Part shown: piece after piece, positions 1 through 37,573 of the stretch | Layout of the letters: each line of letters begins with the position of its first letter | Position numbering within the stretch: position 1 is the stretch's first letter | Source of the DNA: a virus | Lineage: Duplodnaviria > Caudoviricetes | IMG/VR virus record: IMGVR_UViG_3300003887_000057 | Location: 1-37,573 of that record | Reading direction: 5' to 3' (one strand) | Length of the DNA stretch: 37,573 nt | Notes under the pieces: model-generated | Seen by the model: the letters and a program-made list of their open reading frames with translations, nothing else | The model's database searches: none | What the model was told of the DNA's origin: nothing | Position numbers and translations under genes: made by a program

Positions 1-228
1 ATGTCGTCAGGAAGCGTGCCAGATTTAACCCCTGAGTCTGATATCAAAGCGCAGATCTGTAATAGCGCCATAAAGATCATCGATGCGCTTTCAAACGATA
101 AGCATACTACTGAATTCGATTGCTCGATGTTGAAGGCCGAATTAGTTAATATGTCACGCAATCTGGGCATGCTCGTTATATTGTCGAATCGCGTAAAATC
201 CATACCCCAAAAGGCGAGTGGATTATGA
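1..228 (+). CDS. Hypothetical protein
   Basis: 75 aa ORF; its stop overlaps the next start (ATGA at 225-228). Confidence 0.5.
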   Translation: MSSGSVPDLTPESDIKAQICNSAIKIIDALSNDKHTTEFDCSMLKAELVNMSRNLGMLVILSNRVKSIPQKASGL

Positions 229-485
229 GCGCCCAGTTCAAAGCTTCTTTCGAGGCTGAAGGGTTGAAGGTTCAGCTTTCCGCTTCTGGCTTCGGCTCAG
301 TTTTTCAAGATCAGCCTGAAGTCGATACAGACGAATCTTCCAATTTGCACAGCGAAGGCGAAGTTTCGGATCTGCATCATCAGATGGCGTTGGCATGCAC
401 TTCAGAAGTTTTTCGAGTGCATCAAGAGCTGGTTGCGCGTCGAGCCGAGTGGAATCTTCAGTCGATTCAGAATATGAACCCATAG
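225..485 (+). CDS. Hypothetical protein
   Basis: 86 aa ORF coupled to the upstream ORF; no recognisable motif. Confidence 0.5.
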   Translation: MSAQFKASFEAEGLKVQLSASGFGSVFQDQPEVDTDESSNLHSEGEVSDLHHQMALACTSEVFRVHQELVARRAEWNLQSIQNMNP

Positions 486-830
486 CCGTATTGCCTCTCT
501 TTCTGCATGTCCGCACGAGCCAAGGCTCTGGCGAAGCTCTGTGAAAATTTGGAATTGATTATGCGATAGACCGGGGCGTTTCAGGGCGCCGCCGGAATCC
601 TCAGGGCTGCCCTTTCCGTAGATGCGGAGGGTGTATGGGCCCCGAGACAAATCGAATATCTACGGCCGCGGGTCTGAGGCAAACGTCTGTCGGATGCCGC
701 CGGGGTCATGCACTGCGAAACGTACGAAACCGGAAGCCATGAGCTTCCGCCTCGTGAGGTGGGAAACCGTCTGGTCCCTGCGGATCTCCAGCGACGCCTC
801 GCGAGCCGAAAGCTCGTGCCTAACAACAAC

Positions 831-858
831 AAAGCCCCGAGCTGCAACTCGGGGCTTT
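831..858 (+). promoter_or_regulatory. Perfect 11-bp stem-loop (terminator/attenuator-like) upstream of the antirepressor
   Basis: AAAGCCCCGAG-CTGCAA-CTCGGGGCTTT, about 30 bp before the ATG at 890. Confidence 0.65.
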
Positions 859-889
859 CACTTCGGCCTGTACGGGCCAGGAGAAACAT

Positions 890-1657
890 ATGCAGGATCA
901 TCATACCGAACCTGGCGGTGGTCAGGGATTTCATCTGGTTCAAGTTCGTGATTCGGTGCCGGTGACCACCAGTCTAGTGGTGGCGGTCGGCACACAGCTG
1001 GACCACGCCAGTGTGATCCTCTTGGTTAGGAAGTATCAGAATGATTTAGAGGATTTTGGACTTCTCGATTTCAAATCGGAAAGTACAGGAGGTAGGCCCA
1101 CCGAATACGCCATCCTCAACCAGGAGCAGGCGACCCTGCTGCTCACCTACATGCGCAACACCGATATTGTGCGGGGATTCAAAAAGGCGCTGGTGAAGGC
1201 CTTCTGGGAGTTGGCCCGGAAGCAGCAGGACCCAGTGGAGGCCCTGCTGAGCATGACGCGGCCCGAGATGCTGGAGATGGCCGCGGGCATGGCTCGGGAG
1301 CGGGCAACCCTTCGGACCCAGAACGCGACCCAGGCAGCGACCATTGCGACCTTAGCGCCCAAGGCGGAATTTGCGGATCGCGTTTCGAATTCCAAGGATG
1401 TGCTGACGTTCAAGGAATTCGCCAAGGTGCTGGGCACCGGTCAGAACCGCTTCACGGCTTGGCTGCGTGAAATCGAGGTGTTGCTTCGTTACTCGACCGA
1501 GCCCTACCAAAGCCATGTGGATGCGGGCTATTTCAGGGTGGAAGAGCGCACTACGGAGGACGGTTCGGGTCGTGATCGGCTCTATACCAAGACCCTCATC
1601 ACCGGCAAAGGTCAGCTCTGGCTGCAGAAGAAGTGGGATGCGCGGGGTGCCAAGTGA
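890..1657 (+). CDS. Phage antirepressor: Rha-family N-terminal domain plus KilAC (ANT) C-terminal domain
   Basis: AGGAGA RBS. N-terminus TTSLVVA...HASVILLVRKY...GGRP...LN.EQATLL is Rha-like; C-terminus APKAEFADRV...FAKVLGTGQNRF..WLR...PYQ..VDAGYF...ITGKGQLWL is KilAC-like. Confidence 0.88.
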   Translation: MQDHHTEPGGGQGFHLVQVRDSVPVTTSLVVAVGTQLDHASVILLVRKYQNDLEDFGLLDFKSESTGGRPTEYAILNQEQATLLLTYMRNTDIVRGFKKALVKAFWELARKQQDPVEALLSMTRPEMLEMAAGMARERATLRTQNATQAATIATLAPKAEFADRVSNSKDVLTFKEFAKVLGTGQNRFTAWLREIEVLLRYSTEPYQSHVDAGYFRVEERTTEDGSGRDRLYTKTLITGKGQLWLQKKWDARGAK

Positions 1658-1842
1658 AGATCACCCTTTGTCCCTTGTTGCATCTACTGGATGGTTTGGC
1701 GGGCCGCGGACCGCAGGTACCGATCACTCATCTGGAGACGCTGCCTCTTTGCGAGTGTGGCCAGCCGCTGGAGTTGGAGCTGGAGCGCGACCACGGCACA
1801 TGCGTGGGTTGCCAGCGCCAGGAAGCCGAGGCGATGCCATGA
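1654..1842 (+). CDS. Small Zn-finger protein
   Basis: GTG start overlaps the antirepressor stop; CECG...CVGC motif. Confidence 0.6.
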   Translation: MKITLCPLLHLLDGLAGRGPQVPITHLETLPLCECGQPLELELERDHGTCVGCQRQEAEAMP

Positions 1843-2045
1843 AGCCCCAAGCCCAGAAATACGCCTGCGAGCACTGCCGGGATACCGGAATCGTTGAGGT
1901 GATGGTTGTGGAGGAAACCTCCTGGATGTGGCGGCGGGAATGCCAGCCATGCCCGGAGTGCTGCCCGGTGGATGTGATCCCGGCCTGGGTTCAGATCCTG
2001 ATCGTGGTGGCGGTGGGTTATCTGCTTTCGCTGTGGGGGTGCTGA
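1839..2045 (+). CDS. Small Zn-finger protein with C-terminal membrane anchor
   Basis: ATGA overlap; CEHCRDTG...PCPEC followed by hydrophobic WVQILIVVAVGYLLSLW. Confidence 0.65.
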   Translation: MKPQAQKYACEHCRDTGIVEVMVVEETSWMWRRECQPCPECCPVDVIPAWVQILIVVAVGYLLSLWGC

Positions 2046-2269
2046 TGAGCGCCGAGAAGCGATATCAGGCCGCTGCGGAAGAGATGGCCAAGCGCCTGCG
2101 GATTTGGAAGCGCTTGGCGCAACAGAGCCGAGAAGCCGAGCGCGAGCAGGTGGTTTTGGATGTTCGAGAGCTTTGGGAGCCCAGTGATGAGGCTGCCCTC
2201 GCGGAATTTGAAGCGGCCAAGGCCGCGGTAGTGGGTGCGGTTCCTTTGCCGATGGAGATTTCTGCATGA
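2045..2269 (+). CDS. Hypothetical protein
   Basis: TGATG coupling at 2043-2047 (MSAEKRYQ...); ATGA overlap with the next gene. Confidence 0.6.
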   Translation: MSAEKRYQAAAEEMAKRLRIWKRLAQQSREAEREQVVLDVRELWEPSDEAALAEFEAAKAAVVGAVPLPMEISA

Positions 2270-2745
2270 AGGCCAAAAAAATGGGCTTGATGGCGCATGG
2301 ATGGTTTCCCCCGGTGACGATCTCGGGGGCTGATGTTGGCCTGGAGCAGGCGAAGAAAGCGCTGGAGGAACATAAGGCCACGCGGCCTGATCATCTGGCA
2401 TTGAAGCTGCGCAATCGCGATGAGCAGAAGGTTTGGTCGAAGTGGTGCGCTCGCAAATTTGAATTGGAAGCGGCCGTGGAGAGGGCGGCACGGGGCTTTT
2501 CGCCTGATGTGAAGGCAGCTCTGGAACCCGAACCCAAGACCGTAGCTTCGCGTCTGAGGGATATGGTCTACAACCTGAACAACCATGTGGACGTTGCCCG
2601 AAATGCCGAGACGCGGCAGGTCTGGCAAAAGGCGGCAGATCGCATTTATGCCACGCGAGACCGCATCAAGTCGTACGTCAAGAAGCATGGCCTAGAGATG
2701 CCGTGCACTCCCACTGCGCCCAAGTTTAAGGATGACGAAAAATGA
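2266..2745 (+). CDS. Hypothetical basic protein
   Basis: 159 aa, translationally coupled at both ends. Confidence 0.7.
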   Translation: MKAKKMGLMAHGWFPPVTISGADVGLEQAKKALEEHKATRPDHLALKLRNRDEQKVWSKWCARKFELEAAVERAARGFSPDVKAALEPEPKTVASRLRDMVYNLNNHVDVARNAETRQVWQKAADRIYATRDRIKSYVKKHGLEMPCTPTAPKFKDDEK

Positions 2746-3251
2746 CGATGAATCTTGAAATCATTCGAGCCATGGGGCATACCCGCCGCTGGCACACGGC
2801 CCCGGTGTTGCGAGAGCAGAATCTGGCGGAACACTCAGCCCTGGTGGCGCTGCTGGGGATGTGGTTGGTGCGCGAGTTGGCCATTACCCCTGAAGAGAAG
2901 TCGGATATCTTGCATCTCTCCTTGGTGCATGACGCGCATGAAACGGTGTACGGAGATCTGCCGTACCGGGTGAAGACCGAGACGAAATCCCGCGGCATTG
3001 ATCTGGATAGCGAGTGCCAGTTGGCGTTTTGGGGATGGGAGATCCTGGATCGGTTCCAGCCGTTCGCGGTGAAGGTCGTGCACATGGCTGATCGCCTGGA
3101 AGCGGCCCTGCATGCGGAACGCTGGGTGCCGGAATTGGCCGATGAAACGACGAACGAGGCCATTCGCGTGGCGGAAGCCACCTTTGGCGATGGTGGAGAT
3201 CTTTCTAACAAGATCCTCACGCGGGTTCGTGCGGCCCTGGGGGTGATCTGA
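2742..3251 (+). CDS. HD-domain phosphohydrolase (YfbR-like 5'-deoxynucleotidase; same family as DatZ dATPases)
   Basis: Motifs RRWH...QNLAEHS...LVHDAHETVYGDLPYRVK...VHMADRLEA match the YfbR/HD pattern. Confidence 0.85.
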   Translation: MTMNLEIIRAMGHTRRWHTAPVLREQNLAEHSALVALLGMWLVRELAITPEEKSDILHLSLVHDAHETVYGDLPYRVKTETKSRGIDLDSECQLAFWGWEILDRFQPFAVKVVHMADRLEAALHAERWVPELADETTNEAIRVAEATFGDGGDLSNKILTRVRAALGVI

Positions 3252-3736
3252 TGGGCGCCATGGCGTTGCTTCAACGCTGCCGCACCACGCTGGCTTCGGT
3301 GGATGAGTTGCTGCCCAGCGGTTTGAACCCGACCGGGCCTCTGCAGCGGCTCGCGGATGATCTGGATGATTTTTTGGAGAACGGGATGCCGCCCCAGGAT
3401 TGGCGGCTGATGCGGCTCTGCAATGAAATGCTGGGCGAGCGGGTTCGGCTGCAGCAGCGGGTGGTGGCTTGGCAGGATGCGACCTTTGGCGAGGCCAACA
3501 CGCTGGAAGGCCTGCTGGCAAAACTGCAGGAGGAAGTGGGTGAACTCGTTGACGCTCCCATGGAAGACAAGCCGCGAGAGGCAGCGGATTGCCTGCATGT
3601 GCTGTTTGGCATCGCCGGGAAGCTGGATATGGATCTGCTGGCTGCGACGGAATTGGTGTTCCAGCGAAACCAGCTTCGCAAATGGGGGAAGCCTGGGGCG
3701 GATGGACGGATCCGTCATTTGGGCGAGGGGGATTGA
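3251..3736 (+). CDS. MazG-like all-alpha dNTP pyrophosphatase (DUF550/MazZ-like)
   Basis: C-terminal WQDATFG...LAKLQEEVGEL...EAADCLHVLF...RNQLRKWGKP.ADGRIRH; EExxE and ExAD metal-binding pattern. Confidence 0.78.
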   Translation: MGAMALLQRCRTTLASVDELLPSGLNPTGPLQRLADDLDDFLENGMPPQDWRLMRLCNEMLGERVRLQQRVVAWQDATFGEANTLEGLLAKLQEEVGELVDAPMEDKPREAADCLHVLFGIAGKLDMDLLAATELVFQRNQLRKWGKPGADGRIRHLGEGD

Positions 3737-4998
3737 TGCGCGATTATGCCGAGATTTCCCCTCGGATCTGGACGGGGGATACCGGGCGAAAGATCCGAGC
3801 GATGGGGCAGACGGCGCAGCTGGTGGCGCTCTACCTGCTGAGCTGTCCAAACAGCAATATGACCGGCCTGTTCTACCTGCCTTTGCCGACGCTCAGCCAT
3901 GAGACGAACTGCAATGTGGAGACCGCACGTCATGTCCTGCAGGCGCTTTCAGAGATCGATTGGGCCCACTACGACGAGTCGGAAGAGACGGTCTGGATCG
4001 TCAACATGGCCCGGGATCAGGTGGGTGCGTATCTGGATGCGAAGGACAACCGGTGGAAGAGCGTGGTTCGCGAGTTGACGGTGTTCCAAAAGAGCCGTTT
4101 CCTGCCGGAATTTTTGGACTACTACTGGGAAGCCTATGGGCTTTCGCAGGCATTCGAAGCCCCTTCGAAGCCCCTTGCGAGCCCCTTCGAAGCCCCTTGC
4201 GAGCCCCTTCGAAGCCCCTTGCGAGCCCCTTCGAAGCCCCTTGCAAGGGGGACAAGGTTTGAGGCTGGGAATCCCGGAAGCCCCTTCGAAGGGGGTGGAC
4301 CAAGCGCGCCAGAGTCACCGGAAGCCCCTTCGAAGCCAGGAACAGGAACAGGAACAGGAGCACGAACAGGATCAGGAGCACGAACAGGATCATTTACAGG
4401 AACAGAAGCAGGAACACCGGAAGATGAAGGGGCTTCGTCCTTCCTTCCTGATTGGCTTTTTCAAGAGCTTGGAACTATGGGCATCCGAGAAGCCAAGGCT
4501 CGAAACCTGTTTGAGGATCTGGGTGCTTATGGGCTGCAAGCGGCGCTGGCCAAGGTCAAGACACGGGCCACGGGAGAGAAGGCGGCGGGACTCCTCATCA
4601 GCCGAAGCCATGAGCTGGCCGAGGAGGGGAAGGCGCTGCTGAAGAAGAACCTATCCCGGGCCATGGCCTTGTCGCCCAAGGCTCTGGAGGATCCCATTTG
4701 GGTGATCCTTCCGGAATCACTCCGGGAAGATCCCGAAGTTCAGGCATCCTGGTGCGTCTGGAAGGCCGCTGACAAGATCGCGGATGAATCCACCGAGGGA
4801 AGCCGCCTGGATGCGATTGGAACGTCCCTGGGGGCCTTGGATCGCGTTATGGATCTGATTTTGGCGCGGCATCCCCAATCCGAATCCCTTCGGGCCCGGG
4901 TGGATGAGTTGATCGCCAGTCTAGGGGCGAGCATCAGCCCGAGTCTGGCGAAGCAGGCCGCGTTTCGTGAGGCGATTTCTGGCTGTGGGGTGTCGTGA
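3736..4998 (+). CDS. Phage replication initiator (replisome organiser)
   Basis: TGATG coupling at 3734-3738. N-terminus MRDYAEISPRIWTG...VALYLLSCPNSNMTGLFYLP is typical of phage initiators; a central low-complexity linker carries tandem repeats. Confidence 0.8.
   Translation: MRDYAEISPRIWTGDTGRKIRAMGQTAQLVALYLLSCPNSNMTGLFYLPLPTLSHETNCNVETARHVLQALSEIDWAHYDESEETVWIVNMARDQVGAYLDAKDNRWKSVVRELTVFQKSRFLPEFLDYYWEAYGLSQAFEAPSKPLASPFEAPCEPLRSPLRAPSKPLARGTRFEAGNPGSPFEGGGPSAPESPEAPSKPGTGTGTGARTGSGARTGSFTGTEAGTPEDEGASSFLPDWLFQELGTMGIREAKARNLFEDLGAYGLQAALAKVKTRATGEKAAGLLISRSHELAEEGKALLKKNLSRAMALSPKALEDPIWVILPESLREDPEVQASWCVWKAADKIADESTEGSRLDAIGTSLGALDRVMDLILARHPQSESLRARVDELIASLGASISPSLAKQAAFREAISGCGVS
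4156..4420 (+). repeat. 11-bp iteron-like tandem repeats followed by purine-rich AGGAAC repeats; probable replication origin
   Basis: Eight tandem units (GA/CG)AGCCCCTT(C/G) at 4156-4243, further copies at 4277 and 4321, then strand-asymmetric GGAACA repeats at about 4338-4420. Confidence 0.85.
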
Positions 4999-5177
4999 TG
5001 GTGCGCCATGACGCTCGAAAGAATCGGCAGGATCTGAAATCGGAACGCATCCGAATTGGATTGGGGCTCCTCACTCCCGAGGAGCGCCAGGCGCGATTGG
5101 AGGCGGATCGGAAACGCCAGCAGGATGCCCAGCGGCAAGCCGCGCTGGGGGTGCCGCTACTGGGAGAGGAGGCATGA
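4995..5177 (+). CDS. Hypothetical small basic protein
   Basis: 60 aa; GTGA and ATGA overlaps with both neighbours. Confidence 0.6.
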   Translation: MMVRHDARKNRQDLKSERIRIGLGLLTPEERQARLEADRKRQQDAQRQAALGVPLLGEEA

Positions 5178-5725
5178 TGGTTCCCTTAGATGAAATTCAG
5201 GAGAACCAAGAAGGTTCAGGCGTTCGAGTTGCCGAACTCGTGGCCCTCGACATCAAGGACATTCGAAACGATGCCGTTGGCGGCACGGTGATCCACGTTC
5301 GCCAGGGAAAGGGCGACAAAGACCGCATGATCCCGGTGCGGCCGGAGGTTCGAAAGGTCGTGGATCGTTACTTGAATGCCAGCCACCGAAGCCGAAATGA
5401 CACGGGCGCACTGTTTCTTTCAGAAGACCGTGCCATGGCCAGCCGTGAAAACTGGCGACTGACCACGAAAACGGCCGGCAAGTTGGTGCGCGAGATCGCC
5501 GATCGCGCCGACATCAAAAAGCGCGTCTCTCCTCACGCCCTGCGCCACACCTTCGCCTTTGTGTCGTACCTGCACGGCCGTAACCCGCTCGCCATCCAAA
5601 AGCTACTTGGACACGCATCGCTCAACACGACGATGCGCTACCTCGCCCACTTGGATGACCTCGACCTTCGATCCACCATCCCTGCCGTCCTGTGTGGAGG
5701 CAGGGCCACGCGCAAAGTTGCGTGA
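5174..5725 (+). pseudogene. N-terminally truncated XerC/D-like tyrosine recombinase (catalytic domain only)
   Basis: All catalytic motifs present (GVRVAEL, GKGDK, HALRH, LLGH, TMRYL) but only about 14 residues precede the first motif; core-binding domain absent. Confidence 0.8.
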
Positions 5726-5741
5726 TCTGATCAGGTAGGCA

Positions 5742-5969
5742 ATGAAACACAAGACCTTGCATTCGCTCATGTCGGAGCTTCGCGAACGCCGTGAGGATCT
5801 TGGCTGGACCCAGGAACAGCTAGCAAAGCGGGCTGGATTCTGCCGCCTCACGGTTTCTAGAACCGAATCGCATACAAACAAGCCTTCTATCGAGCACATC
5901 TCAATCTTGGCCGAGGCCCTTGGGTTCGACCTTTCGATTGAGCTCGTTCACAGGCCCACTTTCGAATAG
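5742..5969 (+). CDS. XRE/Cro-CI family helix-turn-helix protein
   Basis: LRERREDLGWTQEQLAKRAGFCRLTVSRTES...PSIEHISILAEALG. Confidence 0.85.
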   Translation: MKHKTLHSLMSELRERREDLGWTQEQLAKRAGFCRLTVSRTESHTNKPSIEHISILAEALGFDLSIELVHRPTFE

Positions 5970-5977
5970 AGGTATCC

Positions 5978-6373
5978 ATGGAATTGATTGACGCAATTAT
6001 GCACGTGAAACAAAACGAAAACTGGAACATGACAGCAGCCGAAACGCTGCTGGAATCCCTACACCGTCACCCGCGCCTGATGGACGTGCTGTTAGAACGT
6101 GAACGTCAGATCAATGCAGAGGGATGGACCCCAGATCATGACGACCAGCACGAAGGCGGGGAACTCGCTGTGGCTGGGGCCTGTTATTTGGAGGAGGGTG
6201 GCACCAACCTCACTACAGACGAGGATATTGAAGAGCAGGGCATTTGCCCGCCCTCGAATTGGCCATGGGCAGAGAGATGGTGGAAGCCCACCGTAGGTCC
6301 AGAGCGGAACCTGATCAAGGGTCTCGCTCTCGGTCTCGCAGAACTCGAACGACTTGACCGAATCCAACCCTGA
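5978..6373 (+). CDS. Conserved phage hypothetical protein
   Basis: GAGG RBS; ERERQ...EGWT..HDD.H..GELA.A..CY...WPW...WWKP...RNL.K..AL..AE.ERLDR pattern, which I recognise from phage accessory genes. Confidence 0.8.
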   Translation: MELIDAIMHVKQNENWNMTAAETLLESLHRHPRLMDVLLERERQINAEGWTPDHDDQHEGGELAVAGACYLEEGGTNLTTDEDIEEQGICPPSNWPWAERWWKPTVGPERNLIKGLALGLAELERLDRIQP

Positions 6374-6374
6374 T

Positions 6375-6518
6375 CTGTTCAACACAGATCGGGATAGATG
6401 GGAGCCAACCGCAGGAGCGCACCCGCTAAGAGAAGATGCCAGAAGGGAAATCAACTTTGATTGGCGCTACAACCATCCAAATGAAAAGTTTCGCATTAAG
6501 AAATACATCCAGGCGTAG
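6375..6518 (+). pseudogene. Headless gene fragment beginning at a boundary motif
   Basis: Open frame LFNTDRDRWEPTAGAHPLREDARREINFDWRYNHPNEKFRIKKYIQA* with no ATG start or RBS; begins at CTGTTCA. Confidence 0.5.
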
Positions 6519-6533
6519 CCAGAAAGGTGAAAC

Positions 6534-6632
6534 ATGAACCTGAAAACAGCCTTTGAAATCGTTTTCGTATTTCTTTGTTTTGGGATCATCTGCTTTGCGC
6601 TTGGCTTCCTCAACGGCAAACGGCGCACCTAA
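6534..6632 (+). CDS. Small membrane peptide (32 aa)
   Basis: GAAAGGTGA RBS; MNLKTAFEIVFVFLCFGIICFALGFLNGKRRT*. Below the ORF track cut-off. Confidence 0.65.
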   Translation: MNLKTAFEIVFVFLCFGIICFALGFLNGKRRT

Positions 6633-6643
6633 ACGATCTGTCC

Positions 6644-6730
6644 ATGAACACTCCTAACCCATTCCTTATCGCATTCCCCATCTGCCTAGCCCTGCTAGTG
6701 CTTGCCAAGCGGCTAGGTTGGGTTAAGTAA
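6644..6730 (+). CDS. Small membrane peptide (28 aa)
   Basis: MNTPNPFLIAFPICLALLVLAKRLGWVK*; bounded by motifs at 6638 and 6733; no clear RBS. Confidence 0.45.
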   Translation: MNTPNPFLIAFPICLALLVLAKRLGWVK

Positions 6731-6752
6731 TTCTGCCCATCTGGAGGAACCA

Positions 6753-6875
6753 ATGGAAATCACGAAAGGCTTCATCGAGGCTGTGGAGATGGGAGCAGAA
6801 GACATCCGATCTGTTGTCCGTGACTGCGAGAAAGAGTTAGCCGAGAAATACACGGATGGTGCAGGATGTCCATGA
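6753..6875 (+). CDS. Small acidic protein (40 aa), possibly 3'-truncated
   Basis: GGAGG RBS; MEITKGFIEAVEMGAEDIRSVVRDCEKELAEKYTDGAGCP*; reads through the motif at 6866. Confidence 0.6.
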   Translation: MEITKGFIEAVEMGAEDIRSVVRDCEKELAEKYTDGAGCP

Positions 6876-6886
6876 AAGGGAACCAA

Positions 6887-7117
6887 GTGAAGCTGCCCTG
6901 GTCCTTCCGAATCCGCCAAGCCTGGGAACTGATTTGGCATGGCACTGATACCCGATATGAGAGCGCCCTGGCAACGCTCCAGCAGGTTTCCATTGACTTG
7001 GACGAAGCCATGATCGACCGGAAGCTCTACCGCCTAACGCTCATGAAGGTCGAGGACTACGCAAGGGGCACCGACGCCATGCTCCACGCCCTCGTTTCCA
7101 ACACCCTCAACCACTGA
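6887..7117 (+). CDS. Hypothetical protein
   Basis: Likely GTG start after GAAAGGGAACCAA (alternative ATGs at 6866 and 6872); stop overlaps the motif at 7117. Confidence 0.65.
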   Translation: MKLPWSFRIRQAWELIWHGTDTRYESALATLQQVSIDLDEAMIDRKLYRLTLMKVEDYARGTDAMLHALVSNTLNH

Positions 7118-7140
7118 TGTCCAGAAAGGTGAAGCAATGA
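7114..7140 (+). repeat. 27-bp direct repeat, copy 1 (stop + motif + RBS + start)
   Basis: CTGATGTCCAGAAAGGTGAAGCAATGA; differs from 7711-7737 at one base. Confidence 0.9.
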
Positions 7141-7397
7141 GAATCACGAACGGATTTAACCTGGGCTGGGAATGGGGCTTTGGGTCCATGGGACAGTCCC
7201 GTAACTTCGCTGTGCTCGCATCCTGGCACCCGTCATGGTCACTCACCTGGGCATGGGCGCTCTACTGGTCGAAGGGCTTCGAATGGAAGCCCGGCTTCCG
7301 CCGCTGCCGTGGTGCCATTGGCTGGCTCTCTATCCCGCTGCTGTGGCTGGGGACGCTCGATCTCCGCTGGCAGCCCACCGTGCGCCGTCTGGCGTGA
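7137..7397 (+). CDS. Trp-rich hypothetical protein
   Basis: 86 aa, GAAAGGTGA RBS, motif immediately after the stop. Confidence 0.65.
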   Translation: MRITNGFNLGWEWGFGSMGQSRNFAVLASWHPSWSLTWAWALYWSKGFEWKPGFRRCRGAIGWLSIPLLWLGTLDLRWQPTVRRLA

Positions 7398-7436
7398 ATG
7401 TCCACATTCCACACCCATCCCGCGAAAGGGGAACCA

Positions 7437-7619
7437 ATGATCCTTTCCGTTTCTCAACTCCGTGAAGCCCTAGAACACATGGGTGGTGGAGACGATGACG
7501 ATCTAATCGAATTTGCTAAGGCTGAAACAGATGCAGACGGGCATTCAGGTGCGGGCATCTATGTCGCCAGTGCGGAATATCCAGACGAAGGCGGAATCTA
7601 CCTCGGACCTCAAGCATGA
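7437..7619 (+). CDS. Acidic hypothetical protein
   Basis: GAAAGGGGAACCAATG leader; MILSVSQLREALEHM...AEYPDEGGIYLGPQA*. Confidence 0.7.
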   Translation: MILSVSQLREALEHMGGGDDDDLIEFAKAETDADGHSGAGIYVASAEYPDEGGIYLGPQA

Positions 7620-7714
7620 GGCAGCGACACGTCAACTTGCTATTCGCTATCGCGATAGGCATCGCATGGGCGTCAATCCTGTTTATTCCGCTGATTTCTC
7701 ATCTCAAACGCTGA
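7616..7714 (+). CDS. Small membrane peptide (32 aa)
   Basis: ATGA overlap; MRQRHVNLLFAIAIGIAWASILFIPLISHLKR*. Confidence 0.6.
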   Translation: MRQRHVNLLFAIAIGIAWASILFIPLISHLKR

Positions 7715-7737
7715 TGTCCAGAAAGGTGAACCAATGA
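7711..7737 (+). repeat. 27-bp direct repeat, copy 2
   Basis: CTGATGTCCAGAAAGGTGAACCAATGA. Confidence 0.9.
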
Positions 7738-7937
7738 CCGAAAACGATGCCGAACACCTTGCGTTTGAATCTTACTGCAAAGAGAAGGGGCTGGATCGTT
7801 CCATGCACCCTCTACACCTGCTCTATCTGAACCCGGACACTAAGAAGGCTCTGGATGCGTTCAAGGCTGGGTGGAGTTCACAGATTCGTGCCTACAACGA
7901 ATCCGAGTGTGCAAAGCGCGGAATAACTATTAGTTAA
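7734..7937 (+). CDS. Hypothetical protein
   Basis: 67 aa with a strong RBS. Confidence 0.7.
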   Translation: MTENDAEHLAFESYCKEKGLDRSMHPLHLLYLNPDTKKALDAFKAGWSSQIRAYNESECAKRGITIS

Positions 7938-7949
7938 TCTGGTGGGGAC

Positions 7950-8279
7950 ATGAAAACTAAAGACTTTCCAAGCGTTAAGGCTGCTAAAACAGCCTCGTTC
8001 AATATGTTTGCGTTTTACCGGACGATGAAGCGCCTTACAACAAAGCCAGTGACTACCACTGCCCCTCTGGAAGCCCAGAACCGCCATGATGATGATGATG
8101 TGGATGCTGAGTGCCGCAACCTACTCATGGAGGAGAACGACGCTTTACGAGCCCGCATTACGGAGCTGGAGGATTTCGTCCGAGACACGGCTGAAAACTA
8201 CGACTGTGACAAGGACGCCCACACCCACGGAACCCGTTGTCGCACTTGCGAAGCCACGAAACTCCTAAACAAGAAGTGA
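7950..8279 (+). CDS. Hypothetical protein with coiled coil and C-terminal Cys/His cluster; possibly chimeric
   Basis: LMEENDALRARITELE coiled coil; CDKDAHTHGTRCRTC; a basic N-terminus changes abruptly to acidic near CTGCCCC at 8059. Confidence 0.65.
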   Translation: MKTKDFPSVKAAKTASFNMFAFYRTMKRLTTKPVTTTAPLEAQNRHDDDDVDAECRNLLMEENDALRARITELEDFVRDTAENYDCDKDAHTHGTRCRTCEATKLLNKK

Positions 8280-8295
8280 ATGTCATGGAGCAACG

Positions 8296-8502
8296 ATGCC
8301 TGATTGCACTCGCTCACACCCGCATGATGATCCCTGCCGCGATCACGACCTGTTGACGCGGATTACGCGTCTTGAAAACGCCCTGCGCCAGATCGAGAGG
8401 CTACCAGAGTCCTGCTATGACGAACTCAACGGGATTGGCGCGGCGCGGTCTATCGCCCACACTGCCCTCAAACCCATAACTGCCCATAACGGAGAACCAT
8501 GA
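8296..8502 (+). CDS. Hypothetical protein
   Basis: GGAG RBS; CTRSHPH...RITRLENALRQI...ARSIAHTAL, a common phage accessory pattern. Confidence 0.7.
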   Translation: MPDCTRSHPHDDPCRDHDLLTRITRLENALRQIERLPESCYDELNGIGAARSIAHTALKPITAHNGEP

Positions 8503-8822
8503 GCTTATCTACCTGCGAGCACTGTGGCGGACACATCCCCATCGGACCCGCTGCATCAAACCGATGCAATTCATGTGGCAGGCACATTTTTGATCCATCC
8601 CCAGACACGTTTGAAATGTCTACATCAGAGGCGTTAGATTCATTCCGGTTGAAACATAGCCCACGCCCTATTTGCCCATCGTGCGGAGATTCCCCGGATG
8701 AGCCCGAAGAACTGTTCGAAGGGGATGAGGAACTCGCAACCTATGACTGCGAGACGTGCGGAACGGGATACCGGATCACCAGAGAAATCACCGTCACATA
8801 CTCAACCGAATTTCGCGGATAA
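8499..8822 (+). CDS. Double Zn-ribbon protein
   Basis: CEHCGG...CNSCG and CPSCG...CETCG pairs; GGAGAACCATG leader. Confidence 0.75.
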   Translation: MSLSTCEHCGGHIPIGPAASNRCNSCGRHIFDPSPDTFEMSTSEALDSFRLKHSPRPICPSCGDSPDEPEELFEGDEELATYDCETCGTGYRITREITVTYSTEFRG

Positions 8823-8829
8823 CGCATCT

Positions 8830-9390
8830 GCCCAGGAGCAGGCCCAAGGCCAGGGGCGGGATGTGCAGGCCCTGATCTCGGATCTGCAGGGCCGCTTGAC
8901 GGAGCTGAACTCCGGCGCGGCTTCCAAGGGGATTCGCAAGGCCTCCGACTTGGTGGACCGGGTGCAGGCCCGGGAAGCCTTCCGGGATGCTTCCGAGGTC
9001 GGTGGCAAGCGGGTCTGGTTTGGGCTGCCTGCCATTGATGACTCGGTGGAAGCCAGCCCTCGGCATGTGGTGATGGTGGCGGCTCGGCCTGGTGTCGGTA
9101 AATCGGCCATGGCCATCCAGGGCCTGTGGAAGACCGCTGCGCAGGGCCATTCCTCCCTGCTGATCTCCCTGGAAATGGACGAATACGAGGTGGAGGCCCG
9201 CCTGGCGAGCTGGAAGACCTCAGAGGGGCACCGCCGGTTTCGTGCAGGCACTTACTCGGATGCCTCGGTGTTCAACCTCAGCCGGGAGACGGAAACGCTG
9301 GATCGGATCCACCACTGGATCCACCCCTCGAACGTGCCGTGGCCCACGGTGGAAGCCACGATCCGCGATGCGGTGCGACTGCACAGATTG
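8830..9390 (+). pseudogene. dnaB: Internal fragment of a DnaB-family replicative helicase
   Basis: WFGLPAIDD, Walker A AARPGVGKS and H1a ISLEM present; no N-terminal domain or RBS; similarity stops before Walker B. Confidence 0.8.
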
Positions 9391-9520
9391 CGGGATACGG
9401 CCACGACCCTGAGCTATTTGTGGGCGACCTGGAGGGACCTCCAGCTGCGGGAAAGCCCCCTCAGCAGGGGGGCTCAATTCTGGCGGAGTGAAATGCTGCG
9501 TGAATCCAGAAGGGAGAACC

Positions 9521-9724
9521 ATGAGCGATAAGCGAGAAAACCCAGGAGCAAATCGCGGCAGGGCTACCTTGAGCGACCGGTTAGGCAAGGCTGCTAGGGA
9601 TCACCCAGATTGGCCCGGTCCTGGTTGGGTTGCCGTTTGGAAAACCTACACGAATGGTTCCGATCAGATCGTCGGATGGACTGAAGAGGATCCCCGCAAC
9701 CCCGGCGCAATTTACACGGCCTAA
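9521..9724 (+). CDS. Hypothetical protein
   Basis: CCAGAAGGGAGAACCATG leader; motif at 9728 follows the stop. Confidence 0.65.
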   Translation: MSDKRENPGANRGRATLSDRLGKAARDHPDWPGPGWVAVWKTYTNGSDQIVGWTEEDPRNPGAIYTA

Positions 9725-9779
9725 CGAATGTCCACATTTATAACGAAGGTAATGCTTGCCAGCGATATCATCGCGAATC

Positions 9780-10448
9780 ATGTGCGGACGCTTTGCCATC
9801 CATGCGACCTCTGAGGAACTAGCACTTGGGCTTGGAGCACCTGTGTTGCGGGGATTCCGTGAGGAGCGCCGCTACAACGTGGCACCTGGCCAGTGGATCG
9901 TCATCGTTAGGCCAGAAAAGAGCCAACGCTCACATTCATTAGCCCGCTGGGGACTCATTCCAAACTGGTCGAAAGATCCAGAGGTGGGGCCAAAACCCAT
10001 CAACGCCCGCGCCGATGGCGTGGCGACCAAACCGACCTTCCGCGGTGCCTTCCGGCATGGCCGGTGCCTCATCCCTGCATCAGGCTTCTATGAATGGAAG
10101 GCTGTGGGTTCCAAAAAAGTCCCGCACTACATCAGGCCAGCCGAGGGCGGAATCTTCGTGTTCGCCGGATTGGTGGACACATGGCACGGGCCAGATGGGG
10201 AGCTGACGACCTGCACCATCATCACAACTGAGCCAAACGGCCTAATGGAATCCATCCACAACCGAATGCCAGTGATCCTTGGCCCGGAAGAGGCAGATGC
10301 TTGGCTTGATCCAGAACAGAAGGCCAATGCCCTCATTGCTCTGCTGAAACCTCTCCCTTCCAACCGTATGGAAGTCTTCCCGGTATCAACCCAGGTGAAC
10401 AATGTTTGGAATGATGGACCGGAGCTAATCGTGAAGGTCGGGTTATGA
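9780..10448 (+). CDS. SOS response-associated peptidase (SRAP; YedK/HMCES family abasic-site protecting protein)
   Basis: True start MCGRF with catalytic Cys2; RYNVAP, WGLIP, INAR, RCLIPASGFYEW, IHNRMPVIL. Confidence 0.95.
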   Translation: MCGRFAIHATSEELALGLGAPVLRGFREERRYNVAPGQWIVIVRPEKSQRSHSLARWGLIPNWSKDPEVGPKPINARADGVATKPTFRGAFRHGRCLIPASGFYEWKAVGSKKVPHYIRPAEGGIFVFAGLVDTWHGPDGELTTCTIITTEPNGLMESIHNRMPVILGPEEADAWLDPEQKANALIALLKPLPSNRMEVFPVSTQVNNVWNDGPELIVKVGL

Positions 10449-10666
10449 CGGAAAATACATGGGAATCCCGTCAAAGACTCCGTGGGTACCTTTCGCGGAA
10501 GCGTACAAAGGGACCGTTGAATGAAGCCCAAGAAGCTGCGTGGTGGGCATTGAACGAAATTGATGATTTGGTTGATTTGCTTAAGTCGGTTCAGCGCGTA
10601 GGCCTGACACCTGAGGTTCGGGCGGGTGTGGATGCGATGGTGAAGCGGAATACTCGTCCTGAGTGA
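10445..10666 (+). CDS. Hypothetical protein coupled to SRAP
   Basis: ATGA overlap; 73 aa. Confidence 0.65.
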   Translation: MTENTWESRQRLRGYLSRKRTKGPLNEAQEAAWWALNEIDDLVDLLKSVQRVGLTPEVRAGVDAMVKRNTRPE

Positions 10667-10785
10667 AAGCCTTGATAAGTATCCGGGCCTCACTGGACAT
10701 GCCATCTATTCCCGAGTTGGCGAGGTCCTGGAGATAGGGCTGTAGCGCGATCATGCCGCCAATGATATTCCAGTAAGGAGTGGCT

Positions 10786-10986
10786 ATGCGTACCTTCGCT
10801 CAATTCCTTGATGACATTGGATTCCAATCTGATGCTTGCGAGTCTTGCATCGAACACGATTTCTACCGTCTTGCCGAGCGCATGCACAAGGCGCTCGAAA
10901 CCATAGCTGATCCCAGCACCACCGAAATGACGCATTACGGAACCGTGCTTGTACTTCGGTCCCACGCAAAGAACGCCCTAAGGTGA
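10786..10986 (+). CDS. Hypothetical protein
   Basis: TAAGGAG RBS; MRTFAQFLDDIG...AKNALR*. Confidence 0.65.
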   Translation: MRTFAQFLDDIGFQSDACESCIEHDFYRLAERMHKALETIADPSTTEMTHYGTVLVLRSHAKNALR

Positions 10987-11105
10987 ATCTGAAGCATCAA
11001 GCGAGATCAATTTCGTAGCTCCACGAAAATGATCCGCTCTCAATTCGGTGAAGCATTCGCCCTGATTCGAGGGCTCGGAAGGCTGCGCCATCATGAAAGG
11101 AAACC

Positions 11106-11438
11106 ATGAGCAGGACCATTCGATCTTCAGATATTCGGGCCGTGATCCTCTCGGCGTTAGTGGGTAAGGGTTTGGCGGCTATTGAGGCTGAAAAACTAGC
11201 GGAGACCTGCGCCAAGGCTCTGAAGCGCCAATACAGCGGGGACCGCACATATTGGGCTATTGAGAAAGTCGTACGCCACGGCATGGATGTGGCTACTCGG
11301 AAGGCTATCTTCATGGAATGGTGGCTGCACGGTGATGCTGGAGAGCATGGCGATGGAATTCTAGTTACTCGCGGTATCAGCGTGAGCACGTTGGAGCGCA
11401 TTAAGCGTGAAGGTCGGAAGTCTAAATGGGCAGCGTGA
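11106..11438 (+). CDS. Mor/C-like transcriptional activator (putative late activator)
   Basis: Helical N-terminus, QYSGDRTY resembling the Mor GG.xxY strand, C-terminal HTH-like RGISVSTLERIKR; lies upstream of the packaging genes. Confidence 0.55.
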   Translation: MSRTIRSSDIRAVILSALVGKGLAAIEAEKLAETCAKALKRQYSGDRTYWAIEKVVRHGMDVATRKAIFMEWWLHGDAGEHGDGILVTRGISVSTLERIKREGRKSKWAA

Positions 11439-12502
11439 GTTTGCGTTCCGGGCCTATCACGCTAATACCTCGCGGCAAGGTATGGCACTTCCGCTTCCAG
11501 CTGGACGGATTCCGAGTCATGCGCACTACACGGGAGCCGCTGAAGAACCGGGCCAAGGCTGAGCAGGTAGCCCTGAGCCACTACCAAGCCGCTCTGCTTC
11601 GATCCAGGGGGGAGGAGCCTGAAGTGACGCTGCAGGAGGCGTTCGCTCTCTGGGTGGAGGCTCATGCACTGCGACTGTCTCCCAGTCACATCGAGAACGT
11701 AGACCGCTGCGGCCGGATCCACCTAGGGCGCCTAGCTGGGCTTCCCGTGTCGCAGGTGTCCACCCGTATGGTGGAGGAGGAGTTGGCGGTCTTCTTATCC
11801 AGCCACAAGCCCTCTTCGGCGAACCAATGGCTCGCAGATATCCGCTTGGTAATGCGATGGTGCATCCGGCGCCGCATGATCCGAGTCGTTCCCTTTGATG
11901 TTCGGGAAACTCGGATCAAGCGAAAGCCTAAAGTGTTGATCCCCACGGATAAGGCGGCAGATTGGCTGGCGGAAGTGGATGCCTTGGCTGAGCATGAGCC
12001 GAGCATTGCCATGGTCCTGCGCCTGATGATTGGCTTGGGGCTTCGGGGTGGTGAGGCCCGGCAGGCGCGCTGGGAATGGCTGGACCTGGAACGTGAGCTC
12101 TACATCCCGGGCGACACCAAGGGTGGGGAGGCATGGCCTCGCCCGGTACCGCCATGGATCCTGGATGGATTGAAGGCCCAGCACAAACCATTCGGTTGGA
12201 TGGCCCCCACCTTGGCTGGTGCACCTGTCACCCCTGGGAGGGTGAAGCGGACCTTTGATGCTGCGTGCAAGGCGGCAGGCATTCAGCGTCTGGTGCCTCA
12301 TCGCCTGAGGGCTACCTATGCCACCTGGCTTTCAGAGGCGGGCGTCCCCATCCAGGACATCCAAGCGGCCCTTGGGCACAAGGATATTCGGACCACGGCC
12401 ATCTACCTGGGGGTTGACCTCGGGCGCGTGGCGGCCGCTCAGCGTCGCGTGGCGGCCCGGACTGGTTTGGGCGGGATCAAAAGCGGCGCAAGCATCGCCT
12501 AG
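11435..12502 (+). CDS. Full-length tyrosine recombinase/integrase
   Basis: GTGA overlap with the Mor-like gene (alternative ATG 11426). Arm-like N-terminus RGKVWHFRFQLDG, core-binding region, catalytic GLRGGE, TKGG, HRLR, LGH, AIYLG. Confidence 0.92.
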   Translation: MSLRSGPITLIPRGKVWHFRFQLDGFRVMRTTREPLKNRAKAEQVALSHYQAALLRSRGEEPEVTLQEAFALWVEAHALRLSPSHIENVDRCGRIHLGRLAGLPVSQVSTRMVEEELAVFLSSHKPSSANQWLADIRLVMRWCIRRRMIRVVPFDVRETRIKRKPKVLIPTDKAADWLAEVDALAEHEPSIAMVLRLMIGLGLRGGEARQARWEWLDLERELYIPGDTKGGEAWPRPVPPWILDGLKAQHKPFGWMAPTLAGAPVTPGRVKRTFDAACKAAGIQRLVPHRLRATYATWLSEAGVPIQDIQAALGHKDIRTTAIYLGVDLGRVAAAQRRVAARTGLGGIKSGASIA

Positions 12503-12660
12503 AGCCCGCACCAATGGTTGATTGTTCAATTAAATTGAGTAGTGCTACAGAAAAAGCCGAGAACGATCTTCGAGGATTACAACGGCACAAAATGCACTTA
12601 CGTGCGGTCTCCGCTTCGAGCTCCTTCGGCAAGTGTTGCACCGCTTCGCCTTCTGAAAAA

Positions 12661-12712
12661 TTAACGGGTCCCTCTGGGTGGGTAACCCACTGCGGGTAAT
12701 TCGCACCTCGGT
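12661..12712 (+). other. Candidate lambda-type cos region (cosQ-like plus cosN-like)
   Basis: TTAACGGGTCCCTCTGGGTG resembles lambda TTTACGGGTCCTTTCCGGTG (cosQ GGGTCCT), followed by partially symmetric TGCGGGTAATTCGCACCTCG; about 140 bp upstream of the small terminase gene. Confidence 0.5.
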
Positions 12713-12850
12713 TGGGTCTGTGCGTGGGTCTTCTGAGGGCCATTTCGTTTTCACCACCCCCATGGAGGGGGTCGGTAGGCGGGTGTATGGTTTATTGCAG
12801 TATAAATATGCAAATAAGTCACAAGCGCCCGTCTCCGATTTGGAGGCAAC

Positions 12851-13285
12851 ATGCTAGGAGTTCTTGCACTTGCGGACTTAATGGGGCTTACCCCCAGACG
12901 TATCCAGCAACTGTGCGCTGAGGGTATGCCCAAAGCGAAACGGGGCCAGTACGACGAGTTGGAGTGCCTTAAATGGTATGTCCGATACCTACAGGCGAAG
13001 CTCCAGAGCGGTGGAGCCGAGGGGCATTCCGGATTGAGTGGCACCGAGCGGGCCGCGAATGCAAAGGCGGCACTTTTGGAGCATGAGCTGGCTGCCATCC
13101 AGAAGAAGACCCTCGCCATCGATGACTACGAAAAAGCCCATGCCGATCTGATCACGCCCGCTCGCCTGGAACTGCTGGCGATCGAGGCGCGGCTTCGGCC
13201 CATCATCGGCCCCGATGCTGCAGCGAAGTGCGGATCCGAGATCCGGCGCTCGCTCACGCGGCTGGGCCAGGAGGATTCCGAATGA
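12851..13285 (+). CDS. Terminase small subunit (Nu1-like)
   Basis: GGAGG RBS; winged HTH LADLMGLTPRRIQQL..EGMP...GQYD...CLKWY followed by a coiled coil. Confidence 0.88.
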   Translation: MLGVLALADLMGLTPRRIQQLCAEGMPKAKRGQYDELECLKWYVRYLQAKLQSGGAEGHSGLSGTERAANAKAALLEHELAAIQKKTLAIDDYEKAHADLITPARLELLAIEARLRPIIGPDAAAKCGSEIRRSLTRLGQEDSE

Positions 13286-13773
13286 GCCGATTGCACCCGG
13301 ATGATCTGAAGGAAGTATTGGATCATATTTCAAGGCTGGCTTCACAGATAGCGATAGACCAAACCTTGTCCCGCTTGACCTCAGATTCAGAGTTGCAGGC
13401 CGATACCTGCCTGATGTGCGATCACGTGCAGCGGATCTGCGAGGTGGAGCAGCGTGCCGCGGCTGAATCGGATCGCGCCGACAGGGCAGAAGCCCGCGTT
13501 AAGGAGTTGGAATCCCTCTGCTCGAATGAATGGGGAGAGAATGCCGCGGCCTATCTTCGCGGCATATCCATCTCTGCCAGGTCTCATGGTTGGGGGCTTG
13601 AGGATGGAACCCTGAGTCATTGGCTGGATCAGCAACTCGATCTCGCATCGGTGGATGGAGATGAGCGCGAGCGCTGCCGGAAGCTCATCTGCAACTATCT
13701 CGACATCCACGAAATCGACCACCTCGAGGGCCCAGAGCTGGATGCCACGGTGCGCCGGATTTTGGAGGCCTGA
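13282..13773 (+). CDS. Hypothetical protein between the terminase subunits
   Basis: GGAGG RBS and ATGA overlap; CLMC motif and coiled coil RADRAEARVKELE. Confidence 0.7.
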   Translation: MSRLHPDDLKEVLDHISRLASQIAIDQTLSRLTSDSELQADTCLMCDHVQRICEVEQRAAAESDRADRAEARVKELESLCSNEWGENAAAYLRGISISARSHGWGLEDGTLSHWLDQQLDLASVDGDERERCRKLICNYLDIHEIDHLEGPELDATVRRILEA

Positions 13774-13775
13774 CC

Positions 13776-15716
13776 ATGCGCATTCAAACCCACCCCTCCG
13801 CCCTCGAACACCTCTCCCGCGTCCAAAAGCGCCTTCGTGCCCTATGGATGCCACCCCCTCGCATCAGCATTGAGGAATGGGCCCAAGCCAAACGGGTGCT
13901 GCCCGCCGATTCCGGTCGACCCGGGCAATGGCAGGCCGATCCCATCCAGCGCGAGATCCAGGAAAGCATCTGCGACCCTGAGGTGCAGGAAGTCGTTTTT
14001 ATGAAATCCACCCGCCTGGGTTGGTCGGAAATCTGCAACAACGCCCTCGGCTGGGGTATCGATGTCCATGGCATGGCTATGATGATGCTGCAGCCCTCGA
14101 GAGATACCGCCGAGGACTATTGCAAGGGACGCCTGGAACAGATGATCGAAGGCACACCCGCTCTAGCCAACCTCCTGCGGATCTCCACCTCCCAGGGGTC
14201 CGGATCCACTACCCGCTACAAACGTTTTCGCAATGGCGGCAGTTTCTTCGTGCCCTCCGCGGGCAATCCCAGGGAACTTCGATCCCGGCGCGCCCGGTTC
14301 GTTATCGAGGATGAGGCCGACGCCTACAAGAACGATGTCAGCGACGAAGGCGACCCTGACAAGATCGTTCGCCGCCGTATGGATGAGTTCGGCAGCGATG
14401 GCAAGCTCCTCATTGGCAGCACCCCGGGCATGCCCCAGGGCATCAGCCGTATCGAGAAGGCCTATACCAAGTCGTCACAAGGCATCTACGTCATGCCGTG
14501 CCCGCACTGCAACGCCCTTGAGCCCTTCCGCTGGCGCGATCCTGCCAACCCCAACACTTACCTGCTGCGCTTCGAAAAGACCGTGGATCACCAAGTCATC
14601 CCCGAGAGCGTGCGGTGGACCTGCATCCGCTGCGGCGCAGCCATCGAGGAGCGTTGGAAGGTACAGATGATGGAAGTGGGTCACTGGCTTCACCGCCGTC
14701 CCGCCATTACTCGCGTGAAGGGATACCATGCCAATGCCCTGTACGCGATGACCCACGGGCACTGGGCGCGTATGGCTCAGGAATGGGTGGATGCCCAGGG
14801 CGATCAGCTCGAACTGAAGGCCTTCATCAACCTGCAGCTGGCTGAGACCTTCTCTGAGCCTGGAGAAAGCCTGGAAACCGACGAACTCCGCCGCCGTGCC
14901 GATGCCTGGGATGGGCAGCGCGGCATCGTGCCCGATGGCGTGGCCCTGCTGGTGGTATCTGTGGACGTTCAGACCGCTGCGCCGGGGCGTTTAGAAGCCC
15001 AGGTAGTGGGATTCGATGCCGACGAGCGGGCTTTCCTGGTGGATTTCCAGGTATTTGGAGGCAATCCGGTCGAGTCCTCTGTTTGGGAAGACTTGGACGC
15101 CTGGCTGTTGGCTGGCTGGAGCCATGAAAGTGGGGCCCGGATGCATGCGCATTTGGTGTTGATCGATGCCCGCGACGGCAATACCAAGGCCTCCGTCTAC
15201 GATTTCTGCCAGATTCGCGCCGACCGCTGGGTTTTTCCTCAGATGGGCATGGAAACCATCGCCTCCAAAGGCTGGGCCGAGGAATCCAGCTCCAAGAAAT
15301 CCACTGTGCGCATGTTCCTGAGTTCCACCGATGACCTCAAGCGGGCCCTGTTCTCTCGACTGGGCATCCCCGTGGGTGCGCCGCGATCCGTCAACCTTCC
15401 ATCCTGGGTCTCCCACGACTACCTGAAGCAGTTGGCCGGAGAGAAGCGCGTGCCCGTCACCGATAAGACCACCCGAAAGACCACGTACCGATGGGTCAAA
15501 ACGGGCGGGGCGCGCAACGAGGCCTTGGATCTATGGGTCTACAACCTTTCGGCCCTTTGGATCCTCACCCGCATCCTGGCGCCCTATCTCTCGGGGCCCG
15601 AAGGTCGAGAGCAGATGTTGACGTTGGCAGATGTAGCAAGGAATGGCGGGGTGGCAAGTTCCGGCGGTGGTCAAACGGATGGACGTAGGATCCGGAGTCG
15701 TGGATTTCAAGGATAG
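13776..15716 (+). CDS. Terminase large subunit (lambda GpA family)
   Basis: KSTRLGWSE (Walker A variant), VIEDEAD (Walker B), GSTP, PCPHC...CIRC Zn motif, SVDVQ nuclease, RNEALDLWVY. Confidence 0.95.
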   Translation: MRIQTHPSALEHLSRVQKRLRALWMPPPRISIEEWAQAKRVLPADSGRPGQWQADPIQREIQESICDPEVQEVVFMKSTRLGWSEICNNALGWGIDVHGMAMMMLQPSRDTAEDYCKGRLEQMIEGTPALANLLRISTSQGSGSTTRYKRFRNGGSFFVPSAGNPRELRSRRARFVIEDEADAYKNDVSDEGDPDKIVRRRMDEFGSDGKLLIGSTPGMPQGISRIEKAYTKSSQGIYVMPCPHCNALEPFRWRDPANPNTYLLRFEKTVDHQVIPESVRWTCIRCGAAIEERWKVQMMEVGHWLHRRPAITRVKGYHANALYAMTHGHWARMAQEWVDAQGDQLELKAFINLQLAETFSEPGESLETDELRRRADAWDGQRGIVPDGVALLVVSVDVQTAAPGRLEAQVVGFDADERAFLVDFQVFGGNPVESSVWEDLDAWLLAGWSHESGARMHAHLVLIDARDGNTKASVYDFCQIRADRWVFPQMGMETIASKGWAEESSSKKSTVRMFLSSTDDLKRALFSRLGIPVGAPRSVNLPSWVSHDYLKQLAGEKRVPVTDKTTRKTTYRWVKTGGARNEALDLWVYNLSALWILTRILAPYLSGPEGREQMLTLADVARNGGVASSGGGQTDGRRIRSRGFQG

Positions 15717-15745
15717 AAAAAGGCCCCCGTTTGGGGGCCCTTTTG
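15717..15745. terminator. Bidirectional intrinsic terminator
   Basis: AAAAA-GGCCCCC-GTTT-GGGGGCC-CTTTT between convergent genes. Confidence 0.8.
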
Positions 15746-15746
15746 T

Positions 15747-15977
15747 TTAGCGTTTGTCGCGAGGTGGGCATGGATCATTGCCCGGTGCGATGGTGTTCTT
15801 ATCGCGAATATGGCCGTCCCGACCATGGATGGTTAGTTCTCCTCCGCCATTGTTCACGAGGTGCTGTCTTGCAGCATTGATAGCATCCTGTTGGGTTGAA
15901 TGGACTTTAGAAGGACGAGAAGCGGAATCATCCTTATCCGCCCATCCGTTTCCGTGCTGATAAACACTTCTGCTCAT
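15747..15977 (-). CDS. DUF2188-family small protein
   Basis: W....ASRPSKVHSTQQDAINAAR...GGELTIHGRDGHIRDKNT..GNDPCPPRD; AAGGA RBS on the minus strand. Confidence 0.85.
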   Translation of the reverse strand: MSRSVYQHGNGWADKDDSASRPSKVHSTQQDAINAARQHLVNNGGGELTIHGRDGHIRDKNTIAPGNDPCPPRDKR

Positions 15978-16068
15978 GATGGATTTCCTTTCCGGAATGG
16001 AAAAAATGATGGAAAGCGATATCCTTCAGATCAGGCCGCCTGCCCGCTGCCTGACCTGAAGCGCTCGA

Positions 16069-16513
16069 CTAAGCTGCTTTGGAATCCGTCTCGTGGACGG
16101 AGCGCTCGTTGCGATAAAGCACGAGCGCTTTTTGGATTTCATCGTCGGTCAGCAGTGGGTGATGGATTGCGACAATGATAGCCGCAGCATTTGGTGACTG
16201 TTGTTCAAGGTTTGGCAAAATAGCCTCCAATGTTGATTCGGTTTGTAGATTCAGTTTGTTTAGGTGGAGCTCTACACATGGAATCCTCAGAAAAAAAGAA
16301 AAGAGCCGACACAATCACTTGAGAAAATCTCAGGTGGAGTGTGTAGGCCCCGTAAGGATGGTTGCCTATCGGGTGAACGGAGTAAAGTCGAACTCTCTGT
16401 TCAATTGTCAAACAACAAGCCAAATAATCACACTCTAGTTTTTTGGTTTCGCTTTTTTGACGCCCTCCTTCAATGCCAACTATCATCTCTTGTGTAGAAA
16501 CGGTGTCAAGCAT
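16069..16513 (-). pseudogene. AT-rich moron gene, possibly frameshifted (ORFs 16205-16513 and 16069-16314)
   Basis: Two overlapping minus-strand frames crossing an A7GA4 run at 16291-16302; AAGG before the ATG at 16513. Confidence 0.35.
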
Positions 16514-16699
16514 CCTTGTGACCTGAGCATATAAATTAAGGCTTTTTATATCTTTAGAGTCCCTTTCTGCGCTTATGTCCCCTGTCGTTGTGGGGTAATA
16601 ACTTGTATTTGCAGGCCTGTCTCAAAATCTGCCATCAGGGTGATGCCAGAAAACACCCCACGTGTGATCCGAACCTGATGGAGGGGAGGAATCACACAC

Positions 16700-17281
16700 G
16701 TGAACACAGACGGCCAGCTTCAACCGGACCGATTAAACCAAATCCTCCCCACCCTTCTGATTGCCCAGGGCTGCCACGCCTCTTTGGAGAGCGTGGCAGC
16801 CTCGTGGCCGTTAATCGTCAAGGCGCTGCAGGATGCTGGGATCAATTCCCCGCTAGTGCAGGTGGCCGTGGCTGCGACAGTGGCTGTCGAAACCGGGCGT
16901 TCCTTCAAGCCCATCAAAGAAAAGATGGCCAACCCGCATCTGCAGCCGGAACTCTACGCGCGGCAGATGCAGTATTTCCCCTGGATTGGCCGGGGCTTCG
17001 TTCAGATCACCTGGGAATCGAATTATCGACTCTTCGGTTCGCTGATCGGAGTGGATCTCGTTTCGAATCGTGAAGCCGCCTGCGAGCCTGAAACCGCCGC
17101 CAAGGTTCTCGCTGCCTTCTTTCATCGCAACGGCATCGACAAGGCTGCGAATGCAAAGGATTGGTCGGCCGTGCGGGGGCTAGTCAACGCGGGTCACAAA
17201 GTCGATCACCCCGAACGGCTGCGGGGATGGAATGAGTTCAACGGCTATGTGCTGGCGCTGTTGGAGTCCATCGGTGAATGA
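16700..17281 (+). CDS. Endolysin, glycoside hydrolase family 19-like
   Basis: ATVAVETG...WIGRGFVQITWESNY...GVDLV...VRGLVNAG; GGAGG RBS upstream. Confidence 0.85.
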   Translation: MNTDGQLQPDRLNQILPTLLIAQGCHASLESVAASWPLIVKALQDAGINSPLVQVAVAATVAVETGRSFKPIKEKMANPHLQPELYARQMQYFPWIGRGFVQITWESNYRLFGSLIGVDLVSNREAACEPETAAKVLAAFFHRNGIDKAANAKDWSAVRGLVNAGHKVDHPERLRGWNEFNGYVLALLESIGE

Positions 17282-17552
17282 TCTCTCGACGCTGCTGACA
17301 GGACTGGGCGGCTTGATTCAGCGCATCATTCGCGAAGATCAGCCAGAGAGCACCAAGCGGGCCCTGGCTCTTTTGGCGGGTGTGGTGTTATGCCTATGCG
17401 CCTTTGGCCTCACGTTGGCTATCGAGTGGCAGGCCTGCAGTGGAAAACCCGTGGATGGTGGATTGGTAACGGTTGCCATTGCCGCCTACGGCATCTTGGC
17501 AACCCTCGCAGGCGTGGCCTATCGCAAACCCGAGGATGGTCCCAATGGCTGA
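17274..17552 (+). CDS. Putative holin (two transmembrane segments)
   Basis: GTG start with GGAG RBS overlapping the endolysin end; ESTKR followed by two hydrophobic helices. Confidence 0.65.
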   Translation: MNDLSTLLTGLGGLIQRIIREDQPESTKRALALLAGVVLCLCAFGLTLAIEWQACSGKPVDGGLVTVAIAAYGILATLAGVAYRKPEDGPNG

Positions 17553-17769
17553 AGCGCGTTGGACTGAGAAACCGGCCATGCCGGGTGAGATCTCCCGCAA
17601 GGCTCCCCATCAACATCGTTGCGCCATCTGCAATGGCCGGATGCATCTGGGCAATCACCACGTTGAGGAAGGCCCGGAGGGGCCCACCGTCTCGCCGTCT
17701 GTGGTTTGCCCGCATCCCGGGTGTGGCGGGCATTACTTCGTGCGCAATGGGAGGGTTGAATGGTGTTGA
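17545..17769 (+). CDS. Small Cys/His protein, DUF6527-like
   Basis: CAIC...PTVSPSVVC...CGGHYFVRNGRVEWC; GAGGA RBS. Confidence 0.65.
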   Translation: MAEARWTEKPAMPGEISRKAPHQHRCAICNGRMHLGNHHVEEGPEGPTVSPSVVCPHPGCGGHYFVRNGRVEWC

Positions 17770-18455
17770 ATCCACGGCTTTGGATCCTGGCCGGAGGCCT
17801 TGGGCTTTGCGTGGTCAGCGTGTTATCGCTGCATGAGTGGAAGGCGGAACGGCATCAAGCTAGTGCCACCCAACAGGCTGATGCATCCCATCAATCGTTG
17901 GAATCTCATGCAGCCAAGGCGGATGTTTTCGAAGCCCAGGCCCAGAACCAAAAGATCCAAGCATTCAAAGAAGATCCTGAAATCTTGCGCCTTCGTGCTC
18001 GGGTGGCAGTGCTGACTGAGGCCCTGAATCAGCGCGTTCCCGTAGATCCCAATCGAGGCGGGGGTGCTCCCGTGCCAGTGGATCCACCCATCGCCGATGT
18101 CGAAGCCTTGTCACGAGAGCAGGCGCTGCTGATCGCGGCCCAGGATCGAAAGGCCGAGGCGCAGGAAGCGCGAATCGTAGCCCTCGAAGGTGCGGATGCA
18201 GAACGTAAATCTGAAGCGGATGATGCCCGCCAAGAATCATCCCATCTGAGAGACGCATTGGCGTCTGCATCTAGGCATCCCAAGTGGGGTGTAGGTTACG
18301 TTCAGGGAGCAACAGCCTGGGGAGACCAGGCCCGAGGCCTATTCCTCGATCGTGACTTCTATGCTCTGCGCACCGGCGTAGAGATAACCCGCAATGCCTA
18401 TGCGGATACACGCCAAGGCTGGGAAATCCGTCTTCGGGCTGGAATCACGTTTTAG
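17760..18455 (+). CDS. Spanin-like membrane-anchored coiled-coil protein with C-terminal beta-strand region
   Basis: N-terminal TM helix, long coiled coils with a Pro-rich hinge, C-terminus KWGVGYVQG...WEIRLRAGITF. Confidence 0.6.
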   Translation: MVLNPRLWILAGGLGLCVVSVLSLHEWKAERHQASATQQADASHQSLESHAAKADVFEAQAQNQKIQAFKEDPEILRLRARVAVLTEALNQRVPVDPNRGGGAPVPVDPPIADVEALSREQALLIAAQDRKAEAQEARIVALEGADAERKSEADDARQESSHLRDALASASRHPKWGVGYVQGATAWGDQARGLFLDRDFYALRTGVEITRNAYADTRQGWEIRLRAGITF

Positions 18456-18463
18456 GAGTCATC

Positions 18464-18856
18464 GTGACCGCAGATTTTGAAACCTGGGCCACGCGAGCGC
18501 TCCTAATCGGCATGCTGGGTGTCATTTCGAAGCTGGTCTTTGATCGGTGGAAGCGCCAGGATAGCCGTGATGATGCCTTTCAGTCGGCTCTGACCGAGCA
18601 CCGAGAAGCCACTGAAAAGGCCATGAAAGAGTTTCGAGGCGAATTCATGGGGCATCTCGAACGGCTCCGCTCTAGCAATGAGACCGCCTTTCAGCAGCTC
18701 AACAGCACCATGGCCCAGGTAGCCAAAACGGCGGGCGAAATTCGGGCGCGGATGGCTGAGCGCTATGCCACGAAGGAAGACCTATCGGCATTGGAAGGGC
18801 GCGTGAAAGAGCGGTTCAAGCTCTGTTCCGAGACATGCCCAGCGCGGAAAGACTGA
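18464..18856 (+). CDS. Single-TM coiled-coil protein (lysis-module accessory or holin-like)
   Basis: AGGAG RBS, GTG start, hydrophobic N-terminal helix then heptad repeats. Confidence 0.65.
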   Translation: MTADFETWATRALLIGMLGVISKLVFDRWKRQDSRDDAFQSALTEHREATEKAMKEFRGEFMGHLERLRSSNETAFQQLNSTMAQVAKTAGEIRARMAERYATKEDLSALEGRVKERFKLCSETCPARKD

Positions 18857-18857
18857 G

Positions 18858-19619
18858 ATGCAAGTCAAGGCGAGCGTCGATATCACCTCTTTTCAGGATG
18901 GCTTGACGCTCTTCGAGCGCCAGCAAATGCCTTTCGCGCTGGCCCAAAGCCTCACACGTACGGTGACAGCTGCTCGAGCGAAGGTGCAGCAGGTCATGCC
19001 GCAGGTTTTCGACCGGCCCACTACCTCAACGATTCAGGGGGTGCGCTTCCGGCCCGCTCGCAAGGATCGGCTTGAGGAAGGCGCGGCCGTATTCATCCTG
19101 GATGAAGGCAATGGAAAATCTCTGTCGCCCAACAAGTGGCTGATCTCCGAAGTCGATGGTGGGCGCCGAGCCGATAAACGTCTCGAGGTGGCCCTGAAAA
19201 TGAAGGGGCTCATGCCTAAGGATGCGCAGACAGCTGCTAGCAAGTTTGCACCCCTGGATGCCTACGGAAATCTGAGGGGATCCTTCGTCGTGCAGCTCAT
19301 GTCCATCCTGAACCTCTTGGGAGAGACGGGCTACGCTGCGAATCGCACGGCCCGAAGCAAAGCGAAGAAGAAGAACCCCATCGAATACTTCATCGGAAGG
19401 CCCGAAAAGAGAGGCCGTGTTGGGGTATGGCAGCGCATCGACACGGCCTTTGGATCGGCCATCCGGCCCATCCTGTATTTCATCAAGCCTCCCAGCTATC
19501 GCAAACGTCTCCCGTTCTACGCCATCGTTGACGAAGTTGCCCAGGCTCGAGGACTCAAAGAACTGCGCCAGTCGCTGGATGACGCGCTTAAGACCGCATT
19601 CAACAAGGCCTCGAAATAA
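18858..19619 (+). CDS. Conserved basic phage protein (possibly gpZ-like tail completion protein)
   Basis: QMPFALAQSLTRT...VFDRPT...LDAYGNL...SYRKRLPFY pattern seen in lambda-like prophages. Confidence 0.55.
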   Translation: MQVKASVDITSFQDGLTLFERQQMPFALAQSLTRTVTAARAKVQQVMPQVFDRPTTSTIQGVRFRPARKDRLEEGAAVFILDEGNGKSLSPNKWLISEVDGGRRADKRLEVALKMKGLMPKDAQTAASKFAPLDAYGNLRGSFVVQLMSILNLLGETGYAANRTARSKAKKKNPIEYFIGRPEKRGRVGVWQRIDTAFGSAIRPILYFIKPPSYRKRLPFYAIVDEVAQARGLKELRQSLDDALKTAFNKASK

Positions 19620-19683
19620 TCTTCAAAAAACTGCCATCAGTGTGATGGCAGAAAATTGAAAAATCCGAATCGACCATGGATGC

Positions 19684-19911
19684 ATGGCTGGAACCCCGCT
19701 CGATATCGCGCAACAGCGCCTCAATGCCTACTACGCTGCCGAGACTGCAATTCTCAGCGGTGCCCAAGAATATCAACTCGAGGGCCGCAAGGTTCGCAAG
19801 GCTGATTTGATCGAGATCCGAGCGGGCATTGAAGCGCTTGAGCAGAAGGTTTCAGATCTTCAGGATGCATACCAGGGTGGCAGCCGCCTCTATCAGGGGG
19901 TGCCACTGTGA
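19684..19911 (+). CDS. Head-tail joining protein (gpW-like)
   Basis: LNAYYAAETAILSGAQEYQLEGRKVRKADL; overlaps the portal start. Confidence 0.8.
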   Translation: MAGTPLDIAQQRLNAYYAAETAILSGAQEYQLEGRKVRKADLIEIRAGIEALEQKVSDLQDAYQGGSRLYQGVPL

Positions 19912-21593
19912 GCGCCGAACTGCTTGAAATGCTTAGGGACGGATCCCGTCCAACGCGTTTGGATCGCATCATTTCGTCAGTGGCTCCGGGATGGGGCCTT
20001 GCCCGTTTTAGGGCCCGGGCGGCCCTGGCCATTGGCGGGGCGTGGGTCGGTTCCAGTAAGGACCGAGCAGAGCTGAAGAACTTCAACCCCATCGCTCAAA
20101 CTCCGGATGAAGAACAGGCCTGGGAACGTTCCACGCTCGTGGCTCGAGCAACCGATCTTGAGCGCAATGATGCCTTGGCTGGTGGCGCCATTTCAGAACT
20201 GACGACCAGTGTCGTTGGAACAGGATTGGCACTTCATCCCGAGCCAGTTGGACAGATTCTGGGATGGACCCAGGATCAAATCAGCGATTGGTCAGCCAAT
20301 GTCAAAAGCCGATTCCAGTTGTGGGCAGGCGAACCTCGTGAGTGCGATATCAGCCGCCGAAGGAACTTCTACCAGTCCCAGGAAATCCTTTACCGAACAG
20401 TCGTTAGTCGGGGGGATGCCTTCGCGCTGCTGCCCACGCGGGTGCATCCCGGTGGCGTTTGGGCGACCAAGTTCCAGCTGCTGGAAGGTGATCGCTGCCT
20501 GAACCCCAATGGTCAGGCTGATAACGAAACCACCTCTCAGGGCGTATCCATGGATGAGGTGGGAGGGTTCAAGTCCTACACGTTCGCCAAGCGTTACCCA
20601 AACATGTATCACTCCCTTGGGTCGGATGACTACCGCACCATCGACGCCTGGGGTTCAGATGGGCGCCGTCAAGTTCTACACCTATTCCATGAACACCGCC
20701 TAGATGTGAGACGGGGTTACCCGTTGTTGGCGCCGGTTATCTCAACCCTCAAGCAGATGAGTCGTCTCAGCGACAGCGAACTTGCGGCCAGTGTGGTTTC
20801 GAGCTTCTTTGCTGTTGTCATCACGAAGCCAACCAGTGGCGCCCCTGGGCTTCTGGGGTCGGCTAAGAAGACGGAAGGTGGCCAGAGTTTTACAGAGTTA
20901 GGCCATGCCCTCGTCGCAGAATTGAGTCCTGGCGAGAGCATCACAAATGTAGCTCCCACGCGACCCAACGGGGCGTTTGACCCATTTTGGCGCAGCTTGT
21001 TGGGTCAGATCGCCATGCGGATTCAAATCCCGCCTGAAGTCCTGCTCAAAAAGTTTGAAAGCTCATATACCGCGGCCCGTGGTGCGCTGCTGCAATTCTG
21101 GAAGTTCGTCACCACTGAGCGGGAAAATCTGCTGGCGCCCAATTATTGCCAGCCTCTCTATGAAGCGTGGCTATCAGAAGAGATCGCTGCGGGCCGTATC
21201 CAGGCCCCTGGCTATTTCGCGAATCCTCTGCTCAGGGCTGCCTATAGCAATGCTCGCTGGATTGGAGATAACCCTCCGATCCTGGATCCGCTCAAAGAAT
21301 TGTTGGCGGCAGAGGGTCTTGTTGAATATGGCTTCAGCACCTTCGAAGAGCAGACCAGCCGCCTCACGAACGGGGATTTCGAAGCCAACATCGCTCGCCA
21401 AGCGCGCGAACGTCGCCAGTTGAAGGATGCCGGTATTACGCCAGGAGCTCCTTCTGCGCCTGTTCAGCCTGTGGTGCCTCCTATCGATGATTCCAACTCT
21501 GAAGAGGCCCAAATTCCTCCGGTACGCGGGATTGGTCATGCTCCCGGCCTTCGTTCTGCGCTCATCGCTTTAGCCTTGAAGGAGACCGTGTGA
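19908..21593 (+). CDS. Portal protein, lambda family
   Basis: RATDLERNDALAGGAI...SVVGTGL...RGYPLLAPVI...SSYTAARGAL...DPLKE. Confidence 0.93.
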   Translation: MSAELLEMLRDGSRPTRLDRIISSVAPGWGLARFRARAALAIGGAWVGSSKDRAELKNFNPIAQTPDEEQAWERSTLVARATDLERNDALAGGAISELTTSVVGTGLALHPEPVGQILGWTQDQISDWSANVKSRFQLWAGEPRECDISRRRNFYQSQEILYRTVVSRGDAFALLPTRVHPGGVWATKFQLLEGDRCLNPNGQADNETTSQGVSMDEVGGFKSYTFAKRYPNMYHSLGSDDYRTIDAWGSDGRRQVLHLFHEHRLDVRRGYPLLAPVISTLKQMSRLSDSELAASVVSSFFAVVITKPTSGAPGLLGSAKKTEGGQSFTELGHALVAELSPGESITNVAPTRPNGAFDPFWRSLLGQIAMRIQIPPEVLLKKFESSYTAARGALLQFWKFVTTERENLLAPNYCQPLYEAWLSEEIAAGRIQAPGYFANPLLRAAYSNARWIGDNPPILDPLKELLAAEGLVEYGFSTFEEQTSRLTNGDFEANIARQARERRQLKDAGITPGAPSAPVQPVVPPIDDSNSEEAQIPPVRGIGHAPGLRSALIALALKETV

Positions 21594-22978
21594 AGCTCAT
21601 CGACTTCATCACTTCGCCATGGGCGATTCCGGAAAGCCGCCTGCTTGAAATCCGGGAACTCTACCTGTCGCATACGCGCCGGGAAAAGCTGGATTTGCGT
21701 GGGTGGGAAGCCGCTACTGGGCGGCCTACCGGAGATTCTCCAGCGCCCTATCAGGTGCAGAACGGTGTCGCTGTCATCGATGTCGTGGGGGTGATGGCGA
21801 AGTCGCCCAGCCTTATCCAGCGCATCTGTGGCATGACCAGCACGGCCCAGATTCGACAGGATCTTCAGACAGCCCTGCAAGATCCCACCGTTTCCAGCAT
21901 CATCCTGAACTTTGATTCCCCGGGCGGCACCGTCGATGGCACCCAAGAACTCGCCGATGCCATCTATGCGATCCGAGGTCAAAAGCCCATCGTGTCATTG
22001 GCAGATGGCTGCATGTGCAGCGCGGCCTATTGGGCGGGGTCTGCCGCCGACGCCATCTACATCGTCAGTAACACGACCGAGGTCGGTTCCATCGGGGTCG
22101 TAGCCACCCATGTGGATGTGTCCACCTCCGAAAATGCAAACGGTCGCAAAACTACCGAAATCACGGCGGGCAAATACAAGCGCATCGCTAGCAGCTATGG
22201 CCCGTTGAGCGATGAAGGGCGGGCCACCATTCAGGCGCAGGTAGATCACATCTACAGCGTCTTTGTTGATGAGGTTTCAAAATTCCGGGGCGTGTCATCG
22301 GACACCGTCCTGGCGGATATGGCCGATGGCCGGGTGTTCCTGGGTAAACAGGCGATGGATGCGGGGCTGGTGGACGGTGTTTCCACCTTGCAGACCCTCA
22401 TCGGCGAACTGTCCTCGGGATCATCCGCGCGTCATTCGGCGGGGGCCGGTGTTGCTCCATCCACTCCAACCATCTCTCAGGAGAACCCCACCATGAATCT
22501 CACGGAGCTTCGAGAGAAGCATCCCGAACTGGCCAAAGCCCTCGTTGAAGAGGGCAAGGCCGAAGGCCGCGTCGAAGGCGCAGCCCAGGAACTGACCCGC
22601 GTGAAGGGTTGCCTTGGCGCATCCCTGCAGGGTTACGAGCAGGTCGCACTGGAGGCCGCGCTTGATGGCGTGACTCAGCCCGGTGATGCCGCGTTGAAGG
22701 TCGTGGCTGCCCAGCGGGCCGACCTTGCGGCCGCTCACCAGCGGTCAACGTCAGGGGGTGTTAAGCCTATGCCCTCTATCGAAGACCCCCTGGTTACCGA
22801 CGCAGCAGATGCCAAGCGTCTTGCGGAAGAAAACGCCGCCAAGCAGTCTCAGGATCCCAAGACTCGCTGGGATGCGGACAAGGGACTTCGGGAGGAATTC
22901 GCCAATGACTTCGAGGCCTTCCAGGCCTTTAACCGCGCCGCGGAATCGGGTCAGGCCCGAATCCTCGGCAGCAAGTGA
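21590..22978 (+). CDS. S49 (SppA-like, lambda gpC) prohead protease with scaffold extension
   Basis: DSPGGTVDG, CSAAYW, VGSIGV, AGKYK; internal AGGAG-ATG at 22493 could start a nested scaffold protein. Confidence 0.92.
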   Translation: MKLIDFITSPWAIPESRLLEIRELYLSHTRREKLDLRGWEAATGRPTGDSPAPYQVQNGVAVIDVVGVMAKSPSLIQRICGMTSTAQIRQDLQTALQDPTVSSIILNFDSPGGTVDGTQELADAIYAIRGQKPIVSLADGCMCSAAYWAGSAADAIYIVSNTTEVGSIGVVATHVDVSTSENANGRKTTEITAGKYKRIASSYGPLSDEGRATIQAQVDHIYSVFVDEVSKFRGVSSDTVLADMADGRVFLGKQAMDAGLVDGVSTLQTLIGELSSGSSARHSAGAGVAPSTPTISQENPTMNLTELREKHPELAKALVEEGKAEGRVEGAAQELTRVKGCLGASLQGYEQVALEAALDGVTQPGDAALKVVAAQRADLAAAHQRSTSGGVKPMPSIEDPLVTDAADAKRLAEENAAKQSQDPKTRWDADKGLREEFANDFEAFQAFNRAAESGQARILGSK

Positions 22979-22986
22979 GGTGATGC

Positions 22987-23538
22987 ATGGCACTCACTGC
23001 CAATACTTCCCGAGCGTTTGAACAGGGTGATCGCAACGAGTTCGGAGTCTCCGCTACTACGGTGGTCTACGAAGGCGCTGCCGTGGGCCTCAACCCTGCG
23101 ACTGGCCTCGCTCGTCCGGTAGCCACCGGCGATATCTTCGCGGGTTTCGCTGAAGCCAAGGCCGACAATTCCGCTGGCGCGGCCGGTGCCATCAATGTCC
23201 GGGTGAAAGATGAGGGCAAGGTCATCCTGGCGATTTCTGGTGTGGCCATTACCGATATCGGTAAGGCCGTGTATGCCACGGATGACAATACCTTCACCCT
23301 GACCCAGGGAACGGGGGTGTACGTCGGCCGCATCTCGCGCTGGATTTCCTCTGGCATCGCCCTGGTGTCGTTCGAGAGTGAGTTCGGCGGAATCATGACC
23401 GAACTCACGAATTCCACCGGTGGGACCGCAACGCTCACGCTGAACGACGTGACGGCAACGCCCACCCAGGCCCTCATCAATAACAACTTTGCCTCCGTGC
23501 TTGCTGTGCTCAACAGCATTCTGCGGATGGCTCGCTAG
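22987..23538 (+). CDS. Capsid decoration/cement protein (DUF2190-like) with C-terminal extension
   Basis: FAGFAEAKADNSAGAAGAINVRV...DIGKAVYATDDNT; between protease and capsid genes. Confidence 0.75.
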   Translation: MALTANTSRAFEQGDRNEFGVSATTVVYEGAAVGLNPATGLARPVATGDIFAGFAEAKADNSAGAAGAINVRVKDEGKVILAISGVAITDIGKAVYATDDNTFTLTQGTGVYVGRISRWISSGIALVSFESEFGGIMTELTNSTGGTATLTLNDVTATPTQALINNNFASVLAVLNSILRMAR

Positions 23539-23547
23539 GAGCGGACC

Positions 23548-24498
23548 ATGGGCGCAGACCTCCTCTCCAGCCGAGCGATCATCGGCTGGTATTACAAGCG
23601 GCTTGAACAGAATCCGGGGATGGCCTGGATCGATGGCATCACCAACTACTTCACCTCCGATCAGGACAAGGAAACCTACGCATGGCTGGGTCAGGCTCCC
23701 CAGCTCAAGCCCTGGGTTGGCGGTCGAGATGCCAAGGGATTCACGCAGAACAAGATCGATATCACCAATCTGCACTTCGAAAGCACGGTCGAGTTCACGA
23801 AGAAGGACGTTCGTCGCGACAAGACGGGTCAGGTGCAGGTTCGCATCAACGATCTGTCCGATCGCACCAATAGCCACTGGGCTTCCCTGGCTTCGGCTCT
23901 CATCGCCAATGGCGAGGCGACGACCTGCTACGACGGCCAGTATTTCTTCAGCACGACCCACGCGGAAAGCAACAGCGGCACTCAGAGCAACAAGCTCACG
24001 GTTACGCTTTCGAGCCTGCCTTGTCAGGTGCATGGCGTGGCTGCCGCGCCCAGTACGGAGGAAATGCAGCAGTGCATCCTCAAGGCGATCGCTCAGATCA
24101 TCAGCTTCAAGGATGACCAGGGCGAACCCATGAACGAGAACGCCGCGGAGTTCCTGGTCATGGTGCCCACCAGCCTGTACCTGACGGCCCAGGCGGCCGT
24201 TAGCAATGCTGTGTTGGCGAGCAATGCCATCAACCTGATCCCCAATCTGAGCGCCTTCAAGATTGGTGTGGTCATGAATGCCCGACTGAACGCCTGGACC
24301 ACCAAGTTTGCGGTGTTCCGGACGGATGGCAGTGTGAAGCCCATCATTCGCCAGGAAGAGGCTCCCGTTGTCCTCAAAGCGAAAGCCGAGGGCTCCGAGT
24401 ACGAATTCGACAACGATGCCTGGCAGTTCGGCGTCGATACGTGGCGCAACGTCGGATACGGCCTCTGGCAGGGCAGCTGCCTTATCGCGATGGCCTAG
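23548..24498 (+). CDS. Major capsid protein, Mu gpT-like
   Basis: ETYAWLGQAP.LKPWVGGR...N.HFESTV...CYDGQYFFSTTH...FGVDTWRNVGYGLWQ. Confidence 0.9.
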   Translation: MGADLLSSRAIIGWYYKRLEQNPGMAWIDGITNYFTSDQDKETYAWLGQAPQLKPWVGGRDAKGFTQNKIDITNLHFESTVEFTKKDVRRDKTGQVQVRINDLSDRTNSHWASLASALIANGEATTCYDGQYFFSTTHAESNSGTQSNKLTVTLSSLPCQVHGVAAAPSTEEMQQCILKAIAQIISFKDDQGEPMNENAAEFLVMVPTSLYLTAQAAVSNAVLASNAINLIPNLSAFKIGVVMNARLNAWTTKFAVFRTDGSVKPIIRQEEAPVVLKAKAEGSEYEFDNDAWQFGVDTWRNVGYGLWQGSCLIAMA

Positions 24499-24506
24499 GC
24501 CTGATG

Positions 24507-24536
24507 GGGGCGGATGCGCTGGGTATCCGCCCCTTT
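24507..24536 (+). terminator. Stem-loop/terminator after the capsid gene
   Basis: GGGGCGGATGC-GCTGG-GTATCCGCCCC-TTT. Confidence 0.65.
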
Positions 24537-24548
24537 CCTGGAGAATCC

Positions 24549-25025
24549 ATGAAAACCATTCGAACACTTCAAGTCGTTCATTTCTTCCCGGGTGCGGTGT
24601 TGCAGTTGACTCCGGATCAGGTGGAAATCCGATCCCACAATCTGCGAGATCTCAAGGATGGAACCTTCGAGGTAATTCATCCCATTGAATTCAGAGCAGG
24701 CGAAGAGATCGGCTACAGCGGTGACATTACGCCTGCGATGGCTCGGGTCGTGGATACGCTCGATCTGACAGATGGCCTGCCGCTGGAAGATACGGACCGG
24801 GAGTCGCTGCTGGCGATTGCCCAGGGTTTGGGCCTGAAACCCAATCCCAATACCGGCAAGGCGAAGCTGATCGAAGCCATCAAGGCAGAGCAGGACCGCC
24901 TTCTAGCTGAGCAGAATGCTGCTGAAGCCAAAGCCGCCCGTATTGCCGAACTCGAAGCCAAGGGCGATGCCATCTCTGATGAAGAGAAGGCGGAGTTGAA
25001 TTCGTTGAAATCGGTCAACCCGTGA
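24549..25025 (+). CDS. Head accessory protein with Rho-N/HeH-like motif
   Basis: GGAG RBS; RESLLAIAQGLGLKPNPNTGKAKLIEAI. Confidence 0.65.
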   Translation: MKTIRTLQVVHFFPGAVLQLTPDQVEIRSHNLRDLKDGTFEVIHPIEFRAGEEIGYSGDITPAMARVVDTLDLTDGLPLEDTDRESLLAIAQGLGLKPNPNTGKAKLIEAIKAEQDRLLAEQNAAEAKAARIAELEAKGDAISDEEKAELNSLKSVNP

Positions 25026-25321
25026 TCGATCTCGCCTCCGATCTCCGCTTCCTGCTGGGTGACGTTCCCGGCTCTGCACTGGTTCAGTGCGGGGCCGAGA
25101 GCGGCTACGGCTTGAAGATCGAGGCCTCCAAGCTGGCCGAGCATCGTTTTGGGAATCTGGATTTCCAGGCAACCGAGACGGTGCTCGTCTACGACCCCAC
25201 GCAAATGCCCTCCGTGGCCAAAGGTGTGAGCTTGATGATCGGAGGCCTGCCGTTCAACGTCGTGAAGCCCGTCAAACGCCGTGAGGATGGTTCCGCCCTC
25301 GCTGTGGTGGTGGCTTCATGA
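25022..25321 (+). CDS. Head-tail joining protein (gpFII-like)
   Basis: 99 aa, beta-rich, coupled at both ends; position in the connector block. Confidence 0.55.
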   Translation: MIDLASDLRFLLGDVPGSALVQCGAESGYGLKIEASKLAEHRFGNLDFQATETVLVYDPTQMPSVAKGVSLMIGGLPFNVVKPVKRREDGSALAVVVAS

Positions 25322-25752
25322 GGAGCACCGCTGATGAAATTATCCAGCTGGTGGTGGCTCGCCTTCTGGCCGATTCTGCAAAGCCTTCGGGCCTGCAAAT
25401 CGATGCTTTCCCTGTGCTGGATTTGGAATCCGTAGATCTCCCCTACCTGGGCGTGACCCTAGTGGATGGGGATCGGATGGACCAGGACTCGGATACCCAG
25501 GATTCCCTCCGTCAGTGCTCCATCCAGTTCGAGATTTGGAACAAGTCCACAACCGCACAAGGTGTCGCTGATGGCGCCAAGACGGTTCGGATCTGGGCTA
25601 TGGCCACCCTTTGCCAGGACGAATCTTTCGGAGGCCATGTCCAGGACATCGGTTATGAGGGCTTTCAGTTCGCCCCTGCCTTTCAGTCCGGATGGCTGGC
25701 CTGCACCGTCATGACCTTCACCTTCAAGTATTTCTGGAGCCCCATCCCATGA
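25318..25752 (+). CDS. Tail terminator/completion protein
   Basis: 144 aa acidic protein upstream of the tail tube gene. Confidence 0.6.
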   Translation: MRSTADEIIQLVVARLLADSAKPSGLQIDAFPVLDLESVDLPYLGVTLVDGDRMDQDSDTQDSLRQCSIQFEIWNKSTTAQGVADGAKTVRIWAMATLCQDESFGGHVQDIGYEGFQFAPAFQSGWLACTVMTFTFKYFWSPIP

Positions 25753-25916
25753 GTTCTGAACCCACGGTGCGCGTGGTCTCTACCGGCACCACCACGACCT
25801 TTCCAGATCTGGGCCTGGAGCTCCCCGCGGGAGTCTCTACGCCCATCCCTTCATCCGCGCTGGATCGCGTGCTCTCGGAGCCCAGCGTTTCCGTCGCTAC
25901 CACTGAGGAGGCCTAG
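25749..25916 (+). CDS. Small hypothetical protein
   Basis: ATGA overlap; MSSEPTVRVV...; its end carries the GGAGG RBS of the next gene. Confidence 0.6.
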   Translation: MSSEPTVRVVSTGTTTTFPDLGLELPAGVSTPIPSSALDRVLSEPSVSVATTEEA

Positions 25917-25918
25917 AC

Positions 25919-26599
25919 ATGGCCCTTTCAAGCGTCAACCGCAGCTTCGAGAAGATTGGTCGCGGAGAGTTTTACCTCGCTGCCCAGCCCGCATCCACTG
26001 TGTTTTCGGCCTGCGTTACGCAGACTGACTACATCAAGAAATACATGGAGCTGTTTTACACGACCGGCACGGGCGACACCCTCAAGGTGCTGGCCGCTGG
26101 TACCAAGGTCTACGCCGCCCTCACAGCCGAAGGCATCAAGGTCAAGCTGAAGGCGAATACCATCGAGGTCGACCCGAACTCGGGCCCCAAGCACGTGATT
26201 GGCATCCAGGACACCGAGGTCACGTTTGAGCTCGGGATCATCGACCTGACGCCTCAGAAACTCGCGGAGCTGGCGGGTTGCAGTGCAGAAGAACTGATTA
26301 CCCAGGCGGCTGCCACAGGCAAGGCCGCACGGAGTCAGGTTTTGATCGGTGGCCAGTCCATCCTGACCAGCTATGTCGGGCTGTATCGCATGCCCAGCAC
26401 CCTGGTACCCGGTGAGTTTGACCACATCCTCATGCCCAAACTCCAGTGGACCTTGGAGACGGATCTGGATCTCAACAAGAAATCCCCTCTTACCGCCAAG
26501 GTGAAGGGCACGGCTCTCCAGGAGCCCTATGGCCTCGTCAATGCTGCCGGATTCCCTGAGCAGATCATCTACGACATCGCCATGGCGCCGGGTGTGTAA
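25919..26599 (+). CDS. Major tail (tube) protein
   Basis: 226 aa, IGRGEFYL N-terminus, beta-rich; precedes chaperone and tape measure genes; no sheath gene present. Confidence 0.7.
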   Translation: MALSSVNRSFEKIGRGEFYLAAQPASTVFSACVTQTDYIKKYMELFYTTGTGDTLKVLAAGTKVYAALTAEGIKVKLKANTIEVDPNSGPKHVIGIQDTEVTFELGIIDLTPQKLAELAGCSAEELITQAAATGKAARSQVLIGGQSILTSYVGLYRMPSTLVPGEFDHILMPKLQWTLETDLDLNKKSPLTAKVKGTALQEPYGLVNAAGFPEQIIYDIAMAPGV

Positions 26600-26931
26600 T
26601 GGCTGAGACCAAGAAACTCTCCCTGATCCACCTCGAGCGCGGACTCGCCCTCATGGGCAAGGTCAACGAGGAAGAGGGCGCGGCTACCGAGATGGTGGCC
26701 GTTTACCTCGCCTCTCCTGGCCAGCTCTACAAGGCGAAGAAAGACCCTGCCGTGATGGAGGTGTTGCTCGAGCAAGCCAGCGAAATGGACGGAGAAGAGG
26801 CCTCTGTGGTGATCTCCAGTTTTTTCGCGCAATGCGTCGAATATTCAAGCAACATCATCGCCTCTTTGCCGGAAATCAGCGACGAGGTGAAGGCTCGAAT
26901 CATCAAGGCGCAGAGCACGAGCAATACCTAG
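26599..26931 (+). CDS. Tail assembly chaperone (gpG-like)
   Basis: TAATG coupling; contains slippery heptamer T TTT TTC at 26820-26826. Confidence 0.7.
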   Translation: MAETKKLSLIHLERGLALMGKVNEEEGAATEMVAVYLASPGQLYKAKKDPAVMEVLLEQASEMDGEEASVVISSFFAQCVEYSSNIIASLPEISDEVKARIIKAQSTSNT

Positions 26932-27137
26932 TCACTCACCTCCTCGCCCCCGAGTGTGGGGGCGTGGAGGAAGCCTCCTGTCTCGATGCAGACGAAGCAC
27001 TCTCCTGGGTCCTGCGGCTGCTGAAAGAACGGGAGTTCGAACGCTACGAACAAGCCCTCGCGAACTGGCATGCATCCCTAGGCCTCTTCTCGAATGGCGG
27101 CACCCCCCCGGACCCTCCAGAACCCCCTGAGGACTGA
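26820..27137 (+). CDS. -1 frameshift extension of the tail chaperone (gpT-like)
   Basis: The -1 frame is open from the slippery site to TGA 27137, which overlaps the tape measure ATG. Confidence 0.65.
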   Translation, partial: FFRAMRRIFKQHHRLFAGNQRRGEGSNHQGAEHEQYLVTHLLAPECGGVEEASCLDADEALSWVLRLLKEREFERYEQALANWHASLGLFSNGGTPPDPPEPPED

Positions 27138-29623
27138 TGGCCGACAAGGATATAAAAGTCACGCTGACCGGTGATGCTAAGGGTCTTCTCAGCACACTCG
27201 ATCAGGCATCATCCCGGATTAAGGGCTTCGCAAATGACGTTCAAGGCGTCGGTTCGGGCCTATCCGGGATGATTGGGAAGATCCAGGCGCCCTTGATGGC
27301 GCTGACTGCGCTTGTCGGCGGTGGCGCGCTGTTTAAAAGCGCCATTGATGGAACTGTTGCCTGGGTATCCGAAGTAACGGTCCTTTCGAAGACCCTGGGG
27401 ATCACGTCTCAGGAGGCCAGCGGACTTGCGACTGCGCTTCAAGATTTGGGCGTTGGCAGCGATGTTTACGCCAAGGCATCCGTGAAGCTAGCCAAAGACA
27501 TGGGTAGCGGTGGCACCGCGCTCAAGCGCCTCGGAATCGAATACAAGGATGCGCACGGGAATCTGCTCCCGTTGCAAACCGTGATGATGAACAGCATCAC
27601 GCGTCTGAAAGAACTCAAAGAAGGATCAGACCGTACCGCCGGCGGCACTATCCTCTTCGGGAAAAGCTGGCAGGAAGTGGCAGGGATCCTGAAGATCTCC
27701 GCCGAGCGTCTCGCCGAAGGTGCCGCCAAGGCGGAGGCCCTGCACAAAGTGGTAGGTCCCGACGCTGTTAAACAGGTGCGCGACTACAAGGAGGCGATGC
27801 GGGATGTTGGCGACGGTGCCGAAGCCGTTAAGTATGCGGTAGGCATCGAACTGATTCCGACACTTACCACGCTGGCAAATTACCTGGGCCGCACGGGCCC
27901 GGCCGCTGCAGAGGGTATGGCCTTCGCGCTCAAAGGTGTAAGCACGTGGTTCATGCTCTTTAAGGCATATGTGGAGATCGGAGCGACAGCCATACGCGTG
28001 GCGCTGCTAAGCGTGTGGGACGTTCTGAAGACTGTTGCCGAGGCGGTGTACAAGTTCCACACGATGGACTTCAAGGGCGCCTGGGACACCCTGAAAAAGG
28101 GATGGACGGAGCTAAAGAACGATGTAACCACCGGTGCGGTTGACATCAAAGAAATCGTCACGGAGACCATTGGGGACGTGAAGGGCGTTTGGGGTCCTGT
28201 AGAGTCCAAGGGGAAACCCGAAACCAAGAAGGGCTCCGAGGGCGATGATCTAGGCGATGAAAAAGGTAAACATCCGGAGAATGTATACGAAGCGGAGCGG
28301 TTAAAGCTTCATCAAGAGTTGGTGAAGATTCAGGCTGATGAAACGATTCAGGCCAAGGCCAGGGCGCAGTTGGCAGAGATCCAGGCTAAGCTGGAATCAG
28401 AGATCCTGCGGTTCAAAAAAGAGGCAAAAGAGGGCAAGTTAACCTCTGGTGATCAGGCAAAACTGGAGGTTCAGGCTGCCCAGTTGGCCGCTGCGCAAAG
28501 TTCAGCGGTTCTGCGGAAGCTGGCTGAGGATGAGGCCAAGGAAAAGGCCAAGCTCGATCAGGTGGCCATTGAGCGATTCCAAGATCATCAGCTGGCACTG
28601 ATCGACATTGAAAGGAACATGATTGCATCCAAGGCTCAGCTTGGAGAGATCAGTGCGGCAGAGGAAATTGATCGGTTAGAGGAGCTGGAGAACGACAAGT
28701 TCAACATCCAGCGCCAGTCACTTGTTCGGAGACTGGCTCTTGAAAAACTGGAGCCTGCCGAACGCGCCAAAATCATGGCAGACATCGCCAAGGTTGAGGA
28801 TCAGCGCACGGCCTCAAAAATGGATTTTGGACAGCAGCGGAAGGGACTCCGACAACAGGGCTCTCCCATGGCTGGCATCAAGGCCTACGTCAACCAGGGC
28901 AAGGCTGAGCTGCAGAACTGGAAGAACACGGCCATGCAGGCGATGCAGGGCGTCGAGAATGCTTTCTCCCGCGGCATCGAGGGCATCCTCTCTGGACAGA
29001 TGAGCCTAGGCGAAGGCCTCAAATCCATTTGGCAGGGGATCGTCTCGACGATTATCCAGCAGCTGGCGCAGCTCGCCGCCAAGTGGATCGTGACGAGTAT
29101 CGCCGCTCAGATGTTTGAGGACACAACGGCGGAGACGGCCGAAAATGTCGCAGTTGCTCAGCAGGAGGCCGCTGCGGCGTCTCTGTGGGCCGCCTATGCG
29201 GCGATTCCGTTTGCGGGTCCTGCACTGGCTGCTGGGTTTATCGCGATGATGAATGCATCCCTACTGGCTAATGCTGGAGCGGCAAAGGGCATCGTGGCCC
29301 ATGCCCAGGGCGGCATCATCGACCGGCCCACCTTGGCCCTCATGGGTGAGTTGCCTGGCTCTCGCGAGATCGTGGCGCCCGAAAGCACGTTCAAGGATTG
29401 GGCGGGGAATCTCACGCGCAATATCCTCGCGAGTGAGCGGCAGGCGCAGTCCTACAGCAAATACAGCTCCAACATATCGCGCGTGTCACAGCGACAGGCG
29501 TCGGCTGGGTCAGGCACTCCCGTTCACAACTATGCCGGCGCAACGATCATCACCACCTCGCAGCGCGAGTGGGAAGACATGGTCGCCAAGGGGACGCGCG
29601 GATATGACAGGAGAACCGCATGA
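27137..29623 (+). CDS. Tape measure protein
   Basis: 828 aa, helical and Ala/Gly/Lys-rich; C-terminal AHAQGGIIDRPTLALMGE..GSREIV.P. Confidence 0.9.
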   Translation: MADKDIKVTLTGDAKGLLSTLDQASSRIKGFANDVQGVGSGLSGMIGKIQAPLMALTALVGGGALFKSAIDGTVAWVSEVTVLSKTLGITSQEASGLATALQDLGVGSDVYAKASVKLAKDMGSGGTALKRLGIEYKDAHGNLLPLQTVMMNSITRLKELKEGSDRTAGGTILFGKSWQEVAGILKISAERLAEGAAKAEALHKVVGPDAVKQVRDYKEAMRDVGDGAEAVKYAVGIELIPTLTTLANYLGRTGPAAAEGMAFALKGVSTWFMLFKAYVEIGATAIRVALLSVWDVLKTVAEAVYKFHTMDFKGAWDTLKKGWTELKNDVTTGAVDIKEIVTETIGDVKGVWGPVESKGKPETKKGSEGDDLGDEKGKHPENVYEAERLKLHQELVKIQADETIQAKARAQLAEIQAKLESEILRFKKEAKEGKLTSGDQAKLEVQAAQLAAAQSSAVLRKLAEDEAKEKAKLDQVAIERFQDHQLALIDIERNMIASKAQLGEISAAEEIDRLEELENDKFNIQRQSLVRRLALEKLEPAERAKIMADIAKVEDQRTASKMDFGQQRKGLRQQGSPMAGIKAYVNQGKAELQNWKNTAMQAMQGVENAFSRGIEGILSGQMSLGEGLKSIWQGIVSTIIQQLAQLAAKWIVTSIAAQMFEDTTAETAENVAVAQQEAAAASLWAAYAAIPFAGPALAAGFIAMMNASLLANAGAAKGIVAHAQGGIIDRPTLALMGELPGSREIVAPESTFKDWAGNLTRNILASERQAQSYSKYSSNISRVSQRQASAGSGTPVHNYAGATIITTSQREWEDMVAKGTRGYDRRTA

Positions 29624-32259
29624 GCCGCAGCTATTTCGTAACCCTCATGCAGAACCTTGGCAACGGCATGCCCGGTGAGTCCTTGGCCCTGAGCGAATCC
29701 ATGACGACGCTGGATGGTATCTCCTGGGAGGTTGACAAGGAGCTGACCAAGCTGGCCCCAGGGGATCTCAGTGCTTCCGTTATCGATGACGATGGCAGTG
29801 TTTGGTCCTGGCTCCAGACGCAGATCCAGACCAGCGGGGCGTTATTCCCTCCGTTCATGGTGCTGGATGTCGACGGTGTGCGAGTGTTCACCGGCATCGT
29901 GCAGCCCAGTGCGATCGAGCGCGACAACGCTACGGCCGTGGTGTCCCTCAATGCAACCGACTGGAGCGCCATGCTCGCGTCAAAGGCGCTGACCGCCGAT
30001 GCGGGATGGACGCGCCCAGAGCCCCGCGCCATCGCATCGCGGCCCGCCTCGGAGACGCACACCAACACCTACTTGCCGCTCTCGGTGATCTACATCGGTC
30101 AGATCAAAGCGGGAGGGGGCCGCGATTGTGCCCACTTCCCAGAGCCCATGAACTGGCTCGCGCCGGGAGACCTAGTCGACGCTGAGACCCCGCAAGGTAA
30201 TCACGCGGGCCTGAAGGTCCTCGAGATCCAGCACGACCTCCTCCCTGGTATCTGCCGTGTCAAGTTCGACCAGATCCTCTGGAGCTTCACGGACTGGAAC
30301 GCTTCGAGCTACACAGGCACATTCACCCGTCAGGCATCAACCACCACGCCCCAGGGCTACTACAAGGTCGCCGTCGCGGTCCCCGAGAACCCAGACCCGA
30401 AGGTGTACCGCATCACCTTGGACACCATTGACGGCCAATGGCCGGGTGACGTGCTGCAGTTGCTCAACGCGGATCGCAGCGCCACTTTCACCGTCGCCCA
30501 GCTCGACGCCTCGCGTTCATCGATCCTCGTCAATGAGGAGGTGTCGAACCTAGCTGTGGGTGATCGCCTGTACTTCAGCGATGAGTCCGCCGCTCAGATG
30601 GTGATGGAGGACCCGCGGCGCATCCTGACCGCTGCCTGCACGCCATTTTCCGCTGACTTCTCCAAGGCCACGGCGACCACCCTCGACGCTCCCATCCTGT
30701 CCTGGGTGCCCATGCGTCCCGCTACAGGCGCGGATCTACGGGCGGTCTCGGATATCGAGTCCGGCCTCAACAATTTCCGGGTCTTTAGTGGCGTGTCAGC
30801 TTGGGATGGGACGCCGGAGGCTGGGTGGTCTGATGTGGCCACATCGACCAAGCGCACCACCTGGACAGACCAACGCCTGACCGCTCCATCGTCCCTGATG
30901 CCCTATGAGCTGGCATCGCTGGCTCCTCTGTCTTACGCCCGCAACGAGGCTGAAGATCTGAACTACCGCAACCGCCCAAAAATGACCTCATTCGGCACGG
31001 TGGACACAACCGCGCCATGGACACCACCCGCAACGCCCGCCGCGGCCGTATCCGCTAACGTGGTGGTCTACGACTATCTGCAGATGCGACGCATCGCGTT
31101 ATCGGGGGCCGCTGGATCCATCATGGCGTGGAGCGGGTCGGCCTGGGGATCATCCACTGCAATCACATGGCCAGACACGGTCAACGCCGCTTGCGTGTTC
31201 GTCGGCGGTCCCGCGGGATCCATCATCGCGCTGGGTGTCGGGGGTCTACGTGCTGCCGTGCTGCCCAGCGGGTGGGCCTCCACGCTGTTGACGATTCCCG
31301 CCGCCGCCAAGGACGCTGTTCTGAAAACGACACCATGGGGCACCTATCTGGTGGGCTCCGCTGGGTATGGTCGGATCACGGTCAGTGGGAGCGCCCTCAG
31401 CCTGAACTGGGTCACGCTCAGCACCGACGGATCTACCAAACTACTTCCCAATACCTTCCAGGGCATCGACGACACCGAGCAGGCCGTCCTGGCCACGGTC
31501 TCCGGCATGGACCGCCAGGGCAAGACATCCACCGAGACCCACCTGCTGAGATTGGCAGCGACGCCCACCACCACACCCACCGCCGGGGCCTCCATTCTCT
31601 GGGATGAAAAGATCCTCGAAGGATCGCCCATCTCATGCGGTGCCGTGAGAGATCCATCCCAGGATGGCCGGGTGATCGGTCATGTGGGCGGTCGGCTCTA
31701 TCAGGTGTCCGCAGTAGTTCCCGTCTCTCGAGCACTCGAACGCTTCAAACCGGCGGGCATGCACGCGTCGGAGCTGATCGAGCATATCTGCCAAGTTCTG
31801 AACCTTGTGGCGTACCCAGCGCCGGATGGCACGATGCACTTCGCGAGCCGCGCCGCTTCCACTGTCATCCCCTTGACCGTTGATCAGACCTCTCTGATCG
31901 AGACGCGGGCGTGGGAGCACTTCTATTCCATCGTGCGCGTGAGTGGTCAGGATGACGTCCTGTTCGATGCCTACAGCGCCGTGGATGGCGGGCAGTTGCT
32001 CGAGATCAGCGGGCATCCCCTCCTCTGGACGGTCGGCGCATGCAGTGCCATGGCCTCGGTCTACGCCGCGTGGTTCGGTCGTCCCCGTGCGATGCGCAAA
32101 GAGGAATGGTTCTACACCGATCCCACCAATGCCGCCCCTTGGGAAGGCCTACAGCCCCTTTCCACAGTGACGGTCAACGGCGCGGGCCCTTACCTGCTGA
32201 TGGCGCTCAAGGATGATCGCGTCAAGGGCACCGCCAGCGTCATGCTTTTGGAGGTCTGA
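29620..32259 (+). CDS. Large minor tail / baseplate hub-like protein
   Basis: 879 aa, ATGA-coupled to the tape measure gene; Thr/Ser/Trp-rich beta character. Confidence 0.7.
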   Translation: MSRSYFVTLMQNLGNGMPGESLALSESMTTLDGISWEVDKELTKLAPGDLSASVIDDDGSVWSWLQTQIQTSGALFPPFMVLDVDGVRVFTGIVQPSAIERDNATAVVSLNATDWSAMLASKALTADAGWTRPEPRAIASRPASETHTNTYLPLSVIYIGQIKAGGGRDCAHFPEPMNWLAPGDLVDAETPQGNHAGLKVLEIQHDLLPGICRVKFDQILWSFTDWNASSYTGTFTRQASTTTPQGYYKVAVAVPENPDPKVYRITLDTIDGQWPGDVLQLLNADRSATFTVAQLDASRSSILVNEEVSNLAVGDRLYFSDESAAQMVMEDPRRILTAACTPFSADFSKATATTLDAPILSWVPMRPATGADLRAVSDIESGLNNFRVFSGVSAWDGTPEAGWSDVATSTKRTTWTDQRLTAPSSLMPYELASLAPLSYARNEAEDLNYRNRPKMTSFGTVDTTAPWTPPATPAAAVSANVVVYDYLQMRRIALSGAAGSIMAWSGSAWGSSTAITWPDTVNAACVFVGGPAGSIIALGVGGLRAAVLPSGWASTLLTIPAAAKDAVLKTTPWGTYLVGSAGYGRITVSGSALSLNWVTLSTDGSTKLLPNTFQGIDDTEQAVLATVSGMDRQGKTSTETHLLRLAATPTTTPTAGASILWDEKILEGSPISCGAVRDPSQDGRVIGHVGGRLYQVSAVVPVSRALERFKPAGMHASELIEHICQVLNLVAYPAPDGTMHFASRAASTVIPLTVDQTSLIETRAWEHFYSIVRVSGQDDVLFDAYSAVDGGQLLEISGHPLLWTVGACSAMASVYAAWFGRPRAMRKEEWFYTDPTNAAPWEGLQPLSTVTVNGAGPYLLMALKDDRVKGTASVMLLEV

Positions 32260-32720
32260 TGTTTCTGCAGACGGGTCCTATCCGCATTGCACCTCTAGCC
32301 TCGGTGGGTGGATCGAAGATCAAAACCCTCTATCTGCCATCGCCCGATAAAGATGGGCTCACGCTGGAGTGGATCGAAAAGGTATCCCAGGTCGATCTGA
32401 TCGATGGATCCCCGCGCACACGCCTGCTGGGTTTCGTGCCTCAGGTGGTGGCGCGATGGAACAACTACAACGACCAGCCAGGGTATGGGTTCTCGATCGG
32501 AATCTCCGATGGTCAACGGCCCGACCTCGAGAGTCTGCTATCAGTGCTCAGCTGTCGCAGCGGCCTGCTCAGCGTATCGCCGGGGGTGTCTGCGGGCGGT
32601 TTCGTAGTGGATCGAATTTCGGTACAGCCTATCTCGAAGCGTGGCGGGGTGTATTCGGGTCTGGAGGTGACACTCACAGGCAGATCTGTCATGCCCACCC
32701 GCACCCTGGGAGTGTTCTGA
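32259..32720 (+). CDS. Minor tail protein
   Basis: 153 aa, TGATG-coupled at both ends. Confidence 0.6.
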   Translation: MFLQTGPIRIAPLASVGGSKIKTLYLPSPDKDGLTLEWIEKVSQVDLIDGSPRTRLLGFVPQVVARWNNYNDQPGYGFSIGISDGQRPDLESLLSVLSCRSGLLSVSPGVSAGGFVVDRISVQPISKRGGVYSGLEVTLTGRSVMPTRTLGVF

Positions 32721-35632
32721 TGGCGACGAAAACGCAATGGTCGAAGACTGGCCTGAAGCTCGTTTGTGACGTCAGCAGCACCCCCGTCCCAGAGCCGAAA
32801 CAGGTCTACGCGATCCCCGTCATTCCCGTGGATGCTGCCCCCCTGATCACGGTGACCCTTGAGACCCTGAGCGATTCCAGGAACGGTATCCGAGTGGCGC
32901 CCACGTGTATCCCGCTGCCCGCGGTCGAGGCGGAGGAGTGGTCACTGTGGTGGAAGTGGGCGGGTGCTGCCACCTGGAGCAGTCGCGCCGTTGACGCCGC
33001 GGGATTCAGCTTCCTGCTGGAGCAACCGAACCCGAACACGACGTACCAGTTCCGGCTTCAACGTACGTGCGGGGCCCAAGTCTATGACTATCCGACCGCA
33101 AGCATCACCACCAACGCCGATCCCGTGGTGACGCTACTAGTTCCGATTGAGCAGAGCATCACGGCGGTTCAGGAGGTCGCTGACGATGCCGCGGCTACCG
33201 CGAACGCAGCACAGGCCGCAGCGAACACGGCAAGCGCTGGGATATCCGCGATCAACAGTGACGACATCCTGAGCCGCGCCAAGAAACCGCAGCTCATCAG
33301 CGACTACAACGCTGAATGGCAGATACAGACGAAGCTAGGGGTCCAATCAAACGCCCTCGGTATCACGACAGACAAGCTAGCCTATGAGGCAAAGGTCACA
33401 GCCCTCACATCATTCCTGAACGGCCTCAGCCCTTCCTGGAGCGATACCGCCCAGGATACCCCGCTCGGAACAGGAGGCGGGCAGACCCTCCGGGCGAAAT
33501 GGGCCGACATCGCGACGTACAGGACCGCGCTACAGACGGCGATCTCGGGGGCCCAGTCGAACAACGCCCAGGCGGCTGCGATTGCCAGCGCCGCAACCAC
33601 CGCCATGCAGAAGGCCGCATACACCACGGACGGTGTGATGCTCGACGGGCGGACACTGGCAGGCGGCAGCATCACGGCCGCAACGATGGCAAACAGTAAC
33701 AGCACGAATCTGATCCCTAACCCCAACAGTGAGGCTACAGCTCCGGCTGGGGGGTGGCCGATTGGAGCCTGGGAGGCTGTCGCCTTAAATCTCAGCGACG
33801 TTAACGCGTATTCGGGAAACAACGACAGGATCCTTGGTCCCAGTGGATTCGCGAGCCTAACGCCTAACATCCCCACCGTGGAGGGTGAGCAGTTTTACTT
33901 CGAGGCCCAAGCCAAGGCCAACAGCGGTGGAGCGGCAAAAATCCTGATTATCCCGAAGGATAAAACAGGTACTCCGATCTCATATCCCGCGAGTAGCGTA
34001 AATAGTGCATTCAGCTATTCCAAGCTGTCATTCAATGCCACGATGCCCGCTGGGACATGCTCGGTCGTTTTCGCCATCCAGAACAACACCGCATCCGGGT
34101 ACTGTTGGTTCGACAATCTATACGCGGGAAAGGTCCTTGTCTCCGGGATGATCGGTGCAAATGCCGTGGTCGCGGGCACCGTCGCCGCCCAGGCCATCAC
34201 CGCCAAGAATCTCATCGTCGCGAATTTTGACAACCTGTTCACCAACCCCAATGGCGTCCCACCTTACGCGGGATATTCCTCGAGCCGGAACTACGACCAT
34301 GACCGATGGGCCGTTACGGATGCTGGATCCCCGAACGGTTATAGTCACCTGCTGAACGCAACGGCTCAAGGGCACGAGATCGGTGTCGGCTTCCATCAGG
34401 ACGAAGGCACTGCGCTGCAAGTGTGTGGTGGCGAACGCTACTACATGACCGCCAGATTTAATGGCGGCGGAGGTATCTACTGGTTCGCGACGAAAAAAAC
34501 CGGTGAGGTTACGGGATCGGGCCTCGTCGTGGGTGCCGCGTCGTGGGCGGTCACCCCCTTGACGCTAAGGGTCCCGGACAACAGCGCCAAGCTTAACATC
34601 TACGCATTCTGCGGGTCGGGAGCCTGCACGGTAACAGACCTATATCTACGCCGAATGGCTGACTCAAACTTAATCGTTGACGGCACGTTCACGGCGTTAT
34701 TCCAGCGCTTCGGCAATGACCTGCAGTCCACCAACTACAGCCCTGGATCATCATCTGCAGCCTGCACAGGCCTGCGCCTCAGCTCCGCCCCATATAACGC
34801 CTACGAAATCGGCAACCCCAACCCCATCCCGGTTCAAGGCGAGGTTGGCTCAAATCTGATCGTTGCGGGATACAAGGCCGCAACCCTGGCAGACCAGGTG
34901 TTTAACCGGTCTATTTCGTATTCAACCCCTGGAACCTATACGTGGGTAGCTCCTCAGGGCTGCAAATATGTTCGTGCTGTTGTTTGCGGTGCCGGGGGTG
35001 GTGGAGGAGGCGCTTACACCACCACATATGGAGGCGGGGGTGGTGGAGGTGGTTCGGCTATTAGCGTGGATATCCCTGTCGTTCCTGGCAACAGCTACTC
35101 CATCATTGTTGGCGCTGGAGGCCTTGGCGGGGTAACGAGCGCAGACGGAGGAGATGGCGGCGATAGCTCAATTTCTGGCATCAACGGGGAAACGGGCATC
35201 GCGCTCGCAATCCAAAAGGGTAAGGGCGGAAAGGGTGGTAAGAAGGGGACCTCAACTGCCTACGGGGCTGGAGGAAACGGCGGCGCTATTGGATCGACCG
35301 TAACAATCAATGGCGGGATCGGTAGCGCGACCGCGGGAACGGTAGGGGGTAGCGGCGGCAGCGCGTCATACATTAGCAGCGCCTCGACGGCATGTGCGGG
35401 CGGAGGCGGTGGTTGCAACTCAGATGGAGGGGCCAGCGTCGATTGCCTTGGTGGCGTCCTGATCTCCGGTCCTGCGGGCGCTGGGCGTGGAGGAGCTTCC
35501 CCGCTCGGTATCGGGCAGGGGCATGTCTCTAACGGGCAGATCTCCATAGGCCCTGGGTCCGGAGGATATGGGATGCGAGTTGGGTATCAGGCTGGAGATG
35601 GAGGCCCGGGGTTTGTCTCGCTCCGGTGGTAA
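32720..35632 (+). CDS. Tail fibre / receptor-binding protein
   Basis: Real start MATKTQ at 32720 (TGATG). FN3-like region, helical stalk, two carbohydrate-binding-like modules (NLIPNP, NLFTNP), C-terminal Gly-rich domain (STPGTYTWVAP...GAGGGGG). Confidence 0.8.
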   Translation: MATKTQWSKTGLKLVCDVSSTPVPEPKQVYAIPVIPVDAAPLITVTLETLSDSRNGIRVAPTCIPLPAVEAEEWSLWWKWAGAATWSSRAVDAAGFSFLLEQPNPNTTYQFRLQRTCGAQVYDYPTASITTNADPVVTLLVPIEQSITAVQEVADDAAATANAAQAAANTASAGISAINSDDILSRAKKPQLISDYNAEWQIQTKLGVQSNALGITTDKLAYEAKVTALTSFLNGLSPSWSDTAQDTPLGTGGGQTLRAKWADIATYRTALQTAISGAQSNNAQAAAIASAATTAMQKAAYTTDGVMLDGRTLAGGSITAATMANSNSTNLIPNPNSEATAPAGGWPIGAWEAVALNLSDVNAYSGNNDRILGPSGFASLTPNIPTVEGEQFYFEAQAKANSGGAAKILIIPKDKTGTPISYPASSVNSAFSYSKLSFNATMPAGTCSVVFAIQNNTASGYCWFDNLYAGKVLVSGMIGANAVVAGTVAAQAITAKNLIVANFDNLFTNPNGVPPYAGYSSSRNYDHDRWAVTDAGSPNGYSHLLNATAQGHEIGVGFHQDEGTALQVCGGERYYMTARFNGGGGIYWFATKKTGEVTGSGLVVGAASWAVTPLTLRVPDNSAKLNIYAFCGSGACTVTDLYLRRMADSNLIVDGTFTALFQRFGNDLQSTNYSPGSSSAACTGLRLSSAPYNAYEIGNPNPIPVQGEVGSNLIVAGYKAATLADQVFNRSISYSTPGTYTWVAPQGCKYVRAVVCGAGGGGGGAYTTTYGGGGGGGGSAISVDIPVVPGNSYSIIVGAGGLGGVTSADGGDGGDSSISGINGETGIALAIQKGKGGKGGKKGTSTAYGAGGNGGAIGSTVTINGGIGSATAGTVGGSGGSASYISSASTACAGGGGGCNSDGGASVDCLGGVLISGPAGAGRGGASPLGIGQGHVSNGQISIGPGSGGYGMRVGYQAGDGGPGFVSLRW

Positions 35633-35685
35633 GGGTTCGCGGGCTCATCATCATGGGGTTCTGATCAGTCCTGGATCGCCGTGAC

Positions 35686-36339
35686 CTACTTCGTCAGATC
35701 CCAGGTCCAGCTTTCTCCCAGTTCGGATTGGAAGCCGTTGGTCAGTTGCACCTTCTTGAAGCCCAGCTCTTTGGCGCTCGAGATGATGTCTCCCTTTCTG
35801 AGTTCGTGGGCAGCGACCTTTGAAGTGAGCGCCCATTTGATCCTCAGCACTTCAGATTTTGATCCCTGCGTGGTCACATCGACATTAAGGCCGCGATCCA
35901 GGAGCAGGGTTTCAAGGTTCTTCGCGAAATCCTTTCGGGAGAGCAGGAGGGCTGCGGCCTTGTTGGCAGATCTCTCCTTCTGTTGAGCAATGCGGGCGGC
36001 TTCCTGCTTGGCCTGTAGTTCCGAGATGCGAGACTTAACCGCTTTGAGCCCATCGGTCCCATCTGGGATTGCCTTTGACTGGCGCACCGCTTCGCCTAGC
36101 TGTCCAGAATTGAGAGCTTTGGCCGCTGCCTCAAGGTGCTGGGCGGACGTCATGGCCTCAAATCGCGCCTCCTCTGCAGCTTTTTTTTCGGCAATCTTCC
36201 GTGCTGTCTCTGCCGCCTTTGCTTGTTCGCGCTTAGCCTGCAGGTGGATATCCAACTCAAGGGCGCTAATCAATCCGGCAGTCGGAAGGACGATGGCGCA
36301 GATTGCGATGGCGATGGATTGCTTTCTGGAAAGGGCCAT
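35686..36339 (-). CDS. Membrane-anchored accessory protein (moron)
   Basis: GGAG RBS, N-terminal TM helix, Ala/Lys/Glu-rich linker, C-terminal alpha/beta domain; convergent with the tail fibre gene. Confidence 0.75.
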   Translation of the reverse strand: MALSRKQSIAIAICAIVLPTAGLISALELDIHLQAKREQAKAAETARKIAEKKAAEEARFEAMTSAQHLEAAAKALNSGQLGEAVRQSKAIPDGTDGLKAVKSRISELQAKQEAARIAQQKERSANKAAALLLSRKDFAKNLETLLLDRGLNVDVTTQGSKSEVLRIKWALTSKVAAHELRKGDIISSAKELGFKKVQLTNGFQSELGESWTWDLTK

Positions 36340-36397
36340 GTCGATTCTCCATTCCTGGAGAGACTATGCCGACTATTTCCATGAGTCGATATGTGAC

Positions 36398-36652
36398 TTA
36401 TTCAATATCATCTAGCACTACACCCTCTGCCAGGTGAACCCATTTGTCGGCATAGTCGGAAAGCGCCTCTCGGTACGCAGCGTGTTTCGATATGTTTCGG
36501 GCTTTCGCGATCTTCCGAATGAGGGTGTGCACTGACACTGGAATTTTAACGGTTTCCGGTATGGACGGAGCCGCGGGCTCATCATTTCGCGGGCGTCCCT
36601 CATCTCTCCGGTAATCGATCATCCATCGACTGCACCACGAAGCGAATGTCAA
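36398..36652 (-). CDS. Ribbon-helix-helix-like DNA-binding protein
   Basis: ETVKIPVSVHTLIRKIAKARNISKHAAYREALSDY; true start possibly the MIDY ATG at 36622. Confidence 0.65.
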   Translation of the reverse strand: MTFASWCSRWMIDYRRDEGRPRNDEPAAPSIPETVKIPVSVHTLIRKIAKARNISKHAAYREALSDYADKWVHLAEGVVLDDIE

Positions 36653-36660
36653 AAACGGTA

Positions 36661-37164
36661 CTACCGTTTGATAGACAGACCAGGATTAGTCTCCTCCCTG
36701 CTCCGAAAAGACAGGCTAGCTAGGGCGGCAATAATGAAGCGCAGCCTCTGGCGCAACTCGAATTTGTTGGGTCGATCTTCACAGGCCCACTCGAGCATTC
36801 CGAAGATGGACCACGCTGTAACCCTGTCGAGACGCCCCGTTTCGACAGCAGCCGCAACAATGGCCCTGCGCTGATCTTTTGTGGCGAGGCGCACAGCCCA
36901 CGCTCGAGATAGTGTGTGCGTGTCAGGAGCAAACGCAGCGACAACGCCAGTCGGTAGCTCTTCCATGATCGACAACAACTCGTGATCGATGAGCCGATGG
37001 CACAACTCACCATTGTTGGCGAATCGGTCATACAGGCGGGACACGCTCTGGCCCGATACGATGGCGCACTCGGGGATTGTTACTTTTCGCGGGTGCTCAT
37101 GCAGTAGCGCACGGGCGCTCATCAACGCTGACCTGTCGGCTAACTCAGCCCTGCCAACCCGCAT
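36661..37164 (-). CDS. TetR-like transcriptional regulator
   Basis: ARALLHE...VTIPECAIVSGQSVSRLYDRFANNGEL resembles the TetR N-terminal HTH. Confidence 0.65.
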   Translation of the reverse strand: MRVGRAELADRSALMSARALLHEHPRKVTIPECAIVSGQSVSRLYDRFANNGELCHRLIDHELLSIMEELPTGVVAAFAPDTHTLSRAWAVRLATKDQRRAIVAAAVETGRLDRVTAWSIFGMLEWACEDRPNKFELRQRLRFIIAALASLSFRSREETNPGLSIKR

Positions 37165-37339
37165 AGAAACTCAATCTCCAGGTTTTTTTACTCGTAAACC
37201 CCTTGTATTTAGAGTTTATGATTCGGCAAAAATTACGTCTCCAGGTTTGGAAATATGTCTAATTGCTTGGGTTATGCTCGATGCACCCGATTGAAGACAT
37301 CTTAGTTTTCAATATCAACATCAAATATCGGAGACATAC

Positions 37340-37573
37340 GTGAGCAACTTAAGCGAGGCGGATCCAGAGGCAGCTACTAGGTTCTGGAATGGGCCAACCC
37401 GTGTCCCCCTGGACCAAATCCAGGCAATGGCATCCAGTCGAGACCCCAAGATTCGGAAGGCCGGGATGATGCTCGCCGATCACCAGTCGGGGGAGTTCTT
37501 CCGCTCGGACCTGGACGAGTTGATCCGGCAGATACGGGCAGGGATTGAGATTCCGGCCCCTGAAAAGTTGTGA
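37340..37573 (+). CDS. Hypothetical protein divergent from the TetR-like gene
   Basis: GGAG RBS, GTG start, 77 aa. Confidence 0.6.
   Translation: MSNLSEADPEAATRFWNGPTRVPLDQIQAMASSRDPKIRKAGMMLADHQSGEFFRSDLDELIRQIRAGIEIPAPEKL

Follow-up and report, generated by a model that had tools for sequence, protein, structure and literature searches.

The window analysed here, the whole 37,573-nt virus record IMGVR_UViG_3300003887_000057, carries, immediately downstream of a broken tyrosine recombinase gene, a degraded series of small genes, many of which are bounded by G-N4-TGTCCA-N4-C; the genes and sites of this region described below lie on the plus strand. A first-pass annotation had called the recombinase gene (5174 to 5725) truncated. 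The gene is broken, but protein alignment, invariant residues and tree placement point rather to an in-frame internal deletion of the cassette recombinase: about 13 N-terminal codons are fused to the catalytic domain, and some 150 amino acids, including the core-binding domain, are gone. Residues 14–181 of the product match residues 166–333 of the protein P0057 at 82% identity and retain the catalytic R, K, H, R, H and Y; the window's own recombinase is predicted to be inactive.

The first site behind this gene (5723 to 5738) is degenerate, with TGATCA at 5728–5733, two mismatches from TGTCCA, where intact relatives carry the exact core. Next come an HTH_3 gene cassette (5742 to 5978) ending in the degenerate core TATCCA (5973–5978), a phage accessory gene of 131 aa resembling PHROG 6628 (5978 to 6381) with the degenerate core TGTTCA (6376–6381), and a small open reading frame (ORF; 6400 to 6521) that stops at 6518, in a damaged site whose core, from comparison with known junction types, appears to have been partly deleted, with the leader GAAAGGTGAA retained. 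Three short ORFs follow, one of 32 aa with an exact core at 6639–6644 (6534 to 6644), one of 28 aa with the variant TGCCCA at 6734–6739 (6644 to 6739) and one of 40 aa running through an exact core at 6867–6872 (6753 to 6872). Exact cores also close a cassette gene (6888 to 7123; core 7118–7123, 14.3 bits), an 86-aa Trp-rich gene for which no relatives were found (7137 to 7404; core 7399–7404, 11.9 bits) and two overlapping small ORFs with a resemblance to PHROG 6628 (7437 to 7720; core 7715–7720, 16.4 bits). Further downstream, two genes with no site between them (7734–7937 and 7950–8279) precede a damaged core, TGTCAT at 8281–8286; a frameshifted gene (8296 to 8486) and a zinc-ribbon-like gene of 107 aa (8499 to 8834; 12.5 bits) end in TGCCCA at 8481–8486 and 8829–8834, respectively; and a DnaB helicase fragment without a start of its own (8835 to 9508) extends from the 8829 site to a damaged site, TCCA at 9505–9508, which is followed by a recurring leader type. 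The DnaB homology begins at residues 42–49 of ORF 8698, at about nucleotides 8821–8845. The last cassette gene (9521 to 9734) carries the exact core at 9729–9734 that ends the array, short of the boundary at 12502 first proposed; the genes from 9780 to 12502 are siteless. Neither the window's cassette genes nor their relatives were found in other arrays, and the region 4900–12900 holds a single promoter-like match, weak and below chance.

All exact copies of the motif listed by the first-pass annotation were recovered in place (ATGTCCA at 6866, 7117, 7398, 7714 and 9728; CTGTCCA at 6638; CTGCCCA at 6733, 8480 and 8828), and the additional plus-strand copies at 14062, 19299 and 25637, described as mid-gene, do lie within long ORFs. 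The motif had been presented as a 7-mer, but its invariant part is the 6-mer TGTCCA, and the statement that most gene ends carry it holds if damaged sites are counted and fails otherwise. The reported excess is real: on the plus strand, positions 5726–9800 contain five copies of ATGTCCA (shuffle mean 0.23, maximum 2) and six of TGTCCA (mean 0.74, maximum 4), and neither count was equalled in 1,000 shuffles. A weight matrix trained on other phages only, applied with a threshold of at least 7 bits, recognized 8 of the 22 gene ends in 5174–12502 versus none of the 39 other gene ends in the window (Fisher P = 1.1 × 10−4). Stop-codon composition, raised earlier as a possible cause, therefore does not account for the motif.

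The consensus, biased in that sites were gathered through the exact core, consists of that 6-bp core flanked by mirror-image arms, with which the stop codon and often also the ribosome site overlap. Among 201 sites, G occupies position −5 in 159 and C position +5 in 112, the latter reaching 87% in the 62 arms into which no ribosome site extends; C at −3 is seen in 3 sites and G at +3 in 12. The core is all-or-none, with 115 exact and 6 single-mismatch copies among 148 ORF ends of other arrays. Within arrays the sites are direct repeats on one strand, and first sites look by eye like the remaining ones. The information content is only about 18.5 bits, for which we estimate some 20 chance copies per 3.5-Mb genome, and high-scoring copies also lie outside the window's array (for example, 17.0 at 28833, and another at 19300), so some specificity factor is missing.

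The array enzymes, including the window's copy, form one clade with 100/100 support. The family has the R-K-H-R-H-Y set and the two-domain fold of the tyrosine recombinase superfamily, with R179, K207/K210, H282, R285, H308 and Y317 invariant in 48 sequences, and its predicted structure (pLDDT 86) matches XerA, IntI, XerH and Cre. Three full-length members scored 74–93 bits against the IntI model TIGR02249 (cut-off 265) and 55–58 bits against NF011946 (cut-off 435); the XerC, XerD and XerA profiles gave at best 130–147 bits against cut-offs of 220–335, and none passed. The IntI insertion is absent: the family profile splits on 2a3v, where a stretch of 62 IntI residues corresponds to 30 profile positions, and aligns to XerA without a break. 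On these sequence comparisons, the 5174-family enzyme is XerA/C-like and not IntI.

Relatives link this family to the arrays, its intact genes standing at the head of such rows in other temperate phages. Loci were retrieved by protein and not by motif, and some of those collected are close relatives (L177/L179/L181 and L094/L175). Around an intact core-clade gene in 13 loci, the 3 kb on the downstream side (30.4 kb) contain 66 stop-linked cores and the upstream side (31.8 kb) a single one, and in 11 of these loci the first core begins 1–8 nt past the recombinase stop. In the sister clade, seven loci together yield 2 sites downstream. A single ORF occupies 117 of 144 inter-site intervals (median 251 bp); some cassettes encode DNA methylases, and most are of no known function. 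None of 15 array records lacking an adjacent enzyme encodes the family elsewhere, 4 of them being at least 90% complete.

The hosts are likely Holophagaceae. Of the 133 genomes in the family to which host genome G524 belongs, 3 contain the core clade, always in prophage-like regions, on which ground a chromosomal super-array of the host was rejected; the earlier suggestion of host-genome arrays found no counterpart, as 30 of 81 host matches to the left-arm pattern were examined and contained no junction-type array. No family match was found in 401 sampled genomes of the phylum, and a comparison with 50,697 annotated phages gave nothing closely related (best identity about 31% among the matches listed); genome and metagenome scans covering 7–8 of 64 parts returned, among the matches listed, mostly unrelated Xer genes.

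Breakpoints between related phages coincide with the core, the point that an alignment of relatives had been suggested to test. Among shared blocks of at least 88% identity, 11 of 20 non-edge ends fall at a core and 9 away from it, and at 97% identity or above 7 of 8 do so. Loci L372 and L383 share a stretch of 3264 bp at 99.97% identity, which sets in one base ahead of a core, and no other match lies upstream. L005 has 5 cores, and at 4 of them contigs from peat metagenomes diverge exactly there or no more than 5 nt away. Among the matches listed, loose ends at 14757, 15990 and 15597–15737 come from short matches of 18–44 nt; two others, in X23 at 15458 and 16604, are not accounted for by such matches. 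The TGTCCA-core motif is very likely a genuine recombination site. The crossover scar first proposed for a cassette system is thus borne out as to breakpoints and mostly one-gene cassettes, but not as to circle excision: neither excised circles nor cassette-skipping joints appeared in the contigs of 8 runs, and contigs drop rare forms.

We place at roughly 0.75 the probability that an intact recombinase of the 5174 family exchanges whole genes at the TGTCCA core and that the window holds a decayed copy of such a system. A phage-owned, integron-like shuffling device is likely because the rows begin behind one recombinase gene and swaps fall exactly at the site. The enzyme would cut and rejoin double-stranded DNA at TGTCCA, so that whole genes are gained, lost or swapped, with each arm bound by one monomer and the 6-bp core serving as the overlap region. 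Strand exchange by tyrosine recombinases requires identical overlaps, as established for Cre and Xer, which may be why the core is kept exact. Since all sites share one orientation, the expected products would be excision or insertion of cassette circles, or crossing of two co-resident phage genomes. Each cassette comprises a core, a leader with a ribosome site, a gene and a stop-bearing arm, and is probably transcribed by read-through out of the early operon of the phage. Where an array has no enzyme, another prophage would supply it in trans.

Short homology at shared linkers, recombined by phage Sak4/Erf annealing proteins or RecA with the recombinase merely hitchhiking, could also shuffle such genes. 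Unrelated genes carry identical leaders and trailers of at least 10 nt (86 and 75 pairs versus about 0.5 expected), two of the three near-identical cassette pairs have different leaders, swapped leaders and mid-gene chimeras are present, Sak4/Erf genes lie upstream in L175–L177, and the 15 enzyme-less records fit such a process. However, the left and right arms of a core combine freely (junctions alike in the left arm are also alike in the right one 18 times, versus 15.0 expected), so linkers have not spread as units, and neither the all-or-none cores nor the array start at the recombinase stop is what it predicts. Short-homology recombination probably operates alongside site-specific exchange; as a substitute for it, it is improbable.

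We give still less credence to a true recombination site served by host XerC/D or by the second recombinase of the window, the catalyst first proposed. Reported at 11435, this gene is present, although the large integrase ORF spans 11426 to 12502; domain and PHROG matches (PHROG 1, Phage_int_M), tree and relatives' loci place it outside the cassette system as an ordinary prophage integrase. The site's layout does resemble that of dif (a 6-bp spacer between symmetric inner arms, with asymmetric outer parts), and many arrays have no family enzyme in cis. Yet among 8 host loci of relatives of the 11426 enzyme, 6 have the gene beside tRNA genes, and in 13 loci (L004 and L005 excluded, their array following the 5174-family gene) these relatives have at most 3 stop-linked cores per 3 kb; without arrays of their own, they led us to reject it as catalyst. 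The arms are also unlike the dif arm consensus, and the clade-specific adjacency of arrays would be left unaccounted for. The 5174 family, which the arrays track, is the likely catalyst.

A translation, RNA-processing or repressor-binding signal between small genes would suit the constant position between stop codon and ribosome site, as would AACC at a constant offset in 51 of 207 sites, but it fails to predict core breakpoints, metagenome branch points or a start at the recombinase stop, and no RNA family match was found for the motif (two Rfam matches with E near 1 were disregarded); we judge it highly improbable. Recombination of folded, attC-like single strands with hairpins too variable for detection can be dismissed almost outright, for despite folding z-scores of −0.57 upstream of cores versus −0.26 mid-cassette (n = 127) and small hairpins noticed by eye where several recombinase genes end, z stays close to 0 on either strand, both around the core and past it, arm-to-arm pairing is absent within junctions and predicted circles, and the enzyme has no IntI insertion.

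Beyond site-specific exchange by the 5174 family, it is a tentative and rather doubtful idea that these phages own a gene-capture platform with an origin separate from that of integrons, working on unfolded double-stranded DNA, that reveals how cassettes are born. Unrelated genes would be fused to a few leaders exactly at the start codon and joined to shared stop-bearing tails; in same-start pairs, leader identity stops 0–2 nt past the start codon in 25 of 44 and never extends further. Such exact joins and shared tails suggest a second precise joining step that would build new cassettes; the common leaders and tails make the old question of cassette creation testable.

Exchange by the 5174 family, if true, would give hypervariable small-gene regions in some temperate phages an enzymatic cause, and a recombinase with arms that accommodate stop codons as well as ribosome sites might serve as a tool for gene shuffling within operons. 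We found no prior description of this cassette system in the literature searched. Integrons, the textbook gene-cassette platform, depend on IntI and folded attC sites. Here, as there, a tyrosine recombinase lies beside tandem co-oriented one-gene cassettes, mostly of unknown function, and arrays without the enzyme exist, as in CALINs; phage-borne integrons and CALINs belong to the described range of IntI, attI and attC cassette systems (PMC9892861). Unlike in integrons, the enzyme is XerA/C-like, far under the IntI cut-offs and without the IntI insertion, its gene is co-oriented inside the phage operon, the sites look alike, with no distinct attI apparent by eye, and, as first noted, there is neither an attC hairpin nor a GTTRRRY core (RYYYAAC lies near 9 of 207 sites, GTTRRRY near 1). 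A phage-encoded cassette system built on a Xer-like enzyme and an unfolded site of 16 bp would represent an independent solution, missed by attC-based detection.

The pdif (XerCD-dif) modules of Acinetobacter plasmids (PMC9771954) similarly have short sites with a 6-bp spacer around gene modules and a Xer-type fold, but use host XerC/D where the phages have a dedicated enzyme, and the sites around tet39 are reported to be inverted, not direct repeats. In T4-type phages, PeSL cassettes, described as promoter-terminator units (PMC2839356), likewise make repeated intergenic motifs the shuffling points of small phage genes; the sites described here have neither promoter nor stem-loop, and have an exact 6-bp core and a linked site-specific recombinase. 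With Cre-loxP and XerA/XerH-dif, the family shares a two-domain fold without an arm-binding domain and dyad arms flanking an asymmetric spacer. Those systems resolve genome dimers at a single site, whereas here many degenerate sites bound single genes.

The array in this 37.6-kb phage contig runs from 5723 to 9734, between the replication and packaging genes of a genome encoding antirepressor, replication, terminase, portal, head and tail functions. The motif positions reported in the first-pass annotation are correct and the motif count exceeds chance; of the 22 gene ends in 5174-12502, a matrix trained on other phages picked 8, against none of the 39 in the rest of the window. Six cores are exact (TGTCCA), three have the variant TGCCCA, and roughly six more have been damaged by base changes or short deletions; 2/12 ORF ends carry an exact core and 3/12 a one-mismatch core. 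No counterpart of these cassettes was found elsewhere. Flanked by two sites is a DnaB helicase fragment without a start codon (8835-9508), which may have been captured via a crossover at a chance site within a helicase gene. An SOS-associated peptidase (SRAP) gene (9780-10448) directly follows the last site, and short direct repeats within the replication gene (4150-4420) probably mark the origin region.

A collection of 32 array stretches with 207 junctions was built from viral contigs scanned for the pattern, from searches with the recombinase and from host genomes; array limits were drawn by eye, one contig was retained per duplicate set and loci with chance-looking clusters were excluded. 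The consensus of the sites, gathered via the exact core, is G-N4-TGTCCA-N4-C, or ~18.5 bits, which is too little for uniqueness within a host genome. The G at -5 is kept regardless of stop codon phase, the C at +5 is strongest in sites without an overlapping ribosome site, and AACC occurs at a fixed rightward offset in 51 of 207. As a check on exact-core sampling, ORF ends within the other arrays were scored: 115 of 148 had an exact core and 6 of 148 a one-mismatch core. By eye, a terminator-like hairpin closes two arrays before lysis genes (L005, near 17660-17690; L378, near 1240-1270).

The gene at 5174, heading the window array, is a deleted copy of a ~342-aa tyrosine recombinase family (about 70 clusters, catalytic residues intact). 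At 13 loci retrieved by a protein of this family, 66 sites lie at most 3 kb downstream of the recombinase versus 1 upstream, and the first core falls no more than 8 nt past its stop in 11/13; the contig of locus L174 ends at 11058, 8 nt past the recombinase stop, the expected first-core position. Array-associated recombinases form a single clade (support 100/100), and seven loci of its sister clade hold 2 downstream sites in all. Sister recombinases without arrays occur at L364-L367, L341, L342 and L097, and three matches related to them contain an internal stop; arrays without the family enzyme number 15 records. The family scores far under IntI and Xer cut-offs, lacks the IntI insertion and has a fold resembling XerA. 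Its three host-genome copies all sit amid phage genes, and several of its loci also carry a separate prophage integrase. The window's second tyrosine recombinase (11426-12502), initially proposed, as an alternative to a host enzyme, to be the catalyst, was rejected: it is itself of this prophage-integrase type, with 6/8 host relatives tRNA-adjacent and arrays in 0/13 loci checked. One 5174-family protein (P0065) is named from Mesoterricola silvestris, a species of Holophagaceae, and the family is present in 3/133 genomes of the bacterial family reached via the window's other integrase; Holophagaceae would be the host group of the phage.

The proposal that the motif marks the crossover is supported by breakpoints in relatives. 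After removal of one duplicate row and filtering of repeat-driven L290/L295 and within-locus matches, 7/8 non-edge ends of blocks sharing at least 97% identity, and 11/20 at a threshold of at least 88%, lie at the core. Between loci L372 and L383, 99.97% identity starts one base ahead of the first core, whose upstream side is occupied by the recombinase in one locus and by three more cassettes in the other. Contigs diverge from L005 at or beside four of its five cores in 8/24 runs; the DNA itself may come from one of these runs, and those from peat may belong to a single campaign. No excised cassette circle was seen in the contigs of these runs. The left arm of a junction does not predict its right arm (18 observed versus 15.0 expected); once seed-like junctions are taken out, p drifts to 0.05-0.07 in two of three linkage tests, where the counts are only 3-4.

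A single ORF occupies 117 of 144 inter-site intervals (median 251 bp). Pfam matches are rare among the 133 cassette proteins scanned and include methylases, RtcB and RNA ligase; the cassettes of L096, L181, L094, L307 and L362 count RtcB, RNA ligase and DNA methylases among their cargo, which could act against host defences. Unrelated genes share identical leaders, as far as the start codon, and identical tails reaching a few bases into the gene, which points to a second process, besides site exchange, that builds cassettes; 42 further leader pairs had no assignable common start. Genes ~100% identical have different leaders in L290 (6675-6866) and L295 (8318-8510), and in L008 (3476-3681) and L011 (reverse strand, 2552-2758), the switch falling at the start codon or just past it. 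Chimeric cassettes in L287/L295 and L261/L287 have only 3' or 5' halves in common. A two-cassette unit in L095 (4305-5334) stands in tandem duplicate at 99.8% identity, either genuinely or through an error of assembly.

The comparisons show the site anatomy, the recombinase linkage and the breakpoints. We infer that the enzyme would bind double-stranded DNA at the dyad arms and exchange strands across the 6-bp core, whereby cassettes would be lost or gained, or phage genomes crossed with each other; hairpin or arm pairing is not required at the sites. The window recombinase lacks the core-binding domain and its array is in decay, but enzyme-less arrays elsewhere keep clean sites (exact core at 77/97 ends), so decay is not a simple result of enzyme loss in cis. 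We put the probability at about three in four that this is a hairpin-free cassette system encoded by phage.

The window feature is real and would function like an integron, yet falls outside integrons on the tests that define them. Cre and the Xer enzymes need identical overlap regions for strand exchange, and the arms of the present sites do not match the dif arm consensus. Full-text searches that reached few subscription papers found no description of a TGTCCA cassette system. In the literature, pdif modules are treated in PMC9771954 and PeSLs in PMC2839356, and phages are described as bearing true attC sites and IntI (PMC9892861). Integrons are defined in PMC8618304 by IntI, attI and folded attC.
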